Positions 1 to 64,000 of a stretch of DNA of 64,000 bases are shown here, piece by piece. The stretch spans positions 38,667 through 102,666 of the forward strand of contig CAZSCV010000004.1 of NCBI GenBank assembly GCA_964605525.1, read 5' to 3'. A program made the position numbers and the translations under genes. The stretch comes from an uncultured Bdellovibrionales bacterium. GTDB lineage: Bacteria > Patescibacteriota > Minisyncoccia > Moranbacterales > UBA9337. How positions within the stretch are numbered: position 1 is the stretch's first letter; each line of letters opens with the position of its first letter. Under the pieces are notes generated by a model that worked only from the letters and a program-made list of their open reading frames with translations, did not search any database and had not been told where the DNA came from.

Positions 1-192
1 CAGTCCGGAAGATATATCAGAGTCCACGGAATTTGCGAAGATCTTGAAGATCTCTGCGAAAAAACCGGCGGATTCGGAAATACATTTTCTTTTCAGGATG
101 TACCATTCAACAATCCGGGGCAAATGACATATATTGTCGCCAAATCCGGCATGACCGTTGAGGAGGTTATGGCAGCCATTGAAGCCACCTAA
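1..192 (+). CDS. 3' end of an unidentified CDS (partial, C-terminal 63 codons)
   Basis: Frame 1 is open from the window edge to TAA at 190-192 (…RVHGICEDLEDLCEKTGGFGNTFSFQDVPFNNPGQMTYIVAKSGMTVEEVMAAIEAT*); no family recognised. Confidence 0.35.
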   Translation, partial: QSGRYIRVHGICEDLEDLCEKTGGFGNTFSFQDVPFNNPGQMTYIVAKSGMTVEEVMAAIEAT

Positions 193-293
193 GCTCTATC
201 TATCTATGCGGTCAAAGCTTTGTCCAAAATACATCAAACGATGTATGACGGACAAGGCTTTTTTATTTTATCAAAAAACCATTTTCTCTTTCA

Positions 294-330
294 TCCTCCC
301 CTCCTCGGGAGGAGGGGCTGGGGGAGGTGC
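294..330. repeat. GC-rich palindromic mini-element, copy 1 (cctcccctcctcGGGaggaggggctggggg)
   Basis: Local GC spike in AT-rich DNA; perfect hairpin arms cccctcctc/gaggagggg; related copy inside uvrC at 19166-19205. Confidence 0.5.
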
Positions 331-633
331 GAAATTATCAGAAACAAAAATCCTCATTCAAACAATTCAAAAAATATCGAATTGCCAGAACGAGGATTCT
401 CGCGGTTCCATCTAGCTTTCCGCCTCATCGGCGGACACTTTGATTGATTTTATCGACTCCGAGGCTCCAACCCCTCATCACCGCCGATTTGAATTTTCCT
501 GTTTTTAGTATATAAAATTTAATCCTTCCGGTCAAATCGATTGACTTTCTTCTTTTCTCGTGCTAACATTTTTTGATATCATATTATTGATATCTCATAG
601 CTATTTTACAAACATAACCTCGGAGGAAATACA

Positions 634-903
634 ATGAAGGTTATTACATATGACGAAGCGAATAAAATGTCTTTTTTGAAACTATTAGAACTTGCAAAAA
701 GAAACGTTGCAATAGTTTCAGAATTTCAAGAAGAGCTCCCTCCTAAATTCACATACACTCTTTTTCACATAGTAGCTCCCAGGGAAATAGTATCTCATGT
801 GTCCGAAAAAACCGGATGGGAAATAATAGAAAACAATTTTTTCATAGTCGCAGATATTGAGAAAAATGTAATTGAAATATTAGAAAATCTGGAAATTCAA
901 TAA
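634..903 (+). CDS. small hypothetical protein (89 aa), tandem paralog A
   Basis: RBS GGAGG 8 nt upstream; same length and MKVI start as the next gene. Confidence 0.5.
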   Translation: MKVITYDEANKMSFLKLLELAKRNVAIVSEFQEELPPKFTYTLFHIVAPREIVSHVSEKTGWEIIENNFFIVADIEKNVIEILENLEIQ

Positions 904-922
904 TCAAGAAAAGGAGAAAAAA

Positions 923-1183
923 ATGAAGGTCATTGATCATGAAATTGCTGCTAGTATGTCCAAGAAAGATCTTGTTGCAGGAAATTATATTATTACTGCG
1001 CAATTCTATGAAGCATTCCTTGGAGAAAAATATCCGATATGCTACGTGTCAGCTCCGGATCATCTGGTAGAATTCATAGCCAAAAAAACAAAATGGAATA
1101 AAATAGGAACTAATGAGTTTTCAATTCAAGATTCACAATCGAACATAACCAAAATTCTTGAAGCCATTAAAATGCCAGGTTAA
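923..1183 (+). CDS. small hypothetical protein (86 aa), tandem paralog B
   Basis: RBS AAGGAG upstream; paralogous to 634..903. Confidence 0.5.
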   Translation: MKVIDHEIAASMSKKDLVAGNYIITAQFYEAFLGEKYPICYVSAPDHLVEFIAKKTKWNKIGTNEFSIQDSQSNITKILEAIKMPG

Positions 1184-1212
1184 TGCCGGGTTAATATTAT
1201 TAACCAAAAAAC

Positions 1213-1263
1213 CCTCATCCGAAATGCGTCAAATTTAACGCGCAAAGGGTGAGGCTTTTTTTA
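1213..1263 (+). terminator. putative rho-independent terminator
   Basis: cctcatcc…gggtgagg stem (one G·U) followed by cttttttt. Confidence 0.35.
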
Positions 1264-1290
1264 TTTTCTCCATTTATCCTAAAAAATATA

Positions 1291-1330
1291 TTTACTACAA
1301 AACATTCACGATCGCGAGATTTTGTAGCAC
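1291..1330. promoter_or_regulatory. 37-bp palindromic element (left copy), 25 bp past the stop of 1352..1942
   Basis: tactacaaaacattcacgatcgcgagattttgtag is self-palindromic (ctacaaaa/ttttgtag arms) and followed by a T-run on the minus strand, so it can act as a terminator hairpin. Inverted copy of the element at 1951-1990. Confidence 0.5.
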
Positions 1331-1351
1331 AACAAATATCACCACCTCCAA

Positions 1352-1942
1352 CTAATCCTTTATACTGTATATTTTTTCCACAAGCATATAATCAACATAA
1401 TTTCCGATTTTTCTCATTTTTATTTCTCTTATTAAATCCGAAGTTAAAGGATATTTACTCATAAAAACACTTTTTTGCAATTGCTTGTAGTTTAAAAGAT
1501 AAAGCTCGCCTCGAAGCCAATCCCGATCTTTTCTCATATCCTCAGGAATATCAAAGATTACCACTCGGTATTTCTTATCCCATTTTTTATCCAAAACTTT
1601 TTTTCTTTTCAAAACATAATCTAAAATATTACAACCTTTTTCAGTCAACAAAAAAGAACTCCCGTCTTTTTTCACAAAACCTTGTTTTTGCAATCTACGG
1701 ATACTTTGCCTTATTGTTTTTTCTGAAAACTTTTCGCTTTTCAGTTTTTCAAAATCAATTACGCCTCTCTTTCCGGATCCACTCAGTGGATCGCCATAAT
1801 AAGAAGGATTTAAAAATATTTCAATAGTTGCTTCACCAAAAAGAGCTAGATTTGAAAATATCCAAACTCCGGCACTTATTGAATTATCTAGAATTTTTTT
1901 AGCGAATCTTTTTTCTGCTATATTTTTATCATTTTTACTCAT
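1352..1942 (-). CDS. winged-helix DNA-binding domain fused to a Cas2-like (VapD/Cas2 fold) C-terminal domain
   Basis: N-terminal wHTH (TIRQSIRRLQKQGFVKKDG…LTEKG); C-terminal segment YRVVIFDIPEDMRKDRDWLRGELYLLNYKQLQKSVF matches the Cas2 pattern [VI]x[FY]D[IV]…R…L…Q.SVF. No other cas genes in the window. Confidence 0.5.
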   Translation of the reverse strand: MSKNDKNIAEKRFAKKILDNSISAGVWIFSNLALFGEATIEIFLNPSYYGDPLSGSGKRGVIDFEKLKSEKFSEKTIRQSIRRLQKQGFVKKDGSSFLLTEKGCNILDYVLKRKKVLDKKWDKKYRVVIFDIPEDMRKDRDWLRGELYLLNYKQLQKSVFMSKYPLTSDLIREIKMRKIGNYVDYMLVEKIYSIKD

Positions 1943-1950
1943 ACCGAAAT

Positions 1951-1990
1951 TATACTACAAAATCTCGCGATCGTGAACAAACTGTAGTAT
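1951..1990. promoter_or_regulatory. 37-bp palindromic element (right copy), 9 bp upstream of the start codon of 1352..1942
   Basis: tactacaaaatctcgcgatcgtgaacaaactgtagta; reverse complement matches 1305-1327 over 23 bp (ttcacgatcgcgagattttgtag). Candidate operator. Confidence 0.5.
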
Positions 1991-2019
1991 CGATAATAAT
2001 TTATAACTAATTGACTTTT

Positions 2020-3291
2020 TTATTTTTTTATTTTCTTTCTAATTAAAGAAAATGGCTGGATGTCTTTTTTGTCAATTTGCAGGAAATAATTTTTTCCTTG
2101 TCCGCCGTGGGCGGAAAGGGCTTCTTGCATATCCTCATTGAAGATCTTTTTCAATTTTGCCAGATGATTTCCTTTTTGATCGACAATCTCAATTTCATCG
2201 CCAAGATAAATCGCATTATGCGGCTTGATTTCCACCATTCGCTTATTCGCATTATTCGTAGATTCGCATCGGTTTATGACTTCCCCGACGAACTCCCATT
2301 CTGATTCATTGTGCGAATTCTCAAAATTGTGATCCGGCTCATTGCCTAGCAAAAATCCTGCTGTGTACCCCCGATGAAAGAGCGAATTCAAATTTTCCAT
2401 TTCCTCCTTCAACACCTCTTCGTATTTTTTCTTCTCCTCCCCATTCTTAATTCTCAATTCATGCTTCATAATTCTCGAATAAGCCCGCACGACCACCGCC
2501 AAATAATACACACTTTTGTTGCGCCCTTCGATTTTGAAAGACTCTACTCCTGCATCTGCCAAGTCTTTCAAATGAGAAAGCAAATTCAAATCCTTGCTGT
2601 TAAAAAAATATGTCCCCTGCCCATCCTCCTCAACTTCCATCTCAAATTCTTTTTGATGGTCAACAACATTTATTTTCTTGTATTCCCATCGACAAGGCTG
2701 TACGCAATCTCCCAAATTGGCACTTCGCCCGCGCATCCATTTGGAAAGCATACACCGTCCGGAATAACTCATACACATCGCCCCATGCACAAAATATTCC
2801 AATTCAACATTTGGATTTTCTTTTTTGATTTCCCGAATTTCTTCAAGTGTCACTTCACGCGCCAAAACCACTCTTCTAATCCCCTGATCCGCCCAAAATT
2901 TTACCGCCCGCCAGTTGGTCGCGTTAGCCTGAGTGGAGAGATGGATTTCAATTTCCGGCAATTTTTCTTTTACCAACTCCAATATTCCCGGGTCGCTGAT
3001 TAAAACCGCATCCGCTCCGACTTTTTTCAACTCATCTAAATCTTTTTCCAATTTTTCCAAATGCGCGTTGTGCGCGTAGATATTCAGCGTGACATAAAAT
3101 TTCTTTTCCAATTTGTGCGCATATTCCACACCTTCTTTCAAGGAATTCCAATCAAAATCATTGATCCGTGCGCGCAGCGAAAAGTCCGGCACACCGGCAT
3201 ACACCGCGTCCGCCCCATAAGCAAAAGCATATTTCATTTTCTCCACGCTTCCCGCCGGCGCCAAAAGTTCCAGTTTTTTATTATCATTCAT
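2020..3291 (-). CDS. peptidase U32 family protein (collagenase-like YhbU/YegQ type)
   Basis: LELLAPAGS…AVYAG…, conserved Cys-rich segment GAMCMSYSGRCMLS, 423 aa. Confidence 0.85.
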   Translation of the reverse strand: MNDNKKLELLAPAGSVEKMKYAFAYGADAVYAGVPDFSLRARINDFDWNSLKEGVEYAHKLEKKFYVTLNIYAHNAHLEKLEKDLDELKKVGADAVLISDPGILELVKEKLPEIEIHLSTQANATNWRAVKFWADQGIRRVVLAREVTLEEIREIKKENPNVELEYFVHGAMCMSYSGRCMLSKWMRGRSANLGDCVQPCRWEYKKINVVDHQKEFEMEVEEDGQGTYFFNSKDLNLLSHLKDLADAGVESFKIEGRNKSVYYLAVVVRAYSRIMKHELRIKNGEEKKKYEEVLKEEMENLNSLFHRGYTAGFLLGNEPDHNFENSHNESEWEFVGEVINRCESTNNANKRMVEIKPHNAIYLGDEIEIVDQKGNHLAKLKKIFNEDMQEALSAHGGQGKNYFLQIDKKDIQPFSLIRKKIKK

Positions 3292-3336
3292 GTACTGTAA
3301 TATAACGCAAGGTTCAGCTTAAAGCAACCTCAAAAA

Positions 3337-4440
3337 TTATCTTCTCGTGTTTGGCGGTTTTTCGATGCGAATTTTGAATATATCGCTGTTTTTTTCTCCG
3401 GGGGTTCCGAAATTTTCTTCCGGATTGTCCCAAAAATATCCACTGGCACAAATCTCTCTTTCGCAAGTATGCCAATTTTTTTCTTCCAATCCATTTCCAT
3501 ATTCATTATTTCTTTCCATTGATTTTTTATTATTTCCGTTTTCTCCAAAAAACCATTCGACGCCCATTACTTCATCCTCTATATTTTCTTTCTCATTTTT
3601 CAATACCAAATTTCCATTTCCGAAATTTGACAAAGAAATACTGGAATTAACTTCATCAACTTCAACCGCAAGCGCGGAATTCGCACTTTCATCGGAATAA
3701 TTAGAAATCAGAAAATACCCATTAGAATCAATACTCTTTCCGCCAGGAATTTTCAGACTATTCCCGCTTGACCTAGCGTTTTCAATTTCCCAACCGCCAA
3801 TATCGATTTTTTCATCGGACAAATTTCGCAGTTCAATCCATTCATCCGAAGAAGAAGCAGTCGAACCCATCCACATTACCTCATTGATAATCACTTTCTT
3901 TTTTGGTTCGTCTATAAAAACAACTTCATTTCCTGATATTTCCTCCGCATCATTCCATCCTTGTTTAAAAGAAAAATTTTTTTGCCACGCGTTGAAATAA
4001 ACATCGAATTTACATTTTTCTTCCCAATCTCCGTCTCCAACTTTTAATTCTAAATTCCAATTGATATTTTTTTTCGCTTTCAAATTATCCGAATATGAAA
4101 AATCTTCCAATTTTCCATCAAAAATTTCTTCACCTTCCGCTTTCGCCTTAATATTCAATTGTCCACACAAATCTCCTGATACGTTTTCAGTAAAAATTTT
4201 ATAATCAAAATCGATTGTTCCTTTATTTTTAAGATAAAATTCTTGAAAAAATTCATCACCTTCCACAACATTTCTTTGAACAAACGGATCAGCTCCGTCG
4301 ATTTTCATATCCAACATCCCCGCCTTAAACAAATTTTTTTTTGTTTTTTCGCTATCTTCAAAAAACGCCTGCGCATCCGAAGACAAAGCAAATAAAATAA
4401 ACAATACTACAACTGAAATTTTGCAAAAATCAACCTTCAT
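3337..4440 (-). CDS. secreted protein with a lamin-tail domain (LTD)
   Basis: Signal peptide MKVDFCKISVVVLFILFALSSDAQA; LTD motif VIINEVMW…DEWIELRNLSDEKIDIGGWEI. Start placed at the internal Met; the ORF as listed extends to 4461. Confidence 0.55.
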   Translation of the reverse strand: MKVDFCKISVVVLFILFALSSDAQAFFEDSEKTKKNLFKAGMLDMKIDGADPFVQRNVVEGDEFFQEFYLKNKGTIDFDYKIFTENVSGDLCGQLNIKAKAEGEEIFDGKLEDFSYSDNLKAKKNINWNLELKVGDGDWEEKCKFDVYFNAWQKNFSFKQGWNDAEEISGNEVVFIDEPKKKVIINEVMWMGSTASSSDEWIELRNLSDEKIDIGGWEIENARSSGNSLKIPGGKSIDSNGYFLISNYSDESANSALAVEVDEVNSSISLSNFGNGNLVLKNEKENIEDEVMGVEWFFGENGNNKKSMERNNEYGNGLEEKNWHTCEREICASGYFWDNPEENFGTPGEKNSDIFKIRIEKPPNTRR

Positions 4441-4969
4441 AAATCTTCTTTTTTGTGTCATTTTTCAACTTTTTCATCCTCACGATTTCACTTTTTATTT
4501 TTCCAAATTCATCAAAAATAATAATCAAAGCGGGAACGACTACCAATGTCGCGAATCCATATGGTTGTTTTGCAGTATGAATAACATATCCCAAATACGG
4601 AACCGTCAAAAAAACTTTCCCGATAATATTTTCCTGTGCAACTTCATTAAAATCACGTTCCGAATTAGCATCTCCTTTGGTTGCATATTTTTTTTCTCCA
4701 TCTTTTTCTTTTATTTCAATGATGCGATGAGTGATTGTTTTTTTTGGCGTTTTTGCGTCCGCAAAACTAACAATATCATTAGCATTATAATTTTCCGCCG
4801 ATTTAACGGCTACAATGCTTCCGGTTTTGACGGCGGGCTCCATCGATCCCGACTGTACCACCATCACTCGATAATATCCAAAAATCGGAAAAACAGACAT
4901 CGCCAAAAACAAAACCACTATTATAACGGCTCCGAAAAAAACATAAGAAATAAGTTCAAATATTTTCAT
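4430..4969 (-). CDS. signal peptidase I, SipW type (S26 family)
   Basis: N-terminal TM segment, catalytic segment VVQSGSMEP…, length and layout of archaeal/eukaryal-type SipW; lies next to TasA-like genes. Confidence 0.7.
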   Translation of the reverse strand: MKIFELISYVFFGAVIIVVLFLAMSVFPIFGYYRVMVVQSGSMEPAVKTGSIVAVKSAENYNANDIVSFADAKTPKKTITHRIIEIKEKDGEKKYATKGDANSERDFNEVAQENIIGKVFLTVPYLGYVIHTAKQPYGFATLVVVPALIIIFDEFGKIKSEIVRMKKLKNDTKKKIYEG

Positions 4970-5040
4970 ACTATATAAAACTTCATCCCCCGACCCGCAA
5001 AAGATCGGGAAGAAAGTTTCAAAAAAACTCAAAAACTTGT

Positions 5041-5772
5041 TTACGGAAATATTTTATCGGGATTATCTTCCGATTGAACCACTTGCATTGTTATTTTTCC
5101 CGAAACGGAATCACCTTGCAAAATATTTCCTTCATTTTCCGGCAGGCTCCATTTTATTCCCAAATAATATGTACTAGAAGCGACGATTTCTTCCGGCAAG
5201 ACAATCCAGCCTATATTATGAATATTACTAGCTGAAACGTCTTCCAATAACGCTCTTTCTGCGCCATCCATAATTTTATTTCCTTCGCCAGGATCGGACG
5301 CACACGCCGGCATGTTTGTCGAACATTGCCAACCGGAAATCTCCCCTTCGTCCATCCAAAAAGTAAAAAGGAGTTTTTCTCCAAACTCTCCTTCTTCCAT
5401 TCCCGGATCTCCACAGGTTGAGTCTTCTTTTTCTTCCGGTTCACCGCAAGAGTTTTCCCAATCATAAAGACTGGACAAACTTATTCGTCCCCAAGCATTG
5501 TCGCTATACACGTGCCAGCTAATGGCAGATGATCGGCTGTCGCCCGGTGTGACACTATATTCGGAAAAAAATGGACGGTTATCCACCAAATCGCGCTCGG
5601 AAAACGAGCAATCAACTCCGGAACATTGATAGTCCACTTTTAAATCGATTGCGCTTGCGCTGAAAGTATTGCCGACGCTTTTTTCGGTGTCGCCAAAAAA
5701 AGACATCGTACCGCCAACCAAAACGATACTTGCCACTCCGATTGTTCCTAGGCTAAACAGTATCTTTTTCAT
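5041..5772 (-). CDS. TasA/camelysin-like secreted protein with SipW-cognate signal peptide
   Basis: N-terminus MKKILFSLGTIGVASIVLVGGTMSFFGDTEKSVGNTFSASAIDL fits the SipW-cognate class (GG(G)T…F.D.E…N.F.AG.LDL). Confidence 0.6.
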   Translation of the reverse strand: MKKILFSLGTIGVASIVLVGGTMSFFGDTEKSVGNTFSASAIDLKVDYQCSGVDCSFSERDLVDNRPFFSEYSVTPGDSRSSAISWHVYSDNAWGRISLSSLYDWENSCGEPEEKEDSTCGDPGMEEGEFGEKLLFTFWMDEGEISGWQCSTNMPACASDPGEGNKIMDGAERALLEDVSASNIHNIGWIVLPEEIVASSTYYLGIKWSLPENEGNILQGDSVSGKITMQVVQSEDNPDKIFP

Positions 5773-5828
5773 AATAATTTTCTATTCTCAGATAACTACT
5801 TTCCTTGAAAACTGAGAGTATATAGAAA

Positions 5829-6422
5829 TTAATCTTCTATTTCACCTATCGGAGCGCAAGCTCCTGTCTTTTGAGTAGCTGTAATCAACAAATCTCCCTT
5901 AAATGAATCAGTTTGAACACTGTTATCAGTTCCTTCCGGAAGCTCCCATTTGATCACATAAGTCCCCGCTCCCAATTCTCCCAAGGAATATTCTCCATCC
6001 TCGGTAAATTGACCGCTTGCAAGTTCAGTTGTTCCATTCGCAGCATAAATTCCAAAAACCATTTCATCGTTCAATTCTCCCTCACCATCTGGCGTACAAC
6101 CAGTTTCATCACTTTGTTCCGGCTCAGTACAGGTATTATCTTTATCATCACGAAGATCAACACTTGCCACTCCGCACGCCGCCACACCAGTGGAGCTTAT
6201 TGCAAATGTTTTTTCTCCATGCGACCCCGGAACCAAATTTGATTCATTAAAAATAGGCGAAGTCATTTCATCGCCATCAACATTGACAATCAAATCCAAA
6301 CTGCCGGCTGTAAATGTGTTTCCATTGCTTTCTTCCTTATCGGAAAAGAGAGCTCCGGTGGAACCGACTACAACCGCAACCGCCGCAAAAATAATTGCTG
6401 TACTTAAAAATATTTTTTTCAT
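5829..6422 (-). CDS. TasA/camelysin-like secreted protein with SipW-cognate signal peptide (paralog)
   Basis: MKKIFLSTAIIFAAVAVVVGSTGALFSDKEESNGNTFTAGSLDL. Confidence 0.6.
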   Translation of the reverse strand: MKKIFLSTAIIFAAVAVVVGSTGALFSDKEESNGNTFTAGSLDLIVNVDGDEMTSPIFNESNLVPGSHGEKTFAISSTGVAACGVASVDLRDDKDNTCTEPEQSDETGCTPDGEGELNDEMVFGIYAANGTTELASGQFTEDGEYSLGELGAGTYVIKWELPEGTDNSVQTDSFKGDLLITATQKTGACAPIGEIED

Positions 6423-6595
6423 AATTTTTTTGTTATTATTTTTTAAATTATTTTCAATACTTATTTTATAAAAATAAGTATTTTTGAAACTTTGGAAGTT
6501 TCCACCTCGACCTTTAAATATTTAAACAACCGTTTAAATAATAAATAAATTTATAAATACTTACTGTTAAAAAACAAAAAACCGAGTTTCATTAA

Positions 6596-6622
6596 TATGC
6601 AAAAAAATATTTTTGCATATTA
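6596..6622. promoter_or_regulatory. perfect 11-bp-arm palindrome atatgcaaaaa-aat-atttttgcatat, ~175 bp upstream of the TasA-like gene
   Basis: Seen directly in the sequence; candidate operator. Confidence 0.3.
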
Positions 6623-6753
6623 AATTAGATCGGTTTTGCCATTTGACTCCCCGCGCAATAATGGGCAACCATTTTTAGCTTTCTGCGCGGATCATAGCCT
6701 TCTAATTTTCTTTTTTATTTTGTACTCTCATTATCTCAACTGAGATTTTATAG

Positions 6754-7026
6754 TCAAGCAAACTTATCCACAGTAAAATTCCAAGTATTCGCCACTGCTT
6801 GGGCGATGCGGCGGGTAGTGAAATTTTCCGGCATATCCGAAGCAACTTCCAATTTCATATCTTCTGAATTTATTTTGTTTTTAGCAAGCATTTCATCGAT
6901 TTTTGAAAGCAAATCCCGGCTCAAACTGCTTCCATCTTTCCATTTGAGATTATCCAAAACCTCTCCGCCTTTTTTCAAGACAAGAAAAATATTATTATCT
7001 TTAATTTTGATTTCTAAAATATACAT
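6754..7026 (-). CDS. short TsaB(YeaZ)-like N-terminal fragment (90 aa), possibly a truncated remnant
   Basis: MYILEIKIKDNNIFLVLKKGGEVL…SRDLLSKIDEMLAKNKINSEDMK parallels the first domain of TsaB (MLILALDTS…GEVL…S(E)RLLP.ID.LL..AG..L.DL); lacks the rest of the protein. Confidence 0.3.
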   Translation of the reverse strand: MYILEIKIKDNNIFLVLKKGGEVLDNLKWKDGSSLSRDLLSKIDEMLAKNKINSEDMKLEVASDMPENFTTRRIAQAVANTWNFTVDKFA

Positions 7027-7028
7027 CC

Positions 7029-7829
7029 TTATTTTTCAATTTTATTCCAATCAAAATTCCACGGGTCATCTTTTCTTCCCGGAGAAATTTGATTGTGTCC
7101 CAAGACATATTTTATCTCATACTCTCCTTTTAAATAATCAAGGAGTCCACTCAGCGCGACGTATTGCTCCGCGGTATACTTCTCTTTTTTTGTGTTCATC
7201 AGTTCAATCCCCAAAGAAAAATCATTCACTCCTGTCCGACCGTCAGGAACTTGCGACTGCCCGGCATGGTACGCAATATTTTTATCCTCAACCAAACGGT
7301 AAACACTTCCCTCGCGATCAATCAAATAATGCGGGGCTACTCCGTATTGCTTGTACTCATCAATCAACCCGCGCACATTATATGGCTCGCTCCCCAGCGC
7401 GTCATAAGAAGAATGAATGATTATGGTATCAATATTCCGGCTGGATTTTTTGGCATATCCCCAAGAAACCAAATTCTGAAAAATTTTCAAATCGCTATCT
7501 TTCACTTCCTCTTTTTTGATTTCCGCATCCGCTCCATTTTCCGCACTTTTGTTCTCGCTGGTAACAGGAGCATCCTCCTCTTTGATTTTCCCGCCGGCAA
7601 CTTCAACAGCGCCAGAGGTTGCATCACCGACATCCGCATTTTTAATCCCGCCTACCTTCATCACTTCTTTTGTTTGGATATTCGCATTGAAACTTTCAGC
7701 CTCACTTAAATTCTCAATCACAAGCTCTCCCTTTTCCCTGCCGGAGAAAAAAAACCAAAAACTCACCGCCAAAATGACGATGAGAATTGCAAACAAAATG
7801 TAGATATATTTTGTGTTTTTGATTGTCAT
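7029..7829 (-). CDS. N-acetylmuramoyl-L-alanine amidase (Amidase_2/PGRP family), membrane-anchored
   Basis: N-terminal TM; IIIHSS…AYHAG…NDFSLGIEL motif. Confidence 0.8.
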   Translation of the reverse strand: MTIKNTKYIYILFAILIVILAVSFWFFFSGREKGELVIENLSEAESFNANIQTKEVMKVGGIKNADVGDATSGAVEVAGGKIKEEDAPVTSENKSAENGADAEIKKEEVKDSDLKIFQNLVSWGYAKKSSRNIDTIIIHSSYDALGSEPYNVRGLIDEYKQYGVAPHYLIDREGSVYRLVEDKNIAYHAGQSQVPDGRTGVNDFSLGIELMNTKKEKYTAEQYVALSGLLDYLKGEYEIKYVLGHNQISPGRKDDPWNFDWNKIEK

Positions 7830-7838
7830 TGAAATTTT

Positions 7839-8186
7839 TTAAAAATATCCGCCGCAACACCCAGAAGCTTTTTCCAGGCAATCGCAATCGTCAAGATTGA
7901 GCTCATATACTCCGCCAGCAAGATTGATAACATCCTTTCCACTCTGCGCCAGCATCTGCGCCACATATCCGCTCCGGCTTCCGCTCCGACAAACAAAAAC
8001 AACTTTCTTACTCCAATCGATTTTGTCCAAACTGTTTCCAATTTCAGAAAGAGGAATCAATTTCGATCCTTTGATTTTTATCAAGTCATATTCGTCCTTC
8101 TCCCGCACATCAATAATCTCAAGATTTTCCCCCTCATTATCCAGCATCTCTTTGAAATCTTTTGAATTGATATTTTCAAGCGCCAT
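7839..8186 (-). CDS. rhodanese-domain sulfurtransferase with C-terminal Cys cluster
   Basis: Active-site loop VCRSGSRS; C-terminus CDCLEKASGCCGGYF. Confidence 0.7.
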   Translation of the reverse strand: MALENINSKDFKEMLDNEGENLEIIDVREKDEYDLIKIKGSKLIPLSEIGNSLDKIDWSKKVVFVCRSGSRSGYVAQMLAQSGKDVINLAGGVYELNLDDCDCLEKASGCCGGYF

Positions 8187-8355
8187 ATTTTTTAGTTATA
8201 AAGTTTACACAACCAGATAACAAGACTCTCGGTTTTCCGGAAAAATGTTTTTTTCGTAGCTGTCCGTGTCCCTCGAAAGGACCGGAGAAAAAAATATTTT
8301 TCCGGAAAACCATACGGAAACCATCCAGATATGCAAATTTCAAGTTATTTGTATT

Positions 8356-9033
8356 TTAACCCTTTTTGGATATTTTATCAAAGTAAATCGACACATCACT
8401 AATCCATTTTTTCACACCCGCCGGATCATGCCCCGCGCAAGTCGATCCGCATTTCCAAACAATCATCTTTGAAGGAGTATTCAATTTTTTATTCACTAAC
8501 TCTTGAATTCTTCCTCCAATAGCATTCACTCCCTCCTCAGGACTAGCAAAACACCCATAACCCAAAGAATGTCCCAAGCTACCGCCTCCTTTGTATCCCC
8601 AATAATTATAACAAGTTTTACCATCCTTAGACGGCGCATGTTTTCCCCAATCGCTTTCCTTTTTGGCAATTCCCACAATCAAACCGGCAATTTTTCTGTC
8701 ATATTCGGAGATATAAGGAATCATTTCTTCGATTGGATATCCCGCCGCAATTTCACGCAACTGATTTTCCAGCGCCTTTTTTTCCGGATCAATTTTCTCC
8801 TCATCGCCACTACTGAAATTATACTCTGAACCTAAAAAATTCTTTTCACCGGAAAGAACACTCAAATATTCTTCCTCTTCCCAGACTGAATTTTTCAATT
8901 CTTTTCCCTGGGCAAAATTTGCTCCAAAAATAGAATCGATCCGGCTGTAAAAAAAACAGCCTGAGATAATCACCAGGATGGATGCGATTATTATTTTCCC
9001 ACAAAACCCCGAAGGATTTTTACTCATAAACAA
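8356..9033 (-). CDS. membrane-anchored GH73-like glucosaminidase-domain protein
   Basis: IAKKESDWGK…YNYWGYKGG resembles the GH73 motif ESGWG…NNLFGIK; Cys-rich C-terminus. Confidence 0.45.
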   Translation of the reverse strand: MFMSKNPSGFCGKIIIASILVIISGCFFYSRIDSIFGANFAQGKELKNSVWEEEEYLSVLSGEKNFLGSEYNFSSGDEEKIDPEKKALENQLREIAAGYPIEEMIPYISEYDRKIAGLIVGIAKKESDWGKHAPSKDGKTCYNYWGYKGGGSLGHSLGYGCFASPEEGVNAIGGRIQELVNKKLNTPSKMIVWKCGSTCAGHDPAGVKKWISDVSIYFDKISKKG

Positions 9034-9200
9034 ATAAATTACTGATTATTTTTTCAACATGCATTCTAGGATAGCAAAAAAACAGCCCGGTGTCAATAAC
9101 CGGTTTTATCCATTGTTTAAGCTGAAAACAAAGGCCACCAAAATGAATTGGCGGCTAAAAAGTAAAAATTCCACTATTTACAATAATTCTCTTTTATGTT

Positions 9201-10307
9201 CTAATAATTGAGCTTTTTGAAGTACATATTTACATCGCTGATCCATTTTCTCGCCGCTTCCTGTCCTCCGGTCGCATTGCAATCCGATCCGCATTTCCAA
9301 ATAACCATCTTTTCCGGAGTATTGAGTTTTTTGTTTTTTACGAGCCATTGGATTCTTTTGGCGACAGTATCCACCGCGTCTTTCCGGCTATTGAAACAAG
9401 TATGCCCTCCTGTTCCCATCAACTTTCTCTGCCCGCGATATCCCCAATAATTGTAGCAATCCTGCCCGTCTAAAACTGGCACTCTTTTTCCCCAATTGCT
9501 TTCTTTCTTGGCGATGCTAATGAGGAATGCCGCCACCGTACGATCCTGCTCCAAGATATATGGAAGCATTTTTTCAATCGGATACCCTTTTACCATTTCC
9601 TCTATTTCTTTTTCTGTTTTCTCTTTTTCGGCATTTTCCAGATAATCCACCATCTGGGAGATATATTGACTTTCTTTTTCTTCATTCCATTCATCTTCCT
9701 TTTCTTCTTTAGTTCCATTGCTGAGAACTTCCGCGGTTTCTTTTCGCGCCGCTTCTTCCTGCCAGGCTGCCTGCCGGGAAGAATCATTGCCATTTCCCCG
9801 CGCCGAAGCGCTCGAACCGAGATATTGGTAAATAAAAGACATCGTGAACATTCCCACCAAAATCGCCCCGATCAATGAAAAATTATATACTTTGACAAAT
9901 GAAAGATTGCCAAAAAAATTCTTGGACTGGCTTTTGATATTATCTTCCAAATCAAAATATCGCTGAACCAATCTCGCATATCGAGCGTACAAAGCGCCTT
10001 TCTGATTCGGTTGATAAGTCTTATACCGGCTTACGATTCGACTACTAAGCCCGTCAAAAATATTCGCTTTGGTGTTTAATTTTACTCCGAGTTTGAAAAG
10101 TTTTGCCTGCTTAGGGGTGATGTATAACCCGGAGTCTTCCGTGAAGAATTTCTGCGATATCCTCCCTTTGGAATACAACAATGAGTTGAATTCTTTGGAT
10201 TTTAAGGTTTCGAAAAACCGAATCACTCGAGGATCCGTCCCAACTCCATCCACTTTTCGAATTCCGCTTTTGTTATTTTTTGTTTTTCTGTAATTGCTCA
10301 TTATCAA
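9201..10307 (-). CDS. membrane-anchored GH73-like glucosaminidase-domain protein (paralog, longer N-terminus)
   Basis: C-terminal ~130 aa paralogous to 8356..9033 (IAKKESNWGKR…YNYWGYRGQ…WKCGSDC). Confidence 0.45.
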   Translation of the reverse strand: MIMSNYRKTKNNKSGIRKVDGVGTDPRVIRFFETLKSKEFNSLLYSKGRISQKFFTEDSGLYITPKQAKLFKLGVKLNTKANIFDGLSSRIVSRYKTYQPNQKGALYARYARLVQRYFDLEDNIKSQSKNFFGNLSFVKVYNFSLIGAILVGMFTMSFIYQYLGSSASARGNGNDSSRQAAWQEEAARKETAEVLSNGTKEEKEDEWNEEKESQYISQMVDYLENAEKEKTEKEIEEMVKGYPIEKMLPYILEQDRTVAAFLISIAKKESNWGKRVPVLDGQDCYNYWGYRGQRKLMGTGGHTCFNSRKDAVDTVAKRIQWLVKNKKLNTPEKMVIWKCGSDCNATGGQEAARKWISDVNMYFKKLNY

Positions 10308-10409
10308 CTATTATACAAAAAATTTCAAACAAAATCAAATAAAAAAAATTATTAAAAAAACGCCTTCCCAAAAAGGAAGGCGTTTGAACAAGATATATCT
10401 TTATTGGGA

Positions 10410-12422
<2,013 letters not shown>

Positions 12423-12791
12423 TTATCTTGTTAAAAAATACAATTCTATTATGAAAAATCCCGCCGCCAGCAACAGTCCATCCCACCAGATCAAAATTTG
12501 CAATCTTTGGAAAATAAGCAGAAAAATTACCAGCAAAGATAAGAGTATTCCTTGGCGCAAACTCATTCCCAAATGAACGAAAGCGTTTTCACCTCCGGAC
12601 GTCATTTTGCGCATCCAGGTGAAAAATAGGGTGAATATTCCCGCGAGTGTCAAAAACAAACTAACAAAAAACAAGCTCTGCCCGACAAAAATCGAGGTTT
12701 CTGGATCAATTCGCATAACAACAACCGCCAATGAGGCGGCTGAAATACCCACCAATGCCCTTAATCCCCAAAGATAAGATCTCAAGGTCAT
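12423..12791 (-). CDS. hypothetical membrane protein (4 TM)
   Basis: Hydrophobic segments; no recognised family. Confidence 0.45.
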   Translation of the reverse strand: MTLRSYLWGLRALVGISAASLAVVVMRIDPETSIFVGQSLFFVSLFLTLAGIFTLFFTWMRKMTSGGENAFVHLGMSLRQGILLSLLVIFLLIFQRLQILIWWDGLLLAAGFFIIELYFLTR

Positions 12792-12898
12792 ATTTTGCGC
12801 TTATTTACCTATTATCACCTCTCCATTTTAGCTCATTTCAAGCAAAAGCACAAGACAAAAAATTCAGCCTATTTGACAAAAGCACGGCATCGAAAAAA

Positions 12899-13927
12899 TT
12901 ATTTTTTTCTATTTTTCAAAAATTCCACTACTTTTTTCACGTCTTCGCTCTGTCCTTTTCTGGCGATCAAAATTGCGTCGCCGTCTTCAACCACGATCAA
13001 ATCGCTCACGCCTACCACCGCGATTCTTTTCCCTTGCGTACTGTGAATGAAAACATTCTCCGCGCCGACAACAACATTGCGGGATTTTTCCTGATTTCCT
13101 GCCAAAATTTCCGAAAGGCTGTCAAAAGATCCGATATCATTCCATTCAAAATCCCCTTCGAAAATTATCACTTTGTCTGATTTTTCCGAAACGGCATAAT
13201 CAATTGAAATAGACTCGAGTTTTTTGAATTTTTGCAAAAAATCCTTGTTGTTTCGCAAAATGGCGGCTTGGTATATTTTCGGCGCATATTTGGACAATTC
13301 CCCTAAAAAAGTTTTTGCATTAAAAATGTACATTCCGGAATTCCAAACATAATCCCCGGATTTGAGATATTTCTTGGCTCGAATTTTGTCCGGCTTCTCT
13401 TTGAATTTTTCCGCCCGGAAATAACCTTGTTCTTGCTTTCCTTTCTTGATATATCCATATCCAGTTTCCGGTCCGGTCGGCACAATACCGATAGTTCCGA
13501 CATTGTCCTTGGTATTTTCCATGGCCTTTTTCACTGTCTTCAAATATTCATTTTTATTGCCGATATAATGATCGGAGGGAAGCACAATAATCGGCTCGTC
13601 TTTGTTTATTTTACTTTTTTGGAGCAAATAGCGGACTGCGCCGGCAATCGCTGGAGCGGTATTGAGCTTTTCCGATTCCAGAATTATCTGCTCTTTTTTT
13701 ATTTCACTTTCAACCTGCTTGATTTGCTGGAAAACTTTTTCAGCAGACACTTTTCCATAAGTGCTGAAAAAAATATTCTCCGCCGGCATTATTTCCCGCA
13801 TCCGCAAAAAAGTTTCCTGCAGAAGGGATCTCTTGCTATACAAACTCAAAAATTGCTTCGGGGTTTTTTCTCGGCTGAGAGGCCAAAGCCTTGTTCCCGA
13901 TCCTCCGCACAAAATGATTGCATGCAT
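12899..13927 (-). CDS. mannose-1-phosphate guanylyltransferase (NTP-transferase domain)
   Basis: MHAIILCGGSGTRLWPLSREKTPKQF…; ManC/GMP family layout. Confidence 0.75.
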   Translation of the reverse strand: MHAIILCGGSGTRLWPLSREKTPKQFLSLYSKRSLLQETFLRMREIMPAENIFFSTYGKVSAEKVFQQIKQVESEIKKEQIILESEKLNTAPAIAGAVRYLLQKSKINKDEPIIVLPSDHYIGNKNEYLKTVKKAMENTKDNVGTIGIVPTGPETGYGYIKKGKQEQGYFRAEKFKEKPDKIRAKKYLKSGDYVWNSGMYIFNAKTFLGELSKYAPKIYQAAILRNNKDFLQKFKKLESISIDYAVSEKSDKVIIFEGDFEWNDIGSFDSLSEILAGNQEKSRNVVVGAENVFIHSTQGKRIAVVGVSDLIVVEDGDAILIARKGQSEDVKKVVEFLKNRKK

Positions 13928-13997
13928 ATTTTTTATTTTTTATGACTTGCCTAAAATGCGCAAATCTTGATTTTATTTTATTTAAAATTTATCCGAA

Positions 13998-14978
13998 TCA
14001 CAAATCGACTTTGCTCAAATTCTTTTTGAATTTCTCGAATATTCTCGGCCCTTGAGGCTGGGGAAGAAAAACCAGCGCTCCGCCGGAAGCCTCAATCAAA
14101 CTTCCCTTTTCTCCGGTTTTCGGATTATTCATTATTTTTTTCTTCTCTATTTCCCCCAAAAATTCTTCCAACCAATTCCAGTTGAACATTTTTTCCAAAA
14201 TCCTCCGCACCCTTGACGAAAGCCATCCATCTCTTATTATCATGTAATTTTCCGCTCTTGCCAAATAGTAATTCGGATGGAATCTTTTGATCCAGCTATT
14301 TTCAGCTTGAAATTTTTCAAAAATATTTCCGCTGTCAAAAACAGGAAACATAAAAAAATATTCATTGGCGGCAAACAAATCCTTATTGGTTATTTCCAAA
14401 GTTTTTTCAGTAATAAAATAATTCAAGCATAAGCGGTCCTTGATTTTTTTTCCATGCCTTCTTTTCCCCATCAAATGGGCAACTACAGTGAAAAACGTGC
14501 GCCCCATCCAAATTCTTCCGCTGCGCAAAACTACCAGCAAATCCCAATCGCTTTGAGCTTGGGCTGTTTTCATCGCCAGCCTTCCGGTTACTCCAATCAT
14601 TTTCACGAAAGGGACGAAACGCAAAAACCAAATGAATTTTCTCATTTTTTTGGTTTTCAAAATAGCCGTTTTGTTTCCTCGCAACCGCCTGTCGACAAGG
14701 CCGCTTCTTCCTTTTAAAAAATAAAAGCCACGGTCAAAATCAACCGCCCTTTTCAATTCTTCATCTTCTGTCTGTTCCACAATTTCCGCCAAACTTATGG
14801 AAGGTGAAGCGCCATCGCCGATATTGCAATAATCGGCATGAATCAAATATTTCCAGATTTCAAAAGATGTGAGCGGATAATTCAGGCAATCGTAATAACA
14901 GAGGGTAGCCAAAATATTTCTCGAGACTTGATTTTTCATATAACCTGCGAAAAGAATCGGGTTGCAAAATAAGTGCAA
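13998..14978 (-). CDS. hypothetical protein with a possible nucleotidyltransferase-fold motif
   Basis: GVTGRLAMKTAQAQSDWDLLVV resembles the G[ST]…[DE]xD signature of Pol-beta-type NTases; weak call. Confidence 0.35.
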   Translation of the reverse strand: MHLFCNPILFAGYMKNQVSRNILATLCYYDCLNYPLTSFEIWKYLIHADYCNIGDGASPSISLAEIVEQTEDEELKRAVDFDRGFYFLKGRSGLVDRRLRGNKTAILKTKKMRKFIWFLRFVPFVKMIGVTGRLAMKTAQAQSDWDLLVVLRSGRIWMGRTFFTVVAHLMGKRRHGKKIKDRLCLNYFITEKTLEITNKDLFAANEYFFMFPVFDSGNIFEKFQAENSWIKRFHPNYYLARAENYMIIRDGWLSSRVRRILEKMFNWNWLEEFLGEIEKKKIMNNPKTGEKGSLIEASGGALVFLPQPQGPRIFEKFKKNLSKVDL

Positions 14979-15022
14979 TACCCTTCCTTAAAAAAAGTAT
15001 AAAGTTTTTTGGCTTTTTATTT

Positions 15023-17890
15023 TTACAAATATCTTCCGGTCCAGCTTTTCTTGTCTTTTTCAAGTTTGTCCGGGGTTCCTTGAAAAACAATTTTTCCTCC
15101 ATTGTCTCCTCCGTCCGGACCGAGTTCAACCACCCAATCAGCATTGCGGATAACATCAATATTATGTTCAACAGCAATAACAGTATTTCCCTTATCCACC
15201 AAGGCGTCCAGAACTTGGAGCAATTTTTTCACATCCGCAAAATGCAATCCGATTGTCGGTTCATCCAAAATATACAACGTTTTCCCTGTTGATTTTCGCG
15301 CCAACTCCGTCGCCAATTTGATGCGCTGGGCTTCTCCTCCGGAAAGATTGGTAGCGCTCTGCCCCAGCTTCAAATACCCCAACCCCACTTCATCCATAGT
15401 TCTCAATTTTTCATAAATCAAAGGATAGCGCTTGAAAAAAACCATCGCATAACTCACGCTCATATCCAAAACCTCGGCAATATTCACTCCTTGATATTCA
15501 ATCTCAAGTGTTTTTTTGTTATATCTAGTTCCTCCACAAACCTCGCATTTGACATACATATCCGGAAGTAAATGCATTTCTATTTTTCTCATTCCGTCCC
15601 CCTGACAAACCTCGCAACGTCCACCTTTCATATTGAAACTGAAACGGCTGGAAGTATATCCGCGATTCTGCGATTCTTCCGTCTGCGCAAAGATTTCCCG
15701 GATGTGGGAAAACAGTCCGGTATAAGTAGCGGCATTTGACCGCGGAGTTCTTCCGATCGGACTCTGACTGATATTGATAACTTTGTTCACATTTTCAATT
15801 CCTTTCAATTCTTTGTGTTTTCCAACGCTCGCTCTTGCTCCGTAAAAATGCTTGGAAAGCGCCTTTGCCAAAATGTCATTCACCAAGGTCGATTTTCCGC
15901 TTCCGCTCACACCGCAAACTACCACGAATTTTTCCAGCGGAATTTTGACGCTGATATCTTTCAGATTGTGTTCGCAAGCCTTAATTATTTCAATATTATT
16001 CTTGTTTCCTACGCGGAATTTTTTCTTGTCGGAAACTTTCTTTTTTCCGGAAATATACAAAGCAGTGGAGGTTTTCGATTTTTTCAAACTTTCATAATCA
16101 CCTTGAAAAATAAGCTCCCCGCCTTCTTCTCCGGCGCCCGGTCCCATATCAATCACCCAATCGGCCTCTCGGATGAAATCACTGTCGTGCTCAACGACAA
16201 CCAGTGAATTTCCTTCATCCCTTAAGGATTTGATTGTTTTAATCAGTTTTTCCGTATCCCGGCTGTGCAATCCGATTGAGGGCTCATCCAAAACGTAAAT
16301 TATACCCATCAATTGGGATTTTATTTGCACTGCCAAGCGGATTCTTTGCGCTTCCCCCCCGGAAATAGTTTTGGTTCCCCGCGACAAACTCAAATATTCC
16401 AATCCCACATTTTCCAAAGCTACCAGCCTTTCAATTATTTCCTTTATTAAAACCGCGGAAATTTCCTTATTGCGAATACTTTTATTTTTTTCTAAAAATT
16501 TTTGCAAATATTCTTTCAGATTGGATATGCTCATACTCGCAAAATCATCAATGGATTTTCCATCTATCAGCACATTGAGATATTCCTTTTTCAAACGTTT
16601 TCCCTGGCAAGAAGAACAAACTTTGGCAACCATATATTTCTCAATCTCATTGCGGACATAATCCGAATTTGTTTCCAAATATCTTCCTTCCAGAATAGGA
16701 ATTACTCCCCGGAACCTTTCAACTGATTTATGCGCGCCATCCAATTTGTTTTCCGGTCTGGCTTGGCTCAAATCACTTCCTGATTCTCCCCGCAAAATAA
16801 TATTCAGGTTCTGCACAGAAAGCTTTCCAATCGGAACATTAAGAGAAAATCTGTGTTTCCTGGCCAAATCACTCACCATTGTCCCGTATCCGTTTTCTCC
16901 CATCCTTCCTCCGGCCTTGCTCCACGGGCGGATCGCTCCTTCTGCCAAGGAAAGTTTTTTATTTGGAATAATCAAATCCGGATCAATTTCCATCTTTATA
17001 CCCAAACCGCTGCAATCGCAACAAGCTCCTTCCGGGTTATTAAAAGAAAAATGGCGCGGATTGATTTCTTTTATTTTTGTCTGGCAATTCTGGCAAATAT
17101 ATTCTTGATTGTATTGCAATTCTTTTTCTTGATTTACCAATATAATCATTGAGCCGTCTCCCAATTTCAAAGCTGTTTCAATTGAATCGGAAATCCGTTC
17201 CTCATCCAAATTCTTCTTGTTCAATTCAATCCGGTCAACCACAATATCCACATCGATAGACATTTTTTCCGTAACAATCATAAGCGCCTCGCTCACTGAT
17301 TTTATTTTGTTCTCAAATCTTACCCGGGCATATCCCAATTGCTGGATTTGGCGCAAAACATCCCTTGGGTTTTTTTCCTTTCCTCCATAACGAGAAAGAA
17401 TGGCAATTTGCGTTCCGGAAGGATAAGAAGACACTTCCGCAAGTATTTCTCTTTTTTCTTTTTTCTCCATCAAAACTCCGCATTGCAAACAATGCGGGTC
17501 GCCAACTTTGGCAAATAAAATTCGCAAATAATCATATATTTCCGTAAGGGTTCCAACTGTCGAGCGCGGACTGCGCACCACGCTTTTTTGATCAATGGAA
17601 ATTGTCGGACTGAGATTTTCAATCTTATCCACATCCGGCTTGGAGGACACATCCAAAAAATTGCGCGCGTAAGAAGAAAGCCCTTCCATATACCGGCGAT
17701 TTCCTTCGGCATAAATCGTATCAAACGCCAAGGAAGATTTTCCAGATCCGGAAAGCCCTGTAATAACAACGAATTTGTCGCGCGGAATATCAACGTCGAT
17801 ATTGCGCAAATTATTAACTTTGGCTCCCCGAACAATAATATGGCTTTTATCTTTTTTATTTTCTTTGGAGAGATTTTTCTTTCCGGACAT
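15023..17890 (-). CDS. uvrA: excinuclease ABC subunit A, divergent paralog (UvrA-like 1)
   Basis: Two ABC ATPase modules ([14 protein letters not shown]… and [14 protein letters not shown]…), zinc-finger Cys pairs; 955 aa. Confidence 0.9.
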
Positions 17891-17993
17891 AATTTCTTTT
17901 GATTTTTAAAAAGTTATTTTGCTAATTACAAATTGTAGCGCAGAAATTTGAATATGTAAAGAGAGCCCCGCCAAAAGGAATTGCCACTAAAAA

Positions 17994-18016
17994 ATGCGCG
18001 GAAGGCGCGCAAATTT
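17994..18016 (-). terminator. rho-independent terminator after uvrC
   Basis: Minus-strand gcgcgccttccgcgc hairpin followed by a T-run. Confidence 0.5.
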
Positions 18017-18031
18017 TGCAATAATATTGTT

Positions 18032-19345
18032 TTATTTCAAAAATTCCCTACCTCTCACCTTGCGATGGTAAGAAATCGCAAACCGGTGCGCCTCGTCGGT
18101 TATTCTTTTGATTAAATTTCTGTCATTTAATATCTCCACAAATTGATTTCGAAATCTGGATTTGGAAATTGGAAATTGTTTAGAAATTAAAAATTGGAAA
18201 TTAGAAATTTTTCTGGTCGGTCCTTTTGCCACCGCCACAATCGGAATATCAATCACCAGCTCTTTCCATAATTTTTCCGCCATATTCAAATGCCCGATGC
18301 CTCCGTCAAGAAAAACCAGATCGGGTTTCTGCCAATTGTTTTTGAATCTTCTAATCAAAATTTCCCTCATCATCCCCACATCATCCGCGCCTGCAATGGT
18401 TTTTATTTTAAATTTTCGATACTGCGATTTATCCGGCTCAAATTTTCCGGAATTATCATCAAACACAATCATTGAACCGACCGCATGCTCTCCGGAAATA
18501 TTAGAAATGTCGTACGCCTCAATTCGAATTAATTTTGAATTTATCTGGAAATTATCTTCTCTTTCAGAGACAAGAGCGATATCCTGAATATGCCTTAATG
18601 CAAATATTTTTCTTTTTATTCCGCCGGCTTTTTCAAATTCTTCTTTCTTTGAAAACTCCGCCATTTCCTTTTCCATTTTTTTTATCAAACTTTTCCTTTT
18701 CCCCTCCAAAATCATCCTGATTCCCCGGATATTTTTCGCGTAATCTTTTTTTGAAATTTTACCCGCATACGGTCCGGGGCACATTCCGATTTGAAAATCC
18801 AAGCATCCCTTTTCCGTTTTCTGCTTATTTGAATGAAAGGGAAAGATTCTCCGGATTATTTTAAGCGCGATTTCCATTTGTTTTTTGCTCGTATACGGAC
18901 CATAAACAGCTTTCGGTTCCATTAGATTTTTGGCTTTTAAGCTTTTTGAATTCAAATCGGTTTTGCGAAAAATCATAATACTGGGAAATAATTCTCGGGT
19001 AATAACAATATAGCAAAATGACTTGTCGTCTTTTCCCAGCACATTATATTTCGGCTGGTGTTTTTTTATCAGGTTGGCTTCCAAAATTAAAGCATCCAAA
19101 ACCGATTCAGTTTCGATTATTTTTACATTAGAAACCTGATGAATCATCTCCTCAATCGGTCTCAGACCTCCCCCTCTCCCCCCGGGAGAGGGTTGGGGTG
19201 AGGGAACAAAATACGACCCTACTCTACTTTTCAAACTAGTGGCTTTGCCGATATATATTATCTTTTTTTTCGCATCAAAAAAAACATACACCCCCGGCGC
19301 ATCAGGAAAATTTTTTATTTTATTTTTGAGCATTGGCGAGTTCAC
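18032..19345 (-). CDS. uvrC: excinuclease ABC subunit C (short form without C-terminal HhH)
   Basis: GIY-YIG N-terminus (GVYVFFDAKKKIIYIGKATSLKSRV), UvrB-interaction region, RNase H-like endonuclease domain; 437 aa. Carries an in-frame GC-rich insertion (PSPQPSPGGRGGGLRP). Confidence 0.85.
   Translation of the reverse strand: MNSPMLKNKIKNFPDAPGVYVFFDAKKKIIYIGKATSLKSRVGSYFVPSPQPSPGGRGGGLRPIEEMIHQVSNVKIIETESVLDALILEANLIKKHQPKYNVLGKDDKSFCYIVITRELFPSIMIFRKTDLNSKSLKAKNLMEPKAVYGPYTSKKQMEIALKIIRRIFPFHSNKQKTEKGCLDFQIGMCPGPYAGKISKKDYAKNIRGIRMILEGKRKSLIKKMEKEMAEFSKKEEFEKAGGIKRKIFALRHIQDIALVSEREDNFQINSKLIRIEAYDISNISGEHAVGSMIVFDDNSGKFEPDKSQYRKFKIKTIAGADDVGMMREILIRRFKNNWQKPDLVFLDGGIGHLNMAEKLWKELVIDIPIVAVAKGPTRKISNFQFLISKQFPISKSRFRNQFVEILNDRNLIKRITDEAHRFAISYHRKVRGREFLK
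19166..19205. repeat. GC-rich palindromic mini-element, copy 2, in frame inside uvrC
   Basis: cctccccctctccccCCGGGagagggttggggtgagg; hairpin arms ctctcccc/gggagag; ~70% identical to copy 1 at 294-330. Confidence 0.5.
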
Positions 19346-19360
19346 AATATGTTCCTTAAT

Positions 19361-22240
19361 TTATTTTTTCCGCAACGCTTCGCGCAAGTATTTTCCGGTA
19401 TAGCTTTCTTTGTGCCATTTGGCGACTTCTTCCGGGGTGCCGGCAACCACCAGCTTTCCTCCGCCATCGCCGCCTTCCGGTCCCAAATCGATTATCCAAT
19501 CGGCAGACTTGATCACATCCATATTATGCTCAATAACAACCACCGTATTTCCCGCATCCACCAATCGATTAAGCACATCCAGCAATTTTTTGATATCTTC
19601 AAAATGAAGTCCGGTTGTCGGTTCATCCAAAATATACATCGTATTTCCTGTGGCGCGCCGGGAAAGTTCACTGGCAAGCTTGATTCTTTGCGCCTCTCCG
19701 CCGGAAAGCGTCGTTGCATTCTGCCCCAATTCAATATATCCCAATCCGACTTCCTCCAAAACTTTGAGTGGATCATGAATTTGCGGATAACTCTCGAAAA
19801 ATTCCTTCGCCTCGGAAACTGTCATCGCCAAAACATCGGAAATATTTTTTCCTTTATATTTTACTTGCAACGTTTCCCTGTTATACCTTTTTCCCTTGCA
19901 AACATCGCAAGGCAAATACACATCCGGCATAAATTGCATTTCAATTTTCAAAAATCCTTCTCCTTGGCAATTGTCGCACCTGCCTCCGGCAACATTGAAA
20001 GAAAATCTTCCCATGCCATAACCTTTCTCCCGCGCATCTTTGGTGGCGGAAAAAAGCTGGCGAATCGGAGTAAACAGTCCGGTATATGTCGCAGGATTTG
20101 ACCGCGGCGTGCGTCCGATCGGCGACTGGTCAATCATAATCACTTTGTTAATATTTTCCAGTCCGACAATTTCCTTGTGCTTTCCCGGCACTTCCAGAGA
20201 ACGGTGCAACTTATTCGCCAAGGATTTGTACAAAGTTTCTTCCACTAAAGTCGATTTTCCGCTTCCGGAAACACCCGTCACGCAAACAAAACTCTTAAGA
20301 GGAAATTGCACATTTATGTTTTTCAAATTGTGGCTCGAAGCTCCACGCACAATCAAAGCCTTCTTGTTTTTCATCGACCGGCGCGAATCAGGAACTGCGA
20401 TTTCCATTTCCCCGCTCAAATATTTTCCTGTTATGGAATTTTTATTTTTCATTACTTGTTCAGGAGTTCCTATGGCCACGATTTCTCCGCCATGCTTTCC
20501 CGCTCCCGGTCCGATATCCACCAAAAAATCCGCTTCGCGCATTGTTTCTTCGTCATGTTCAATTGCAATCACGGTGTTTCCGATATCCCGCAAATGTTTC
20601 AGCGTTTCCAAAAGTTTCCGGTTGTCCCGCGCGTGCAATCCAATTGACGGCTCATCCAGGATATACAAAACACCAACCAGTTGCGAACCAACCTGCGAAG
20701 CCAGACGGATTCTTTGCGATTCCCCGCCGGAAAGAGTAAACGCGGTCCGATGCAAGGAGATATAATTCAATCCCACATCGCTGAGAAATTTCAAGCGATT
20801 AATAATTTCTTTGACAATTCTTCCGGCAATCAATTCTTCCTGATGGTTCAATTTCAATTTCCGAAAAAAATCCAGACAATTATCAATACTTATCTGCGAC
20901 ACTTCCACGATATTTTTCCCGCCAGCCGTTACCAGTAAAACCTCTTTTCGATAACGGCTTCCTCCGCAAGTCGAGCAAGGCTTTTGGGACATATATTTTT
21001 CAATATCATTTCGCACCGCATCAGAAGCTGTTTTTTGATAACGATCTTCGAGCCAGCCGGAAACGCCTTTCCAATCCAAATGAAAACTTCTCGTCCCGCC
21101 GCGAAAATGATATTTTACATCAATCAATTCTCCGCCCTCTTTCCCGTAAAGAAGCAGATCGAGATATTTTTTCGACAAATCGCGCAAACGTTTGTTATCG
21201 GGAATATGGTAAAAATTAGTCACGGCGCGAATAACCGTCCCCTGGTAATTATTCGGCTTGTAGCTCCAAGGAAGAACTCCGCCTTCATTAATGGTTTTGT
21301 TTTCATCCGGGATAATCAAATTTGTGTCGATTTCCTTTTTTACTCCCAGTCCTTCACAAGCACTGCATGCTCCGAAGGGAGAATTGAAGGAAAAAAGCCT
21401 CGGTTCCAGCGGAGGAAATTCAATTTCATGAACAGGACAGGAAAGATTTTGATTAAAAACGACCTCCCCTTTCTTTCCCATTTCTCCCTTTTCATTCCTT
21501 TTTCCTCTTTCTTCTTTTTCATCCAATTTTATTTTCACCAGCCCTTCCGATAATTTCAACGCCCTTTCCACGCCTTCAAAAATTCGAGAAATATTTTTTT
21601 CTCCAATTTCCACTTCATCGATAATAACATCTAAAAAATGTTTCTTATTTTTTTCCAATTCAATTTCCTTCCATTTTTCCAAAGAAATTTTTTTTCCGTC
21701 AATATATGCTTTCGAAAGTCCCATTTTCCACAAATTTTCCAAAAGCGCTGAATATTCCCCCTTTCGTCCCCGCACTATCGGAGAGATAATTTTTATTTCT
21801 TTTTTTTCTCCCAAATCCAAAATTCGATCAACGATTTCATCCGTTGAAAGGCGTTTTATTTCCCGACCGCAAATCGGACAGTGCGGCATTCCGATTTTCG
21901 AATACAGCAAGCGCAAATAATCATGAATTTCCGTAATCGTTCCGACTGTCGAACGCGGATTGTGAGAGACTGATTTCTGGTCAATGGAAATTGTCGGCGA
22001 AAGCCCTTCGATATGATCCACATCCGGCTTATCCATCTGTCCCAAAAACTGGCGTGCATAAGATGACAAGCTTTCCAAATACCTTCTTTGCCCTTCAGCA
22101 AAAAGCGTATCAAAGGCCAAAGTACTTTTTCCTGATCCGCTTATTCCCGTAAAAACAATCAGCTTGTCGCGGGGAATATCAAGGTCGATGTTTTTCAAAT
22201 TATGCTCCCTTGCTCCGCGAATTGTTATTTTTTTGTCCAT
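19361..22240 (-). CDS. uvrA: excinuclease ABC subunit A (canonical-like UvrA)
   Basis: [54 protein letters not shown]… closely parallels canonical UvrA; 959 aa. Confidence 0.95.
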   Translation of the reverse strand: MDKKITIRGAREHNLKNIDLDIPRDKLIVFTGISGSGKSTLAFDTLFAEGQRRYLESLSSYARQFLGQMDKPDVDHIEGLSPTISIDQKSVSHNPRSTVGTITEIHDYLRLLYSKIGMPHCPICGREIKRLSTDEIVDRILDLGEKKEIKIISPIVRGRKGEYSALLENLWKMGLSKAYIDGKKISLEKWKEIELEKNKKHFLDVIIDEVEIGEKNISRIFEGVERALKLSEGLVKIKLDEKEERGKRNEKGEMGKKGEVVFNQNLSCPVHEIEFPPLEPRLFSFNSPFGACSACEGLGVKKEIDTNLIIPDENKTINEGGVLPWSYKPNNYQGTVIRAVTNFYHIPDNKRLRDLSKKYLDLLLYGKEGGELIDVKYHFRGGTRSFHLDWKGVSGWLEDRYQKTASDAVRNDIEKYMSQKPCSTCGGSRYRKEVLLVTAGGKNIVEVSQISIDNCLDFFRKLKLNHQEELIAGRIVKEIINRLKFLSDVGLNYISLHRTAFTLSGGESQRIRLASQVGSQLVGVLYILDEPSIGLHARDNRKLLETLKHLRDIGNTVIAIEHDEETMREADFLVDIGPGAGKHGGEIVAIGTPEQVMKNKNSITGKYLSGEMEIAVPDSRRSMKNKKALIVRGASSHNLKNINVQFPLKSFVCVTGVSGSGKSTLVEETLYKSLANKLHRSLEVPGKHKEIVGLENINKVIMIDQSPIGRTPRSNPATYTGLFTPIRQLFSATKDAREKGYGMGRFSFNVAGGRCDNCQGEGFLKIEMQFMPDVYLPCDVCKGKRYNRETLQVKYKGKNISDVLAMTVSEAKEFFESYPQIHDPLKVLEEVGLGYIELGQNATTLSGGEAQRIKLASELSRRATGNTMYILDEPTTGLHFEDIKKLLDVLNRLVDAGNTVVVIEHNMDVIKSADWIIDLGPEGGDGGGKLVVAGTPEEVAKWHKESYTGKYLREALRKK

Positions 22241-22356
22241 ATTTTTTTAATTTGTCTGCATATTTCATTACCCAGAGATAATACATCATATCATCAAATT
22301 TTATTTCCATCAACCCAAACAAAAAACAGGCAAGAAAGCCTGTTTTTGTTATCCGC

Positions 22357-22746
22357 TTATTTTTGTTCAGATAATATGTTCGCAATATCTTCCGCCAATT
22401 CGCTCGGGGTTCGGTCCGCCTTTACAAAGTATTTCTTAGCTCCTAAATTGATAGCCTCATCTCTATCTCTCGGATCACTGAGATTTGTCGACATTACCAC
22501 GGGAATATTTTTATATTTACTGTCTTTTTTTAATTTTCGCAAAATATCAAATCCATCCATTTTCGGCATTACAATATCCAAAATAATCAAATCCACCGCT
22601 CCCCTTTTTTCCTCCAATATTTCCAGAACTTTTTTTCCATTGACGGCAAGAAGCAGATTGAATTTTTCGCCAAGAGCGATAGAATATATTTCCATTAAAT
22701 CCGGTTCATCTTCAGCCAGAATAACAGTAAATTTTTTATCCTCCAT
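22357..22746 (-). CDS. stand-alone response regulator receiver domain (CheY-like)
   Basis: VILAEDEPDL…DLIILDIVMPKMDGF…KNIPVVMST…, 129 aa, no output domain. Confidence 0.8.
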   Translation of the reverse strand: MEDKKFTVILAEDEPDLMEIYSIALGEKFNLLLAVNGKKVLEILEEKRGAVDLIILDIVMPKMDGFDILRKLKKDSKYKNIPVVMSTNLSDPRDRDEAINLGAKKYFVKADRTPSELAEDIANILSEQK

Positions 22747-22774
22747 TTTATTTTAATTTTTAATTATTAGCTAT

Positions 22775-23134
22775 TTATTCGGCTATCTCTTGCGTCAAGC
22801 TTTTTTCTCGGATAGATTCTTTTATTTTCCCCCAATCCAAAAAATTATTCTGCAAATTAAATATCGAATACAAATACTGGACCAAAAAAATAATCACTGC
22901 CAGAAAAATAACGCCAAAAATAACCGCTGATAAGAATATTCCGACCAAGAAAATTTTCGTCCTTTTTTGGTATTTTTTCAACTCGGCATAAGAACTGAAT
23001 TTTTTCAAATAACTCTCTTCACCCTTGAATACATTTTTCTTTTCTTGCGCGCGCAATTGGCATTCTGAAGAATACCGAAAAACGAAAAAATATACATCGC
23101 GAACCGCCGTCCATATTTTTTTTAAAAAATTCAT
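22775..23134 (-). CDS. hypothetical membrane protein
   Basis: Single central TM pair; no family. Confidence 0.4.
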   Translation of the reverse strand: MNFLKKIWTAVRDVYFFVFRYSSECQLRAQEKKNVFKGEESYLKKFSSYAELKKYQKRTKIFLVGIFLSAVIFGVIFLAVIIFLVQYLYSIFNLQNNFLDWGKIKESIREKSLTQEIAE

Positions 23135-23204
23135 TTTTTTGGTTAAACTTGGATATCTCCCAAATATTTATAATTCAATCTTTTTGATATTATAACATAA
23201 AATT

Positions 23205-25166
23205 TTATTTTCCTTGAATTTTTCGCAATTGATAAATCTCATCGCGAACAAGCGCCGCTCTTTCAAAATCCAAATTGCGCGCCGCTTCTTTCATTTCTCT
23301 TTCTTTATTTTTAATGTATCCGTTTACATCTTCCAATGTTTCCAGCCTGACAAAATCCTGCGGAACTTGAGGATTGATTTCATGATCCACAATTGATTGA
23401 ATTTTTTTCTTGATTGTCTTGGGCGTTATTTTGTGTTTTTTGTTATATTCTTTTTGTAATTTTCTCCTCCGATTTGTTTCATCAATCGCTTTTTTCATTG
23501 AACCCGTAATCCTGTCGGCATATAAAATCACTCTTCCGCTCACATTGCGCGCCGCCCTTCCAATTGTCTGAATTAGGGAGGTTTCACTGCGCAAAAATCC
23601 TTCCTTATCGGCATCCAAAATCGCCACCAGGGAAACTTCCGGCAAATCCAATCCTTCGCGCAAAAGATTCACTCCAACCAAGGCATCAAATTTCCCGCGC
23701 CGCAAATCTTCCAAAATGGAAATTCGGTCCAACGTATCCACTCCGCTGTGCAAATATTCCGATTTGATTTCATTTTCCTTGAGAAATTCCGCCAAATCTT
23801 CCGCCTGTTTTTTGGTGAGTGTTGTAATCAGTACCCGTTCTTTTTTCTTTGAAACTTTTTTGATTTCTTCCAAAATATCTTTTACTTGGCTTCGCGTCGG
23901 ACGCATTATCAATTCCGGATCAATCAATCCTGTTGGACGTATAATCTGTTCTACCATTTCTCCTTCTGTTTTTTCATTTTCATACCGGCTTGGCGTAGCG
24001 CTGGTAAAAATAACCTGGTTTATTCTTTTTTCAAATTCGGAAAATTTCAAAGGACGATTATCCAGCGCACTGGGCAAACGAAATCCATTTTCCACCAAAG
24101 CTTCTTTGCGCGCCTTGTCTCCGGCATACATCGCTCCGATTTGCGGAACGGTCACGTGCGATTCATCAATTACCAGTAAAAAATCATCTCCAAAATAATC
24201 GATCAGGGTATATGGAGCTTCGCCGGACTTTCTGCCAGTTAAAAATCTGGAATAATTTTCAATTCCGTTGCAATATCCCAATTCGCGCATCATTTCAATA
24301 TCGTGTTTTGTCCGGCGTCGAAGCCTTTCCGCTTCCAATATTTTTCCTTTTTTCTCAAGATATTCCACTCTCACTTTCATCTCTTTTTCGATGTTTTTCA
24401 ACACGCCTTCCATCATCGGCTCCGGAACAACAAAATGCTTGGCGGGAAAAAATATCGCCTTTTCCAAAACGGATAATTTTTCTCCTGTCAAAAAATCGTA
24501 TTCGGCAATATTTGCGACTTCGCCATTTTCCAATTCAACGCGCGTTATCACTTCGCGGCTGGGAGGAATAATCTCGATAATATTTCCGATCGAACGGAAT
24601 TTTCCGCGCGCCAGAATATCACTGCGCTGATAATGCATTTCCACCAGTCTTTTCATCAATTTCTCCCTGTCAGTTTTTTCTCCGACTGAAATTGCCAGTG
24701 TCGTGTCCTGATAATATTCCGGACTACCCAAACCGTAGATACAAGAAACACTGGCGACAATAATCACATCGCGGCGCGACAAAACCGCCGCTGTGGCGCT
24801 GTGGCGCAAGCGGTCTATTTCTTCATTTATCTGCGCTTCTTTTTCAATATATGTATCCGATGATGCGATGTATGCTTCCGGCTGGTAATAATCATAGTAG
24901 GAAACGAAATATTCCACTGCGTTTTTTGGAAAGAAAACGCGGAATTCTTGCACTAATTGCGCCGCCAAAGTTTTGTTCGGAGCAATCACCAGGGTCGGTT
25001 TTTGAATTTTTTCGATTACGTTGGCAATCGTGAATGTTTTTCCCGATCCGGTCACACCCAAAAGCGTCTGGAATTTTTTCCCGGATTTCATTCCCCGTGT
25101 CAACTTTTCAATCGCCTGAGGCTGATCCCCCGCCGGCTTGAATTTTGAATTTATCTTAAATTTCAT
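23205..25166 (-). CDS. uvrB: excinuclease ABC subunit B
   Basis: GDQPQAIEKL…GVTGSGKTFT helicase motifs; C-terminal UvrB/UvrC interaction helix (ERAALVRDEIYQLRK). Confidence 0.95.
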   Translation of the reverse strand: MKFKINSKFKPAGDQPQAIEKLTRGMKSGKKFQTLLGVTGSGKTFTIANVIEKIQKPTLVIAPNKTLAAQLVQEFRVFFPKNAVEYFVSYYDYYQPEAYIASSDTYIEKEAQINEEIDRLRHSATAAVLSRRDVIIVASVSCIYGLGSPEYYQDTTLAISVGEKTDREKLMKRLVEMHYQRSDILARGKFRSIGNIIEIIPPSREVITRVELENGEVANIAEYDFLTGEKLSVLEKAIFFPAKHFVVPEPMMEGVLKNIEKEMKVRVEYLEKKGKILEAERLRRRTKHDIEMMRELGYCNGIENYSRFLTGRKSGEAPYTLIDYFGDDFLLVIDESHVTVPQIGAMYAGDKARKEALVENGFRLPSALDNRPLKFSEFEKRINQVIFTSATPSRYENEKTEGEMVEQIIRPTGLIDPELIMRPTRSQVKDILEEIKKVSKKKERVLITTLTKKQAEDLAEFLKENEIKSEYLHSGVDTLDRISILEDLRRGKFDALVGVNLLREGLDLPEVSLVAILDADKEGFLRSETSLIQTIGRAARNVSGRVILYADRITGSMKKAIDETNRRRKLQKEYNKKHKITPKTIKKKIQSIVDHEINPQVPQDFVRLETLEDVNGYIKNKEREMKEAARNLDFERAALVRDEIYQLRKIQGK

Positions 25167-25433
25167 AAATATAAAGAATTAAACTATAAAATGAGTCTCG
25201 CCCCGTGATAAAAATTCTGATTTTTATTTTACGGGGTCCCCCGCCGGCTCAAATTTTGAATCAATCTCAAATTTCATAATTTCATTCTAGCATACTAACA
25301 TTTTATCATTTTAGCAATATTCGGAAAAATACAGACATACATCCTTAATTAATTGCACCAAAAAACAGACGCCATGTCTGTTTTTTTAAAATTCAAAGCC
25401 TCTATTTTATGTCTTAAATTTTATGTCTGTTTT

Positions 25434-25991
25434 CTACGCTCTGGAAACGTATTCTCCTTTTTCTGTGTTTACAATTACAATGTCGCCTTCTTTGACAAAC
25501 AACGGCGTGGTTATTTTCAGTCCCGTTTCCAAAGTCACAACCTTGTCCCCGCCGGAAGCAGTGTCGCCTTTGAGTCCCGGAGGAGCTTCAATAACACGAA
25601 ATTGCATCTTGATCGGCAACTCAAGATTGATCGGATTGCCATTGAAATTTAAAATAGAAACTTCCGTCCCTTCAAGCAAATATTTCTCCGCCCCGTCTAA
25701 AACGGTACTAGAAAGATTAAACTGATCGTAATTTCCCATATCCATAAAAACGAAATCATCGCCTTCCCGGTACAGATACTGCGCTTTGGACTTGGAAATA
25801 TCCGCTTCTTCCACCTTATCCGCTCCTTGAAAAGTTTTTTCCAAAACCGCTCCCGTTGCCAAGTTTTTCAATTTGGTGCGAAGTACCGCTCCGGCTCGTC
25901 CGGTTTTGGAATGTTCGTCACGAATCACCACAAAAGGCTCTCCGTCCAAAGTGATGGTTTTTCCTGTTTTAATATCAGAAATTGAAAGCAT
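25434..25991 (-). CDS. efp: elongation factor P
   Basis: MLSISDIKTGKTI…KTGRAGAVLRTKLKNL…; start taken at the internal Met (ORF extends to 26018). Confidence 0.9.
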   Translation of the reverse strand: MLSISDIKTGKTITLDGEPFVVIRDEHSKTGRAGAVLRTKLKNLATGAVLEKTFQGADKVEEADISKSKAQYLYREGDDFVFMDMGNYDQFNLSSTVLDGAEKYLLEGTEVSILNFNGNPINLELPIKMQFRVIEAPPGLKGDTASGGDKVVTLETGLKITTPLFVKEGDIVIVNTEKGEYVSRA

Positions 25992-26053
25992 ATTTGTGAA
26001 ATTTTTAATTACTACCAAAAAAAATTAAAATGCGCTAAATTAATTTTTTACAA

Positions 26054-26207
26054 CTTTCCGAAAAATAATAAATTTTTATTTTTACTCACGTCTTTGTGCG
26101 TATAAATCAAAAACTTTATGCCCAAACCAACCGATATTTAACAAAAAAGGAACAAAATAACCAAAAGGGACGGTTGGAAAAATAAAAATTTATTATTTTT
26201 CGGAAAG
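26054..26207. mobile_element. 154-bp element with 24-bp perfect terminal inverted repeats (copy A), 38 bp upstream of efp
   Basis: ctttccgaaaaataataaattttt … aaaaatttattatttttcggaaag; internal stem ccaaccg…cggttgg; ~88% identical to copy at 61117-61270. Confidence 0.55.
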
Positions 26208-26232
26208 ATAGTGTTTCAGTTTATGATCGACA

Positions 26233-26445
26233 TTATCTCGCTACGAAAGGAAGCAGACCCATAATTCTTCCTTTTTTGATTGCTTCAGTCAAACTTCTCT
26301 GATGCCTGGTGCAAACGCCGTGTCTTCGCGGAGGATAAATCTTCCCCTGAGAATTCATAAAACGACGCAACAAATAAGCATTTTTATAATCAATTTTGTC
26401 AATTTTTTCCTGGCAAAAATAACAACCCTTTTTTACATTTTCCAT
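26233..26445 (-). CDS. rpsR: 30S ribosomal protein S18
   Basis: CYFCQEKIDKIDYKN…GKI.PRR.TGVC…QR.L…AIK.AR…LLPF. Confidence 0.9.
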   Translation of the reverse strand: MENVKKGCYFCQEKIDKIDYKNAYLLRRFMNSQGKIYPPRRHGVCTRHQRSLTEAIKKGRIMGLLPFVAR

Positions 26446-26476
26446 AATTTTAAATTATTTAATAGTTCTTTAATCT

Positions 26477-26998
26477 TTAAAATGGCACGTCTTCAATTCG
26501 AACATCTTCTTGTTCCTCATCCAGATTGATAGTCGGAATATTATCATCCTGCACAGGAGGTTTCTGCACGGGAGCGGATTGCCTTTGCACGGGAGCGCTT
26601 GCCTGTTGTTTTGGAGTGCTAAACGAATTTCCCCCTCCGGAATATCCGCCCTCTTGTCCTCCACTTCCCTGAGGACGACTGCCTAATTGCATATTTTCCG
26701 CAACCACTTCAGTTGTTCGTCTTTCTATCCCATCTTTTCCGGTATATGTTCTTGTTTGCAATCTTCCTTCAAAAAAGGCTTCTTGTCCTTTGGTCAAATA
26801 TTGCCCGCAAATCTCCGCCGATCTTCCAAAAAGAACAATATTGTGAAATTCGGTGTTTTTTTGCTTCTGCCCGCTGGCATCAGTCCAAAAACTGTTAGTG
26901 GCGATACTCACGCTAGCGACAGTTTTTCCGCCAGTGGTTGTTCGCAACTCCGGGTCACGAGTCAATCGACCAACCAAGATAACTTTATTTACGTTCAT
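26477..26998 (-). CDS. ssb: single-stranded DNA-binding protein
   Basis: MNVNKVILVGRLTRDPELR… OB fold, Gly-rich linker, acidic C-terminal tip …DVPF. Confidence 0.9.
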   Translation of the reverse strand: MNVNKVILVGRLTRDPELRTTTGGKTVASVSIATNSFWTDASGQKQKNTEFHNIVLFGRSAEICGQYLTKGQEAFFEGRLQTRTYTGKDGIERRTTEVVAENMQLGSRPQGSGGQEGGYSGGGNSFSTPKQQASAPVQRQSAPVQKPPVQDDNIPTINLDEEQEDVRIEDVPF

Positions 26999-27080
26999 AA
27001 TATTGGAATTTTTAATTTAAAATTTTTAATCAATTTCTAATAAATCAATCTTCAAATTTTAAAATATTAAAAAAATAAAA

Positions 27081-27740
27081 TTAAATATTGAGTATTTCGT
27101 CTAATTTTTTGTCGATATCATTTTCTTTTACTGTTTTCTTTTTCTTATCGGAAACCTTCTTCTCATTTTTCTTTTCCTTCTTTTCTTCTATTTTATCACT
27201 TTTTTCTTCTTTTTCAACTTTCTTAACTGATGCTTTCTTTTTTATCGGCGCTTCAACTTCAGGAGAAACAACAGCTTCTTCTTTTTTCTCTTCTTTTACT
27301 TCTTCTTTTTTCTCAACCTTTTCCGTTTTTGCAATCTCTCTTTTGGCTTCTTCTCTTCTGAAACTCTGTCTTGGTTGTCCGGATTTTTCTTCTTTTTTGG
27401 TTTCCGCCTTAAGTTCCGGCAATTGATCCGCGCGAGTAATTATAAATCTCAAAATATCCCTGTTTTGCAAAAGCTTTGTGTTAATTTCAGCGACAATATC
27501 TTTATTTGGAATATCCTTTTCTTCTCTCTCATCTTTATCTAAAATTTCAAATCTTTTGGCAACATACACTCCGCGGGATTCTTTCTTGATCTCATAGGAC
27601 ATTTTTCGGCGAGTAACCACTTCCACTTCCAAAATTTTTCCTCCCTCACCGGAAACAACTTCATCAACTTCCTTTTTAATTTTATCCAGATCATGCTCTC
27701 TGGATTCTCCTACTAAATAAAACAATTCGTATTCAATCAT
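27081..27740 (-). CDS. rpsF: 30S ribosomal protein S6 with long Lys/Glu-rich C-terminal extension
   Basis: MIEYELFYLV…GGKILEVE…G.R.MSYEI…GVYV; rpsF-ssb-rpsR order; ~100-aa KE-rich tail. Confidence 0.85.
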   Translation of the reverse strand: MIEYELFYLVGESREHDLDKIKKEVDEVVSGEGGKILEVEVVTRRKMSYEIKKESRGVYVAKRFEILDKDEREEKDIPNKDIVAEINTKLLQNRDILRFIITRADQLPELKAETKKEEKSGQPRQSFRREEAKREIAKTEKVEKKEEVKEEKKEEAVVSPEVEAPIKKKASVKKVEKEEKSDKIEEKKEKKNEKKVSDKKKKTVKENDIDKKLDEILNI

Positions 27741-28001
27741 TTTTTTTATAATTACAATTAATTAATTTATTATTATGACTCACGCAATTGAATAAATAAA
27801 AACCACAAAGAAAATCCAGCTTTGCGGCTAAATCGCTCCTTATCCCAACCAAATGTCAGGCGAGGCGCGAACAGGACTTTCTCAGTTGTTCCCCTACTGT
27901 ATCAGACTATTTCTCTTTTGGCAAGCCCACTAAGGAAAATAAATTTTACGCCCTTCTTGATGCTTGATATAATAAAGAATATAAAAATTCATAAAAATAA
28001 A

Positions 28002-28685
28002 ATGAAACGGATAGCAACAAATAAAGAAATTTTTGCCGGCGTTGGTACGATTATAATTATAGGCATCGTCGTTACAGGTGGGATGATTATTCGTGAAAAT
28101 AGAAAAAATAAACATGAACTACAAAAATCTGAACAAGAGGATTGGAAATATAATCAGGAGAAGGAAAATATAATCACTTATTATGAAAATAAAAGTTATA
28201 ATTATAGAATAGAAAATCTAACTAGTTTTAATGTAGAAACTGGATCCGTAAAAAACCCAGACTCCTTAATCAAAATTATTTCAAAAGCTGATAATACTCC
28301 ATTATTTTCCATTGACGCTGAAATATCAAAATTTAGCAATGTCAATGATTGGTTGGATGATTATCAAAAAAAACTGTCCCAAATAACTTCTTATGAAGGA
28401 GTTGAGATTAATCCTCCTGTCATTTTGTCAAAAGAGAAAATATATATTGATGGAATTGAAGCAATAAAACTTACCATTGAAAACATGCCTTATTCCGATT
28501 ATCTGATTGCTATTATTAAAAATAAGTTTATATATACAATTTCTTATAATGGATTACTTCTGACAAGCGAAAAGGATGCATTAAAAGAGCAATCAAATAA
28601 TCAGTCGGATCTAGCTTTAACCTTCAAGATAAAGCATCGAGCGGAACTAGATAAAATAATAGATTCCTTTCGATTTGTTAATTAA
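28002..28685 (+). CDS. hypothetical N-terminally anchored protein (Asn-rich)
   Basis: Start at ATG 28002 (MKRIATNKEIFAGVGTIIIIGIVV…); the listed ORF extends upstream without an RBS. Confidence 0.45.
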   Translation: MKRIATNKEIFAGVGTIIIIGIVVTGGMIIRENRKNKHELQKSEQEDWKYNQEKENIITYYENKSYNYRIENLTSFNVETGSVKNPDSLIKIISKADNTPLFSIDAEISKFSNVNDWLDDYQKKLSQITSYEGVEINPPVILSKEKIYIDGIEAIKLTIENMPYSDYLIAIIKNKFIYTISYNGLLLTSEKDALKEQSNNQSDLALTFKIKHRAELDKIIDSFRFVN

Positions 28686-28711
28686 ATAAATATAAACTTA
28701 CAAAAAATAAA

Positions 28712-29476
28712 ATGAAACAAAAAATTCGAATCTATCTATTGAGTGCCGTCGGAGTTTTTTTAGTAATAATTATATGGTTGGCAGTTTTAGAAAAAAGTGA
28801 ATGGAAAAAAATACAAAATACCAAACAATTACCCGGAGAACCATCACAACAAGAATGTTTTGAAAAAAATCAACTTTCTCAAGATCAGCAAGTTAATTCG
28901 AATCAATCTTATCAATGTCATAATATTTTCAAAACTAGATTAATTGGTGATGGCTGTTATGAAATAAAAGATGGACAGCCAGACAAGTATCATTTTAGGA
29001 GTGATTTTAATATAGATCCTGCTAATATGAATATTAATTATAAAAACGAAGACTTTGGAATTTCTTTTGATATTCCTTATAATAAAAACTGGGGAAATAA
29101 AAACTGTGTAGTTTTGCCTTATCTGGAGTCAAGTGATTTATCTAGCAATTCCTTAAGTGTTGATTTTGGACCATTCAGGGAGTGGTCGGGAAATTCTTAT
29201 ACCTTTAATATCGGACAAAGAAGAAGCGCGGAAGACATAATAAATAATCAGAAAGATGTTGACGCCAAAAATAATCCAAGAATAAAAATTGTCGGACAAT
29301 ATCAATTAGTGGTATATGAAAGCTATGGCATGGGAATAAGCAGATATTACGAAATCACTGGAGAAAAAAATAATTATATATTTGAACATTTTCAAGCAAA
29401 TAACAATCAGAAAAATACCGACATTGAATCTTATGGATTAGAAAGTGTAATTAAAACATTTCACACAAATCAATAA
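28712..29476 (+). CDS. hypothetical N-terminally anchored protein
   Basis: MKQKIRIYLLSAVGVFLVIIIWLAVL…; no family. Confidence 0.45.
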   Translation: MKQKIRIYLLSAVGVFLVIIIWLAVLEKSEWKKIQNTKQLPGEPSQQECFEKNQLSQDQQVNSNQSYQCHNIFKTRLIGDGCYEIKDGQPDKYHFRSDFNIDPANMNINYKNEDFGISFDIPYNKNWGNKNCVVLPYLESSDLSSNSLSVDFGPFREWSGNSYTFNIGQRRSAEDIINNQKDVDAKNNPRIKIVGQYQLVVYESYGMGISRYYEITGEKNNYIFEHFQANNNQKNTDIESYGLESVIKTFHTNQ

Positions 29477-29532
29477 GTTGTTCGTTGAATAAAATTCATT
29501 TCTTTTTAAAGATTCAATGGTTAAAAAAAAAT

Positions 29533-29563
29533 AACAGGGCAAAGCTAAATGTTTTGCCCTGTT
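29533..29563. terminator. bidirectional terminator hairpin between convergent genes
   Basis: aacagggcaaa-gctaaatg-tttgccctgtt, T-rich flank. Confidence 0.5.
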
Positions 29564-29638
29564 ATTATACGTTGAAATTTCAACATCAAACTATCCGACT
29601 TTTGGCAAGCCCTGGGATATACCGAAATAGCAGAACTA

Positions 29639-30823
29639 TCACCAAGCTTTTTTCAAGATATTGTTGATGGTTTTTTCGTCGTCGCAGGAATATTTTTTTG
29701 AAGGCGAATAAAAATTTTTCTTACCGCCATAACATCCGCCGTTATCTTTCGGAAGTACCGCCAAAATCGGCAGCATAAACCCCTTTCCTTGGGAAGTGAA
29801 AAAATCGTGCAGGTCCCGCAATGTTTTTCTTCTTTTGTCATCATCCATTCTAGCGAAAGTACTCATATCATCCCCAATTTGCGGTGTCCAATCGAGATGC
29901 AAGAAAACATTATTGGCTTTCTTGGCAAACTTGTCATTCCAGAGGAGCGCCCAGCACCAATCCCCTTCTTTTTTCCACCAGCGAGAAAAACACGGACCGT
30001 TTTCCAATGTTCCATCAGAGTACAATCCCACGCCGCCCTCAATAAAATCAAAATTACGCAAATATTTTTCATTAGTAATGTCATTGGTCTGCGCGCCGAC
30101 AACAATTTTCATTTTTTTGGAATCAGCATACTCCCTCATATCCGCAATTATTTTTGTAATCCTTGGATTGTTCAAATCGCCCCCCTCTTGCAAAAAAACC
30201 TGTCCAAAAAGAAAACTCTGGATCCCCATATCCATTGCTTGCTCGGTGATATATTTCAAATACGCGCGATATTCTCCTGAATTAAATGACGGAATGCAGA
30301 TATTTTTCTTCCAATGATCGGGATTGTTGTCTTGGCACATTTTTTCAAAATCAAACTTGCGGTCTTCCTCCGGATACCGATAGAGAACTTTTGTGTTGAC
30401 CGCCTCAGCAATAAACATTCCGTACACGATATTCTCTTTTTCAATTTTCGCTTTGATTTTTTTGGCTTTTTCAAAATCCGGCTTGTCCGCCCAAGTCTCC
30501 AGCGCGCGATGAAGATAATAGCAATCAGACCGGTTAACCACGTTGATCATTTCCTTGGTATCGCCTCCGAATCCGGAGAGAATTCCATCCGCCACGCACC
30601 CTTGTTTTTTCATTCTTTCAATATTGGGCGGAAGCGGAGGAGGCAGTGGCGAGGGAAACAAAACAGGAACCGCTTCAGCGACCTTCTTTTTTGCGATTAT
30701 AATCATCTGCGAAAATTCCGGAGAAAAATTTCCGCTTTCTTTGACCACAACAAAAACAACTGCCGAAGACAAGGCAACTAAAATCAAAGTTCCAACCCAA
30801 GTATTAATAATTTTGTTTTCCAT
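29639..30823 (-). CDS. hypothetical exported protein with Pro-rich linker (PSPLPPPLPP)
   Basis: N-terminal TM (MENKIINTWVGTLILVALSSAVVFVVV), then a Pro-rich linker encoded by a GC-rich patch (30627-30668), then a ~330-aa domain of unknown family. Confidence 0.45.
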   Translation of the reverse strand: MENKIINTWVGTLILVALSSAVVFVVVKESGNFSPEFSQMIIIAKKKVAEAVPVLFPSPLPPPLPPNIERMKKQGCVADGILSGFGGDTKEMINVVNRSDCYYLHRALETWADKPDFEKAKKIKAKIEKENIVYGMFIAEAVNTKVLYRYPEEDRKFDFEKMCQDNNPDHWKKNICIPSFNSGEYRAYLKYITEQAMDMGIQSFLFGQVFLQEGGDLNNPRITKIIADMREYADSKKMKIVVGAQTNDITNEKYLRNFDFIEGGVGLYSDGTLENGPCFSRWWKKEGDWCWALLWNDKFAKKANNVFLHLDWTPQIGDDMSTFARMDDDKRRKTLRDLHDFFTSQGKGFMLPILAVLPKDNGGCYGGKKNFYSPSKKYSCDDEKTINNILKKAW

Positions 30824-30929
30824 AATCCAAAAAATTCTCTTCCTGCATCTTAATAATACCATCTACTACCATTTTCAACCAAGAAATATTTTGCTCATGA
30901 AAGATAAATAGCATTGCGTATGTACTAGT

Positions 30930-30955
30930 AGTTGCAGTGGAACAACCATTGCAAC
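30930..30955. promoter_or_regulatory. operator-like palindrome overlapping the -35 of the RHH gene
   Basis: agttgcaGtgg-aacaa-ccattgcaact; ttgcaa at 30949-54, tataaa at 30974-79. Confidence 0.35.
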
Positions 30956-30981
30956 TAACTTGCGATTTTTAGCTATAAAAT

Positions 30982-31164
30982 ATGAAAGTAATTAAAAAAC
31001 AACGCGTGACATTATTCCTGAACCCCGATCTTTTGAAACAAGCCAAAGCGCAGGCTATTGTTGACGGCGTGAGCTTAACTGCTCTAGTTGAAAAAATCTT
31101 AATTAAACATTTACCCAAAGAAACAATAATTAGAAGGACTGATATTCACCATCTAACAACTTAA
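30982..31164 (+). CDS. ribbon-helix-helix (CopG/ParD-like) DNA-binding protein, orphan antitoxin-like
   Basis: QRVTLFLNPDLLKQAKAQAIVDGVSLTALVEKILIKHL fits the RHH pattern; no toxin gene adjacent. Confidence 0.55.
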   Translation: MKVIKKQRVTLFLNPDLLKQAKAQAIVDGVSLTALVEKILIKHLPKETIIRRTDIHHLTT

Positions 31165-31231
31165 CTAATTAAATAAAAGTGACCTAGAAAGATTCTCGTT
31201 TAGTTCAAATTAATAACTAATCTATAATCAT

Positions 31232-31591
31232 ATGGATTCATCAACTTCTTCCAGCACAAAACCTCTCTATCGCGGAACGCAAATTGTTTGGTATCTCTTG
31301 GGACTTCTGGAAATATTACTGGCGTTTCGTTTCATCTTGAAATTACTTGGAGCCAATATGGAGGCCGGTTTCACCAGTTTTATCTATGGGGTAACCTACA
31401 TTTTCACCGCTCCTTTCCTGAGTGTTTTTAATGTTTCCAGAGTATCGGGCAGTGTCTTTGAATGGACGACGCTCTTGGCAATGTTTGTGTATTGGATAAT
31501 TGCCATCGGCATAATCAAATTGTTTCTTATGGGAAAAACTGTTTCAACATCAGAAGCCGCAGTTAAATTAGACGAGCAAGAAAAAAAATAA
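31232..31591 (+). CDS. YggT-like small membrane protein
   Basis: Two TM helices with an RFILKLL segment; weak family call. Confidence 0.4.
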   Translation: MDSSTSSSTKPLYRGTQIVWYLLGLLEILLAFRFILKLLGANMEAGFTSFIYGVTYIFTAPFLSVFNVSRVSGSVFEWTTLLAMFVYWIIAIGIIKLFLMGKTVSTSEAAVKLDEQEKK

Positions 31592-31608
31592 TTAATTAAA
31601 AAAAATAT

Positions 31609-31848
31609 ATGAGCATTATTTTATGGATTATTTTTGGAGCAATCGTAGGTTGGGTCGCCTCACTAGTTATGGGCACCAACGATAGCTTAGTTCTAAATAT
31701 TATTCTGGGAATCGTGGGAGCTATGTTAGGCGGATGGCTGATGAGCTTTCTGGGAGAAAGCGGAGTTACAGGTTTCAACCTGTACAGTATGTTTGTAGCG
31801 CTAATTGGAGCAATAATCCTAATAACAATCGTAAAAGCCATCCGCTAA
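31609..31848 (+). CDS. GlsB/YeaQ/YmgE family (transglycosylase-associated) membrane protein
   Basis: MSIILWIIFGAIVGWVASLVMG…GIVGAMLGGWL…, 79 aa, typical of the family. Confidence 0.7.
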   Translation: MSIILWIIFGAIVGWVASLVMGTNDSLVLNIILGIVGAMLGGWLMSFLGESGVTGFNLYSMFVALIGAIILITIVKAIR

Positions 31849-31878
31849 AAAAGACATCGTCGCGGCAGAACAAAAAAA

Positions 31879-31907
31879 CGGCTCAGTGTATTGAGTCGTT
31901 TTTTTAA
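31879..31907 (+). terminator. rho-independent terminator
   Basis: cggctca-gtgtat-tgagtcg followed by ttttttt. Confidence 0.5.
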
Positions 31908-31919
31908 TGAACTGCTTAG

Positions 31920-40112: not shown

Positions 40113-40793
40113 CTAGTTTATTGTAAGGGTTGATATTATTTTTTTTACTAGGTCATTGTTATTTTTAATGTCCCATTTCATTTCAATATTTTTAGTAAAA
40201 TAAGATACATAACTGTCAGTCTCTACTTTAATATAATTATTATTACTTTCAATATTGCACTTATTAGGAGCTTCTGAAATAGTCGGGCCTGAAACATGTT
40301 TTAATGTATCACCGCTACATTCCCCTGAAGAAATTTTTCCAATGTTGCTAGAAAAGTATTGCCAGTTAGATTGAGCAAGTTTTTCCCAAAATGTTCCTGG
40401 CGTTCCTTCCTTGATAATATAACCTCTCCATTCTGTAAGCCTTATGTGGATTATATTACTTGAATTTTCTTTTATAAAATACTCGCCAGTTGTTGTAGAT
40501 GTTTCATTTGCTTCTACGGAATATTGACTGGGATGTTTGAATTTAAAATTATGCTTATTGTTTTGATAAATTTTCCAATTTTCGATTGGCCCTGATATTG
40601 GCAGGTTATTTTCTTGATTATTTCTGGCTTCTTGAATTTCCCTGTTTTGATTTTGTTGAGGAATTATATCTGGCGTTTTAGATATAATTTGTTCGTTGCT
40701 TTTCTCATATTTCCAAATCAATACACTAACCGTAATTGCAATAATTACAATCACAGCTATCCCCACCCCGGTAGGAATTTTTTTATTATCCAT
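40113..40793 (-). CDS. hypothetical membrane-anchored protein
   Basis: N-terminal TM, Asn/Gln-rich linker. Confidence 0.45.
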   Translation of the reverse strand: MDNKKIPTGVGIAVIVIIAITVSVLIWKYEKSNEQIISKTPDIIPQQNQNREIQEARNNQENNLPISGPIENWKIYQNNKHNFKFKHPSQYSVEANETSTTTGEYFIKENSSNIIHIRLTEWRGYIIKEGTPGTFWEKLAQSNWQYFSSNIGKISSGECSGDTLKHVSGPTISEAPNKCNIESNNNYIKVETDSYVSYFTKNIEMKWDIKNNNDLVKKIISTLTIN

Positions 40794-41020
40794 TTTTTAT
40801 TTTAAGTTAAATGATTACTAAATATATTATGGCAAATAATATCAAGACTGTAAATTAGACAAAAATCATTCGTCATTTTTTCTAGTGATCGTATAAGCCC
40901 GAAAAATTAAATAATTTTTGAAGAAAAAATTATACCCTCTTAATACTTCTCGGCTATTCCATTTAATTAAAACCGCCCAGATTAAAATAAAAACAATGAG
41001 ATATTATTTTTCCTGCCTTT

Positions 41021-41956
41021 TCAAATCAATAAGCTTTCAAAATCCTCCGGAATTGGAGCGGTAAAAAGATAATCCTTTCCGAAAAGTTCCAGCTTTATCT
41101 CTTTGGCGTGAAGCATTTGCCGCAATGCCGAAGGAAATTCCGGCGTGGCAAATATCTTCTTTCGATACAGCCTGTCCCCAATCAAAGGATGGCCAATAGA
41201 GAAAAGATGAATCCGAATCTGGTGCATTCGCCCGGTTTTCGGTCGCGCTTCCACCAAAGAATAATTTTCAAACTCTTGCACAACCTCATAATCAGTTATT
41301 GCTGTCCTTATTTTTGTTTTCGTTTTTTTGCTGGCAATAACTTGTCTTCTGTAAGTTGATGACCTGGCAATATCCGCATCAATCGTTCCCTTCTTTTTTT
41401 CCAATTTTCCAAAAACCAAAGCCAGATATTTTTTTTCAATTTCATGCTTGGAAAATTTCTCTTTCAATGCTTCAAAAGCTTTTTGATTGCGAGCAACTAT
41501 TATTACTCCGGATGTATCCTTGTCCAAGCGATGAACAATGCCGGGACGCAAGAAGGAATCCACTGCCCCATCTCCAATATCTGTCAGTTCAGGATATTTT
41601 GCTAAAAGCCCCCCAACCAAAGTATCATTCTCATCTTCCCCGCTATCTGGATGAATTTTGATTCCAGCTCGCTTATTCACGGCGATAATATTCTCATCCT
41701 CAAAAATAATCTCCAATTTGATATTCGGAGTGGCTTTTGTCTTTTTATTTTTCTGAGCAACATCCACAGACACCACATCTCCTTCCTTCAAAACATATCC
41801 GGATTTCACAATTGCCCCATTTACTTTCACATCACCCTTTTTGATTGCACGCGAAAAATCCGCCCGAGAAAATTCCGGATCAATTTTCAAATTGACAAGC
41901 GCCTTGTCAATTCTCTTTCCTGATTGATCTCTTTCAATTTCAAATTCTTTCTTCAT
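41021..41956 (-). CDS. RluA-family pseudouridine synthase (RluD-like) with S4 domain
   Basis: S4 segment (RIDKAL…), catalytic HRLDKDTSGVIIVARN motif. Confidence 0.85.
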   Translation of the reverse strand: MKKEFEIERDQSGKRIDKALVNLKIDPEFSRADFSRAIKKGDVKVNGAIVKSGYVLKEGDVVSVDVAQKNKKTKATPNIKLEIIFEDENIIAVNKRAGIKIHPDSGEDENDTLVGGLLAKYPELTDIGDGAVDSFLRPGIVHRLDKDTSGVIIVARNQKAFEALKEKFSKHEIEKKYLALVFGKLEKKKGTIDADIARSSTYRRQVIASKKTKTKIRTAITDYEVVQEFENYSLVEARPKTGRMHQIRIHLFSIGHPLIGDRLYRKKIFATPEFPSALRQMLHAKEIKLELFGKDYLFTAPIPEDFESLLI

Positions 41957-42007
41957 AAGCTCATCCTACGCTACCCACACAGCAAATGCAACCAATCCAA
42001 CAAATAC

Positions 42008-42034
42008 TTGACAAACTCCTTTTTTACCTATACT
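42008..42034 (+). promoter_or_regulatory. candidate sigma70 promoter for rpsA (TTGACA … TATACT)
   Basis: ttgaca 42008-13, tatact 42029-34, 15-nt spacer. Confidence 0.25.
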
Positions 42035-42194
42035 CTTATTTATAGAAATAATTATTAAGAAAATTGAATATCGGGATGATTTAATCCCTTTGGTTTTCTT
42101 GATAATTTCCCTTATTTTTAACGGGAAATTTTTGTTTTATGCGCTTTTAATATTTAAATGGCAAAGTGGCGCGATTGCCAAAACATTCAATAAA

Positions 42195-43505
42195 ATGGCT
42201 AAAAAGAATATTTTGGACAAATTGGCGGAAGAAGTGGACAAAATCAAAACCACCACCAAGCCAAAAGCAAGCAAAGAAGAAAAAGAACAGGAGGAGAAAA
42301 AACCGGCTAAAAAATCAATTTCTTCCAAAAAAGCGGAAGATGTTGAAGCAGAAGATTTATCTCCTATGGGAAAACTTCTTGCGGAAAATCCGATTGAAAT
42401 TCCCGAACTCGGAGACACATTAGAAGGAATCGTTATTGAGGCATCATCCAGTTTGGTTCTTTTGGACTTGGGAGCGTTGGGAACCGGAATCGTTCTCGGA
42501 AAAGAATCCCGCGACGGAATGGGCGCTTCTCGAAAACTCAAACCCGGGGACACAATTGCCGCAACCATAATTGATCTTGAAAACGAAGACGGATATATTG
42601 AACTTTCCATCCGGGAAGCTTCCCATGAAAAATCCTGGGATGATCTTGAATCAAAAAGTGATACCGAGGAAGTTGTCAAAACAAAAATCCTGGATGCCAA
42701 TAAAGGAGGGCTTATGGTGGAACTCAATGGAGTCAAGGGATTTTTGCCAGTTTCACAGCTTTCCAGCGAACATTATCCCCGCGTTGAAGATGGGAACAAA
42801 AACCGCATCCTCGAACTTCTCAAGGCTTACGTTGGTCAAGAATTTTCCGTCAAAATAATCGACACTAATCGTGAAGATGAAAAATTGATTGTCAGTGAAA
42901 AAGCCGCGATGAGCGAAAAAGAGAGAGAGGTTATTTCCGAACTCAAAATTGATGACATTGTCGAAGGAGAAATCAGCGGAGTTGTCGATTTCGGAGCCTT
43001 CATCAAATTCCTTCCGGAAAGCAAGGCTGGCAGCAAGAAAGACAGCGACAAACTTGAAGGCTTGGTTCATATTTCCGAATTGGCTTGGCAGCTTATCAAT
43101 AATCCAAGAGAAGTAGTCAAGGTTGGAGATAAAGTAAAAGCTAAGATCATCGGAATTGACGATACTAGAATCTCTCTCTCTATTAGAGCATTGGAAAAAG
43201 ATCCTTGGGGGGAAGCCGCTGGAAAATACAAAGTCGGCGAAACATACAAAGGAAAAGTTGACAAAATCAACCACTTTGGAGCCTTCGTTTATTTAGATGA
43301 CAATATTCACGGCTTGGCTCACATCAGTGAATTCCAAGAAACCCACCCGGGAAAGAAAATGGAAAATGCCATCAAAATTGGCAATAGCTATAGCTGGAAA
43401 ATTCTTTCCATTGAACCAAAAAACCACCGCATGGGACTAATCCTAATGGACGGAAAAGAAGGTGAAAGTAAGAAGGAAGCAAAAGAAGAAAAAGAAGCTG
43501 AGTAA
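42195..43505 (+). CDS. rpsA: 30S ribosomal protein S1 (short, multiple S1 domains)
   Basis: Repeated S1 OB-fold motifs; start at ATG 42195 (MAKKNILDKL…); KE-rich N- and C-termini. Confidence 0.8.
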   Translation: MAKKNILDKLAEEVDKIKTTTKPKASKEEKEQEEKKPAKKSISSKKAEDVEAEDLSPMGKLLAENPIEIPELGDTLEGIVIEASSSLVLLDLGALGTGIVLGKESRDGMGASRKLKPGDTIAATIIDLENEDGYIELSIREASHEKSWDDLESKSDTEEVVKTKILDANKGGLMVELNGVKGFLPVSQLSSEHYPRVEDGNKNRILELLKAYVGQEFSVKIIDTNREDEKLIVSEKAAMSEKEREVISELKIDDIVEGEISGVVDFGAFIKFLPESKAGSKKDSDKLEGLVHISELAWQLINNPREVVKVGDKVKAKIIGIDDTRISLSIRALEKDPWGEAAGKYKVGETYKGKVDKINHFGAFVYLDDNIHGLAHISEFQETHPGKKMENAIKIGNSYSWKILSIEPKNHRMGLILMDGKEGESKKEAKEEKEAE

Positions 43506-43522
43506 AATGAAAAACGCAATAA

Positions 43523-43548
43523 AAGCAGGCTTTGGCCTGCTTTTATTG
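43523..43548. terminator. rho-independent terminator
   Basis: agcaggc-tttg-gcctgct followed by tttattgc. Confidence 0.55.
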
Positions 43549-43596
43549 CTATAAATATATTTGCAAGAAACGTCTTTTTCTGCTTATTTGAAAATT

Positions 43597-43884
43597 CTAC
43601 TGAGTAATCCTGTCTTCCATTTTCGCGGATATTATTTCAATGAGTCTTCTGTCATATCCGGATTCGGCTAATTTTTTAATCTCTTCTTCATTAAGTCCGA
43701 CAAACCCTCTTTCGCCGCCACTCATTATTTCTCTTATTTCTTCCGCCAGCTCGTGCCCTGATTCAATCATTTCATCCGCTCTTTTCTGCATTCTCTCCTC
43801 TTGAAGTTCCTGATGATTGCTGTTATTTTCTTTTCCTTGCGCCCCATACTCCGGACCAGAAACAATGTTCATATTTACTGGCAT
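43597..43884 (-). CDS. hypothetical acidic protein (95 aa)
   Basis: No family recognised. Confidence 0.4.
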   Translation of the reverse strand: MPVNMNIVSGPEYGAQGKENNSNHQELQEERMQKRADEMIESGHELAEEIREIMSGGERGFVGLNEEEIKKLAESGYDRRLIEIISAKMEDRITQ

Positions 43885-43961
43885 ACGTTTTTTGTTATAA
43901 TTAGTTTATTATATTTTTATTATACAATATACATCACATTTAAGTAAATTAAAATAAATTT

Positions 43962-44519
43962 ATGATCATTACAATCACCGGAGAACCCGGATCGGGAAAA
44001 AGCACTGTCGGGAAAAAATTAGCAGAAAAACTTGAATATGAAAGGATATACATGGGGCAAATTTATCGAGATACTGCAAAGAAAAGAAACATGACCGTGG
44101 CAGAATTCTCCAAATATACACAAAATCACCCAGAAACTGACTTTGAAATCGACGAATATCAAAAAAAACTTGGTCAAGAAAAAGACAATTTTATTATCGA
44201 AGGGCGCACTAGCTGGTTTCTGATTCCTCATTCAGTTAAACTTTACATCACAGTAGCGCCACTAACCGGAGCACAGAGAGTGCACAAAGAACTACAAGGA
44301 CAGAATGATAGAAATGAAGATAGGAAGATAGACACAGTAGAAGATATATTAGACAGTCACAAAAGAAGAATGACAAATGACAAATCACGTTACCTAAAAT
44401 ATTATCAAAAGGATTGTTTTGATAAGAAAAACTTCGATTTTGTTATTGATACCACTGATTTAACTCCGGATGAAGTTTTTCAAAAAACTTGGGAATATAT
44501 TGAAAGCAAATTGCAATAG
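43962..44519 (+). CDS. cmk: cytidylate kinase
   Basis: P-loop ITITGEPGSGKSTVGKKLAEKL; 185 aa. Confidence 0.75.
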   Translation: MIITITGEPGSGKSTVGKKLAEKLEYERIYMGQIYRDTAKKRNMTVAEFSKYTQNHPETDFEIDEYQKKLGQEKDNFIIEGRTSWFLIPHSVKLYITVAPLTGAQRVHKELQGQNDRNEDRKIDTVEDILDSHKRRMTNDKSRYLKYYQKDCFDKKNFDFVIDTTDLTPDEVFQKTWEYIESKLQ

Positions 44520-44590
44520 AAAAATTATACGTATTCAAATAAAAATGCACCGTCTTTCCGAGAAATAATGAATTTAATACTCAGAAAAGA

Positions 44591-45562
44591 ATGATCAAAA
44601 ATATTCAAAACTTTGCTTTCCGAAAACAGCTTTGGAAAGAGGGCGACAAAATTATTGTTGCCGTTTCAGGTGGACCGGATAGCGTCTGCCTTTTGGATAT
44701 GCTTGCGTTTTTGGCTCCAAAATGCAACTTAAAATTGCATATCGCCCATATCAATTACGGTCTGCGGGGAAAAGACAGCGACAGCGATGAAGAATATGTC
44801 CGCCAGCTGGCAAAAAAATATTCCCTCCCGATCAGCGTTCTTAACGCCAAGAAAAATTCCCCGGCAAAAAAGGGAGAAAATCTGGAAAACAAACTCAGAA
44901 ACATTCGCTACGCTTTCTTTGAAAAAATCAGAAAACAAAAAAAATTTGATCTGATTGCCGTCGCCCACAATCAAGACGACTTGGCAGAAACCGTCCTAAT
45001 GCGCGTTTTGCGCGGTAGCGGATTGCAAGGGCTTTCTGCCATCTCCGCTAAAAATAAGCATATTATCCGCCCCCTACTGGCGACATCACGCAAAGAAATT
45101 GAAACATATTTGAAAGAAAAAAAAATCTATTATCGTATAGACAAGACCAACGCGGATATTGCTTTTTTTCGCAATAAAATTCGCCATCGCCTGATTCCAT
45201 ATTTGGAAAAAAATTTCAAAATATCCGTCAAAAAAAATCTCTCCACACTGGCGGAAACAGTTTCCGATGATTTTGAATACATTCAAAATTCCGCCCTCAA
45301 AGCAAGCGAAGGAATAACCGCCGGAAATTCCAAAAAAATTACAATTAAAATCTCTTCCCTACTTTCAATTCCCCTCTCTCTGCAAAGGCAAGTGCTTCGC
45401 GGAGTTATTACAGAGTTATCCGGATTGAAAAACATTGAGCTGGGAAATATCCAAGAGCTTCTCAAGATTGCTAACAGTAAAAAAAACAAACTTCAACAGG
45501 CAAGTTTCGGGGGGTTGAAAATCCAGCGGAAAGGTGATAGACTAACTTTGATAAAAATATAA
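44591..45562 (+). CDS. tilS: tRNA(Ile)-lysidine synthetase
   Basis: PP-loop IIVAVSGGPDSVCLL; tilS-ftsH neighbourhood. Confidence 0.85.
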   Translation: MIKNIQNFAFRKQLWKEGDKIIVAVSGGPDSVCLLDMLAFLAPKCNLKLHIAHINYGLRGKDSDSDEEYVRQLAKKYSLPISVLNAKKNSPAKKGENLENKLRNIRYAFFEKIRKQKKFDLIAVAHNQDDLAETVLMRVLRGSGLQGLSAISAKNKHIIRPLLATSRKEIETYLKEKKIYYRIDKTNADIAFFRNKIRHRLIPYLEKNFKISVKKNLSTLAETVSDDFEYIQNSALKASEGITAGNSKKITIKISSLLSIPLSLQRQVLRGVITELSGLKNIELGNIQELLKIANSKKNKLQQASFGGLKIQRKGDRLTLIKI

Positions 45563-45582
45563 TTTATACTAAAAAATAAAAC

Positions 45583-47424
45583 ATGGACAAATTAACCAAA
45601 AATATCGGAATTATAATCATAATTTTTTTAGCTGTTTTCGGAATATCAATTCTTTTCAACTCTCCTGCCCAAAAGCCGGCGGAAATTTCCCTTAGTGAAT
45701 TGGCCAGCCAAATTAATAGCGGAAAAGTATCCTCAATAGCGGTAAAAAACAATACGCTTGAAATCGAACTTACGGACAAAACAAAAGAAAAGGCGGTTAA
45801 AGAAACTGACTCTTCGTTAACAGAATCGCTTGTTAATTACGGAGTTTCAACGGAAAAACTGCAGAATATAAAATTAGAAGTAAAAACAGACTCCGCCGCT
45901 TCTTCCTGGGCGGCCGCCATTCTTCCTTTTCTCTTGCCTTTCATTCTCATCGGCGCTTTCCTTTGGTTTATGATGCGCCAAGCGCAAAGAGGAAACTCAC
46001 AAGCTCTTTCTTTCGGCACCAGCCGAGCTCGCATGATTGATCCAAAAGACAAAAAAAATCGAATTACTTTTGCCGACGTCGCCGGAGCGCAGGAAGCGAA
46101 AGAAGAACTGATGGAAATTGTCGAATTTCTCAAGCACCCGAAAAAATTTCTGGAAATGGGAGCAAAAATTCCCAAAGGTGTTCTTTTGCTTGGTTCCCCC
46201 GGAACAGGAAAAACATTAATGTCCCGTGCTGTTGCCGGTGAGGCGCAAGTTCCATTTTTCAACATCAGCGGAAGCGAATTTGTGGAAATGTTTGTTGGAG
46301 TTGGCGCCAGCCGTGTTCGCGATCTTTTCAAACAAGCCAAGAAAAATGCGCCTTCCATTGTCTTTATTGATGAAATTGACGCTGTTGGACGGCATCGCGG
46401 AGCCGGACTTGGCGGAGGTCATGATGAACGAGAGCAAACTCTTAATCAAATACTAGTTGAAATGGACGGATTTGAAAACAATACCAGCGTGATTGTTATT
46501 GCCGCCACTAACCGTCCGGATGTTCTTGATCCTGCCTTGCTTCGTCCCGGACGCTTCGATCGCCGGGTAACAATGGATCTTCCTGATATAAAAGAAAGAG
46601 GGGCTATTTTGAGGATACACAGCAAAGGAAAACCTTTTGAAAGCGATGTCGATTTGAAAATTATCGCCCAAAGAACTCCCGGTTTTTCCGGAGCTGATTT
46701 GGCAAATCTTCTCAATGAAGCCGCTATTTTAACCACCAGGAGAAACAAAAAAATGATTAGCAATCAAGAATTGCGAGAATCAATCGAGAAAGTAATGCTT
46801 GGACCAGAAAGAAGAAGCCGGGCAATCAATAAAAAAGAGCAAGAAATTATTGCTTATCATGAAGCCGGCCACGCTTTGATTGCTTCTAGCTTGGAAAATG
46901 CCGACCCGGTACAAAAAATCTCCATCATTTCCCGCGGACGAGCCGGCGGATACACCATGTCTGTTCCGCAGGAAGACAAAAGATTGGAAAGCCGCGCGCA
47001 TTTCATTGATGAACTGGCGACGCTTTTGGGTGGATATGTAAGCGAAAAAATTACGCTTGGCGATATTACCACTGGAGCTTCCAATGATTTGGAAAGAGCT
47101 ACTCATCTTGCTCGCAATATGGTAACGCGATATGGAATGAGCGATTTGGGAGCGCGCACCTTTGGAAAAAAAGAGGAAATGATTTTCCTTGGACGGGAAA
47201 TGAGCGAAGAAAAAGATTATTCAGAAAGAACCGCGGACCAAATCGACAAAGAAGTTTCCAGATTAATTGAAGATGCCCGCCAAACAGCAGAGAATATTTT
47301 GATCAAAAGAAAAGATATTCTCAAAAAAATCGCCGATGAACTGCTTGAAAAAGAAACAATCGAAAAAGAAGAATACGACAAATTGATCGGAATAAAAGAA
47401 GAAAATCAAGAGGAAAAAGAATAA
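45583..47424 (+). CDS. ftsH: ATP-dependent zinc metalloprotease FtsH
   Basis: Two N-terminal TMs, AAA+ Walker [20 protein letters not shown] zinc motif. Confidence 0.95.
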
Positions 47425-47450
47425 AAAAACAAGGAAAAACATCTAGTCCA

Positions 47451-47595
47451 GGGTAAAACACCAAAATATTTTTCTTACACTGTCTTTGTGCGATCAGGAC
47501 AAATTCTTCTCGCCCCAACTAATCGACGATTTAAAATAAATCTACAATAATTCCAAAAGGGACACTTGGAAGAAAAATATTTTGGTGTTTTACCC
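47451..47595. repeat. 145-bp element bounded by 26-bp perfect inverted repeats (MITE-like or large hairpin), 10 bp upstream of tRNA-Val
   Basis: Left arm gggtaaaacaccaaaatatttttctt (47451-76); right arm aagaaaaatattttggtgttttaccc (47570-95). Confidence 0.5.
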
Positions 47596-47605
47596 GATAT
47601 CAAAA

Positions 47606-47679
47606 GGACGATTAGCTCAGCTGGTTAGAGCGTTGCATTGACATTGCAGAGGTCACTGGTTCGAGTCCAGTATCGTCCA
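47606..47679 (+). tRNA. tRNA-Val (GAC)
   Basis: ggacgat-ta-gctcagctggttagagc…ttGACat…cactggttcgagtccagt-atcgtcc-a. Confidence 0.85.
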
Positions 47680-47688
47680 CAAGAAAAA

Positions 47689-47724
47689 AGCCCGCAGTGA
47701 TTTCTCACTCGCGGGCTTTTTTTA
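47689..47724 (+). terminator. rho-independent terminator after tRNA-Val
   Basis: gcccgcagtga-tttc-tcactcgcgggc followed by ttttttta. Confidence 0.7.
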
Positions 47725-47732
47725 TTTCCTTA

Positions 47733-47768
47733 AGTCTTTATGTCTTATGTCTTATGTCCTTATGTCTG
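47733..47768. repeat. microsatellite (cttatgt/ctttatgt)x4
   Basis: Direct tandem heptamer-like units just past the stop of 47771..48232. Confidence 0.4.
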
Positions 47769-47770
47769 AA

Positions 47771-48232
47771 TTATTGCAATCGATCGCATACACCATCACT
47801 ATTGACATCGACAAATGCTTGTCCGCAACCTGTTCCATTCCCCCTGCCTTTTCCATCTCTCATCCCTTGTCCTTGTCCGGCGCCAACACCTTGTCCATCT
47901 CGAGTTCGCAGACCAAGTTCAGTGCGAATCTGATCAGCTTCGGCGAATTTTCCCTCTTCTGCCAAGCGATGCGCTTCGGCGAATTTTGCAAAATTTTGTT
48001 CGTTAACAACATTCATTACCCGACCCTGGAATTGATTTTGTTCCATCAATTTTTTCCATGCCTGATAATCATTGTTCTTAAATGCCTCCTCCATTGCATT
48101 GTGTCTTTCTTGGGAATAATTCGGTCCTTTTTGGGAATAATCCCCCCGATAAGCCTGGGAAACTGAGTAAGCTCCCGCTAAAATTACGGCCACCAGTACA
48201 GATGTTCCGATGATAAGTTTTTGATTACTCAT
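47771..48232 (-). CDS. small secreted hypothetical protein with Gly-rich C-terminus
   Basis: Signal peptide MSNQKLIIGTSVLVAVILAGAYSVSQA. Confidence 0.45.
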   Translation of the reverse strand: MSNQKLIIGTSVLVAVILAGAYSVSQAYRGDYSQKGPNYSQERHNAMEEAFKNNDYQAWKKLMEQNQFQGRVMNVVNEQNFAKFAEAHRLAEEGKFAEADQIRTELGLRTRDGQGVGAGQGQGMRDGKGRGNGTGCGQAFVDVNSDGVCDRLQ

Positions 48233-48327
48233 TGAGTTGCGATTTTAAATTTAATTATTATTTTTGTGAAAACGCGTTTTTCACTCACGAATTATATTAC
48301 GCCGAGTGCTTTTTTTTATTTCACAAA

Positions 48328-49104
48328 TCAATCATCCAATCCCTCGATCTCATCCTCTATCTGCATCATTTTTTGCGGAATTGGAGGTTTCCTGTCTTCA
48401 TATACCCCAATCCAAGGACGCACTTCTTTCCCATAAAAAATATGTTTTTCCTCATCTTCCGTTTCGCCCAAAACTTTTACTTGAGCGCCTTCTTCCTGAA
48501 TAATCCTCGGACGCCACAAAATATCATCTCCTTTTATTATCCAAACATTTCCATCAAAACCTTCAATTTCAAAATTATCTTTGCTTTCCAAAAAAATAAT
48601 CGTTCCGGCAATCAGCCCTATTTCCGGACGGCTCCAAACTTTCGCCCGGTATTCATCACTTCTTCCGTAATATGGAATTGAACGGGAAATACTTTTTTCA
48701 ACTTTCTCACTTAATCCTATTTGATAAAAAAGAACACCCAACGCAAGACTGAGGACAATACTAGCTCCGATGATGGCGCAAGGATTGGTGCGATATCCTT
48801 TTTTTGTGTGGCGGTAATTGTAAAATGACAAAAAAGAAACCCCCACCAGGGCGACTATCCAAAAAAATGGCAAGCTCATTGCCAGATATTCGGAAAAGTT
48901 TTCCCCGATTCGAGGATAAATATCCCAATCGCTGTTTATTAAAACAAATGCGGTACTTCCCACGGCAATTCCTCCAATAATAACGACTACGCCAAAAGAA
49001 ATCCAAACCAAATAATCTTTAACCAAAAACTTCCATTTCGGATCAGGGGTTATTTTTTCTTTCTTAATTTGTTCCAGCACCTTTCCGCTTATTTTTCCTT
49101 CCAT
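48328..49104 (-). CDS. hypothetical polytopic membrane protein (candidate anti-sigma partner of the adjacent ECF sigma)
   Basis: Lies directly downstream of the ECF sigma gene on the same strand; call rests on position only. Confidence 0.35.
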   Translation of the reverse strand: MEGKISGKVLEQIKKEKITPDPKWKFLVKDYLVWISFGVVVIIGGIAVGSTAFVLINSDWDIYPRIGENFSEYLAMSLPFFWIVALVGVSFLSFYNYRHTKKGYRTNPCAIIGASIVLSLALGVLFYQIGLSEKVEKSISRSIPYYGRSDEYRAKVWSRPEIGLIAGTIIFLESKDNFEIEGFDGNVWIIKGDDILWRPRIIQEEGAQVKVLGETEDEEKHIFYGKEVRPWIGVYEDRKPPIPQKMMQIEDEIEGLDD

Positions 49105-49225
49105 TTTTTTACTTTTTAGGACTTACGCATTTAGATAATTTCGTATGGTTTTCCAAAAAAATATTTTTCCGGAAAACCGGGATTCTGATTATTTAATCGC
49201 GTGAGTCCTAACTTTTAACAAAAAA

Positions 49226-49828
49226 TTATACATCAATATTTTCTTTTTCAACAATATCCCGAAATTGTTTTTTCGCCCGTCGAATCAAAGTTCCCACTGT
49301 TCCCATCGGTTTTTTCAAAATATCTGAAATTTCCTGATAATCCTTATCTTCAATAAACTTCAAGACCAAAACTTCCCGATATTTTTCATCCATATTTTGA
49401 AGTATTTTTTCCACTTGCTTGGAATCAAATTTCTTTTCTAAATCCTTTGCCATATCTTCATCGCTGGAAACTATTTTCACCAATTCCTGAGCTTCTTCCG
49501 AGCGCACCATTTGCGGGCGACTCTTGGTCTTCCGCCAACTGCTGATTGTCTTATTATGTGCAATACGATAAATCCAAGAAGAAAATTTCAAGCCTTGGTC
49601 AAAATCATTCAAGTTCCGATAAACCGCCACGAAAATTTCCTGCAACAAATCTTCCACATCCTCTTTTGAAGAAGCGGAGATTCTTCGAATGTAGCGGGAC
49701 AATTTTTCTTCATATCTTTCAACTAAGCATTCATAAAAATCCTGGTTTTCCAAAGCAAGTAAAACAAGTTCTTCATCGGTTTTGTTTTCGCATTTTTCTC
49801 TGATCATAAATAGGTGCGGGTTAGTCAA
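49226..49828 (-). CDS. ECF-type sigma-70 factor
   Basis: Region 2 (LLQEIFVAVYRNLNDFDQGLKFSSWIYRIAHNKTIS) and region 4 (YQEISDILKKPMGTVGTLIRRAKKQF); start may be the Met at 49807. Confidence 0.75.
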   Translation of the reverse strand: MTNPHLFMIREKCENKTDEELVLLALENQDFYECLVERYEEKLSRYIRRISASSKEDVEDLLQEIFVAVYRNLNDFDQGLKFSSWIYRIAHNKTISSWRKTKSRPQMVRSEEAQELVKIVSSDEDMAKDLEKKFDSKQVEKILQNMDEKYREVLVLKFIEDKDYQEISDILKKPMGTVGTLIRRAKKQFRDIVEKENIDV

Positions 49829-49876
49829 AAAACTCAGACAAACTTATTCATAGTACGCATCAAAATAATATTTATT

Positions 49877-50362
49877 TCAAGAATTTAAAATGAAAATTGC
49901 GTAATTTAGATACGCGGCGAAGGTTGTCCAGGCGAGATATGGAACCAAAAGCCAAGCGGATTTTTTCTCCACTCTGGCAAAAGCAATGATGTTAAGAAAG
50001 ATCGCAATCCACAGTATTCCGATTTCCCGCAAAGCCAGCATCGGATTTTCCATGGCGAAAAACAGAACCGACCAAATGATATTGAAAAGCAGTTGCACAA
50101 AAAATATCCAAACCGCCCAAAAAATATCCCTTCCCGTCTCCTGCTTCCTCCAGACCTGATACAGCGCGATTCCCATCAGAACATACAAAACAGTCCATAC
50201 TGGGGCAAAAACCCAGCCTGGAGGGGTAATGGGTGGCACAGAAAGCGCTTGGTACCAAGTCGAGACGGAAGTGTTGGTGAAAATTGAACCCAAAAATCCG
50301 GCAAAAAGCGGAATGGCAATTGAAATGGCAAGTTTTGTTTTGTTCATTTTTGTTTTGTTCAT
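49877..50362 (-). CDS. TspO/MBR family tryptophan-rich sensory protein
   Basis: Five TM helices; WYQALSVPPITPPGWVFAPVWTVLY motif. 15-bp duplication at the start gives MNKTKMNKTK. Confidence 0.75.
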   Translation of the reverse strand: MNKTKMNKTKLAISIAIPLFAGFLGSIFTNTSVSTWYQALSVPPITPPGWVFAPVWTVLYVLMGIALYQVWRKQETGRDIFWAVWIFFVQLLFNIIWSVLFFAMENPMLALREIGILWIAIFLNIIAFARVEKKSAWLLVPYLAWTTFAAYLNYAIFILNS

Positions 50363-50471
50363 TTTTTACTTTTTCATTCTACCATTTCCCCTAAATTTTA
50401 TCCACGCTATGCAATTTTTTTATTTTCCCCGATAAAAAAACGGGGTGCAAATTCTGCACACCCCGCATCAA

Positions 50472-51539
50472 TCAAAAAACTGTTGACAAATTCAATCCCA
50501 TCGCATTCGCTCTAAAGCGAAGTGTCTTCAATACCTTTACTTCAATCTGTCGAATGCGTTCACGGGTTAAATCAAATCTTTCACCTATCTCCTCGAGCGT
50601 ATATTCACGCTTATAACCATTGATTCCAAATCTCATAGAGATAATAATTCTATCCTTTTCTTCATTTAAAGAGCCCACCAATTCACAGACTGCTTCTTCT
50701 GCGCTACTTTGAGTGAAATATTCTTCTGGATTAGGAGCGTCTGAAGGAATAAATTCAATCAATTCCCCATCGTCGCTAAAAAGCATATCCAAAGAAATTT
50801 CTTTTAATTGCAAGGCCTCCTTAATTTTCTTTAAGGGCATTTTAGTTATTTTAGACAAAGCCTCATGCGAAGCAGACTCTCCATTTTCCAGTAATAGAGC
50901 AATTTTCTTTTTCAAGAAACTTGTCCTATTAAAAATATGCACTGGTTTTCTGATAATATCGCCGTATTTATCCATCATTGCGCGACTAATCGCCTGGCGT
51001 ATCCACCAAGCAGCCACCGTGGAAAATTTTACCCCTGCAGTTTCATCAAAAAAAACGGCGACTTTTTGAATACCCAGAAATCCTTCTTCAGCCAAATCGC
51101 GCTGAAGGTAATCATCATTTCCGGCATAACGATAAGCAATTTTTTTTACCAAATTTATATTTTTTAAATACAATTCGGAAATTCTTTCATGAATATAGCT
51201 AATCGTTATTTTCATAATATCCGCATCATCGAGAGCTTTGCCGGGAATATTCGCACTCGAAATTATTTCCAGCTCACTCCTGATACGCATCAAAAAATTG
51301 AAATGATAAAAATATCTTCTATCTTTACCATTCGTCAATAAGAAAGATTTTCCTCCAAATCTGCGCTTTCTTTCTGCCACTATTTTTTTCAATTCAGAAA
51401 AACAATTAAACCTATTTTTCTCAATAAGATGAATCAGGTAATCAAAACAAGATCTGATTTCTCTGCATAATTTCAGATTTTCAACATCATATCCTTCTTT
51501 CTTTTTTCTCCGCACCTTGGGAGAACTTTTCTTTTCCAT
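50472..51539 (-). CDS. RNA polymerase sigma-70 family factor (regions 2, 3 and 4; group not resolved)
   Basis: Region 2.4-like AAWWIRQAISRAM; region 4.2 TLEEIGERFDLTRERIRQIEVKVLKTLR. Confidence 0.75.
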   Translation of the reverse strand: MEKKSSPKVRRKKKEGYDVENLKLCREIRSCFDYLIHLIEKNRFNCFSELKKIVAERKRRFGGKSFLLTNGKDRRYFYHFNFLMRIRSELEIISSANIPGKALDDADIMKITISYIHERISELYLKNINLVKKIAYRYAGNDDYLQRDLAEEGFLGIQKVAVFFDETAGVKFSTVAAWWIRQAISRAMMDKYGDIIRKPVHIFNRTSFLKKKIALLLENGESASHEALSKITKMPLKKIKEALQLKEISLDMLFSDDGELIEFIPSDAPNPEEYFTQSSAEEAVCELVGSLNEEKDRIIISMRFGINGYKREYTLEEIGERFDLTRERIRQIEVKVLKTLRFRANAMGLNLSTVF

Positions 51540-51631
51540 GGCCGCCCTCCTTTGGATTTTTTTATGGATTTAAGTTAAGGTACTGATTTGGAAGTATAGC
51601 AAACGAATACAAAAAGTCAACACAAAAACAG

Positions 51632-51656
51632 CCCCTGCTAGGCTGTTTTTATTGGT
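51632..51656 (-). terminator. terminator after tRNA-Pro
   Basis: Minus-strand acagcctagcaggggctgttttt. Confidence 0.45.
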
Positions 51657-51667
51657 ACTTCAATTTG

Positions 51668-51738
51668 TCGGAGTGCTGAGAATCGAACTCAGACTAAATG
51701 GTCCCAAACCACTCGTGCTGCCACTACACCACACTCCG
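51668..51738 (-). tRNA. tRNA-Pro (TGG)
   Basis: cggagtg…agtgg-ttTGGga-ccatt…ctgagttcgattctcag-cactccg-a. Confidence 0.8.
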
Positions 51739-51864
51739 TTATCTTTATCCTAACCAACTTCACCCATATTACTGGAAAAAAATCATTTCGTCAACCAAAA
51801 ACAAAATCCGCCTTATCGGCGGATTTTGTCGCTATCTTTTAATTCCGTACGGACTCAAAGATAT

Positions 51865-52155
51865 TTATTTTACAGCTTCTTTCAAAGCTTTTCCGGCTGT
51901 GAACTTAGGAACGGTCATCGCAGGAATATTGATACTTGCTCCTGTCTGAGGATTTCGTCCTACGCGAGCAGCTCTATTGGAAACCTTGAAGGTTCCGAAA
52001 CCTGTCAAAGTTACCTTGTTTCCTTTTCGAAGTTCTTCGGTGATCTTATCAACCATAGCCTCGATAATAGCTCCGATTTCTTTTTTAGAAACTTCTACTT
52101 TAGAAGCGATTGCATCTATCATAGCATCTTTGTTTACATTTTCCATAGTGTACAC
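51865..52155 (-). CDS. hup: HU family DNA-binding protein
   Basis: …GFGTFKVSNRAARVGRNPQTGASINIPAMTVPKFTAGKALKEAV; start may be the Met at 52146. Confidence 0.9.
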   Translation of the reverse strand: MYTMENVNKDAMIDAIASKVEVSKKEIGAIIEAMVDKITEELRKGNKVTLTGFGTFKVSNRAARVGRNPQTGASINIPAMTVPKFTAGKALKEAVK

Positions 52156-52243
52156 CTCCTTTCATTTTTAGTTTTTATATTCAACTCTAGTAATTTTACA
52201 ACTTTTCCCTAAAATAAAGCAAATTCAGTTATCCACAACGTAA

Positions 52244-52330
52244 AATCCAACGCAACGTCGGATCACGTTGCACAGCACCCTAGAATCCAACGCAACGTCG
52301 GATCACGTTGCACAGCACCCTAGAATCCAT
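52244..52330. repeat. 2.2 tandem copies of a 40-bp unit, each containing a 7-bp-stem hairpin (gcaacgt-cggatc-acgttgc)
   Basis: aatccaacgcaacgtcggatcacgttgcacagcaccctag repeated exactly; GC-enriched; between the rny 3' end and the hup 5' end. Confidence 0.6.
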
Positions 52331-52333
52331 AAT

Positions 52334-53866
52334 TTATCGAGCGTATTCAACTGCGCGAGTTTCCCTCAAAACATTAACCTTTATTTCACCGGGATATTTC
52401 AATTCTTCCTCAATTTTTTCCGCAATGCTTTTTGCCAACTTAATCGCTCCGAAATCATCCACTTCTTCCGGCTTCACAAAAACCCGAATCTCTCTTCCTG
52501 CTTGGATAGCATATACTTTTTCCACTGCCGGGAAAGAAGAAGCCACTGCTTCCAATTCTTCCAAACGTTTGAGATAATTTTCCAAACTATCTTTTCTTGC
52601 TCCGGGACGCGAGGCTGAAATAGCATCCGCCGCCGCCACAATAAAAGATTCCGAGGTTTCGAATGGATATTCTTCGTGATGGGATTTCATCGCGTCAATA
52701 ACCTCTTTGGCAACGCCGAATTTTTCCAATATTTTAACTCCGATTTCCACATGGGTTCCTTGGATTTCATGATCCACTGCTTTGCCGATATCATGGAAAA
52801 GTCCGGCCTTTTTTGCCACTGCCACATCCGCTCCCAATTCAGCTGCCAAAGCTCCTGCCAAATGAGCCACTTCAACAGAATGAATCAAAACATTTTGCCC
52901 GAAACTGGTTCGGTAGCGCAATCTTCCAACCAAATACAAAAGCTTTGGATTTAATCCGACAATACCCAAATCATACGCCGCCGCCTCTCCGGCTTCACGA
53001 ACCTTATTATCCACTTCCTTTTTGGCATATTCAACTGCTTCGTCAATACGCGTCGGATGGATTCTTCCGTCTTCAATCAATTTACCCAATGCAATTCTGG
53101 CAATTTCGCGACGCACAGGATCAAAGCCTGAAATAACAATCGCCTCCGGCGTATCGTCAACGATAATTTCCACTCCGGTCGCCCTTTCTAATGCTTTGAT
53201 ATTCCGCCCTTCCCGACCGATAATTTTTCCCTTCAAATCATCTGATGGAATACTGATAGTGCTTGTTGTTACTTCAGCTGAATGCGAACCGGCATATTTT
53301 TGAATAGCTTGCGTCATGATTGAACGCGCCCTTTCTTCTAAAGCCTTTTTTCCTTCCTTTTCCAAGCGCGTAATTCTTTCCAGTAAAACTTCCTGATTTT
53401 CTTCTTCAGTAAGTTGCAATAAAATATTTTTTGCTTGTTCCTTATTTAATCCGGCAATTTTTTCCAAACGCATCAACTCTTCCTGCCGGGTTTTTTCTGT
53501 TTCAAGTTTTATATTTTTAATTTCTTCAACTTTTTTTTCCAAAGCGACTCTGCCCCGATCCAAATCTTCCATCTTCTTATCGATCATTTCTTCCCTCTTT
53601 TCAATTCTCTGCTCCATTCGATAAATTTGGCTTTCTCTTTCTTTTTCTTTTTTCTTGGCCTCTTCCAAAATTTCCACCGCTTTATTTTTTGCCTCAAGCC
53701 CTATTTCTTGCGCTTTTTTTTCGGCCTCTCTGATCATATTATTCACTTTCCCTTCAGCCGTCGACAGTTGTTTTTTTGCAATTGACTGGCGGGCATAGTA
53801 GCCCAAAATTGATCCCGCGGCCAAAGCCAAAACGGAAACAACTATAGCTATCAAGCTTATTTCCAT
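52334..53866 (-). CDS. rny: ribonuclease Y
   Basis: N-terminal TM, coiled coil, KH domain, HD domain (HSVEVAHLAG…HDIGK); 510 aa. Confidence 0.9.
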   Translation of the reverse strand: MEISLIAIVVSVLALAAGSILGYYARQSIAKKQLSTAEGKVNNMIREAEKKAQEIGLEAKNKAVEILEEAKKKEKERESQIYRMEQRIEKREEMIDKKMEDLDRGRVALEKKVEEIKNIKLETEKTRQEELMRLEKIAGLNKEQAKNILLQLTEEENQEVLLERITRLEKEGKKALEERARSIMTQAIQKYAGSHSAEVTTSTISIPSDDLKGKIIGREGRNIKALERATGVEIIVDDTPEAIVISGFDPVRREIARIALGKLIEDGRIHPTRIDEAVEYAKKEVDNKVREAGEAAAYDLGIVGLNPKLLYLVGRLRYRTSFGQNVLIHSVEVAHLAGALAAELGADVAVAKKAGLFHDIGKAVDHEIQGTHVEIGVKILEKFGVAKEVIDAMKSHHEEYPFETSESFIVAAADAISASRPGARKDSLENYLKRLEELEAVASSFPAVEKVYAIQAGREIRVFVKPEEVDDFGAIKLAKSIAEKIEEELKYPGEIKVNVLRETRAVEYAR

Positions 53867-54187
53867 ATTTTTTCATCTCCTATTCAATTGGGCAAAACAG
53901 AAACAAAGAATAAAGCCTTATTCCGAGAAAGGTAAAGCAAAATAAAGCACCGGCCCCTTGGCGAATGGCTTTAAAATATTTTCAGTTATTGCTTTTGTGC
54001 AAATATTGCTTAACATGCAAATCATAGTTTTTCTCTATATTTCCGAAAGTGCAAATTGAAAGGTTGTGTATAAATTTATTACTAGTAGCCATTCTATTAC
54101 ATAAACCAGCTTTTGTCAAAGACATTCAAAAATGTTAGAATGATAGGTAGTGAAATTAAAAATTTTTATAATAATTTTCTTTCTATT

Positions 54188-55753
54188 ATGTACAAACCCG
54201 TAGTTTTAATCATTTTGGACGGATGGGGTCTTTCCAGTAACAGGCAAGGAAATGCCATTTTCAAATCCCGCAAACCGTCCGTTGACAAATTGGACCAGTA
54301 TTATCCTTCAACCACTCTCCAGGCATCCGGAATTTCCGTGGGAATTCCTTGGGGAGAATCGGGAAACAGCGAGGTCGGGCATATGACACTCGGGGCGGGA
54401 AAAATAATCTATCAAAATCTTCCTCGTATCACTTTGTCAGTCCAAGATGGATCTTTTTTTCAAAATGAAGCGTTTCTGGAAGGAATGAACAAGGTCAATC
54501 AAAACAAAAGCTCTTTGCACTTGATGGGACTTATTGGTGAAGGAGCCGTCCACTCATATTCAGAACATCTGAACGCTCTTATTGAAATGGCAAAAATTCA
54601 GAAAATAGAAAGGCTTTATTTGCACCTAATCACTGACGGTCGCGATTCATCTCCAACCTGCGGAACAAAAATTATCAAGTCTCTTCAAGAAAAATTAAGA
54701 ATGAAAGGGATTGGAAAAATTGCCTCTGTTTGCGGAAGAAATTGGACGATGGATAGAAACAACAATTGGGGGCGCATAGAAAAAGGTTACAATTTGATGA
54801 CTCGAGGAGAAGGAGAGCAAATTTCTGATCCAATCAAATATCTCCAAGATTCTTACGCCAAGGGAATTACGGATGAATATATTGAACCGGGAGTAATTAC
54901 CGAAGGAGGAAAACCTGTCGCCTTAATACAAGATGGGGACACGGTTATTTTCTTTAATTTTCGGGAAGACCGCGCCAGGCAAATAACCAGGGCTTTTACC
55001 TTGCCGGAGTTTGATGGATTTAAGCGTGAAAAACGCCTGCAATTGAATTTCGTTACCATGACAGAATATGAAAAAGATTTGCCGGTTTCCGTCGCTTTCC
55101 CGCCGGAAGAAATAAAAAATGGATTGGGAGAAATACTCAGCCAAAACAGAAAAAAACAACTGCGCATCGCGGAAACAGAAAAATATGCCCATGTTACGTA
55201 TTTTTTCAATGGAGGAAAAGAAGAACCTTGGCCGGGAGAAGACCGGGTTTTGATCCCCTCCCCGTCCGTTTCCAAATTTGATCAGGCTCCGGAAATGAGC
55301 GCTGATAAAATAACTCAAAAAGTTATTGAGGCTTTGGAATTGGAAAAATATGATTTTATTTTAATAAATTATGCCAATGCCGATATGGTCGGGCATACCG
55401 GAAATGAAGAAGCCACTATTCGCGCAGTGGAAACTGTCGACAAAAATTTGGCTGATTTGATTCCGGCTGTTCTCAAAATTGGCGGATGCCTTTTGATAAC
55501 CGCCGACCATGGAAACGCCGAGGAACTGCAAAACTTGCGCACCGGAGAAATCAACACTGAACACTCCTCCAATCCCGTTCCACTTTGGTTTGTAGCTCCC
55601 GACAATCACCATGAAGAAAAGAAAATTGATACAGGAAGAGAGTTTAATCCAGGAGGACTTCTCAGCGACATTGCGCCAACCGTCCTCAGTATTATGAAAA
55701 TTGAACAACCTAAAGAAATGAACGGCGAAAGCTTACTACCACTTCTGAAATAA
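54188..55753 (+). CDS. gpmI: 2,3-bisphosphoglycerate-independent phosphoglycerate mutase
   Basis: MYKPVVLIILDGWGLS…SGISVGIPWGESGNSEVGHMTLGAG…; start at ATG 54188. Confidence 0.9.
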   Translation: MYKPVVLIILDGWGLSSNRQGNAIFKSRKPSVDKLDQYYPSTTLQASGISVGIPWGESGNSEVGHMTLGAGKIIYQNLPRITLSVQDGSFFQNEAFLEGMNKVNQNKSSLHLMGLIGEGAVHSYSEHLNALIEMAKIQKIERLYLHLITDGRDSSPTCGTKIIKSLQEKLRMKGIGKIASVCGRNWTMDRNNNWGRIEKGYNLMTRGEGEQISDPIKYLQDSYAKGITDEYIEPGVITEGGKPVALIQDGDTVIFFNFREDRARQITRAFTLPEFDGFKREKRLQLNFVTMTEYEKDLPVSVAFPPEEIKNGLGEILSQNRKKQLRIAETEKYAHVTYFFNGGKEEPWPGEDRVLIPSPSVSKFDQAPEMSADKITQKVIEALELEKYDFILINYANADMVGHTGNEEATIRAVETVDKNLADLIPAVLKIGGCLLITADHGNAEELQNLRTGEINTEHSSNPVPLWFVAPDNHHEEKKIDTGREFNPGGLLSDIAPTVLSIMKIEQPKEMNGESLLPLLK

Positions 55754-55805
55754 TTTCATACCACCTAAAAATCAGTTCGCACAATTAATAATCACTTACT
55801 TCACG

Positions 55806-55850
55806 CAAAAAAGTTGCAAATTTATACACATAAACAAATTTGCAACTTTT
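55806..55850. terminator. bidirectional terminator (15-bp arms) between gpmI and the RT gene
   Basis: aaaagttgcaaattt-atacacataaac-aaatttgcaactttt. Confidence 0.6.
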
Positions 55851-56890
55851 TATTTTTTAATAATTCTACTGATCTTTTTCTCAATCCCCCGCCCATCACA
55901 ATGCTTCAAAACTCCCAAATACGCCTGCAAACTTTGATTAAATTCTTCTTCTGAAATCAATCCTTCTTTCAATATTTTATGATTGAGAGATAATTTCTTC
56001 ATCATCCTCCTTTTCGTTTTCGTCCGCAAGACTCGATGATGCGGCAAAACCACATAACCCAGAAAATCAATGCCTTGCCGATATTTCCTGATGATTATTT
56101 TATTTGGATGTAAATTTAATTTCAGTTCATTTTGCAAAAAATCGCCAAGTTTTCCAATTAACTTTTCTAAATGTTTTTTATCTTCCGCCATAATTATGAA
56201 ATCGTCGCAATACCGCAAATAATATTTTTCTTTCAGGATATGTTTTGCAAATTGATCGAGTTCATTTAGATAGATATTAGCAAAGAGCTGGCTGATAACA
56301 TTTCCCAATGGCAGTCCTTTTGGAAAACTGTGAATTATTCTTTCTGTAAGCCAGATCGCATTTTCGTCTCGGATCTTTCTTTTGATAAGTTTCAGTAAAA
56401 TTTCCTGATCAATCGAATCGAAAAACTTTTTGATGTCGCATTTGAGAGTGAATATTTTTTTCTTATTGTTCTTACTTGCTTTTCTGGAAAATTCTTCAAA
56501 TCTTTTTACGCCTATATGTACTCCTTTATCAATCCTGCAGGAATACGAATCAAGAATAAAATTTTTATCAAAAATCGGATAAAGAATCCTGAAAATCGCA
56601 TGATGCAAAACTCTATCTTTCACCACAGCTTTGTGTATTTTTCGCAATTTTGGATCACAAACATTAAATGAGGTATAATCGGAATGCCGATAGGTTTTGT
56701 TTTTGAGTTCTTTGTGGAGATTGAAAATATTATCTTCCAATTTAAATTCGAATTGTTGCACGTCTATCTTTTTTGTTTTTCCTCTCTTAAATTCATTCCA
56801 CGCCAAAAATAAATTTTCCAAACTAATTATTTTTTTAAAAATACTATGACAGAAAAACTCACAATTAAGACCCCCCCCCAACGCTCTCAA
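55850..56890 (-). CDS. DGR-type reverse transcriptase
   Basis: RT motifs including RYCDDFIIMAED (YxDD box) and N-terminal LENLFLAWNEFKRGK; 346 aa. Listed ORF starts at TTG; an SD-preceded ATG at 56906 is one frame off across a (G)9 tract. Confidence 0.85.
   Translation of the reverse strand: MRALGGGLNCEFFCHSIFKKIISLENLFLAWNEFKRGKTKKIDVQQFEFKLEDNIFNLHKELKNKTYRHSDYTSFNVCDPKLRKIHKAVVKDRVLHHAIFRILYPIFDKNFILDSYSCRIDKGVHIGVKRFEEFSRKASKNNKKKIFTLKCDIKKFFDSIDQEILLKLIKRKIRDENAIWLTERIIHSFPKGLPLGNVISQLFANIYLNELDQFAKHILKEKYYLRYCDDFIIMAEDKKHLEKLIGKLGDFLQNELKLNLHPNKIIIRKYRQGIDFLGYVVLPHHRVLRTKTKRRMMKKLSLNHKILKEGLISEEEFNQSLQAYLGVLKHCDGRGIEKKISRIIKK
56871..56879. repeat. homopolymeric tract C9 (G9 on the coding strand) at the 5' end of the RT gene
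   Basis: With 8 G the ATG at 56906 (AGGA SD 7 nt upstream) would be in frame with the RT; with 9 it terminates after 13 codons. Confidence 0.6.
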
Positions 56891-56948
56891 TAAAATTGTC
56901 GCGCATAAAAATATCCTAAACTATAATCAACCGAAATTATTCTCTGAA

Positions 56949-57257
56949 TTGGAAAATTTGTACAGCGATTGTTATGACCGCGTAAAAAACTTTCCCAAGC
57001 TAGACAAACATCTTCTCGGAAAAGAAATTTTAACTTTTCTTAATGAGACTCAAAAATACTCATTAACCTCGATTCACAACAATTCTTATCTTCCTCTTGC
57101 AAGTGCTAATTTTGACTTATTCAAAAGATCGATTCGCGTTGCTGTAAATAAAAAAATTATTTCTATCGGATGGTACGGATCCCATTTGGAAATAATAATT
57201 TCCATCGGAAAAGAAATTGGCAGTTGGATCAAAAAAACAAAAAGCCCGAAGTTTTAG
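56949..57257 (+). CDS. avd: Avd-like accessory protein of the DGR (TTG start inferred)
   Basis: 102-codon open frame in AT-rich DNA; CYD near the N-terminus and the basic C-terminal …IGKEIGSWIKKTK resemble Bordetella-phage bAvd (…CYDQM…, …VGRILGSWIARVNRK). Opposite strand to RT, TR and target. Confidence 0.5.
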   Translation: MENLYSDCYDRVKNFPKLDKHLLGKEILTFLNETQKYSLTSIHNNSYLPLASANFDLFKRSIRVAVNKKIISIGWYGSHLEIIISIGKEIGSWIKKTKSPKF

Positions 57258-57359
57258 AGGGCGAGGCGCAACCGGTTGTTGCTATTAGAATTGCCGGCAT
57301 TGTTGGAATTGAGGTTGAACTCGCCGCCGTTCGAATTGGCGTTAGCGACTGAACAAATT
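57245..57359 (-). repeat. DGR template repeat (TR)
   Basis: 115 bp aligned without gaps to 57684-57798 at a constant +439 offset. On the minus strand the TR carries 12 AAY codons (NCSVANANSNGGEFNLNSNNAGNSNSNNRLRLAL); every one is substituted in the VR; only one non-A difference. Confidence 0.85.
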
Positions 57360-57581
57360 AGCGTTATTCCTTCCATAGTTTCGAAAAGAAGATTACTCTA
57401 CTTTTTATAACCTATCGCTTTAGGTCTCTGTTTGGACGCTGACATAAATTGATTTTTTCTCCATCCATAGAACAACGCTGAACTTCGGGTTTTGTTATGA
57501 GGAGAGCTTCGCGTACGAATACCCTACTGAACTCATTTTTTATTTTAGCATCTTTTTTTATTTTCCAAAAATTTTGAAAAT

Positions 57582-57611
57582 AAAAAAACCAGCGCATATT
57601 TCATCGCTGGT
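57582..57611 (-). terminator. rho-independent terminator after the DGR target gene
   Basis: Minus-strand accagcgatgaaatatgcgctggt followed by tttttttatttt. Confidence 0.5.
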
Positions 57612-57657
57612 CGAAGTTTGAAAAAATTCTAATCCAAGCTCCAAGGATCCACATCCT

Positions 57658-57675
57658 TTCGTCCTAGCGGACGAA
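57658..57675 (-). promoter_or_regulatory. hairpin (7-bp stem, 4-nt loop) immediately 3' of the VR, where DGR homing hairpins sit
   Basis: ttcgtcc-tagc-ggacgaa, 9 nt past the VR end; a GC-rich IMH-like gagggcgaggcgcaacc is identical in TR and VR. Confidence 0.45.
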
Positions 57676-57683
57676 AATCTGAA

Positions 57684-57798
57684 CCCGAAGAACTAGAGGG
57701 CGAGGCGCAACCGGTAGTCGCTATCCGAAAAGCCGGCATAGCTGGAAACGAGGATGAACTCGCCGCCGCGCGAATAGGCGCTAGCGACTGAACAAACA
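57684..57798 (-). repeat. DGR variable repeat (VR) at the 3' end of the target gene
   Basis: Encodes …VCSVASAYSRGGEFILVSSYAGFSDSDYRLRLAL*; differs from the TR at adenine positions only (aat->gtt, tat, ttt, gat; aac->agc, cgc, atc, gac, tac). Confidence 0.85.
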
Positions 57799-58766
57799 GG
57801 ACCGGTATTCTTGTCCTTATGTTCAATTAAATCCCTCCTCCACTCCCAAGTATTGGGAGCAAGATACTGCTCGTCATCAGCAAAAAGCTGAGCCTGCAGT
57901 ATAATACCTTCCGCGTGAGATATAACTCTCACACCCCTAACAACCGCCGAAACATACGACCGATTGTCAAGATTAACCGGTTCACCGTTTTTATTGACGA
58001 TTTTCTGATTGGCTGGGATGTCAGCCAAATTGCAGGTAAAAATCATCTCAACCGAATCCACTTTTACAAGCGGAACCGCATTCTTTCTGAGGACCCGCGA
58101 TTCCTCCACGACCCAGTTCCTCTTAAAGGCCTTCGTGCCAATTTCATCCGGTTCAATCGGATGGCATCCTTGTAAAAGCTCGCGGAGGGTGAGTTTTGTC
58201 CAGCGATTAGTCGTCCCTGCCTCCGCCCAAATTTTGAAGCCATCTTCCTTGAGCGGTTTCATAATCCGCTCAAAGAAAAACTCGGCTTCAGTCATTCGGA
58301 CTTCAGCAGCTTCGGTCAAGGCACTTGGCGTGGCCTTGATAAGAGCATAATTGAGACAGCCTACCTCAAGCCCCGCCTTAATTGCCGGAAGCCTTTTTTC
58401 CTCAACAAAAATTTTCCCGCGGTCAATACGGAAATCTGCTCCGTAAAAACGCTGGTAGAATTTTTCCTGTTTGGCGATCTGCCCATCCAGTCCGCCGGGC
58501 AGGAATTTTTCCAGATCATTCTCCTTGAGCCACGACAAAAATTCATCGTAGTCAAGAATCTGATCAGATACTTCTTCTTCGGCGCCATAACACAACACCC
58601 GAGCAAAGTCGACAATTTGTTGGCGTTTTCCGAGGTCGTCAATGATCATTTGTTCAATATCAAATGTCCACCCCGCCTCGAACAACCGACGAAACGCCTC
58701 ACTGTGTTTGCTGTATTTTTTGATAAAATCCGCCTCTGTCATTTGGTTCGCAACGGTATTCCCCAT
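57693..58766 (-). CDS. DGR target (variable) protein with C-terminal FGE/C-type-lectin-like VR-bearing fold
   Basis: C-terminus …NTWEWRRD…SRGGEF…GFSDSDYRLRLAL matches DGR variable-protein motifs (NVWEW … RGGSW … GFRL); no signal peptide; GC above local average. Confidence 0.8.
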   Translation of the reverse strand: MGNTVANQMTEADFIKKYSKHSEAFRRLFEAGWTFDIEQMIIDDLGKRQQIVDFARVLCYGAEEEVSDQILDYDEFLSWLKENDLEKFLPGGLDGQIAKQEKFYQRFYGADFRIDRGKIFVEEKRLPAIKAGLEVGCLNYALIKATPSALTEAAEVRMTEAEFFFERIMKPLKEDGFKIWAEAGTTNRWTKLTLRELLQGCHPIEPDEIGTKAFKRNWVVEESRVLRKNAVPLVKVDSVEMIFTCNLADIPANQKIVNKNGEPVNLDNRSYVSAVVRGVRVISHAEGIILQAQLFADDEQYLAPNTWEWRRDLIEHKDKNTGPVCSVASAYSRGGEFILVSSYAGFSDSDYRLRLAL

Positions 58767-58974
58767 CGCACACCTCCCTAAAAAATTTTAAGAACAAAGA
58801 AGTCCGAAAACTTCCACCACTTCGAGCCATTCTCGAAATGATACTCAATTGAAGCACCAAATTATCATTTTGTCAAATATGAATCTCGTTTTTGGCTTAA
58901 ATAAAGGCTTTTATTAGTTTTTTCAAAGTTCACCCTTCAATTTCTGTAAAAAACTCTCACACAATACTAAAAAA

Positions 58975-59022
58975 CTTGTCATTTTGTTGCAATTGCAACT
59001 TTTTGACAAGTTTTTTTGATTT
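58975..59022 (-). terminator. terminator after clpP (nested palindrome)
   Basis: aaacttgtc…gttgcaattgcaac…gacaagttt with a minus-strand T-run. Confidence 0.5.
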
Positions 59023-59030
59023 TGTCCTGC

Positions 59031-59624
59031 CTATTTAATTATCTTGTCCACAATTCCATATGCCTTGGCTTCTTCGGCGGACATAAAATTATCCCGTTCA
59101 CTGTCTTTTTCCACCTTGGCAACTTTTTGTCCGGTATGCTTGGCAAGGATTTTATTTAAATTATCTTTAGTTTTGAGAATATGCTTGGCGTGGATATCAA
59201 TATCTGTAGCCTGACCTTGCGCCCCGCCCATCACTTGATGAATCATCACTTCTCCGTTGGGCAAAATCATTCTTTTCCCCTTTTTTCCAGCCGCCAAAAG
59301 AAGCGAAGCGGCACTGGCTGCCAGCCCGACGCAAATCGTTTGAATATCCGGCCTGACATATTGCATCGTGTCATAAATAGCCATAGCGGAAGTAACCGAT
59401 CCTCCCGGAGAATTGATATATATTTTGATATCTTCCTTGGGATTTTGCGATTCCAAAAACAAAAGCTGGGCAATTACGGCATTTGCCATATTATCCTCAA
59501 TCACGCTACCGATAAAAATAATCCGGTCCTTGAGGAGTCTGGAATAAATATCATACGCCCGTTCTCCATAGTTGGTTTTTTCAATAACCGTTGGAATAAG
59601 AATTTGATTGGTTATATTTTTCAT
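59031..59624 (-). CDS. clpP: ATP-dependent Clp protease proteolytic subunit
   Basis: Catalytic Ser region [14 protein letters not shown] and His region, 197 aa. Confidence 0.95.
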
Positions 59625-59670
59625 ACTATTTTTAAAATTTATAACTTACACAATTAAGCAGATTCTCGAT

Positions 59671-59727
59671 TTCCTGAAAAATAATAAATTTTTGGTTTTC
59701 CGAAAAAATCATTATTTTTTTCGGAAT
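59671..59727. mobile_element. internally deleted copy (copy C) of the 154-bp TIR element, 45 bp upstream of clpP
   Basis: ttcctgaaaaataataaattttt-gg-ttttccgaaaaaatcattatttttttcggaa: both TIR-like arms without the core. Confidence 0.45.
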
Positions 59728-59749
59728 CCCCTGGGAAAAAGTCTGCCTC

Positions 59750-64000: not shown

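Follow-up and report, generated by a model that had tools for sequence, protein, structure and literature searches.

A short PaaX-superfamily protein with a Cas2-like domain is encoded between two cognate dyad sites across Patescibacteria and may repress its own promoter

Why should a Cas2-like domain be joined to a winged helix-turn-helix (wHTH) and encoded between two copies of one palindrome? The question is raised by a gene for a 196-aa protein in a stretch of patescibacterial DNA that was analysed over its whole length of 64 kb and is called the window below. Literature searches on PaaX and Cas2, and on PaaX and Patescibacteria, found no paper on this wHTH-Cas2-like family. The gene and the parts of its product are located as follows.

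1352 to 1942, minus strand: wHTH-Cas2-like gene, 196 aa (list of open reading frames, domain matches, AF2 model)
1352 to 1942, minus strand: layout of the protein, with N-terminal helices, winged helix, linker helix and Cas2-like domain
1592 to 1753, minus strand: winged helix-turn-helix and linker helix, aa 64-117 (Pfam, AF2, hhalign)
1376 to 1588, minus strand: Cas2-like ferredoxin-fold domain, aa 119-189 (PaaX_M match, Foldseek, profile search)

The winged helix was matched by the Pfam models HTH_45 and HTH_12 (aa 67-114), and the AF2 model of the protein (pLDDT 84) placed helices at residues 64-68, 74-87 and 101-117 with two strands, 90-93 and 96-99, in between. The Cas2-like domain carries the motifs WDKKYR, VVIFDIPE, R140/R144 and LQKSVF and was matched by Pfam PaaX_M (PF20803) with 56.4 bits (E 3.2e-15, aa 119-189; cutoff 24). 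A Foldseek search with the AF2 model returned E. coli PaaX (PDB 8a39) as the top match and Cas2 structures with probabilities of 0.98-0.99. While the C-terminal domain as a single sequence matched nothing in the PDB, a profile of the domain matched VapD as well as Cas2 (6jhz/8ia4, E about 0.01); in the alignment, D131 coincides with the Cas2 aspartate. A sequence-only reading of this DNA had recognised the fusion from the motif VVIFDIP…LQKSVF, and Pfam, AF2, Foldseek and the profile match all upheld it. That reading had also named PaaX_C as a possible identity of the C-terminal domain that would speak against a Cas2-like fold; the domain instead matched both Cas2 and VapD, and since the Pfam match is to PaaX_M, the 'Cas2-like' middle domain in Pfam's own description, the Cas2-like assignment stands.

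The relationship to PaaX extends over both domains. With hhalign, aa 65-182 aligned to residues 51-171 of E. coli PaaX, that is, to its wHTH and middle domain (probability 94%, E 1.4e-7), whereas the model of the PaaX-type N-terminal wHTH (PF07848) remained sub-threshold (15.3 bits vs a cutoff of 24.8). The alignment stopped at residue 171 of 316, and Pfam found no PaaX_C in the 196-aa protein. We therefore place the protein in the PaaX superfamily as a short form with two domains, wHTH and Cas2-like, joined by a linker helix. We rejected a canonical PaaX, as PaaX_C and paa genes are missing and the equivalog model TIGR02277 scored 27.9 bits, far under its cutoff of 264.55. A true Cas2 at a CRISPR locus was rejected as well: the Cas2 model TIGR01573 gave 18.8 bits (cutoff 24.5), and the locus has neither an array nor a cas neighbour. 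Three residues of Cas2 type, D131, R140 and S158, were invariant in 57 diverse relatives and are the most conserved positions of the family; their equivalents form the Asp/Arg/Ser catalytic constellation of Cas2 and VapD (PMC10491678).

The seven genes nearest to the 196-aa gene include those for a U32 peptidase, camelysin-like proteins and a signal peptidase as well as small ORFs without known function. None of the seven has a Cas domain and the window holds no CRISPR-like repeat array, in line with the earlier observation that cas neighbours are lacking. No paa genes were found near the gene, and the window contains no further family member. Comparison of the protein with collections of defence systems and phage proteins (PADLOC, PHROG) gave weak, sub-threshold matches; an IS200/IS605-type HUH-Tyr transposase was matched in neither of them nor in Pfam. 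HUH/Tyr, DDE and tyrosine- or serine-recombinase domains are absent from the protein and its conserved neighbours, and the conserved columns of the family alignment do not include an HUH motif. The family is very large: over 160 close homologs have lengths of about 190-200 aa, and 3374 clusters were counted at 50% identity (E<=1e-10). The upstream U32 gene is kept in relatives, homolog loci across Patescibacteria have housekeeping neighbours of varied kinds, and the family follows taxonomy; it looks vertically inherited across the phylum. The small mobile unit proposed at the outset is not supported, given this single copy in the window, the missing transposase, the conserved U32 neighbour, the apparently vertical inheritance and the lack of a target-site duplication around the palindromes.

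The palindromes themselves proved to be shorter than first described. An exact 23-nt core, TTCACGATCGCGAGATTTTGTAG, is present at 1305-1327 on the plus strand and at 1955-1977 on the minus strand, confirming the reverse-complementary cores that had been reported on either side of the gene. Even with up to three mismatches these two remained the only matches in 64 kb, so the proposed search for other copies returned nothing beyond the flanking pair; 100 shuffles yielded no match to the core, and a chance repeat was rejected. The inverted repeat between the two copies extends to 40 nt with 83% complementarity (1293-1332 and 1950-1989). Each copy had been described as a 37-bp self-palindrome; a dyad is indeed present at both flanks, but the element is best taken as 33 nt, CTACA-N23-TGTAG with the centre CGATCG (1295-1327 and 1955-1987). 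The outer arms of the downstream copy measure 8 nt (CTACAAAA/TTTTGTAG), whereas the upstream copy is the weaker self-palindrome with arms of just 5 nt. The distances of 9 and 25 bp given earlier are corrected to 12 nt between the end of the upstream element and the ATG (7 nt from the extended arm) and to 24 nt between the stop codon and the downstream element, which is inverted relative to the upstream copy. The elements associated with transcription are the following.

1955 to 1987, no strand: upstream dyad copy, predicted operator; gene-strand sequence CTACAGTTTGTTCACGATCGCGAGATTTTGTAG
1295 to 1327, no strand: downstream dyad copy, candidate second operator; plus-strand sequence CTACAAAACATTCACGATCGCGAGATTTTGTAG
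1949 to 1977, minus strand: predicted sigma-70-type promoter, with -35 box TTCACG (1972-1977), 17-nt spacer and -10 box TATAAT (1949-1954)
1206 to 1261, no strand: long GC-rich hairpin with A- and U-runs on both sides (RNA fold of 1205-1350, minus strand)

In the promoter scan, TTCACG-17-TATAAT scored 10 of 12 matches and is thus near-consensus. The ATG (1942) follows the -10 box by only 6 nt, so the mRNA of the gene is probably leaderless. The upstream dyad copy spans the spacer and the -35 box, as the sequence-only reading had noticed when it placed this copy over the likely promoter, and the overlap is consistent with an autoregulated unit. At the downstream copy in the window, neither strand offers a usable -10 box. 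This copy had been interpreted, together with a T-run, as a terminator. We found no support for an intrinsic terminator there: the T-run begins 10 nt past the stem and the terminator scan was empty. The hairpin at 1206-1261, which the same simple scan missed, is the likelier candidate and would probably terminate transcription in both directions, serving the convergent small ORFs at 634-1183 as well. When folded as RNA, the downstream copy reached -14.1 kcal/mol (z -4.2), while the upstream copy folded weakly (z -1.7). Neither palindrome matched an Rfam family. The sole Rfam match nearby was a weak and unrelated T-box-like signal at 383-490.

Comparison with a related locus (L001) revealed that 32 of 33 nt of the upstream copy and 30 of 33 nt of the downstream copy are kept, whereas the gene region is about 81% identical and merely 16 of the 24 positions between stop codon and site agree. 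In this comparison the dyad sites are more conserved than the neighbouring non-coding DNA. Homology between the window and L001 stops precisely where the downstream site has its outer edge, at position 1293.

The arrangement recurs far beyond this pair. A cognate palindrome was present in both flanks at 56 of 75 homolog loci, compared with 7 of 309 control genes; four of these seven controls were neighbours sharing the site of a family gene and one was a run of N. The two-site bracket is thus a hallmark of the wHTH-Cas2-like family across Patescibacteria. The palindrome is not the same from one genome or paralog to the next; within a locus, however, its two copies match, and three paralogs in one MAG (L019, L021, L022) each have a separate site pair. 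Variants of the recognition helix cluster with variants of the outer arms, a co-variation that is confounded by phylogeny. Over the family the site follows the pattern (T)ACA-N8/9-CGRYCG-N8-TGT(A). Its symmetry peaks at the centre and in the outer arms, and the mismatches, located mostly 4-11 nt off centre, show no bias towards G.U over A-C (21 vs 23 upstream, 24 vs 16 downstream), as would be expected of a symmetric dimer on double-stranded DNA and not of an RNA hairpin. A strict site pattern retrieved only the gene-flanking pair on a related contig of 128 kb, and a metagenome scan with it yielded only three contigs, with two gene-flanking pairs and one orphan; around the latter (contig L081) a family gene is absent over 380 nt to one side and 690 nt to the other. 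Some relatives carry extra copies ahead of unrelated neighbouring genes.

The two copies differ in their surroundings. A strong, oriented -10 box lies 3' of the dyad, within 9-27 nt and at a distance given as 13-16 nt, at 22 of 36 upstream sites, as against 9% of random positions, and at just 7 of 33 downstream sites. The downstream copy begins at a median of 18.5 nt past the stop codon, irrespective of the orientation of the next gene, which is convergent at 20 of 53 loci. Given these frequencies we rejected, as a general rule, the possibility that the downstream copy is the promoter site of the next gene. Many downstream sites lie 20-56 nt ahead of the next co-directional ORF. The inverted orientation, which the sequence-only reading had taken as a defining feature, did not persist among relatives: where the downstream copy could be oriented, it was direct in 13 loci and inverted in 9. 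Such a mixture arises because the site is a near-palindrome with a CGRYCG centre, whose flips are transitions among four states, and we do not regard orientation as meaningful.

We propose, with a probability of about 0.6, that the protein acts as a homodimer of the PaaX superfamily on the 33-nt dyad site and negatively regulates its own promoter. The homodimer would bind the tripartite site with its two wHTH domains touching the outer arms, about 26 bp apart, while the invariant CGRYCG centre, through which the dyad axis runs, would be covered by the conserved Cas2-like dimer or by the wings. The Cas2-like domain is a dimerisation module in both PaaX and Cas2. Occupation of the upstream site would occlude RNA polymerase, comparable to PaaX at the Px promoter. 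The site 3' of the stop codon would be a promoter-less auxiliary operator. We would give first preference to cooperation with the upstream site via a DNA loop of about 660 bp enclosing the whole gene, then to a roadblock or insulator formed by bound protein, which would stop read-through from the gene or into it, and then to an operator of the next gene in genomes where a -10 box is present; a recombination boundary is also a candidate role. While the sequence anatomy, the fold, the homology to PaaX and Cas2 and the conserved two-site layout with its co-varying site are observed, DNA binding to the site, repression and any function of the downstream copy are inferred. Some findings count against this autorepressor. 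Because the only detectable sites in 64 kb flank its own gene, no regulon is obvious. The invariance of D131, R140 and S158 argues against a pure dimerisation module, which would not require these residues. Furthermore, the two copies of a locus often resemble each other more closely, down to asymmetric positions of the spacer, than binding by a symmetric dimer requires.

This likeness, asymmetric positions included, would also suit recombination, attachment or cleavage sites of lox/FRT or REP size that are nicked, cut or recombined by the wHTH-Cas2-like protein. Indeed, the layout resembles that of RAYT genes, with two cognate palindromes, the downstream one abutting the stop codon, and co-divergence of protein and palindrome (PMC2817692); residues of Cas2 catalytic type are invariant, and the homology with L001 breaks exactly at the outer edge of a site. 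Between close relatives, site copies bound indels. A CDPS gene with an extra site is present in L014 and absent from L017, L015 has a Mur-ligase gene in the slot of the CDPS gene, and in L009 two site copies enclose a DGR cassette (bAvd and RT) at a place that in L006 is taken by one site. Such indels fit a simple operator model only via recombination between operator copies, and RecA-type deletion between repeated operators can yield them as well; moreover, the slot genes of L014, L015 and L017 (CDPS, Mur ligase, Glu racemase, MFS transporter) are functionally related, as a regulon would predict. We consider sites of this kind unlikely, since the pair stands alone both in the window and on the 128-kb contig without REP-like dispersal, recombinase and transposase domains as well as a target-site duplication are missing, the upstream neighbour is conserved in a family that follows taxonomy, and the upstream copy is part of a promoter. 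A related possibility, which we think quite improbable, is a self-bracketed module in which a Cas2 relative with intact Asp/Arg/Ser sits on the dyad and nicks, cuts or synapses the palindrome, so that the paired sites would be recombination or insertion boundaries for accessory genes, such as the DGR and CDPS genes located between site copies, in addition to operators. In size the palindrome is comparable to a CRISPR repeat or a lox site.

The palindromes could also act in the transcript, as hairpins that stabilise or process the 3' UTR or intercistronic RNA, with the Cas2/VapD-like domain as an RNase or RNA binder in post-transcriptional autoregulation. The downstream copy does lie in the 3' UTR ahead of the likely terminator and folds well, many downstream sites are intercistronic, and endoribonucleases occur among Cas2 and VapD proteins (PMC10491678). 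Against this, the upstream copy folds weakly and, in the window as in 22 of 36 relatives, lies over the -35/-10 region and so mostly outside the mRNA. The self-complementarity runs through the CGRYCG centre, where a hairpin needs an unpaired loop, the sequence itself and not merely its pairing is conserved at the centre and in the outer arms, and neither the mismatch counts nor Rfam point to RNA; we therefore judge a transcript-level role very unlikely. Finally, the extra copies before unrelated genes and the orphan on L081 might indicate that another factor binds the palindromes, or that they serve these genomes as generic punctuation at promoters or terminators, and that their association with the gene is only indirect. 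An enrichment specific to the family (75% vs about 2% of control genes), paralog-specific pairs inside a single genome, the location of both copies in the window at the 196-aa gene, and a protein with a DNA-binding domain and with homology to a repressor that binds long-spaced inverted repeats make such an indirect association highly improbable.

Patescibacteria, the candidate phyla radiation, are ultra-small bacteria with tiny genomes and few recognisable regulators, and to our knowledge almost none of these regulators has a known binding site. Here, a cognate DNA site is predicted, over dozens of genomes, for a very large uncharacterised family (3374 clusters), and the resulting protein-operator pair is directly testable. 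The protein's domain family was already known; the gene between two cognate sites, recurring across the phylum, looks like an undescribed layout, and its retention over phylum-level divergence calls for an explanation by looping, roadblock or recombination. The Cas2/VapD active-site residues, together with the PaaX homology, bear on the kinship that links a transcription factor to a toxin nuclease and to a subunit of the CRISPR adaptation machinery. If the self-bracketed module were true, thousands of wHTH-Cas2-like genes in Patescibacteria would form a previously unrecognised module, a Cas2 that handles DNA sequence-specifically outside CRISPR and that might connect Cas2 and PaaX in evolution. 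Many database entries label family proteins 'CRISPR-associated endonuclease Cas2'. The label is misleading for surveys of CRISPR in a phylum with otherwise few signs of it; in the window, neither an array nor a cas gene was found. The short PaaX-family homology and the phylum-wide bracket were not part of the sequence-only reading.

Among known systems, the arrangement of sites recalls looping repressors such as lambda cI, whose gene lies between OL and OR, and the auxiliary operators of lac and gal. By analogy, a predicted primary operator at the promoter would be combined with a distant auxiliary site beyond or inside the transcription unit; the auxiliary site here differs in abutting the stop codon and in its phylum-wide conservation. 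RAYT genes and their REPs are similar in architecture only, namely a single-copy gene flanked by two cognate palindromes, each about 30-40 nt long, of which the downstream one coincides with or adjoins the stop codon. In both, protein and palindrome co-diverge and paralogs own separate palindromes (PMC2817692 for RAYT-REP). The family protein, however, lacks the HUH/Tyr fold, and its palindromes are present in two copies in 64-128 kb whereas REPs are dispersed. The family sites are symmetric through the centre, in contrast to REPs with their GTAG head and non-complementary middle; the relative orientation of the two family copies is not fixed, and the upstream one forms part of a promoter. With Cas2 and VapD the family shares the motif hhhFD(I/L)P...R..LR...LQ(K)SV(F/Y), which can be aligned over its full length to Cas2 6jhz/8ia4, as well as a conserved Asp that closes beta1 and a conserved Ser in the turn between beta2 and beta3. 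Unlike in Cas2, the domain is fused to a wHTH, and the gene stands alone, without cas1, a CRISPR array or other cas genes, and is widespread in Patescibacteria. The phenylacetyl-CoA-responsive repressor of the paa operons, PaaX of E. coli and Pseudomonas (PDB 8a39, 3l09, 3kfw), has the wHTH, the Cas2-like domain and a WDGKW motif in common with the family. PaaX is a protein of 316 aa with a C-terminal five-helix effector domain that binds PA-CoA (PaaX_C), whereas the family protein ends at residue 196 without it; E. coli PaaX has E in place of D131 and L in place of R140, both of which the family keeps, and aligns a Ser to S158. According to a review (PMC9493321), PaaX occupies the widely spaced inverted repeat TGATTC-N27-GAATCA and thereby sterically blocks its own promoter. 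The predicted operator CTACA-N23-TGTAG is similar to this N27-spaced repeat in length and in its position at its own promoter and, unlike that of PaaX, it has a conserved GC-rich centre and a second copy 3' of the gene.

Bracketing of the gene by one copy of a cognate palindrome on each side proved to be a hallmark of the protein family and is the main result of this analysis. The locus in the window is laid out as follows:

634..903 and 923..1183, plus strand: two small ORFs (89 and 86 aa), convergent with the PaaX-like gene
1295-1327: downstream palindrome copy
1352..1942, minus strand: the PaaX-like gene, a 196-aa ORF
1955-1987: upstream palindrome copy
2020..3291: U32-peptidase gene; read on the gene strand, the PaaX-like gene lies 77 nt downstream of it

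Exact copies of a 23-nt core, TTCACGATCGCGAGATTTTGTAG, lie at 1305-1327 (plus strand) and 1955-1977 (minus strand). No further match with up to three mismatches was found in the 64 kb, and none arose in 100 shuffles. At 83% complementarity the inverted repeat reaches 40 nt, each copy being a 33-nt near-palindrome, CTACA-N23-TGTAG, centred on CGATCG. A gap of 12 nt separates the upstream copy from the ATG, and one of 24 nt separates the stop codon from the downstream copy. The inverted repeat core described in the sequence-only reading is real, with these small corrections to element and distances. That reading also asked for copies elsewhere: a looser pattern scan returned these two real copies only and no third in the 64-kb window, while some relatives do carry extra ones.

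A genome scan returned 218 relatives, from which 80 loci were kept, all Patescibacteria as judged by title or obvious auto-label. Nearly all of 27 full-length homolog loci carried a dyad element of 32–46 nt upstream of the gene and another shortly after it, with outer arms such as TTATACAC/GTGTATAA, CTACA/TGTAG and GTGACA/TGTCAC, among others, and GC-rich palindromic centres (CGATCG, CGGCCG, CGGTCG, GCGATCGC). The two-sided layout was also present in distant relatives from many Patescibacteria lineages. Under a uniform criterion (an ungapped element common to the 5′ and 3′ flanks with a score of at least 17), 56 of 75 family genes were positive compared with 7 of 309 control genes from the same loci; four of these controls were neighbours with the same site and one was a run of N. 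Several of the 19 negative loci still showed both sites by palindrome scan. The site sequence varied from genome to genome and the two copies within a locus matched each other; in one MAG, each of three paralogs (L019, L021, L022) had its own site pair. Recognition-helix variants grouped with arm variants (SARTILWRL with TGTTAT, TIRQSIRRLQKQG with TGTA), a grouping confounded by phylogeny. Copy orientation was mixed, 13 direct versus 9 inverted among palindrome-scan loci with an oriented downstream copy, and centre flips were transitions among four CGRYCG states. It follows that the inverted arrangement, earlier taken as defining, characterises this genome alone.

Read on the gene strand, the upstream element is CTACAGTTTGTTCACGATCGCGAGATTTTGTAG, with TATAATTTCGGTATG immediately after it. 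A promoter scan identified TTCACG-17-TATAAT (10/12 matches), with the –35 box and the entire spacer inside the element and the –10 box abutting it, which is the classic position for a repressor occluding RNA polymerase. The autoregulated unit proposed earlier is likely, as predicted from sequence. Since the ATG lies 6 nt past the –10 box, we infer that the mRNA is probably leaderless. Across the family, a strong, correctly oriented –10 box was found 9–27 nt (mode 13–16) from the dyad in 22 of 36 upstream sites, compared with 9% of random positions; upstream sites are therefore mostly not transcribed.

The symmetry of the sites speaks to the nature of the target. Dyad symmetry was highest in the outer arms and right at the centre, and mismatches clustered 4–11 nt from the centre. 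A self-complementary loop is not needed by a hairpin, but it is needed by a symmetric dimer on duplex DNA. G·U pairs were not favoured (G·U-compatible versus A–C mismatches, 21 versus 23 upstream and 24 versus 16 downstream). We thus favour a predicted double-stranded DNA operator. If transcribed, the downstream copy would fold (–14.1 kcal/mol, z –4.2), with possible side effects at the RNA level. Its earlier interpretation as a terminator is weak: a separate long hairpin at ~1206–1261, followed by a U-run, is the likelier terminator, predicted to be bidirectional. Downstream copies start at a median of 18.5 nt past the stop codon (IQR 6–35). They occur with co-directional (33 loci) as well as convergent (20 loci) next genes, and a –10 box accompanied only 7 of 33 downstream sites. 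The downstream copy is therefore part of the gene unit and does not generally serve as promoter of the neighbour. In the window, a usable –10 box was found at it on neither strand. Among its candidate roles we rank first an auxiliary operator for cooperative looping, followed by a roadblock or insulator and, in a minority of genomes, an operator of the next gene.

In some relatives, additional copies precede neighbouring genes, which in three related genomes (L014, L015, L017) encode a CDPS-SBP fusion, a Mur ligase, a glutamate racemase and an MFS transporter. Another homolog locus, L029, has tandem arrays (3570–3740 and 4620–4710) with copies 49–97 nt apart, the family gene being preceded by three copies and followed by two. 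In such lineages the protein, judging from site positions, probably regulates a few neighbouring genes; in the genome studied here its own gene may be the sole target. A metagenome scan with the strict site pattern returned only two gene-flanking pairs, one on a 128-kb contig, and one orphan. The orphan, at 379–411 of a 1.1-kb contig (L081), is a window-type site identical to the downstream copy at 32 of 33 nt; no family gene was found within 380 nt on one side and 690 nt on the other, and a short hairpin terminator lies ~35 nt after it.

Other repeats were noted in the window. A tandem 34-nt repeat (63412–63525, 3.4 copies, 90% identity) with CCCCGCGATCGCAAAGCGG in every unit occupies a divergent intergenic region between a minus-strand gene start at ~63302 and a plus-strand ORF at ~63690; it shares the GCGATCGC-type core of relatives' palindromes, but lacks dyad symmetry. 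A 40-nt unit, AATCCAACGCAACGTCGGATCACGTTGCACAGCACCCTAG, recurs at 52236–52329 (2.2 copies, 93–100% identity). Two further strong 34-nt palindromes were seen, ATTAATATGCAAAAAAATATTTTTGCATATTAAA (6591–6624), which may be another operator, and GCAATAAAAGCAGGCTTTGGCCTGCTTTTATTGC (43516–43549), which looks like a terminator.

Taken together, we assign a probability of about 60% to a short PaaX-like winged-helix autorepressor dimerised by its Cas2 fold. The Cas2-fold domain would pair the protein, the dimer would bind a predicted tripartite palindromic operator within its own promoter and thereby repress it, and a second operator copy would lie immediately 3′ of the gene.

With low probability, the palindromes are instead recombination or insertion boundaries and the protein has a nuclease or recombination role. 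Indels between close relatives are bounded by site copies. Homology blocks of L014, L015 and L017 break within site copies, and their slots (4618–7126, 4600–7314 and 4621–5598, respectively), delimited by copies of one and the same 46-nt palindrome, hold different genes: a CDPS-SBP fusion, a Mur ligase and a glutamate racemase. At a position with a single site in L017, L014 carries a CDPS gene together with an extra site, and a Mur-ligase gene occupies this slot in L015. In another homolog locus, L009, a 2.8-kb diversity-generating retroelement (1066–3905; 188-aa target gene, bAvd (PF22296) and reverse transcriptase (PF00078)) is flanked by the normal upstream site on one side and an additional site copy on the other; in L006, a close relative, there is one site and the cassette is absent. 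Homology between the window and the related locus L001 ends exactly at the downstream site's outer edge. These patterns could also reflect deletion between repeated operators, or simply a fast-evolving spacer in which the site is the last element still conserved. What keeps the recombination view alive, besides the indels, is the invariance of Cas2-type residues in the family and a RAYT/REP-like layout with the gene between palindromes (PMC2817692). Against it, and against the small mobile unit of the sequence-only reading, no recombinase or transposase domain, target duplication or dispersal of the palindrome was found, the upstream neighbour is conserved in relatives, and inheritance looks vertical.

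The slot adjoining the downstream site is variable: the two small ORFs of the window, whose products both begin MKVI and have no Pfam match, are replaced in L001 by a different 188-aa ORF, likewise without a Pfam match. The ORF pair sits between the downstream site and a weak T-box-leader-like match (383–490, minus strand; 37 bits versus a gathering score of 93, E 6e-6). The window is ~95% identical over 5.5 kb to L002, a contig of Candidatus Moranbacteria bacterium GW2011_GWE2_35_2-, which places its source among the Patescibacteria (CPR). Its homology to L002 and two further related contigs (L082, L083) ends at position 436, inside the T-box-like element, and the window is therefore rearranged or mis-joined there; in L002 a GlyRS gene follows ~660 nt past this breakpoint. 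At 3337–6422 (minus strand), a cluster of camelysin/TasA-like (Peptidase_M73) proteins, one with a lamin-tail domain, together with an S26/S24 signal-peptidase-like gene resembles a TasA-SipW-type secreted-fibre operon.

Returning to the putative autorepressor, the domain structure of the protein agrees with the winged helix and Cas2 signature recognised earlier. Pfam placed PaaX_M ('PaaX central Cas2-like domain') at aa 119–189 (56.4 bits, E 3e-15) and winged-helix models at aa 67–114; PaaX_C, which the sequence-only reading had named as one alternative to a Cas2 fold, is absent. NCBIfam scores were sub-threshold for both PaaX (27.9 versus 264) and Cas2 (18.8 versus 24.5). Many Cas2 structures matched the C-terminal domain in Foldseek (probability 0.98–0.99), and a profile of this domain found true Cas2 (6jhz, 8ia4; E ~0.01) and VapD as its best sequence matches in the PDB, aligning VVIFDIPE with Cas2 IVFFDLPV and LQKSVF with QQKSVY. 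Only G103, D131, R140 and S158 were invariant in 57 diverse relatives (24–48% identity). The proposed Cas2/VapD catalytic constellation comprises an Asp at the end of β1 and a Ser in the β2–β3 turn (PMC10491678). A short PaaX-superfamily member with retained Cas2-type residues is the more precise label.

More than 160 close homologs of ~190–200 aa carry the source names 'PaaX family', 'Cas2' or hypothetical. An exhaustive profile search gave 3374 clusters at 50% identity (E ≤ 1e-10), the best 150 of which were all roughly 80–250 aa, mostly 170–250. The family is already known at domain level. No paper that names PaaX alongside either Cas2 or Patescibacteria turned up in our literature search. 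Neither the self-bracketing across the phylum nor the retention of Cas2 residues appears to have been described, and both are directly testable.

PaaX is among the closest known systems. Foldseek ranked E. coli W PaaX (8a39) first, with the PaaX-like structures 3kfw and 3l09 also among the top four, and hhalign aligned aa 65–182 with residues 51–171 of E. coli K-12 PaaX (probability 94%, E 1.4e-7). Both proteins share a WDGKW motif. At the positions of D131 and R140, K-12 PaaX has E and L, respectively, and its chain runs 145 residues further. PaaX recognises TGATTC-N27-GAATCA and acts on its own Px promoter as a repressor through steric hindrance (PMC9493321).

Follow-up and report, generated by a model that had tools for sequence, protein, structure and literature searches.

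Four ORFs, all on the minus strand, were found in the ORF listing of the window (the whole 64-kb stretch of DNA that was analysed) at the coordinates which an earlier note had given; they are indeed four consecutive minus-strand genes, and the N-termini quoted in that note for two paralogous products are correct. The genes encode a TasA-family protein of 197 aa (cargo A; 5829..6422, minus strand), assigned by Pfam and TIGR04088 profiles, a second TasA-family paralog of 243 aa (cargo B; 5041..5772, minus strand), assigned by BLASTP against cargo A, a SipW-type (ER/archaeal-type) signal peptidase I of 179 aa (4430..4969, minus strand), assigned by TIGR02228, and a 367-aa protein with a lamin-tail domain (LTD protein; 3337..4440, minus strand), assigned by Pfam M73 and LTD profiles. 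The most likely start of the peptidase is ATG 4969 rather than TTG 5032, and that of the LTD protein, whose database twin P0032 has 367 aa, is most likely ATG 4440. The LTD start overlaps the peptidase stop by 11 nt, which suggests translational coupling. Proteins sharing 100% and 82% identity with cargo A occur in 'Parcubacteria group bacterium Athens0714_2..' and Ca. Moranbacteria GW2011_GWE2_35_2-, respectively. Taken together with the leader upstream of cargo A, the locus is probably best explained as a riboswitch-controlled operon for TasA-like fibres, transcribed as one unit. The core of the earlier reading holds: in a CPR-like organism, a SipW-type peptidase and its TasA/camelysin-like cargo would make up a TasA-like fibre or matrix system. 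The two TasA-like paralogs stand as well, while the total of two substrates does not, the LTD protein being a third.

Proteins encoded by the locus

Family membership was computed for all four proteins. Cargo A scores 37.6 bits against Pfam PF12389 (Peptidase_M73/TasA; gathering cut-off 22.5 bits) and 25.8 bits against the SipW-cognate signal TIGR04088 (cut-off 19 bits). Both N-termini had been proposed to belong to the SipW-cognate class; this is borne out by profile for cargo A, while cargo B alone is under both cut-offs (18.5 bits for Peptidase_M73 and 14.7 for TIGR04088). Cargo B is nevertheless a full-length paralog of cargo A (BLASTP E=5e-20, 233 columns) which has the family-invariant residues as well as an insertion rich in Cys, Trp and acidic residues, and a 243-aa ortholog of it is kept in four related loci (L001, L003, L004 and L098). 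A PDB search with a single cargo sequence found nothing; a search with a profile of 30 members of the cargo family found only B. subtilis TasA (8aur_A, 5of1_A; E=0.007), and the alignment runs end to end (profile positions 31-204 against TasA residues 6-208), in agreement with the relation to TasA that had been suggested. The top Foldseek match of the AF2 model is the TasA fibre 8AUR, with AbpA at rank 24. In the AF2 model of the cargo monomer the N-terminal strand (residues 20-37) is unplaced, with pLDDT below 50. The conserved positions of the family are this N-terminal strand, PGD, N-x-C-T-E-P-E, GEL and a C-terminal N..Q.DS...Q strand, and the structural strands of TasA align with them. 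Cargo A is the probable major fibre subunit, with SipW-type cleavage predicted at about the junction of STGA and LFSD.

The peptidase scores 115.7 bits against TIGR02228, the model for archaeal/ER-type signal peptidase I (cut-off 51.85), 30.5 bits against the bacterial LepB-type (P-type) model TIGR02227, under its cut-off of 47, and 125.3 bits against the B. subtilis SipW equivalog NF046067, short of the cut-off of 190. Judged by these profiles it is of the same type as B. subtilis SipW, and not an ortholog-level member. Its closest PDB relatives are the eukaryotic SEC11C and SEC11A (E=4.6e-9), with no LepB match in the PDB at E<=0.01, so that the proposal of a SipW-like rather than an ordinary LepB-type enzyme is upheld. 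The boxes SGSMEP (Ser), THRI (His) and KGDAN (Asp) are conserved in 7 orthologs, and there is a C-terminal transmembrane helix. By analogy to SEC11 and SipW we take the residues named to be catalytic; on that assignment His is found where P-type enzymes carry Lys, and Ser/His(/Asp) boxes replace the Ser/Lys dyad.

The N-terminus of the LTD protein (..DAQAFFEDSEKTKKNLFKAGMLDMKI) bears the same SipW-type motif as the cargo proteins and scores 31.1 bits against Peptidase_M73, above the 22.5 bits required, with no match to TIGR04088. When compared by hhalign with the cargo family it gave a probability of 98.4% (E=5e-15, 99 columns), and the SipW-type motifs line up. The lamin-tail domain (Pfam PF00932) was found with 49.3 bits against a cut-off of 34.3, at residues 186-293 as numbered on the ORF starting at 4461. 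The protein is thus made up of a signal peptide, a TasA-like N-terminal strand and beta-sandwich (about 30-182), and the lamin-tail domain (about 186-355); the pLDDT of its AF2 model is 87.5 and the lamin-tail region is modelled with high confidence. The SipW-type signal followed by about 100 aa of TasA-like sequence indicates that this is the third substrate; judged by its N-terminal homology and the position of its gene, the protein is probably a minor subunit of the fibre. No TapA model is among the Pfam and NCBIfam matches to the LTD protein, and any likeness to TapA would be one of functional analogy. The LTD gene has the same position in L001, L003, L004, L007-L011 and L097. Fusions of S26 and LTD exist among the relatives, and in the SipW-LTD fusion of L100 an internal copy of the cargo N-terminal motif lies between the two parts. 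The SipW-type signal of the LTD protein, like the Rfam riboswitch at 6619-6711, had been overlooked in the earlier note.

The leader region

A covariance model search placed a c-di-GMP-II-GAG riboswitch aptamer (Rfam RF03169) at 6619..6711 on the minus strand with 43.1 bits (E=4.4e-5 for the whole window), which is only 3 bits above the gathering score of 40 bits. Relatives score 61.7 (L099), 56.0 (L096) and 48.5 (L093), and the copy of L003, with 38.9 bits, is just under the gathering score. The aptamer consists of helices P1, P2 and P3 and a pseudoknot between GGUUGCC and GGCAAAACC, and it is conserved upstream of cargo A in L004, L001, L003 and L013. Covariation was computed over ten sequences in an alignment which was itself fitted to the Rfam model: base pairs form in 89% of cells, compared with 32-44% when the partners are slid, and 13 of the 20 pairs differ on both sides. 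All seven pseudoknot pairs (7/7) are present in 10/10 sequences, with a single exchange of U-A for C-G.

A consensus scan found, about 20 nt upstream of the aptamer, a promoter-like site (6730..6757, minus strand) composed of a -35 box TTGACT, a 16-nt spacer and a TG-extended -10 box GATAAT, which matches the consensus at 10/12 positions. Such sites are no more frequent in the region than expected from shuffling, and the promoter call is therefore weak by itself; L004 preserves the TTGAC..(A/T)ATAAT arrangement, and L001 and L003 have a TATAAT-like -10 box.

The predicted expression platform of the riboswitch is an intrinsic terminator (6565..6637, minus strand; inverted repeat I2 and fold), which comprises a long hairpin (6578-6637) and then UUUUUUGUUUUUU. 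The terminator fold has -24.2 kcal/mol, and the fold of the 338-nt leader has z = -5.8. A perfect palindrome upstream of the genes, as the earlier note had described, was confirmed with a 14-bp stem and a 4-nt loop (about 6592-6623), and it sits inside this longer imperfect hairpin, the arms of which are 6578-6605 and 6610-6637. Terminator and aptamer overlap, the 5' arm of the former containing the 3' strand of the pseudoknot (AAACC) and the entire 3' strand of P1. The layout recurs, with differing hairpin sequences, in L004, L001, L003, L092, L095, L097 and L100. In 7/7 low-GC copies the 5' arm of the terminator starts within the 3' strand of the pseudoknot and takes in that of P1, while in three high-GC copies the partner of the P1 3' strand is the Shine-Dalgarno sequence instead; from either arrangement it is predicted that the ligand switches expression on.

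A further leader box (6482..6515, minus strand), recognised by its near-invariance in relatives, reads AAAGGUCGAGG(U/C)GGAAACU(U/G)CC..AAGUUUCAAAA and is nearly invariant in the window, L004, L001, L003 and L092. It has no match in Rfam. The hairpin that follows (about 6450-6475) varies in sequence, with compensatory changes.

Recurrence and related systems

Searching species-representative genomes identified relatives of cargo A at 311 loci. Among the best 80 of these a SipW-like gene is adjacent in 64, LTD is present in at least 28, and the full order TasA/TasA/SipW/TasA-N+LTD is found in 16; this cassette is common in CPR. The riboswitch is carried only by a Moranbacteria subclade and by scattered other lineages, and was absent from 75 of the other TasA-like loci searched. 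In L097 it precedes a TasA-like gene, a SipW-like gene and an LTD gene, and in L092 a TasA-like gene; a second copy on the same 217-kb contig (L095) precedes a cellulose-synthase-like GT2 glycosyltransferase. The two loci of 70% GC (L093 and L094) have the riboswitch before a gene for a protein with a SipW-type signal, which scores below the family cut-offs, and an ORF with the peptidase motif SGSMRP. In three loci of Dojkabacteria type (L100-L102), reached independently via LTD homology, the riboswitch is followed by a protein with a SipW-type signal and a SipW-LTD fusion, and in a Clostridial genome (Saccharofermentans, L048) c-di-GMP-I and c-di-GMP-I-GGC riboswitches precede sipW-like and tasA-like genes.

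The locus resembles tapA-sipW-tasA of B. subtilis (8AUR, 5OF1) in that a dedicated ER-type signal peptidase is encoded beside its substrates, which include an accessory secreted protein with the common signal type. The cargo belongs to the same Pfam family as TasA and has the FxD..F.AG.LDL strand, the PGD turn and the N..Q..S...Q C-terminal strand, although identity is only about 15-19%. It differs in gene order (TasA, TasA, SipW, accessory), in having two paralogs of the major subunit, in an accessory protein that carries a lamin-tail domain and for which no TapA match was seen, and in a peptidase that is under the Bacillus SipW equivalog cut-off (125 vs 190). The B. subtilis operon is repressed by SinR/SlrR, whereas that of the window would be under riboswitch control. 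In C. perfringens SipW is needed for secretion and polymerisation of BsaA (PMC7395162), and the sipW-bsaABC(RSD) operon likewise combines a SipW-dependent TasA-like pilin-type protein with extra secreted paralogs, BsaB and BsaC (PMC7395162); unlike the operon described here it is controlled by temperature and the two-component system BsaRS, and it is without an LTD protein or a riboswitch. Fibres of TasA and of archaeal AbpA assemble by donor-strand insertion, with TapA and AbpB as proposed initiators (PMC9245690). AbpA (7UEG; PMC9245690) is a jelly-roll subunit of the TasA superfamily polymerised via an N-terminal donor strand, a plan predicted for the cargo too, and AbpB is a two-domain partner proposed to be fibre initiator and adhesin (PMC9245690), but the archaeal ABP locus is without a dedicated peptidase and AbpA is far more divergent (Foldseek rank 24).

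With the c-di-GMP-II (RF01786) and GAG (RF03169) families of clan CL00127 the window aptamer shares P1-P3, the pseudoknot, the ACCG and GGGGAG segments and, as predicted for this copy, the logic of an ON switch. The CPR copies differ in being AT-rich and low-scoring (43 and 39 bits), some with a 17-nt insertion in the P3 loop, and they use a terminator where high-GC copies use sequestration of the Shine-Dalgarno sequence. In Firmicutes c-di-GMP riboswitches control surface fibres, such as those of the C. difficile type IV pilin pilA1. There too a cyclic-di-GMP ON riboswitch lies before genes for an extracellular adhesive filament, type IV pili in that case as opposed to the Sec- and SipW-dependent donor-strand fibres predicted here for a CPR host.

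Proposed operation and alternatives

The promoter, riboswitch, genes for cargo A, cargo B and the SipW-like peptidase and the TasA-N/LTD gene would form, in this order, a single transcription unit. Without ligand the leader RNA would form the long terminator hairpin and transcription would end at the U-run; with ligand bound P1 and the pseudoknot would form and sequester the 5' arm of the terminator, so that RNA polymerase could read through. This ON-switch regulation, which we infer from sequence and comparison, agrees with c-di-GMP-II riboswitches being known ON switches (PMC7583470), and the ligand would be a cyclic dinucleotide, most probably c-di-GMP or a close relative. After export by Sec, the three secreted proteins would be processed by the dedicated ER-type peptidase immediately ahead of the conserved F-x-D-x-E-x-S-x-x-N-x-F-x-A-G-x-L-D-L segment. 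The N-terminal strand released in this way would slot into the next subunit's beta-sandwich by donor-strand exchange, as in B. subtilis TasA fibres, and A, possibly also B, would polymerise into extracellular fibres, an assembly suggested by homology to TasA, BsaA and AbpA. The LTD protein, in which the predicted donor strand is the same but the TasA sandwich is only partial, might act as a minor terminal subunit like TapA or AbpB, responsible for starting, capping or anchoring the fibre and for presenting the lamin-tail domain as a binding module; this role, drawn by analogy, is the weakest step of the scheme.

The palindrome had originally been proposed as an operator of the operon, and a perfect inverted repeat of 14 bp, located some 170-200 nt before the first start codon, could indeed bind a repressor as DNA. 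It lies, however, downstream of the predicted promoter and within the transcribed leader, its sequence is unconserved in L004, L001 and L003 where a hairpin and U-run are kept at that place, its outer stem pairs with conserved nucleotides of the 3' part of the aptamer in the classic layout of a riboswitch expression platform, and no regulator gene adjoins the operon in the ORF list of the window. Conservation of the hairpin and U-run without conservation of sequence, together with the aptamer overlap, indicates that the palindrome acts as an RNA terminator, and an operator is highly unlikely. More improbable still is that cargo A and B are secreted camelysin-type metalloproteases and not fibre subunits, as the family name Peptidase_M73 might imply: an HExxH or other zinc-binding motif is absent from both translations, His occurs once in cargo A and twice in cargo B, the conserved positions of the cargo match structural strands of TasA, and TasA itself is a fibre protein (8AUR; PMC9245690).

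Two other alternatives, both doubtful, deserve more weight. The LTD protein may be an independent secreted or surface protein which shares the dedicated peptidase and has its role outside the fibre, for example in binding extracellular DNA or the cell envelope. Relatives also have LTD domains joined to nuclease, OB-fold and ComEA-like modules as well as to the peptidase; in more distant CPR loci the gene after that for the LTD protein is phosphoesterase-like (Pur_ac_phosph_N), and the Foldseek matches of the LTD protein model are generic Ig-like proteins. Against this, homology to the cargo family extends beyond the signal peptide over the first approximately 100 residues, and loci lacking LTD hold another protein with a TasA-like N-terminus at that position, which fits a modular terminal subunit. 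It is also possible, though on balance unlikely, that a genuine riboswitch responds here to a molecule different from c-di-GMP (for example another cyclic dinucleotide, a linear one or a host signal) and that the fibre operon answers to that signal. The best Rfam family for the window copy is the GAG variant and not canonical c-di-GMP-II, and such variant classes are defined by altered positions of the c-di-GMP-II consensus; Weinberg and colleagues, in PNAS in 2017, are said to have left the ligand of this variant open. Within the 64-kb window no GGDEF, EAL or HD-GYP proteins were found, and a lone HD-motif ORF looks like RNase Y by size and motif. A protein fibre operon and a cellulose-synthase-like GT2 are, on the other hand, targets typical of a c-di-GMP regulon, the Clostridial genome has canonical c-di-GMP-I riboswitches before homologous genes, and diguanylate cyclase genes have been reported in MAGs of ultra-small Patescibacteria and DPANN, enriched in attached populations (PMC9938205). 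A bolder version, to which we give rather less credence, is that the GAG riboswitch senses a different nucleotide signal, possibly of host contact or state, and triggers a CPR attachment fibre whose LTD tip binds the host surface or extracellular DNA. If true, the operon would serve as a ligand-gated device for host attachment and would help to de-orphan the riboswitch variant.

Most CPR bacteria (Patescibacteria) have never been cultured; they are very small, an attached life on other cells is assumed for them, and to our knowledge the way in which they build and regulate surface structures is largely unknown. The riboswitch class and TasA homologs in Patescibacteria are already catalogued, this phylum being among those with PF12389 homologs (PMC9245690). 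The coupling of riboswitch to TasA and the LTD subunit appear to be undescribed. As a candidate extracellular fibre system of CPR, the locus, read as a riboswitch-controlled fibre operon, is concrete and conserved widely; its predicted modular end subunit is unusual, and some lineages have an RNA switch upstream. That c-di-GMP-type riboswitches are paired with TasA-like and SipW genes in CPR as well as in high-GC bacteria and a Clostridial genome suggests that TasA-type fibres are tied to cyclic-dinucleotide signalling, a connection of which we know no description in these lineages. The recurrence of this pairing provides a gene context for working out the ligand of the orphan variant, and it implies second-messenger control of the sessile or attached state even in genomes of about 1 Mb.

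The four-gene set and its relation to TasA

The minus strand of the window carries, between 3337 and 6422, four ORFs in series with short or overlapping junctions, encoding two TasA-like paralogs (cargo A and cargo B), a SipW-type peptidase and a secreted protein with a lamin tail domain (LTD). Cargo A (5829-6422, minus strand, 197 aa) matches the Pfam family Peptidase_M73/TasA (M73, PF12389) with 37.6 bits (cut-off 22.5) and also exceeds the cut-off of TIGR04088, by which NCBIfam recognises SipW-dependent signal peptides (25.8 versus 19). Cargo B (5041-5772, minus strand, 243 aa) alone falls below the cut-offs of both models; its whole length aligns with cargo A (BLASTP E=5e-20), and it has all of the family-invariant residues, as cargo A does. 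The peptidase (minus strand) belongs to the archaeal/ER type of signal peptidase I (TIGR02228, 115.7 bits, cut-off 51.85), and its start, judging from relatives, would be the ATG at 4969 and not an upstream TTG. Against TIGR02227, the bacterial LepB-type model, it stays under the cut-off; solved relatives at E<=0.01 are confined to the eukaryotic SEC11C and SEC11A, and its SGSMEP, THRI and KGDAN boxes are kept in seven orthologs. The start codon of the LTD protein (3337-4440, minus strand, lamin tail domain 49.3 bits) overlaps the stop codon of the peptidase gene by 11 nt.

A search of the whole PDB at E<=1 with a profile of 30 cargo-family members returned two matches only, both of them TasA of B. 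subtilis (8AUR, fibre; 5OF1, monomer), each aligned end to end. Profile and TasA share an N-terminal strand (..TFxxGxLDL), the turn LKPGD, N..T(S/E)PE and, at the C-terminus, the strand N.YQG.S....F.F.A.Q. It should be noted that TasA was reached by the family profile only, the single sequence of cargo A giving no TasA match among PDB sequences. The monomer model leaves the N-terminal strand (residues 20-37) unplaced, with pLDDT <50, as is expected of a donor strand without a partner. A metalloprotease motif was sought in the translations of both cargos and found in neither, so the Pfam name "camelysin metallo-endopeptidase" is not to be taken as a function. The earlier note had proposed a SipW-type peptidase, an LTD gene and two TasA/camelysin-like cargos, a reading open to failure if the cargos lacked the TasA fold or if the peptidase was of LepB type; the peptidase result favoured it, and the comparison of the cargos with TasA pointed the same way. 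Both cargos are family members, A by Pfam and B by paralogy, and what had been overlooked is a further putative SipW-type substrate, the LTD protein.

Two motifs of cargo A, N-x-C-T-E-P-E at residues 96-102 and G-E-L at 115-117 (window ~6119-6137 and 6072-6080, minus strand), were also seen to be invariant or nearly so, with cysteines alongside, throughout the TasA-like family of CPR and archaea. The first motif aligns with N..TSPE of B. subtilis TasA, in a region modelled with low confidence (pLDDT 60-67). Possible roles of the region are metal binding, disulfide formation or cross-linking.

After its signal peptide the LTD protein reads ..DAQA followed by FFEDSEKTKKNLFKAGMLDMKI, the same motif as in cargo A and B, and its N-terminus scores above the Peptidase_M73 cut-off (31.1 bits). 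Profile-profile comparison of the LTD-protein and cargo families gave 98.4% probability (E=5e-15) over 99 columns, reaching far past the signal peptide, and by these sequence features the LTD protein is itself a putative SipW-type substrate. Its AF2 model (pLDDT 87.5) has a beta-sandwich at about residues 50-182 followed by the LTD; Foldseek with this model, whole and untrimmed and thus uninformative on the N-domain, returned mainly generic Ig, pilin and transglutaminase-domain matches, with TasA no higher than rank 30. Peptidase-LTD fusion proteins also occur: at L100:5001-6200, a locus of Dojkabacteria type (likewise at L101 and L102; proteins P0094 and P0117), a single ORF encodes a SipW-type peptidase, a transmembrane segment, an internal cargo motif and an LTD. 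In the L100 fusion the copy of the cargo N-terminal motif, NTYALFSSTAEITG, lies between the peptidase part and the LTD, and the adjoining cargo has GYALFSSKVSMTG. Such a fusion would be an enzyme joined to its own presumed substrate, and the position of the motif suggests release of the LTD part by the peptidase. The fusions, their internal motif and the cassette data together point to a functional link of peptidase, N-terminal motif and LTD. By analogy with TapA or AbpB (PMC9245690) the LTD protein would fit a modular terminal subunit.

A riboswitch and terminator in the leader of cargo A

The intergenic leader of 338 nt folds far better than its shuffles (z=-5.8). On the minus strand, its positions 6619-6711 match the aptamer of the c-di-GMP-II-GAG riboswitch (Rfam RF03169) with 43.1 bits (gathering score 40; E=4.4e-5 over the 64-kb window). 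A promoter-like sequence, TTGACT-16-TG.GATAAT, weak on its own, lies just upstream at 6730-6757. A long terminator hairpin (6578-6637, minus strand) ends in UUUUUUGUUUUUU and has as its apex the palindrome at 6596-6622 that had earlier been put forward as an operator. In relatives the apical sequence varies while the hairpin and the U-run are conserved, which counts against a DNA operator, and the palindrome is read instead as part of the riboswitch terminator. The 5' arm of the hairpin begins within the 3' strand of the pseudoknot (..AAACCG) and takes in the whole P1 3' strand, so that aptamer and terminator are predicted to be mutually exclusive; ligand binding should therefore block termination, making this a predicted ON switch, as has been reported for c-di-GMP-II riboswitches (PMC7583470).

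The aptamer is kept upstream of the cargo A ortholog in the related loci L004, L001/L012, L003 and L013 (proteins 57-82% identical). At the gathering threshold Rfam gave no match in 11 related loci; the L001 and L003 aptamers, which have a P3-loop insertion, score just under the cut-off; a custom covariance model was needed. Ten distinct aptamers were gathered by a pattern scan of metagenome contigs and two custom models (R1 and R2). In their alignment, which had been fitted to the model, 89% of the cells are in standard pairs compared with 32-44% when partners are slid, both-sided changes are seen in 13 of 20 pairs, and no shuffle reached the observed covariation. The pseudoknot, which lies outside the model, forms seven of seven pairs in all ten aptamers with one U-A to C-G swap. 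High-GC copies score far over the Rfam cut-off (61.7, 56.0 and 48.5 bits), with the AT-rich CPR copies at the divergent end of the riboswitch family.

Past the riboswitch terminator and ahead of the start codon of cargo A we identified a leader box, AAAGGUCGAGG(U/C)GGAAACU(U/G)CC..AAGUUUCAAAA (6482-6515, minus strand), near-invariant in the window, L004, L001, L003 and L092 and followed downstream by a hairpin with compensatory changes. The box had no match in Rfam, and the idea that it forms a small hairpin itself was rejected, its central pair being broken in the window copy. No obvious Shine-Dalgarno sequence directly precedes the cargo A ATG.

Elsewhere in the window, a tRNA cluster (Leu, Val, Phe, Met, Gly) includes a tRNA-Phe(GAA) gene (37330-37635, minus strand), overlooked by the standard tRNA scan, whose anticodon loop is split by a group I intron of ~233 nt (Rfam RF00028, 86 bits at 37382-37613; tRNA-Phe i(33,233) with the intron option of ARAGORN). 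In the syntenic locus L004 a glycyl-tRNA synthetase gene is preceded by a short T-box-like leader match (6608-6723, plus strand), whose 40.8 bits fall short of the gathering score of 93. The window also encodes two full-length UvrA paralogs (15023-17890 and 19361-22240, minus strand) on either side of uvrC (18032-19345), with uvrB at 23205-25166; this duplication is unusual in a reduced genome.

Distribution of the cassette and of its riboswitch

A scan of species-representative genomes identified 311 loci encoding relatives of cargo A, mostly in CPR (Moran-, Nealson-, Zambryski-, Vogel-, Kaiser-, Nomura- and Woesebacteria, Saccharibacteria and others), with some from archaea, DPANN among them, and a few from Clostridia. 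Among the best 80 of these loci a SipW-type peptidase adjoins the TasA-like gene in 64, the exact order TasA, TasA, SipW, TasA-N+LTD is seen in 16, and an LTD is present in at least 28; the LTD counts are lower bounds, since the LTD HMM (sliced from alignment A3) is weak and gave the Pfam-positive L012 protein only E=7e-4. In loci without an LTD, the peptidase gene is usually followed by one for another protein with a TasA-like N-terminus and a different C-terminal part, and Firmicute loci have the order SipW, TasA. The C-terminal modules of the cassette are highly variable. In the more distant CPR cassettes L007-L011 a Pur_ac_phosph_N (purple-acid-phosphatase-like) gene follows the LTD protein (e.g., L007:10472-11683), one LTD protein bears a CBM96 domain and one extra cargo has DUF642 or Notch/MopE-like repeats.

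The riboswitch is less widespread. With R1, built from four sequences, a scan of 90 loci found it in close relatives only; the broader R2 additionally found the Dojkabacteria-type loci, and just L012 and L013 had it among the best 80 species-representative loci. No copy was found in the remaining TasA-like loci with either model, which indicates that riboswitch control is not general to the cassette: it is a lineage-specific addition outside the core.

Where it occurs, the riboswitch repeatedly precedes genes of this type. In the low-GC locus L097 riboswitch and terminator are followed by genes for a TasA-like protein, a peptidase of SipW type and an LTD protein, which score 29.5 bits (M73), 96.6 (TIGR02228) and 52.1, respectively, and in the CPR locus L092 the riboswitch is followed by the same conserved leader box and a TasA-like protein. 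In L100-L102, which were obtained through LTD-protein homology and independently of the RNA, riboswitch (38 and 34 bits, R2) and terminator immediately precede a secreted protein with a SipW-type signal, for which no family match was recorded, and then the fusion gene. In L093/L094 (70% GC) the P1 3' strand is able to pair with the Shine-Dalgarno sequence, in place of a terminator; here the riboswitch precedes a protein whose signal is of the classic SipW type (..GAGAGATFTDATHSVQTITAGTLDV) and whose scores are under the family cut-offs (M73 14.6; weak TasA match), and then a candidate peptidase ORF recognised by its SGSMRP motif alone. L048 (Saccharofermentans, Clostridia) has a sipW-like gene behind a c-di-GMP-I riboswitch (74.5 bits) and a TasA-like gene behind a c-di-GMP-I-GGC riboswitch (62.6 bits), so that two unrelated folds of the c-di-GMP riboswitch group stand before homologous genes in different phyla. 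An operon with three c-di-GMP riboswitches in tandem in B. thuringiensis (cspABCDE) was considered as a precedent and set aside, as it is not TasA/SipW.

Proposed mechanism and regulon

TasA/SipW systems, the donor-strand fibres of the TasA superfamily and the riboswitch family itself (Rfam) are already known, PF12389 homologs in Patescibacteria have been catalogued (PMC9245690), and a Moranbacteria ortholog already bears the automatic annotation "TasA family protein". Our literature search found no paper joining TasA, SipW and CPR, and no description of a CPR-wide cassette with a TasA-N/LTD terminal subunit, of peptidase-LTD fusions, or of recurrent c-di-GMP-type riboswitches before TasA-like/SipW genes.

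From the overlap of the two structures, ligand on the riboswitch would lead to read-through. The ligand is probably c-di-GMP. The aptamer is of a variant class, no c-di-GMP enzymes were seen in the window, and diguanylate cyclases of CPR, encoded by some MAGs (PMC9938205), come from the literature only. The search of the window (GG[DE]EF/EAL/HD-GYP regex, and Pfam on 20 large ORFs) covers the 64 kb visible of the genome and is hence uninformative; the same regex gave no match over all related loci retrieved. Given their family membership and the SipW dependence of TasA and BsaA (PMC7395162), the three preproteins would be exported and then cut by the dedicated ER-type peptidase. As in TasA and AbpA, the exposed N-terminal strand would allow donor-strand polymerisation of A and possibly B. 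At the weakest step, the LTD protein would be added as an end subunit supplying a binding domain.

On the 217-kb contig shared with L092, a second copy of the riboswitch (L095:1-109) precedes a membrane GT2 glycosyltransferase (181-1098) that resembles synthases of cellulose or PNAG; it scores 41 bits with Glycos_transf_2 and has weak matches to CelA and PgaC. A polysaccharide synthase thus appears to be a second riboswitch target in one CPR genome and may belong to the same regulon. Together with the TasA-like/SipW genes behind both riboswitch folds, this is the picture that a "build matrix / attach" regulon of cyclic-di-GMP type would be expected to give.

What the first reader, a model, noticed from the sequence alone, without database searches (positions are those of the whole stretch)
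19166..19205. GC-rich palindromic mini-element inserted in frame in uvrC, with related copies elsewhere
A ~40-45-bp GC-rich hairpin (cctccccctctccccCCGGGagagggttggggtgagg) interrupts the GIY-YIG domain of UvrC in frame, adding PSPQPSPGGRGGGLRP. A ~70%-identical palindrome lies intergenic at 294-330. A half-copy (30627-30668) encodes the PSPLPPPLPP linker of an exported protein. The element looks like a small palindromic repeat that inserts into coding sequence without breaking the frame and yields Pro/Gly-rich loops.
Basis: seen in the sequence. Interest (0 to 1): 0.6.

Follow-up and report, generated by a model that had tools for sequence, protein, structure and literature searches.

The report
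Triplex-motif repeat inserted inside uvrC
A 39-base GC-rich repeat of a family known for decades only from between genes (E. coli "BoxC"/triplex motif) sits in frame inside the DNA-repair gene uvrC of a tiny-genome bacterium, where it adds a floppy Pro/Gly loop. Related data suggest these repeats travel with a small endonuclease gene, DUF559.

Summary
Window 19166-19204 is a 39-nt, about 80% GC element in a 38% GC genome (a Candidatus Moranbacteria relative). It lies in frame in uvrC (18032-19345, minus strand) and encodes PSPQPSPGGRGGG.

It is more than a palindrome. It has three parts: CCCTCTCCC / GGGAGAGGG / GGGGTGAGGG. This is the BoxC / PIT / "TM" intrastrand-triplex repeat described in E. 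coli and in more than 260 genomes, where the papers I read place such repeats between genes.

Most UvrC orthologues (81 of 121) have only a short loop at this position. The others carry at least six different repeat-derived inserts at the same spot. An AlphaFold model places the insert in a disordered loop between helices 1 and 2 of the GIY-YIG domain. The catalytic residues are kept.

The copy at 298-329 is a second family member: a different sequence with the same perfect three-part design. The "half-copy" at 30627-30668 is not a copy.

The best reading is a solo repeat tolerated in a permissive loop. The same thing occurs in uvrA, uvrB, Glf, a MiaB-like gene, HsdR and PriA in other genomes.

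One lead goes beyond the finding. DUF559 endonuclease genes are bracketed by inverted copies of such repeats (27 of 32 loci, plus E. coli ycjD), which suggests how the repeats move.

The parts
19166..19204 (+). The 39-nt inserted element. The G-rich triplex-motif strand is the window + strand. Its complement is the coding strand of uvrC and encodes P48-G60, PSPQPSPGGRGGG.
   Evidence: The element contains an exact match to the cross-phylum 19-mer GGAGAGGGTTGGGGTGAGG and to the E. coli TM consensus.
19172..19180 (+). Pyrimidine arm, CCCTCTCCC.
19184..19192 (+). Purine arm, GGGAGAGGG. It is the complement of the pyrimidine arm, after the 3-nt loop CCC (19181-19183).
19195..19204 (+). G-rich third segment, GGGGTGAGGG. 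It is a mirror repeat of the purine arm after the TT spacer (G*G, T*A and A*A triads, class II design).
   Evidence: 0 mismatches over a 7-nt core. Design as in Holder et al. 2015, PMC4666352.
18032..19345 (-). uvrC, 437 aa, with GIY-YIG, UVR and RNase H-like endonuclease domains. The element interrupts the GIY-YIG domain (aa 17-101) between helix 38-44 and helix 63-66.
298..329 (+). Second family member, intergenic: CCCCTCCTC / GG / GAGGAGGGG / CTG / GGGGAGGTG. The sequence differs but the three-part design is perfect.
   Evidence: Only spurious 75-85-aa ORFs span it, and it follows a terminator-like hairpin.

Best explanation
The element is a solo copy of the BoxC / PIT / TM family of GC-rich repeats (pyrimidine arm, purine arm, G-rich mirror third segment). 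It landed in uvrC and survived for three reasons:

1. Five of its six reading frames have no stop codon.
2. It sits in a disordered surface loop between helices 1 and 2 of the GIY-YIG nuclease domain.
3. UvrC in this lineage tolerates insertions unusually well.

It is translated as a 13-aa Pro/Gly-rich loop and probably has no function of its own in uvrC.

Shown: family identity, in-frame position, absence in most orthologues, disordered location, conserved catalytic residues, repeated occupation of the same loop by other repeats, and in-frame copies in other genes and phyla.

Inferred: that the insert is selectively near-neutral, and how it got there. My proposal for the route is that such repeats are the terminal inverted repeats, or their solo or paired remnants, of small cassettes encoding a DUF559 (Vsr-like PD-(D/E)XK) endonuclease. 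The endonuclease would either mobilise the repeats or home into them. The confidence given (0.75) is for the identity and tolerated-insertion part; I put the DUF559 route at about 0.4.
For: **Identity**
- Exact three-part motif.
Nearly every match is preceded by a CCCTCTCCC-like arm and a 4-7-nt loop, with unrelated flanks.
- It matches Table 1 of Holder et al..

**Insertion**
- 81 of 121 UvrC sequences have a 5-9-aa loop, and the more distant relatives have 8-11 aa.
- Solved UvrC N-terminal domains 1YD6 and 1YCZ show a roughly 10-aa gap at this spot.

**Tolerance**
- pLDDT is below 50 for residues 50-61, in a coil between helices.
- Y20, Y31, K34, R41, E89 and N101 are invariant.
- The same loop holds at least 6 other insert types: TNLRI, NTKYQ, GDLVP hairpins, ALRAPSP and others.
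- UvrC has 122 insert instances among its 120 closest homologues, against 14 for UvrB and 15 for GyrB.

**Reading frames**
- 5 of 6 frames are open.

**Not an assembly artefact**
- The same insert occurs in the closest relative on at least 24 contigs from independent assemblies.

**Generality**
- In-frame TMs occur in uvrA, uvrB and other uvrC sites of related genomes.
- They also occur in GLF, MiaB-like, HsdR and PriA genes of Bacteroidota and other lineages.

**DUF559 link**
- 27 of 32 DUF559 genes, found by protein similarity alone, are bracketed by 22-66-nt inverted repeats.
- Strict TM motifs occur in 17 of 33 downstream and 8 of 33 upstream flanks, against 1 of 49 distant segments and 0 of 660 shuffles.
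- L077 has TM-DUF559-TM in frame in PriA.
- L006 and L245 have TMs directly upstream of a DUF559 gene next to uvrC. In L006 that TM is nearly identical to the in-frame one in uvrC site 2.
- E. coli ycjD ends in a decayed TM, with TM#9 168 bp downstream.
- The Vsr/DUF559 clade includes a known homing endonuclease.
Against: - Only two copies are visible in 64 kb, and the rest of this genome could not be read, so multi-copy status in this organism is unproven.
- No DUF559 gene is present in the window. Only 3-4 of 120 TM-ascertained loci have one.
- No target-site duplication was seen (by eye).
- The element is identical over an 86-nt run between two genomes whose uvrC genes are 78% identical. 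Its C-rich half keeps 6 of 7 synonymous third positions against a 64%-identical orthologue. That is more conservation than a neutral old insert should show. It needs recent or repeated insertion, gene conversion, or selection at the DNA level.
- All 11 TM carriers at this site of the PSP...GRGG type have the same orientation, which pure chance does not predict.
Confidence: 0.75

Rival explanations
1. The hairpin or triplex is a functional cis-element of uvrC. It would act on the mRNA (ribosome pausing, stability) or on the DNA (a structure that modulates transcription or senses damage), and selection keeps a structured element at this position.
For: - Different lineages carry different strong hairpins at the same codon position (L006 -26.8, L007 -32.5, L009 -52.2 kcal/mol).
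- DNA-level conservation of the element exceeds that of the gene.
- Orientation is biased: the C-rich strand is the coding strand in 19 of 24 cases (p=0.04).
Against: - Two thirds of orthologues have no insert.
- Several inserts at the site do not fold (L003 -0.5, L004 -7.0 kcal/mol).
- The mRNA-strand fold is no better than shuffles (z -0.19).
- PIT elements showed no promoter or terminator activity and no in vivo triplex footprint in E. coli (Holder et al.).
Confidence: 0.1
2. Triplex-motif repeats are specifically drawn to, or retained in, nucleotide-excision-repair genes, for example because non-B DNA is a UvrABC substrate.
For: In 854 kb of related loci, 13 of 17 non-ascertained GC-rich TMs lie in uvrA, uvrB or uvrC (41% of the bases; binomial p=0.0035). 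None lies in other coding genes. GC-rich palindromes number 52 in repair genes against 16 in other coding sequence.
Against: - The events are not independent: orthologous sites and inverted pairs are counted more than once.
- At the protein level UvrB (14 insert instances) is no richer than GyrB (15). The excess is specific to UvrC.
- In other phyla TMs sit in Glf, MiaB-like, HsdR and PriA genes.
Confidence: 0.1
3. It is not an insertion. The loop grew locally by slippage or compositional drift, and its resemblance to a repeat family is coincidental.
For: The same loop shows microsatellite-like expansions in other lineages, such as ATAC[CT]AA heptamers and CGAAT-type repeats.
Against: - About 80% GC in a 38% GC gene.
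- Exact 19-nt identity to a motif shared by many phyla, plus the matching pyrimidine arm.
- 0-2 triplex motifs of any composition in shuffled windows, most with none.
Confidence: 0.02

Closest known systems
BoxC / PIT (potential intrastrand triplex) / TM_ECO repeats of E. coli and more than 260 other genomes (Bachellier et al.; Hoyne & Maher 2000, 2002; Holder et al. 2015, PMC4666352)
   Same: Same three-segment sequence, CCCTCTCCC-loop-GGGAGAGGG-YY-GGGGTGAGGG. Same length (34-37 nt in E. coli), same G/C richness, and dispersed copies with unrelated flanks.
   Different: E. coli copies are 'always intergenic', and related archaeal repeats are also intergenic. This one is in frame inside a conserved enzyme domain, in an AT-rich Patescibacteria genome. 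The authors found no link to mobile elements. Here a link to DUF559 cassettes appears.
Rickettsia palindromic elements (RPEs; Ogata et al. 2000, as reviewed in PMC10969869)
   Same: A palindromic repeat inserted in frame into unrelated housekeeping genes at positions compatible with protein folding, which adds a peptide segment.
   Different: RPEs are about 100-150 bp, restricted to Rickettsia, and encode a conserved peptide of about 30-50 aa. This element is 39 bp, has a triplex design, and belongs to a family found across phyla. No sequence relationship was seen.
MITEs and their autonomous parents
   Same: Many short non-coding copies and a few longer copies carrying a nuclease gene between inverted ends. 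Inverted TM pairs (E. coli; L006 uvrB) resemble internally deleted cassettes.
   Different: No target-site duplication was seen. DUF559 is not a known transposase. Movement has never been observed.
GC clusters of yeast mitochondrial genomes (my own knowledge, not checked here)
   Same: Short GC-rich palindromes scattered in a very AT-rich genome, some inside coding sequence.
   Different: Different sequence, organelle context and host range. Some mitochondrial derivatives are bypassed by the ribosome, for which there is no evidence here.

Membership tests
BoxC / PIT / TM intrastrand-triplex repeats | Three consecutive blocks: a pyrimidine arm, a complementary purine arm, and a G-rich mirror third block with G*G and A/T*A triads (class II) | tested here: met
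   Both window copies have 0 mismatches. Shuffled windows give 0-2 motifs of any composition, most giving none.
BoxC / PIT / TM intrastrand-triplex repeats | Family consensus sequence CCCTC[TG]CCC...GGGAGAGGG-(TTA/CCG/YT)-GGGGTGAGGG | tested here: met
   The uvrC copy matches. The copy at 298-329 does not match the consensus; it shares only the design.
BoxC / PIT / TM intrastrand-triplex repeats | Many dispersed copies per genome | tested here: inconclusive
   Two copies in 64 kb. The rest of the genome is not available. A related genome (L006) has 6 in 21 kb.
BoxC / PIT / TM intrastrand-triplex repeats | Intergenic location | tested here: not met
   The uvrC copy is in frame in coding sequence. 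This is a descriptive property in the literature, not a structural requirement.
BoxC / PIT / TM intrastrand-triplex repeats | The single strand folds into a stable triplex in vitro (CD, NMR) | not testable with these tools
   Shown only for the E. coli sequences by Holder et al..
Rickettsia palindromic elements | 100-150-bp element of one of the RPE sequence families, in Rickettsia | tested here: not met
   The element is 39 bp and the host is a Patescibacteria relative.
Rickettsia palindromic elements | In-frame insertion into unrelated protein genes at structurally tolerated positions | tested here: met
REP elements mobilised by RAYT transposases | Hairpin with a GTAG or CGTC tetranucleotide at one end, and a RAYT gene in the genome | tested here: not met
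   No GTAG or CGTC head on either window copy (read directly; criterion from the abstract of PMC3733652). RAYT genes were not searched for.
MITE (non-autonomous derivative of a nuclease-encoding element) | Terminal inverted repeats shared with a longer autonomous element | tested here: inconclusive
   DUF559 ORFs are flanked by inverted TM-like repeats in 27 of 32 loci. In L006 the DUF559-adjacent TM and the in-frame uvrC TM are the same subfamily. No such gene is in the window.
MITE (non-autonomous derivative of a nuclease-encoding element) | Target-site duplication | tested here: not met
   None is evident at the uvrC site or at the DUF559 cassettes inspected. Inspected by eye only.

The most novel reading that the evidence does not exclude
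BoxC/PIT triplex-motif repeats, whose origin and means of spread have been unknown since the 1990s, are the terminal inverted repeats and solo or paired remnants of a mobile cassette found across phyla that encodes a DUF559 (Vsr-like) endonuclease. The cassette and its remnants can insert in frame into essential genes (uvrC here; uvrA, uvrB, PriA, Glf, HsdR elsewhere), so they reshape protein loops in gene-dense genomes.
Probability: 0.4. Interest if true: 0.8.

Novelty: new variant of a known kind. Interest (0 to 1): 0.6.

Why it matters
**A known family in a new place.** BoxC/PIT/TM repeats are among the most widely conserved short repeats in bacteria. In the papers I read their function is unsettled and no means of spread is described, and they are reported only between genes. 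Finding them translated inside conserved enzymes shows that they enter coding sequence. It also shows that gene-dense Patescibacteria genomes keep the copies that land in frame in floppy loops. This is a bacterial parallel to the Rickettsia palindromic elements, but for a family that spans phyla.

**An annotation trap.** PSPxPSPxGRGG-type and similar peptides in proteins are repeat scars, not motifs.

**A testable route.** The recurring DUF559-between-inverted-repeats arrangement, which includes E. coli ycjD, gives a concrete hypothesis for how the repeats move. That hypothesis can be tested in E. coli.

Tried and rejected
- **Rfam.** No family matches the element at gathering threshold. In a permissive scan there were only chance microRNA or snoRNA hits, with E of 0.28 or more.
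- **RNA folding significance.** The hairpin is strong, but no better than shuffles of the same G/C-rich composition. Folding energy alone proves nothing here.
- **The 'half-copy' at 30627-30668.** Rejected.
- **An excess specific to repair genes.** It was suggestive at the DNA level. The UvrB versus GyrB protein control did not support it.
- **Recombination around the element.** The window and its closest relative are colinear over 13 kb at 81.5% identity. The 5' 300 nt of uvrC is simply better conserved, so the 86-nt identical run is not clear evidence of transfer.
- **DUF559 remnants next to other E. coli TMs.** The ycjD 3' remnant is single-locus, with 1-2 places per genome, in 3378 of 5426 genomes. 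Most E. coli TMs are therefore solo.
- **Literature.** No paper in the searched library links these repeats to coding-sequence insertion, to Patescibacteria or to DUF559. That library is incomplete.
- **The window's own genome.** The GyrB of the window is 100% identical to a database protein on a 110-kb contig. The remaining look-ups could not extend the sequence usefully, so no genome-wide count was made.

Full report
**1. What is in the sequence**

The window is AT-rich (38% GC). Protein matches place it among Candidatus Moranbacteria of the Patescibacteria/CPR group.

uvrC lies at 18032-19345 on the minus strand (437 aa), between two uvrA paralogues. Nt 19166-19204 form a GC-rich island. 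The + strand reads ACCTCC-CCCTCTCCC-CCC-GGGAGAGGG-TT-GGGGTGAGGG.

- The two 9-nt arms are perfectly complementary, with a 3-nt loop.
- The pattern occurs once, against 0.09 expected.
- Only three 36-nt stretches in the whole window reach 75% GC: this one, 292-333, and one inside uvrB.
- On the coding strand the 39 nt are exactly codons 48-60, PSPQPSPGGRGGG.

**2. It is an insertion, and the site is a hot spot**

I aligned the window's UvrC with its 120 closest database homologues (53-78% identity). Eighty-one sequences have a 5-9-aa loop between the conserved SYF and RP-IE. The other 40, the window's UvrC among them, carry longer inserts of clearly different kinds:

- PSPxPSPxGRGG (11)
- PL(I/V)RGEG (3)
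- TDxNLRI-like (9)
- GLSPxxGDLVP (4)
- NIQNTKYQ (3)
- SALRAPSPxGRR (3)
- others (7)

More distant relatives from metagenomes have 8-11 aa. The solved N-terminal domains of UvrC (1YD6, 1YCZ) align with a gap of about 10 residues at this spot.

The DNA of representative orthologues shows that several of the inserts are strong palindromes:

- L006: TCTCCCCTTAATAAGGGGAGA.
- L007 and L009: GGGGACTAAGTCCCC...GGGGACTTAGTCCC.
- L008: two hairpins. L010: a long imperfect hairpin.
- L003 and L004: AT-rich direct repeats that do not fold.

On a neighbour-joining tree the PSP...GRGG state needs at least 9 changes among its 11 carriers. The window's nearest relatives carry other insert types.

I read the DNA of five carriers. 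The element starts 3, 3, 3, 1 and 2 nt after the Phe46 codon, with AA/AG or CAG spacers. That points to at least two or three separate events, or to compensated indels. All five have the C-rich strand as the coding strand.

**3. Where it sits in the protein**

I made an AlphaFold2 model from a 56-sequence alignment (mean pLDDT 79). Residues 50-61 have pLDDT below 50 and form a coil between helix 38-44 and helix 63-66.

The only other long low-confidence segment is 255-270. It coincides with a second insertion hot spot in orthologues, between HIQDIAL and RIEAYD.

The residues that are invariant in the family, including Y20, Y31, K34, R41, E89 and N101, are intact. From my knowledge of the T. 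maritima UvrC work, these correspond to the catalytic residues of the GIY-YIG domain. Pfam still detects GIY-YIG across residues 17-101.

**4. What the element is**

The hits include Pseudomonas, Dyella, Bradyrhizobium, cyanobacteria, Bacteroidota, Planctomycetota, Chloroflexota, Nitrospirota and Omnitrophota. Nearly every match is preceded by a CCCTCTCCC-like arm and a 4-7-nt loop, and the flanks are unrelated.

A full-text search for the sequence led to Holder et al. 2015 (PMC4666352). Their Table 1 lists the 23 E. coli K-12 copies, for example CCCTCTCCCTGTGGGAGAGGGCCGGGGTGAGGGC. From that paper:

- This is the BoxC repeat of the 1990s, rediscovered as the PIT element and renamed TM.
- It forms a class II intrastrand triplex in vitro.
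- It occurs in more than 260 genomes.
- It has no promoter or terminator activity, and no triplex footprint in vivo.
- It is associated with local sequence instability.
- In E. coli it is 'always located intergenically', and the authors found no association with mobile elements.

A second group described the same repeats as G-quadruplex/hairpin switches, again intergenic only. Similar archaeal repeats are also intergenic.

I wrote a triplex-motif finder. Both window copies satisfy the design with no mismatch:

- 19172-19202
- 298-327, extendable to 9 triads: CCCCTCCTC / GAGGAGGGG / GGGGAGGTG

Thirty shuffled windows gave 0-2 motifs of any composition, most giving none.

The copy at 298-329 lies after a terminator-like hairpin and before the next real ORF. 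Only short, spurious ORFs cross it.

The proposed third copy at 30627-30668 is indistinguishable from background.

**5. In-frame copies are not unique to this gene or this phylum**

I examined 854 kb of related loci: the window, ten orthologue loci and 80 metagenome loci. They held 22 distinct GC-rich triplex motifs. Apart from the loop-1 site that was used to find the loci, 13 of 17 are in frame in repair genes:

- uvrA, with one site hit in two genomes.
- Both uvrA paralogues of L186, with the same element.
- uvrB of L006, an inverted pair.
- Two further uvrC sites.

In low-GC genomes of other phyla the canonical motif lies in frame in a UDP-galactopyranose mutase, a MiaB-like enzyme, a type I restriction HsdR subunit and a PriA helicase.

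Five of the element's six frames are stop-free and encode P/S/L or G/E/R-rich peptides. That explains why so many insertions can survive.

**6. Is there something special about repair genes?**

At the DNA level there is an apparent excess in uvr genes: 13 of 17 against 41% of the bases (p=0.0035), and 52 against 16 GC-rich palindromes.

As a control I compared the 120 closest homologues of three proteins of the window. UvrB has 14 insert instances, GyrB has 15 and UvrC has 122.

UvrC is also far more diverged between the window and its nearest relative (78% aa) than UvrB (98%) or GyrB (92%).

So the excess is mainly a property of a fast-evolving, indel-tolerant UvrC, and perhaps of UvrA. I do not read it as a link to excision repair as such.

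**7. How the repeats may move: the DUF559 lead**

While checking in-frame copies I saw that the PriA of L077 contains TM(-) - DUF559 domain - TM(+), all in frame. I also saw that L006 and its sister L245 have TM-like hairpins immediately upstream of a DUF559 gene next to uvrC. In L006 that TM (CCCCACCTCCAATCCTCCCCTT..AAGGGGAGG) is nearly identical to the one inserted in uvrC site 2.

Among the 120 TM-ascertained genome loci, L018 and L036 also have a DUF559 gene or 3' fragment abutting the TM.

In E. coli K-12 the DUF559 gene ycjD ends inside a decayed TM hairpin. It is followed by a duplicated ycjD 3' fragment. Holder's TM#9 lies 168 bp downstream of the gene.

For the reciprocal test I collected 33 DUF559 genes from viral or proviral contigs by protein similarity alone.

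- 27 of 32 testable genes are bracketed by inverted repeats of 22-66 nt (z above 4 against shuffles).
- A strict TM-like motif is present in 17 of 33 downstream flanks and 8 of 33 upstream flanks. This compares with 1 of 49 segments 680-900 nt away and 0 of 660 shuffles.
- The commonest layout is TM(+) - ORF - TM(-). It is the same layout as the inverted TM pairs of E. coli and as the in-frame pair in L006 uvrB.
- A published survey groups Vsr, DUF559 and a group I intron homing endonuclease in one clade.

I therefore propose that DUF559 cassettes are the autonomous form, and that solo or paired TMs are their remnants or non-autonomous derivatives. Alternatively, DUF559 genes may home into TM pairs.

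The weaknesses are these:

- No target-site duplication was seen.
- No DUF559 gene is in the window.
- Most TMs are solo.
- No movement has been observed.
- I found no paper making this link in the searched library. That library is incomplete.

**8. Unexplained residue**

The element is better conserved at the DNA level than a neutral old insert should be.

- It lies in an 86-nt identical run between two uvrC genes that are 78% identical.
- Six of its 7 synonymous third positions are retained, mostly as C, against a 64%-identical orthologue in an AT-rich genome.
- Orientation is biased towards the C-rich strand as coding strand: 19 of 24, against the 60% expected from open frames (p=0.04).

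Repeated insertion, gene conversion from other copies, or DNA-level selection could each account for this. I cannot tell them apart.

**9. Verdict**

The element is not new: it is the BoxC/PIT/TM triplex repeat.

Two things appear new relative to the papers I could read. One is its translated, in-frame life inside conserved enzymes, especially in gene-dense Patescibacteria. The other is its systematic association with DUF559 endonuclease genes.

I rate this a new variant of a known kind, with interest 0.6.

Noticed in passing
L212-L244 (IMG/VR), L006:8993-9487, L245:350-800, L018:780-1400, L077:2400-2860, L211 (E. coli K-12 1351204-1351760): DUF559 (Vsr-like) endonuclease genes are bracketed by inverted GC-rich TM-like repeats in 27 of 32 loci. 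E. coli ycjD ends in a decayed TM, with TM#9 168 bp downstream. In L077 the whole TM-DUF559-TM unit is in frame inside a PriA helicase.
   Followed up: partly
L001:11155-11170, L007:4626-4641, L008:11254-11269 and 11425-11462, L010:11927-11942, L194:1275-1290 and 2417-2432: A 16-bp perfect palindrome, TCCGCCAGCTGGCGGA, recurs in frame (PPAGG) near the 3' part of uvrC and in uvrA of several relatives. The window's closest relative has it (…QFPPPAGGSK…). The window's uvrC does not (…KQFPISKSRF…). This is a second frame-preserving mini-palindrome family.
   Followed up: no
window 18032-19345 versus 23205-25166 and 10410-12407: Between the window and its nearest sequenced relative, UvrC is only 78% identical while UvrB is 98% and GyrB 92%. 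UvrC is also short (437 aa), and no C-terminal helix-hairpin-helix domain was detected by Pfam. The window's exact UvrC is not in the protein database although its GyrB is (100% match).
   Followed up: partly
window 37382-37613 (-): A group I intron (Rfam 86 bits) lies inside a tRNA cluster, between tRNA-Met (37167-37240) and tRNA-Val (37639-37713). ARAGORN calls no interrupted tRNA around it, so its host gene is unclear.
   Followed up: partly
window 6619-6711 (-): A match to the c-di-GMP-II-GAG riboswitch aptamer, just above the gathering score (43.1 against 40 bits).
   Followed up: no
window 15023-17890 and 19361-22240 (-): Two full-length uvrA paralogues flank uvrC (uvrA-uvrC-uvrA2). The arrangement is conserved in related loci. 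In L186 both paralogues carry the same in-frame TM at what looks like the equivalent position.
   Followed up: no
window 24770-24807: The third GC-rich island of the window, CGCGGCGCGACAAAACCGCCGCTGTGGCGCTGTGGCGC, lies inside uvrB. UvrB has the usual length (653 aa), so it is probably not an insertion. It was not examined further.
   Followed up: no
UvrC homologues P0002, P0003, P0116, P0055, P0048, P0085, P0091 (alignment): A further variable site lies in the first beta-hairpin of the GIY-YIG domain, after YVF (residues 20-22), with inserts such as LSEAKSASGG and SAQGGFRKA. Other recurrent insert sites follow query residues 141 and 269.
   Followed up: no

Follow-up and report, generated by a model that had tools for sequence, protein, structure and literature searches.

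A lineage-specific, non-coding foldback repeat, probably of Correia/MITE type, in housekeeping-gene spacers of a Moranbacteria genome

Two 154-nt palindromic sequences upstream of efp and tig, a core-less hairpin upstream of clpP (together, family A) and a diverged member beside ftsH, which we call E, are most probably copies of a single lineage-specific, non-coding foldback repeat of the Correia/MITE type. All four lie in the window, by which we mean the whole 64,000-nt stretch of DNA that was analysed. The features on which the argument rests are given below, the plus strand of the full-length copies being the one that reads the core as GTCTTTGTGCG...CCAAAAGGGAC; the genes that flank the A copies are on the minus strand.

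26054-26207, plus strand: family A at full length (154 nt), in the spacer between rpsR and efp, with 30-nt perfect arms and a 94-nt asymmetric core; 172 bits
61117-61270, plus strand: family A at full length (154 nt), in the spacer between ppa and tig, with C:G, not A:T, at arm position 25/130; 175 bits
59668-59728, no strand assigned: hairpin-only (core-less) family-A copy, ~60 nt, in the tig-clpP spacer
47451-47595, plus strand: diverged family member E, 145 nt, in the spacer from ftsH to tRNA-Val (both genes on the plus strand), found by an inverted-repeat scan; 148 bits
26090-26100, plus strand: core motif 1, GTCTTTGTGCG, also at 61153-61163 and 47482-47492
26161-26171, plus strand: core motif 2, CCAAAAGGGAC, with further copies at 61224-61234 and 47553-47563; in each case it starts 71 nt after the start of motif 1

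The host genome belongs to the Moranbacteria, within the candidate phyla radiation (CPR): the Tig protein encoded in the window is 100% identical to a protein of 'Parcubacteria group bacterium Athens0714_25', and the near relatives are all Candidatus Moranbacteria / Moraniibacteriota. A search of the full-text literature returned no match for the genome name Athens0714_25 and nothing pertinent on miniature mobile elements in Patescibacteria. The three A-family sites sit between co-directional minus-strand genes, in the order rpsF-ssb-rpsR, A, efp at one place and nusA-ppa, A, tig, hairpin, clpP at the other. The first-pass annotation had described three copies in the same orientation upstream of minus-strand efp, tig and clpP, and that arrangement stands, but the distances of 38-54 bp that it gave do not, the gap from the element to the downstream start codon being 62 nt at efp (35 nt with a TTG start), 53 nt at tig and 46 nt at clpP. 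On the other side, the stop codon of the upstream gene is 22-37 nt from the element. GC skew is negative over the whole window, including its block of plus-strand genes, from which it follows that the window lies on one replichore.

The sequences first described as a repeated element are present where they were reported, and the 24-nt terminal inverted repeats said to be identical are common to both full-length copies, as is the conserved inner stem (CCAACCG/CGGTTGG). The two copies are more alike than the ~88% originally estimated: without gaps, 26054-26207 and 61117-61270 differ at 14 of 154 positions (91% identity). In each of them the arms are perfect complements over 30 nt (30/30), and the sole arm difference between the two, A:T against C:G at position 25, is compensated at position 130. 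The other 12 of the 14 differences fall in the 94-nt core, in keeping with the early remark that substitutions lie mainly in predicted loops (arms versus core, binomial P=0.013, Fisher P=0.08). A scan of the window at up to three mismatches finds 5 occurrences of the 23-nt arm, where chance would give 0.01. The third copy, which had been read as core-deleted, does consist of two arm-like halves (59668-59693 and 59703-59728) that are 77% complementary, and we identify it as a homologue of family A on the ground that a full-length copy occupies the same site in the nearest relative (L005:10-165). All three A copies are base-identical across 3-5 contigs that were assembled independently from different samples and so are not assembly artefacts. 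A full-length A copy is predicted to fold at -42 to -49 kcal/mol (z -5 to -8). The only ORF that spans a copy (61105-61302, 65 aa, TTG start) is missing from the efp copy, and a small peptide encoded by the element was rejected on this lack of conservation between copies. The copies are thus non-coding and 145-154 nt long, within the size range of miniature inverted-repeat elements or MITEs (<~500 bp), and they end, like MITEs, in terminal inverted repeats (30/30 complementary in A and 28/29 in E), the terminal sequence in the A/E family being CTTTCCGAAAAATAATAAATTTTT or GGGTAAAACACCAAAATATTTTT.

What makes E a member of the family? Its 29-nt arms, which begin with GGGTAAAACACCAAAATATTTTT, are unlike the A arms in sequence but are still complementary to one another (28/29). 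Exact matches to the 11-mers GTCTTTGTGCG and CCAAAAGGGAC are confined, in the whole window, to the two full-length A copies and E, and in all three the motifs lie on the plus strand. The alignment score of the A core with the E core was equalled in 0/500 shuffles. Judged by these sequence matches, A and E are homologous. Joint folding for covariation had been proposed as a check in the first-pass annotation, and compensated pairs are indeed present. In an alignment of the two window A copies, the copy from the nearest relative (bin 259, below) and E, the consensus fold has 42 pairs, of which 14 changed on both sides and none on one side only, one cell being unpaired; this count was equalled in 0/500 shuffles, and slid controls gave 1-3 such pairs. 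All 17 of the 17 covarying cells pass from one Watson-Crick pair to another with no G-U intermediate. Because every compensated change is of the Watson-Crick kind and lies in a DNA palindrome, the covariation does not demonstrate an RNA function, and it points instead to an element that is maintained at the level of DNA. The arm palindrome is equally valid on both strands. Two hints as to strand come from the inner helix: in the bin 259 copy, the wobble in CCAATTG/TTGGTTGG favours the minus strand, and the plus strand is the one favoured by GUCUUUG/CAAAAGGGAC, whose U-G pairs do not vary. The arms change only while paired and the core motifs are kept; what defines the family is therefore its asymmetric core, carried on a freely covarying long stem. 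MITEs usually show the opposite, with conserved ends and a variable interior, and this counts against a MITE. A covariance model built from the same four sequences and run without filters over the window and ~110 kb of related loci detected no further full-length A/E members; those known in ~72 kb are two full-length copies, one hairpin-only copy and one diverged copy.

The same spacers in related genomes show how quickly these sequences come and go. The nearest relative is Moraniibacteriota bin 259 (Efp 99%, FtsH 96% and Tig 91% identical). An exact scan of 185,579 species genomes for the 23-nt arm found it in one other genome only, bin 259, at the tig-clpP site, and the search of related genomes that had been suggested at the outset thereby yielded a further full-length copy, although from that one genome alone. 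In metagenome and viral collections the arm gave nothing beyond single-arm chance matches, and in viral contigs the core motifs gave nothing beyond chance. The states of the four spacers, with related loci denoted by L numbers, are:

tig-clpP: bare hairpin in the window; full-length A in bin 259 (L005:10-165, 84.5% identical); 11-nt spacer in L035
ftsH-tRNA-Val: full-length E in the window; 34-nt perfect hairpin at the exact site in bin 259; L045 not comparable
rpsR-efp: A in the window; family C in bin 259; 11-nt spacer in L041-L043
ppa-tig: A in the window; family C in bin 259; family B in L035; family D in L036; empty 54-nt spacer in L033

At two orthologous sites, tig-clpP and ftsH-tRNA-Val, the full-length and hairpin-only states are swapped between the window and bin 259, which is to say that loss of the core leaving a hairpin is seen twice and in opposite directions. 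At ftsH-tRNA-Val the flanks are ~97% identical, the junction falls within the self-complementary AAAATATTTT of both arms, and the 34-nt hairpin of bin 259 contains one arm pair with a compensated C:G to T:A change relative to E. (The comparable position in L045, at 7820-8250 of this locus from the relative CAZRJL01, holds an ORF with a GIY-YIG domain (88 aa) and an extra tRNA after ftsH; the window has E and a single tRNA-Val there.) At tig-clpP the clpP-proximal arm and the 47 nt from it down to the clpP ATG are identical in the window and bin 259. We had considered a special constraint on that arm and have withdrawn the idea, because spacers are generally 81-100% identical between the two genomes (L003, L005, L037 and L044). 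Four-fold degenerate sites differ by 17-37% between the window and bin 259, so that the non-coding DNA is more conserved than synonymous sites. That the efp and tig spacers cannot be aligned while the others are so similar indicates insertion and replacement of elements, and in the ppa-tig spacer A, B, C and D are inserted at differing points relative to conserved spacer sequence.

Comparison of syntenic loci, another check proposed early on, bore out a part of what a mobile element should show: the spacers of relatives are either empty (11-54 nt) or otherwise filled, and none of the relatives examined has A in its rpsR-efp or ppa-tig spacer, as between the filled and empty sites of a MITE, but no filled and empty pair with alignable flanks was obtained for A. 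Nor did a target-site duplication appear for A/E. We found no direct repeat of at least 2 nt at the ends of the efp, tig, bin 259 or E copies, even when the boundaries were allowed to shift by a few bases, and no conserved flanking base or oligonucleotide across the A/E copies. Among the 3-5 assemblies there is no population polymorphism at the A copies, and this uniformity gives no sign of current activity. No transposase was found among ten unassigned ORFs of the window, and no Y1/HUH, RAYT, TnpA or TnpB gene; exact-arm scans of the collections found no autonomous or longer element with matching ends. The initial suggestion of a MITE is upheld in substance insofar as the family is non-coding, dispersed over four spacers in ~72 kb, bounded by terminal inverted repeats, restricted to a lineage, accompanied by core-deleted derivatives and missing from relatives' spacers, some of which hold unrelated palindromes in its stead, and is not upheld as regards a target duplication and a transposase partner.

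Three other palindromic families occur in the window or in its relatives, some of them in spacers where the window has A:

8200-8342, plus strand: family B, 143 nt, in which a short core and a 25-nt inner palindrome (8231-8311) are accompanied by inverted repeats on the outside; the direct repeat AGTTAT stands on either side (8194-8199, 8343-8348)
49117-49210, no strand assigned: family B without core, a 94-nt insertion with inner palindrome 49147-49178 and a 6-bp duplication, ACTTTT (49111-49116 and 49211-49216)
L035:2798-2964: further family-B copy, in the ppa-tig spacer of L035
L045:5819-5956: family-B copy between tilS and ftsH, flanked by TAAAAA, present in neither the window nor bin 259
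L003:1383-1547 and L037:2232-2394: family C, palindromic elements of ~160 nt, in the ppa-tig and rpsR-efp spacers of bin 259
L036:~987-1132 and L045:12469-12550: family D, palindromic, with TTGTCATTCC... ends

Family B is a textbook MITE, demonstrably inserted DNA that is co-resident with A/E. The site of the 49117-49210 copy can be aligned precisely and is empty in two relatives, there are two clean empty sites with 6-bp duplications (ACTTTT and TAAAAA), and B accordingly satisfies the full definition of a MITE, target duplications included. It too has a conserved core (GCTGYCCGTGTCCC...TCGAAAGGRCC), and its inner arms covary: both GGTTTTCCGG and GCTGATTTCTTG occur, each opposite a partner that matches it. 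Contig L047, from an assembly of the Athens population, begins inside the B copy of the window. Between the two C copies there are three changes in the arms, all of them compensated (CGGA/TCCG versus CAAG/CTTG); their arms differ from those of A, and no C copy was found in the window. D lies directly after the ppa stop codon in L036 and has 28-nt perfect arms in L045. Homology of A with B, C or D was rejected, as the core alignments are no better than those of shuffles; for this reason we treat them as separate families and make no use of the orientation of B relative to A.

Relative to the flanking genes, the A/E core is antisense at the three A sites and sense at E, and the B core reads antisense at two of its sites but sense in L045; E and the L045 copy of B lie among genes that run the other way. 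Within each family, all independent sites are co-oriented on one chromosome strand (four for A/E, three for B and two for C), an outcome that random orientation would give with a probability of ~1/64, although strand and gene direction can be told apart at no more than two of the sites. That orientation follows the chromosome strand, not gene direction, points, like the arm covariation, to a DNA-level element.

Could A/E then be a structure-specific element of single-strand DNA, its folded hairpin and asymmetric core recognised by a tyrosine or HUH-type enzyme, as are the ends of IS200/IS605, PATEs and REP-RAYT-like elements? Such an element would have a fixed orientation to replication and make no target duplication. 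We consider this unlikely, although several observations are of the kind it calls for: A/E lacks target duplications, its core is conserved and its stem is free in sequence while paired, and the 4/4 independent A/E sites are on one chromosome strand, despite the opposite gene direction at E, on what is a single replichore. The orientation evidence is, however, weak for A/E alone (n=4, p~1/8, one informative site), there is no conserved tetra- or pentanucleotide beside either end, the element is one large palindrome unlike the two separate subterminal hairpins of IS200/IS605, and the window ORFs scanned include no Y1/HUH gene. If this explanation were nonetheless true, CPR bacteria would have in A/E a new class of hairpin element that is recognised by its structure, with GTCTTTGTGCG, 71 nt and CCAAAAGGGAC as its core on a covarying stem, and the bare hairpins would be excision footprints or landing sites.

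We give similarly long odds to a selected, cis-acting RNA hairpin, such as an RNase III processing site, an mRNA stabiliser or an insulator between cistrons, that benefits the expression of housekeeping genes. The stability of the predicted fold is what such an RNA would be expected to have, conservation is higher in the arms than in the core, with arm changes compensated, and the bare hairpins outlast the loss of the core and stay perfect, as does the 34-nt hairpin of bin 259 with its compensated pair. The identity of the clpP-proximal arm and the adjoining 47 nt in both genomes might be added, but it is unexceptional given how well spacers are conserved between them. Against an RNA hairpin, relatives with near-identical genes lack the element or have unrelated ones, the polarity of the core to transcription differs between A and E, G-U intermediates are absent from all 17 covarying cells, and the consensus scan detected no terminator-like site at the elements. 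The conserved position and polarity that characterise a cis-regulatory RNA were not found, the element being missing or replaced in relatives and its core antisense in A and sense in E. The related proposal with which the analysis began, a conserved RNA with a regulatory role at the efp, tig and clpP promoters, is not supported: a different element stands upstream of efp and tig in the genome with 99% identical Efp, other relatives have nothing in their spacers of 11-54 nt, E lies at ftsH/tRNA-Val in the opposite sense with respect to transcription, and Rfam has no match.

Searches for known RNA and promoter elements were likewise negative. At the gathering threshold Rfam returned nothing at the elements, and at E<=10 it returned only generic models of long-hairpin microRNA precursors that scored far below their cut-offs; a known RNA family was rejected on these scans. 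Consensus scans found no terminator-like sites at the elements and no enrichment of promoter-like sites there, and an intrinsic terminator or a sigma-70 promoter borne by the element was rejected on this basis; by eye there is no convincing -35/-10 pair upstream of clpP, tig or efp. A role of the A/T-rich arm as an UP element was considered and dropped. Genuine terminator-like hairpins of the window, at 58969-59016 and after tRNA-Val, differ in appearance. 6S RNA was rejected on context, copy number and missing motifs.

A shared operator that co-regulates efp, tig and clpP as a translation and protein-quality regulon, suggested by three copies upstream of these genes in one orientation, is highly improbable and already contradicted by the comparative data, given that a fourth family member is at ftsH/tRNA-Val, that the sites are not conserved even where Efp is 99% identical, that the copies are as near the upstream stop codon as the downstream start, and that the A arms are, to our knowledge, unlike the heat-shock operators CIRCE, CtsR and HAIR.

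Among known systems, the foldback repeat that we favour most resembles the Correia elements (CREE) of Neisseria. Full-length CREE measure 153-157 bp and have ~26-bp inverted repeats, a directional conserved core and shorter classes with internal deletions; they are non-coding and intergenic, often just upstream of genes, with lineage-specific sites and a TA target duplication, and they number >120 per gonococcal genome (PMC2649163). The duplex of a CREE transcript is cleaved by RNase III (PMC2649163), and effects through promoters, IHF and RNase III are known for Correia elements (PMC2649163, PMC10969869). A/E is like CREE in its near-equal size, inverted repeats of ~26-30 bp, directional core, non-coding intergenic location, deletion fragments and lineage-specific presence, and in the long duplex that it would form if transcribed. 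It is unlike CREE in that the sequences are unrelated, the CREE core ends CCGGTACGG / TCAGGACAA being found in neither A nor E, and in having no TA duplication, only four copies in ~72 kb and a CPR host; the promoter, IHF and RNase III effects are known for CREE only. The resemblance is one of architecture only.

With the classical MITEs (ERIC, RPE and QMITE) A/E shares small size, AT-richness, lack of coding capacity, terminal inverted repeats and a location in AT-rich spacers, and its transcript would, like theirs, fold into a stable stem-loop (PMC10969869). It departs from them in lacking a target duplication and a known IS partner and in keeping its core while its arms change in a compensatory manner. 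Like REP/BIME-RAYT systems and PATEs, it is an extragenic palindrome in which pairing is kept over sequence, with no target duplication and possibly a strand bias linked to replication. However, at 145-154 nt it is much longer than REPs (20-40 nt), it has no GTAG-type head and no clustered BIME arrangement, and there is no conserved target oligonucleotide and, among the window ORFs scanned, no RAYT, TnpA or TnpB. The attC sites of integrons are imperfect palindromes of 57-141 bp that follow genes in one orientation, keep their structure over their sequence and are recognised as folded single-strand DNA. An integron attC site was nevertheless rejected, since the flanks are syntenic housekeeping genes and not cassettes, there are no RYYYAAC/GTTRRRY boxes and no integrase is nearby. 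A/E appears to match neither REP/RAYT nor IS200/IS605 ends, and it is not an attC site, a terminator or a member of any Rfam family. What is unusual in it is that the core is conserved while the arms covary, that orthologous sites hold full-length and hairpin-only states in reciprocal fashion and that its orientation is consistent by strand.

How might a foldback repeat of this kind have arrived at its present sites and states? We envisage an asymmetric core of ~95 nt inside perfect inverted repeats of 29-30 nt, which would have been copied into a small number of AT-rich spacers at gene ends in one lineage of Moranbacteria, either through recombination or through an enzyme that acts in trans. 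The clustering at efp, tig and clpP would then reflect a compact genome with few spacers that tolerate insertion. Different palindromic families do occupy the same few spacers repeatedly, downstream of rpsR, ppa and tig and hence upstream of efp, tig and clpP, as would follow if permissive spacers are few. Decay proceeds by recombination or slippage between the self-complementary centres of the arms, which deletes the core and leaves a bare hairpin, as the two orthologous sites show. The arms, in turn, may be kept perfect at the DNA level by template-switch correction of quasipalindromes. Template switching in the course of replication turns imperfect inverted repeats of bacteria into perfect ones, and this process would produce apparently compensatory changes without selection on RNA. 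In some relatives no more than 11 nt separate the flanking genes, which probably form operons, so that the element is probably co-transcribed. If it is, it would form a perfect RNA duplex of 30 bp, a likely substrate of RNase III by analogy with Correia elements, and neighbouring cistrons could be uncoupled. We infer that such cutting and uncoupling would be a side-effect on the neighbours.

The window has other repeats and structured elements that we record here in their own right. A diversity-generating retroelement occupies 55850-58766: its reverse transcriptase (55850-56890, minus strand) matches PF00078, and its template repeat (57245-57357, 113 nt) matches a variable repeat (57684-57796) with 17/18 mismatches at template adenines, the variable repeat lying at the 3' end of an ORF (57693-58766, 357 aa) with no Pfam match. 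A group I intron (Rfam, 86 bits; 37382-37613, minus strand) lies in a tRNA cluster between tRNA-Met (37167-37240) and tRNA-Val (37639-37713), adjoined by a 25-nt inverted repeat (37245-37320). A c-di-GMP-II-GAG riboswitch aptamer (6619-6711, minus strand; 43.1 against an Rfam gathering score of 40) is upstream of genes for secreted Peptidase_M73-like proteins, and a 28-nt palindrome (6578-6637) overlaps its 3' end. Upstream of nusA, 63412-63525 consists of three tandem 34-nt units (GCAAAGCGATTTCAAGAGACCATACCCCGCGATC, 85-91% identical). At 1293-1989, inverted repeats of 40 nt (1293-1332 and 1950-1989, 83% complementary) surround a single minus-strand ORF (1352-1942) with winged-helix and PaaX central (Cas2-like) domains, a unit that may be a small mobile or invertible one. 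Finally, two UvrA-like paralogues (955 and 959 aa) flank uvrC at 15023-22240 and have in common a 164-nt repeat that is 71% identical (17478-17641 and 21867-22030).

CPR genomes are small and streamlined. At the locus studied here, several families of palindromic micro-elements have been gained, truncated and replaced within a few percent of divergence, with turnover concentrated in a few permissive spacers beside essential genes. An annotator could take such hairpins for regulatory RNAs or terminators, and in assembly they matter because contigs of three assemblies break inside these elements. The reciprocal states at orthologous sites and the Watson-Crick-only covariation of the arms together make a clean natural example of how palindromes are maintained and decay. 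For organisms that are as yet unculturable, a 30-bp duplex in the rpsR-efp, ppa-tig or tig-clpP spacer may also affect the expression of the operons in which it lies.

Follow-up and report, generated by a model that had tools for sequence, protein, structure and literature searches.

What is the perfect 26-bp inverted repeat that stands between ftsH and the tRNA-Val(GAC) gene of this Moranbacteria genome, and does it belong to that locus or to something dispersed? A sequence-only reading had put forward three possibilities: a MITE, a large hairpin for transcript processing, or a terminator for ftsH. Throughout, the window is the whole stretch of DNA that was analysed, 64 kb in length, and the target is the unit between ftsH and tRNA-Val.

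The inverted-repeat unit and its transcriptional setting

The geometry first described for the unit was confirmed from the sequence and by script: GGGTAAAACACCAAAATATTTTTCTT at 47451-47476 is the exact reverse complement of 47570-47595, the two 26-nt arms are separated by 93 nt, and the resulting 145-nt unit ends 10 nt before the start of tRNA-Val(GAC). If one mismatch is allowed, the repeat reaches 29 nt. The search for further copies of the 26-mer that the sequence-only reading had proposed, run on the 64-kb window with up to three mismatches, returned the two arm sites only (0.00 sites expected from 100 shuffles). The RNA fold of the region reached -51 kcal/mol against -24.1 +/- 3.5 for shuffled sequences (z = -7.7; none of 200 shuffles equalled it), and the 26-mer count and folding together rule out a chance origin of the repeat. 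An independent assembly of the same strain (L012) carries the unit identical in sequence and orientation. The unit has a G+C content of 0.34, with A+T-rich arms, and its sole ORF, a 42-codon TTG frame on the minus strand (47475-47603), is ruled out at the corresponding site of the sister genome described below, where most of its sequence is missing. The neighbouring features are as follows.

45583-47424, + strand: ftsH, 613 aa (ORF list and translation; FtsH homologues with FtsH_ext, AAA and Peptidase_M41 domains, Pfam)
47606-47680, + strand: tRNA-Val(GAC) (ARAGORN; Rfam tRNA, 69.6 bits), with the leader from the hairpin being GATATCAAAA
47684-47722, + strand: G+C-rich hairpin with an A-run on one side and a T-run on the other (I6, a perfect 12-nt inverted repeat)

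The ftsH stop codon (TAA) lies 26 nt upstream of the left arm. A terminator scan of positions 47000-48400 called no terminator-like site anywhere in that range, hence none between ftsH and tRNA-Val, and the element is therefore probably co-transcribed, as are, we infer, ftsH and tRNA-Val themselves. The hairpin at 47684-47722 is likely an intrinsic, bidirectional terminator that closes the ftsH-tRNA-Val unit, and its orthologous site in the sister genome (L003) was scored as terminator-like. The proposal that the 145-bp hairpin itself serves as the ftsH terminator is not supported: the stem is A/U-rich, GAUAUCAAAA follows directly after it with no U-tract, the scan made no terminator call there, and the terminator sits past the tRNA.

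The 145-bp unit is made of two nested parts

The comparison of the ftsH-tRNA-Val spacer with relatives that the sequence-only reading had suggested was most informative for L003, the one close relative that retains the spacer (FtsH 96% identical; approximately 87% nucleotide identity across the ftsH region). The two spacers are colinear save for one block, with flanks and tRNA identical. Where the window has 145 nt, L003 has an uninterrupted 34-nt perfect palindrome, GGGTAAAACACTAAAAT/ATTTTAGTGTTTTACCC, and the site holds nothing but GGGTAAAACACTAAAATATTTTAGTGTTTTACCC; the palindrome is thus kept in L003 and the insert is absent there. This comparison shows the 145-bp unit to be two nested parts and not one element, with the following components.

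47451-47467, + strand: left half of the resident palindrome, 17 nt, GGGTAAAACACCAAAAT (L003 comparison)
47468-47578, + strand: 111-nt non-coding insert, a divergent member of the repeat family called family 1 below (111-column MAFFT gap in L003)
47579-47595, + strand: right half of the resident palindrome, 17 nt, ATTTTGGTGTTTTACCC (L003 comparison)
47463-47472, unstranded: left copy of a 10-nt direct repeat, AAAATATTTT (blastn against L003)
47574-47583, unstranded: right copy of the same direct repeat (blastn against L003)

The insert sits at the exact centre of the 34-nt palindrome and has A/T-rich terminal inverted repeats of its own (ATTTTTCTT ... AAGAAAAAT), so that each 26-bp arm is the sum of 17 bp of resident palindrome and 9 bp of insert terminal repeat. 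These insert ends have their homologues in TTTTTCTTTTT/AAAAAGAAAAA, the ends of the other family-1 copies. The resident palindrome differs from that of L003 by one compensated pair (C-G in the window, T-A in L003) and folds by itself at -20.9 kcal/mol (z = -7.5); it may act as a site of RNA processing or stability. In a search of the window and 38 fetched loci, the outer 17-mer was confined to the ftsH-tRNA-Val locus, that is, to the window and the orthologous site in L003.

The boundaries of the insert are ambiguous within the 10-nt repeat. In the blastn alignment with L003 the break falls at 47472/47574 with an overlap of 10 nt, and the 101 nt (47473-47573) between the two direct copies of AAAATATTTT are an equivalent description of the 111-nt insert. 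The repeat, which flanks the insert in the window and is single-copy at the centre of the empty L003 palindrome, is itself palindromic, and any symmetric cut from TA to 10 nt therefore fits; with both target and ends palindromic, the length of a duplication is ambiguous. The AAAATATTTT repeat could be a target duplication (TA in its minimal reading) or the substrate of a slippage deletion.

A dispersed family of palindromic elements

The insert has relatives at other loci, which we refer to as family 1. Two further copies and one relic lie in the window, and two 11-nt motifs define the family.

26054-26207, + strand: family-1 copy, 154 nt, in the rpsR (S18)-efp spacer (172.5 bits; core strand antisense to both genes)
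61117-61270, + strand: family-1 copy, 154 nt, in the spacer of the genes for inorganic pyrophosphatase and trigger factor (174.8 bits; core strand antisense to both genes)
59669-59726, + strand: core-less relic in the trigger factor-clpP spacer, consisting of the family-1 left arm and then a small palindrome
47482-47492, + strand: motif 1 of the target, GTCTTTGTGCG, invariant in 5/5 family-1 members
47553-47563, + strand: motif 2 of the target, CCAAAAGGGAC, invariant in 5/5 members

A window-wide inverted-repeat scan gave 39-nt arms with 76 nt between them for both 26054-26207 and 61117-61270. Full copies of the family measure 145-154 nt and the insert 101-111 nt. The spacing from motif 1 to motif 2 is exactly 60 nt in the three window copies and 59-60 nt across all five; aligned on the same strand, the three window copies also have AAC.AA.CGA and TTGGAA in common while their arms differ, and conservation thus resides in the interior 11-mers and not in the arms. 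Between the two invariant 11-mers the copies are 48-79% identical. The target core has 62-67% identity to the other cores, with a motif identity of 88-92%.

Among GTDB species representatives, the exact two-motif pattern occurred in one other genome, a Candidatus Moraniibacteriota MAG (bin 259), the sister to which the L003 contig belongs, which carries two family-1 copies at two further loci (L001 and L002). The exact pattern was absent from metagenome and viral contig collections, and a relaxed pattern gave 15 metagenome matches, all rejected at <=17.6 bits by covariance model. Phage and plasmid collections gave no blastn match to family 1. In the source genome, the approximately 7.6 kb of sequence to the right of the window contained no further copies, and across approximately 72 kb the core subtype of the target was seen just once.

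A covariance model of the five copies scored them at 144-175 bits for one strand and 51-73 bits for the opposite one, with the target among the model's own members. A further test used an nhmmer profile of the four other cores, the target and all arms being left out. This arm-less profile recovered 47481-47570 colinearly (model positions 7-96; E = 7.5e-10; next match E = 1.5), and the target is therefore, on this sequence evidence, a true but divergent member of family 1. Its host palindrome is unrelated to that of the other four copies, and no core-less example of the latter palindrome was found. All family-1 copies are intergenic and lie between co-directional genes; relative to these the target core is in sense orientation and the other four are antisense. 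On inspection by eye, coding capacity was not conserved from copy to copy; a frame of 7 codons seen in one of them does not recur in the others.

A weak promoter-like match (TCGACG-17-AATAAT, 9/12) lies inside the element at 47523-47551 in the target copy only; it is not kept in the family alignment, and a conserved interior promoter was accordingly rejected. The consensus promoter/terminator scan was run at the target locus only, and by eye no promoters or terminators conserved around the family-1 copies were seen.

The spacers concerned differ between relatives.

ftsH-tRNA-Val: window, palindrome plus family-1 core; bin 259, bare 34-nt palindrome; L004/L005, spacer filled by an 88-aa GIY-YIG ORF
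S18-efp: window, family 1; bin 259, a different nested palindrome of approximately 150 nt (family 3)
PPase-tig: window, family 1; bin 259, family 3; outgroup L035, empty (54 nt)
tig-clpP: window, arms-only relic; bin 259, full family-1 copy; outgroup L035, empty (74 nt)

The sister has no family-1 counterpart at the site orthologous to any of the three window copies, and the ftsH-tRNA-Val spacer has three states in three relatives (FtsH of L004/L005 is 90% identical to that of the window). In the more distant L006-L011 (FtsH approximately 77% identity), ftsH is followed by a DUF7544 gene and tRNA-Val is missing from the locus; since a different gene follows ftsH, they provide no outgroup for the target site. 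The insert itself is dispensable, since the sister is without it. The conservation of the unit at its locus with no other copies, which the sequence-only reading had named as favouring a locus-specific RNA structure over mobility, is seen for the outer arms, retained in L003, and not for the core, which is absent from L003 and has copies elsewhere. Of the three possibilities first put forward, the MITE comes closest, but it fits the inner 101-111 nt or so, which belong to a dispersed family polymorphic for presence and absence, and not the whole 145-bp unit.

The window also contains two related miniature elements.

49117-49210, unstranded: related 94-nt nested-palindrome MITE, absent from L003 and L004, with a 6-bp duplication (ACTTTT) on its flanks
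8231-8311, unstranded: family-2 hairpin, 81 nt, of the TTTTCCGGAAAAAT arm type, with the conserved loop GTAGCTGTCCGTGTCCCTCGAAAGGACCGGA

The 94-nt element has terminal repeats TAGGACTTACGC.../...GCGTGAGTCCTA around a central palindrome (GGTTTTCC..GGAAAACC) that is of the type of the family-2 arms and resembles those of the other family-1 copies; judged by its flanks and the two relatives that lack it, it is a textbook clean insertion with target duplication. Family-2 copies also occur in L002 and L004/L005, and a family-2 hairpin lies between tilS and ftsH in L004 only. Miniature palindromic elements are clearly active, or were so until recently, in the window genome and its relatives. A target duplication was visible at none of the four other family-1 copies.

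The insert shares with MITEs a small non-coding size, terminal inverted repeats (here short and made longer by the host palindromes), dispersed copies and presence/absence polymorphism. A cognate transposase with matching ends was not found within the window and the 38 loci, nor was any longer element with the family ends. No transposase, integrase or recombinase domain was detected by Pfam in the approximately 40 ORFs of the 64-kb window or in genes called in the fetched loci, and no RAYT (Y1 HUH transposase) gene was seen in the window. A 196-aa ORF between 40-nt repeats (1293-1989) was considered as a transposase and rejected, as it encodes a wHTH/PaaX-like protein.

Origin of the element and comparison with known systems

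We consider it probable that a resident hairpin here houses a MITE-like palindromic repeat. In this scheme a 34-bp perfect palindrome, common to the sister genome, would have been resident between ftsH and tRNA-Val, and a non-coding, A+T-rich, MITE-like repeat of approximately 111 bp at its centre would have lengthened the arms from 17 to 26 bp. The family would move, or be gained and lost, at the DNA level in spacers that separate co-directional housekeeping genes, in two Moranbacteria (Patescibacteria) genomes that are sisters; the evidence base is five family-1 copies in these two genomes. The most likely arrival would be an insertion at the palindrome centre AAAAT/ATTTT, where a TA target may be read (AAAA-TA-[TTTTTCTT...AAGAAAAA]-TA-TTTT), with presumably a transposase-type mobilisation in trans. 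In the alternative direction, the sister would have lost the insert by (possibly hairpin-stimulated) slippage deletion between the 10-nt repeats. Insertion in the window lineage is moderately favoured over such a deletion, because the other four cores lie in a different palindrome and the placement of the family elsewhere is lineage-specific.

The divergence of the target core (33-38%) and the lack of a second copy of its subtype in approximately 72 kb speak against a recent insertion, which would for these reasons require an unseen source copy.

In the transcript of the locus, a hairpin of -50 kcal/mol whose 26-bp duplex is perfect would stand 10 nt upstream of the RNase P site, and by analogy with Correia elements this hairpin is a candidate for an RNase III-type cleavage or stability site. 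The two invariant 11-mers may be binding sites for the mobiliser of the element; they could equally reflect an RNA or protein-binding function.

The last point leads to the question of whether family 1 is a family of structured non-coding RNAs, either sRNA genes or cis-acting mRNA elements, with a core of approximately 100 nt on a long closing stem and with the ftsH-tRNA-Val copy being one family gene, co-transcribed with the tRNA precursor or processed from it. The two 11-mers, held at fixed spacing despite 48-79% identity between them, agree with this, as do the heavy covariation of the closing stem, the two covarying pairs in an inner GTC/GAC helix, and the position of the copies between co-directional genes, hence probably transcribed. 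Pairing is kept in 99.5% of the stem cells over 41 predicted pairs in the five copies, and the changes comprise 15 double-changed pairs and no one-sided (G-U type) change, a pattern that exceeds all controls. Such strict Watson-Crick change, by which both strands stay perfectly complementary and no G-U intermediates appear, is expected for a DNA palindrome and less so for an RNA helix, which tolerates G-U. Quasipalindrome template-switching can yield this two-strand symmetry without selection (PMC7202029), and the arm symmetry can reflect either selection on a hairpin intermediate or selection-free template-switching. Both strands of the family-1 elements fold about equally well, and the 101-nt interior is no more stable than shuffles on either strand (z = -0.45 on the + strand, -0.90 on the - strand). 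A conserved interior helix (GUGCG.../...CGCAC) was rejected, its register being inconsistent across copies and the interior folding like shuffles. No known RNA family could be assigned at gathering score: with Rfam (15), tRNA alone passed near the target (E up to 10 there; whole window at gathering score), and the 61-kb copy (E up to 1) matched nothing but plant microRNA-precursor models, all below threshold (<=38.6 bits; gathering scores 74-245), which amounts to generic long-hairpin noise. One copy being sense and four antisense, the absence or replacement of copies at the sister's orthologous sites, the very narrow distribution of the family, and a promoter search that gave a weak interior match at the target alone and nothing conserved by eye also tell against an RNA family. 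Given the Watson-Crick-only stem changes, equal folding of the strands, shuffle-like interior, mixed orientation and lack of an Rfam match, a structured-RNA family was therefore ranked well below a DNA-level repeat, and we regard it as unlikely.

It is still less probable that the unit is a locus-specific hairpin (a 3' stabiliser or terminator of ftsH, or a processing site of pre-tRNA-Val) that was lengthened here without any mobility, its likeness to the other copies being incidental. The retention of the outer 17-bp stem in the sister with a compensated pair, and nowhere else, together with its folding energy, suits such a hairpin, and it accounts for the resident palindrome; it does not account for the 111-nt insert, whose interior is homologous to four elements at unrelated loci (E = 7.5e-10) and is missing from the sister as one block with a 10-nt direct repeat at its bounds, and the position of the terminator past the tRNA, with neither a U-tract nor a terminator call at the hairpin, speaks against its terminator form. 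A similarly low probability attaches to growth of the palindrome by replication template-switching or hairpin-primed copying, with the core spread by gene conversion and no transposase involved. Perfect arms with double substitutions only are what quasipalindrome template-switching predicts (PMC7202029), the palindromes are nested several layers deep, no transposase was found, and the occurrence of family 1 and family 3 in the same two spacers of the sisters looks more like replacement at fixed sites than hopping. Cut-or-copy-and-paste transposition is, by contrast, indicated by the element at 49117-49210, with its classical 6-bp duplication and a site that is empty in two relatives, and conversion would need homologous flanks whereas the target's host palindrome is unrelated to that of the other four. 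Least probable of all, and in our view very improbable, is an inverton, in which recombination between the 26-bp repeats would flip the 93-bp interior and so alter transcription of tRNA-Val or antisense to ftsH. Perfect repeats do enclose a short segment with the promoter-like TCGACG-17-AATAAT, the target core is oriented opposite to the other four relative to the flanking genes, inversion of a Correia element has been reported according to a work cited in PMC10969869, and two assemblies break 6-10 nt past the ftsH stop. These breaks are, however, upstream of the repeat and not at its arms, the promoter-like match is weak and not conserved in other copies, no invertase or recombinase domain is present in the window, and the only other assembly that runs through the site (L012) has the same orientation and sequence.

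A more speculative extension of the nested MITE-like repeat, which we consider doubtful, is that the core of approximately 110 nt is a mobile module that homes to the apex of palindromes or hairpins, through their structure or the AAAT/ATTT centre, with the 11-mers as recognition sites. Were this so, the 11-mers, 60 nt apart, would be sites of a mobilising protein or a functional RNA, and a single-stranded hairpin intermediate would account for the Watson-Crick covariation of the arms; the different families in the same two spacers of the sisters would represent competition for hairpin targets, and movement would take place in the small genomes typical of the phylum with no recognisable transposase nearby.

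In sum, this is a miniature mobile element of a fairly ordinary sort, and what is unusual is its host (Moranbacteria, candidate phyla radiation) and its position. A full-text literature search for MITEs and Patescibacteria returned no relevant paper. For annotation, the 26-bp perfect repeat is best treated as a small repeat within an existing palindrome and not as a regulatory invention of the ftsH-tRNA-Val locus. On a broader view, very small genomes of Patescibacteria carry several nested-palindrome miniature families with fast turnover between housekeeping genes. If the elements are transcribed, operon transcripts and tRNA leaders would gain long perfect duplexes, and their processing could change. 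The strict symmetry of the arms also counsels caution, since apparent covariation is possible without selection on RNA structure.

Among known systems, the Correia elements of Neisseria (CREE/NEMIS) offer a close parallel: like family 1 they are multi-copy intergenic, non-coding units of 100-155 bp beside genes, with terminal inverted repeats that enclose a conserved core. Correia elements target TA, which the TA-flank reading of the insert would match. They are co-transcribed and fold into long hairpins, as family 1 probably does. In Neisseria, RNase III cleaves these hairpins, and the elements can also act as a source of promoters (PMC2649163, PMC10969869); their presence or absence differs between related genomes, likewise as in family 1 (PMC2649163, PMC10969869). 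Unlike Correia elements, to which it has no sequence relationship, family 1 is hosted by Patescibacteria/Moranbacteria and comprises five known copies; its long repeat is partly borrowed from a resident palindrome, and the arms vary while the subterminal 11-mers are invariant.

REP/BIME and REPIN sequences are, like family 1, intergenic palindromic repeats between co-directional genes. Mobile DNA is known to land specifically inside extragenic palindromes (IS1397, ISKpn1, ISPpu9/10, ISPa11; PMC1525189, PMC12288879), the geometry that the core at the palindrome centre also shows, and REPINs are hairpin-forming doublets that act as mobile units (PMC3116915). REPs differ in being 20-40 nt long, G+C-rich, present in hundreds of copies and linked to RAYTs, none of which was seen for family 1, and the elements known to target palindromes are complete insertion sequences that carry a transposase, whereas family 1 is non-coding and approximately 110 nt long. 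Membership of the REP/REPIN class was rejected on the A+T-rich arms, the conservation in the interior 11-mers and the five known copies. ERIC/IRU, RUP, BOX, SPRITE and the Rickettsia RPE resemble family 1 as imperfect palindromes of approximately 100-150 bp that occur in transcribed intergenic regions in either orientation. Size variants from internal insertions and deletions are a further shared feature, and the effect of these repeats on mRNA stability comes from the hairpin and not from a specific sequence (PMC10969869, PMC3184786, PMC3049150). In contrast to these repeats, which are unrelated and belong to other phyla, family 1 combines a fixed asymmetric core, in which two motifs are invariant, with outer arms that are exceptionally perfect.

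The ftsH–tRNA-Val spacer and its surroundings

In the relative whose FtsH is 90% identical (loci L004, 7820–8250, and L005, 2154–2590), a stand-alone GIY-YIG ORF of 88 amino acids occupies the spacer between ftsH and tRNA-Val and overlaps the start of the tRNA gene. The spacer is therefore found in three different states in three relatives. The tRNA-Val of these two loci is followed by a partial 3′ half of a second tRNA-Val. Contigs L013 and L014, from two independent assemblies of the window's strain, end 6–10 nt past the ftsH stop codon (window 47430–47434), directly upstream of the 145-bp hairpin, and coverage loss or heterogeneity at this strong hairpin may lie behind these contig ends. 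Directly 3′ of the tRNA-Val terminator, heptamers resembling TTATGTC form a short tandem array (window 47738–47766) that adjoins the stop of a minus-strand ORF (47771–48232) and is also present in the sister MAG (L003). The independent same-strain contig that reads through the hairpin (L012) lacks a 40-nt block at window 52244–52283, which is bounded by the direct repeat AATCCAACGCAACGT; this absence is a strain-level indel.

Other palindromic elements in the window and its relatives

Three further kinds of palindromic element were detected:

Window 49117–49210: nested-palindrome MITE of 94 nt, with terminal repeats TAGGACTTACGC/GCGTGAGTCCTA
Window 8231–8311; sister MAG, L002 2040–2116, 2920–2996 and 4555–4632; relative, L004 5850–5922: copies of a second hairpin family
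Sister MAG, L031 9725–9900, L032, L033 and L030 9800–9960: third palindromic element, ~150 nt

The orthologous site of the 94-nt MITE is without the element in both L003 and L004; its predicted fold reaches −39 kcal/mol (z = −7.7), and ACTTTT forms its 6-bp target duplication. Hairpins of the second family (~77–81 nt) display TTTTCCGGAAAAAT-type arms around a conserved loop, GTAGCTGTCCGTGTCCCTCGAAAGGACCGGA, with imperfect outer repeats ACTTGCGC...TAAATAA on both sides, and had no match in Rfam. In the tilS–ftsH spacer, a second-family hairpin is inserted only in L004. The third element is multi-layered around the core GTTTTGCATTCGCGCAAAA, its L030 copy having perfect 26-nt arms, and is absent from the window. 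In the sister MAG it occupies the S18–efp and PPase–tig spacers, at exactly the same places where the window genome carries elements of family 1, the dispersed repeat to which the ~111-bp insert of the 145-bp hairpin belongs.

An intron-split tRNA-Phe and other features

Window 37334–37638, minus strand: tRNA and group I intron region (Rfam RF00028 and exon cloverleaf)
Window 1293–1989: ORF of 196 amino acids that combines a winged-helix domain with the Cas2-like central domain of PaaX
Window 6619–6711, minus strand: aptamer of a c-di-GMP-II-GAG riboswitch, scoring 43.1 bits with RF03169 (gathering score 40)
Within window 55850–57257, minus strand: reverse transcriptase (RVT_1, 346 amino acids)

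The group I intron itself (RF00028, 86 bits) spans 37382–37613 on the minus strand, and the interrupted tRNA received no ARAGORN call. When joined, the flanking exons form a cloverleaf with the anticodon loop CU-GAA-AA, and the region is therefore a tRNA-Phe(GAA) split by a group I intron, located within a tRNA cluster. The 196-amino-acid PaaX-like ORF contains no transposase domain; inverted repeats of 40 nt (83%), 617 nt apart, lie on either side of it. The riboswitch aptamer lies upstream of the gene at 5829–6422, which encodes a camelysin-like M73 peptidase. A small ORF, whose counterpart in the sister genome gave a weak bAvd match, adjoins the reverse transcriptase, and the region 55850–57257 is probably a diversity-generating retroelement that is kept in the sister genome.
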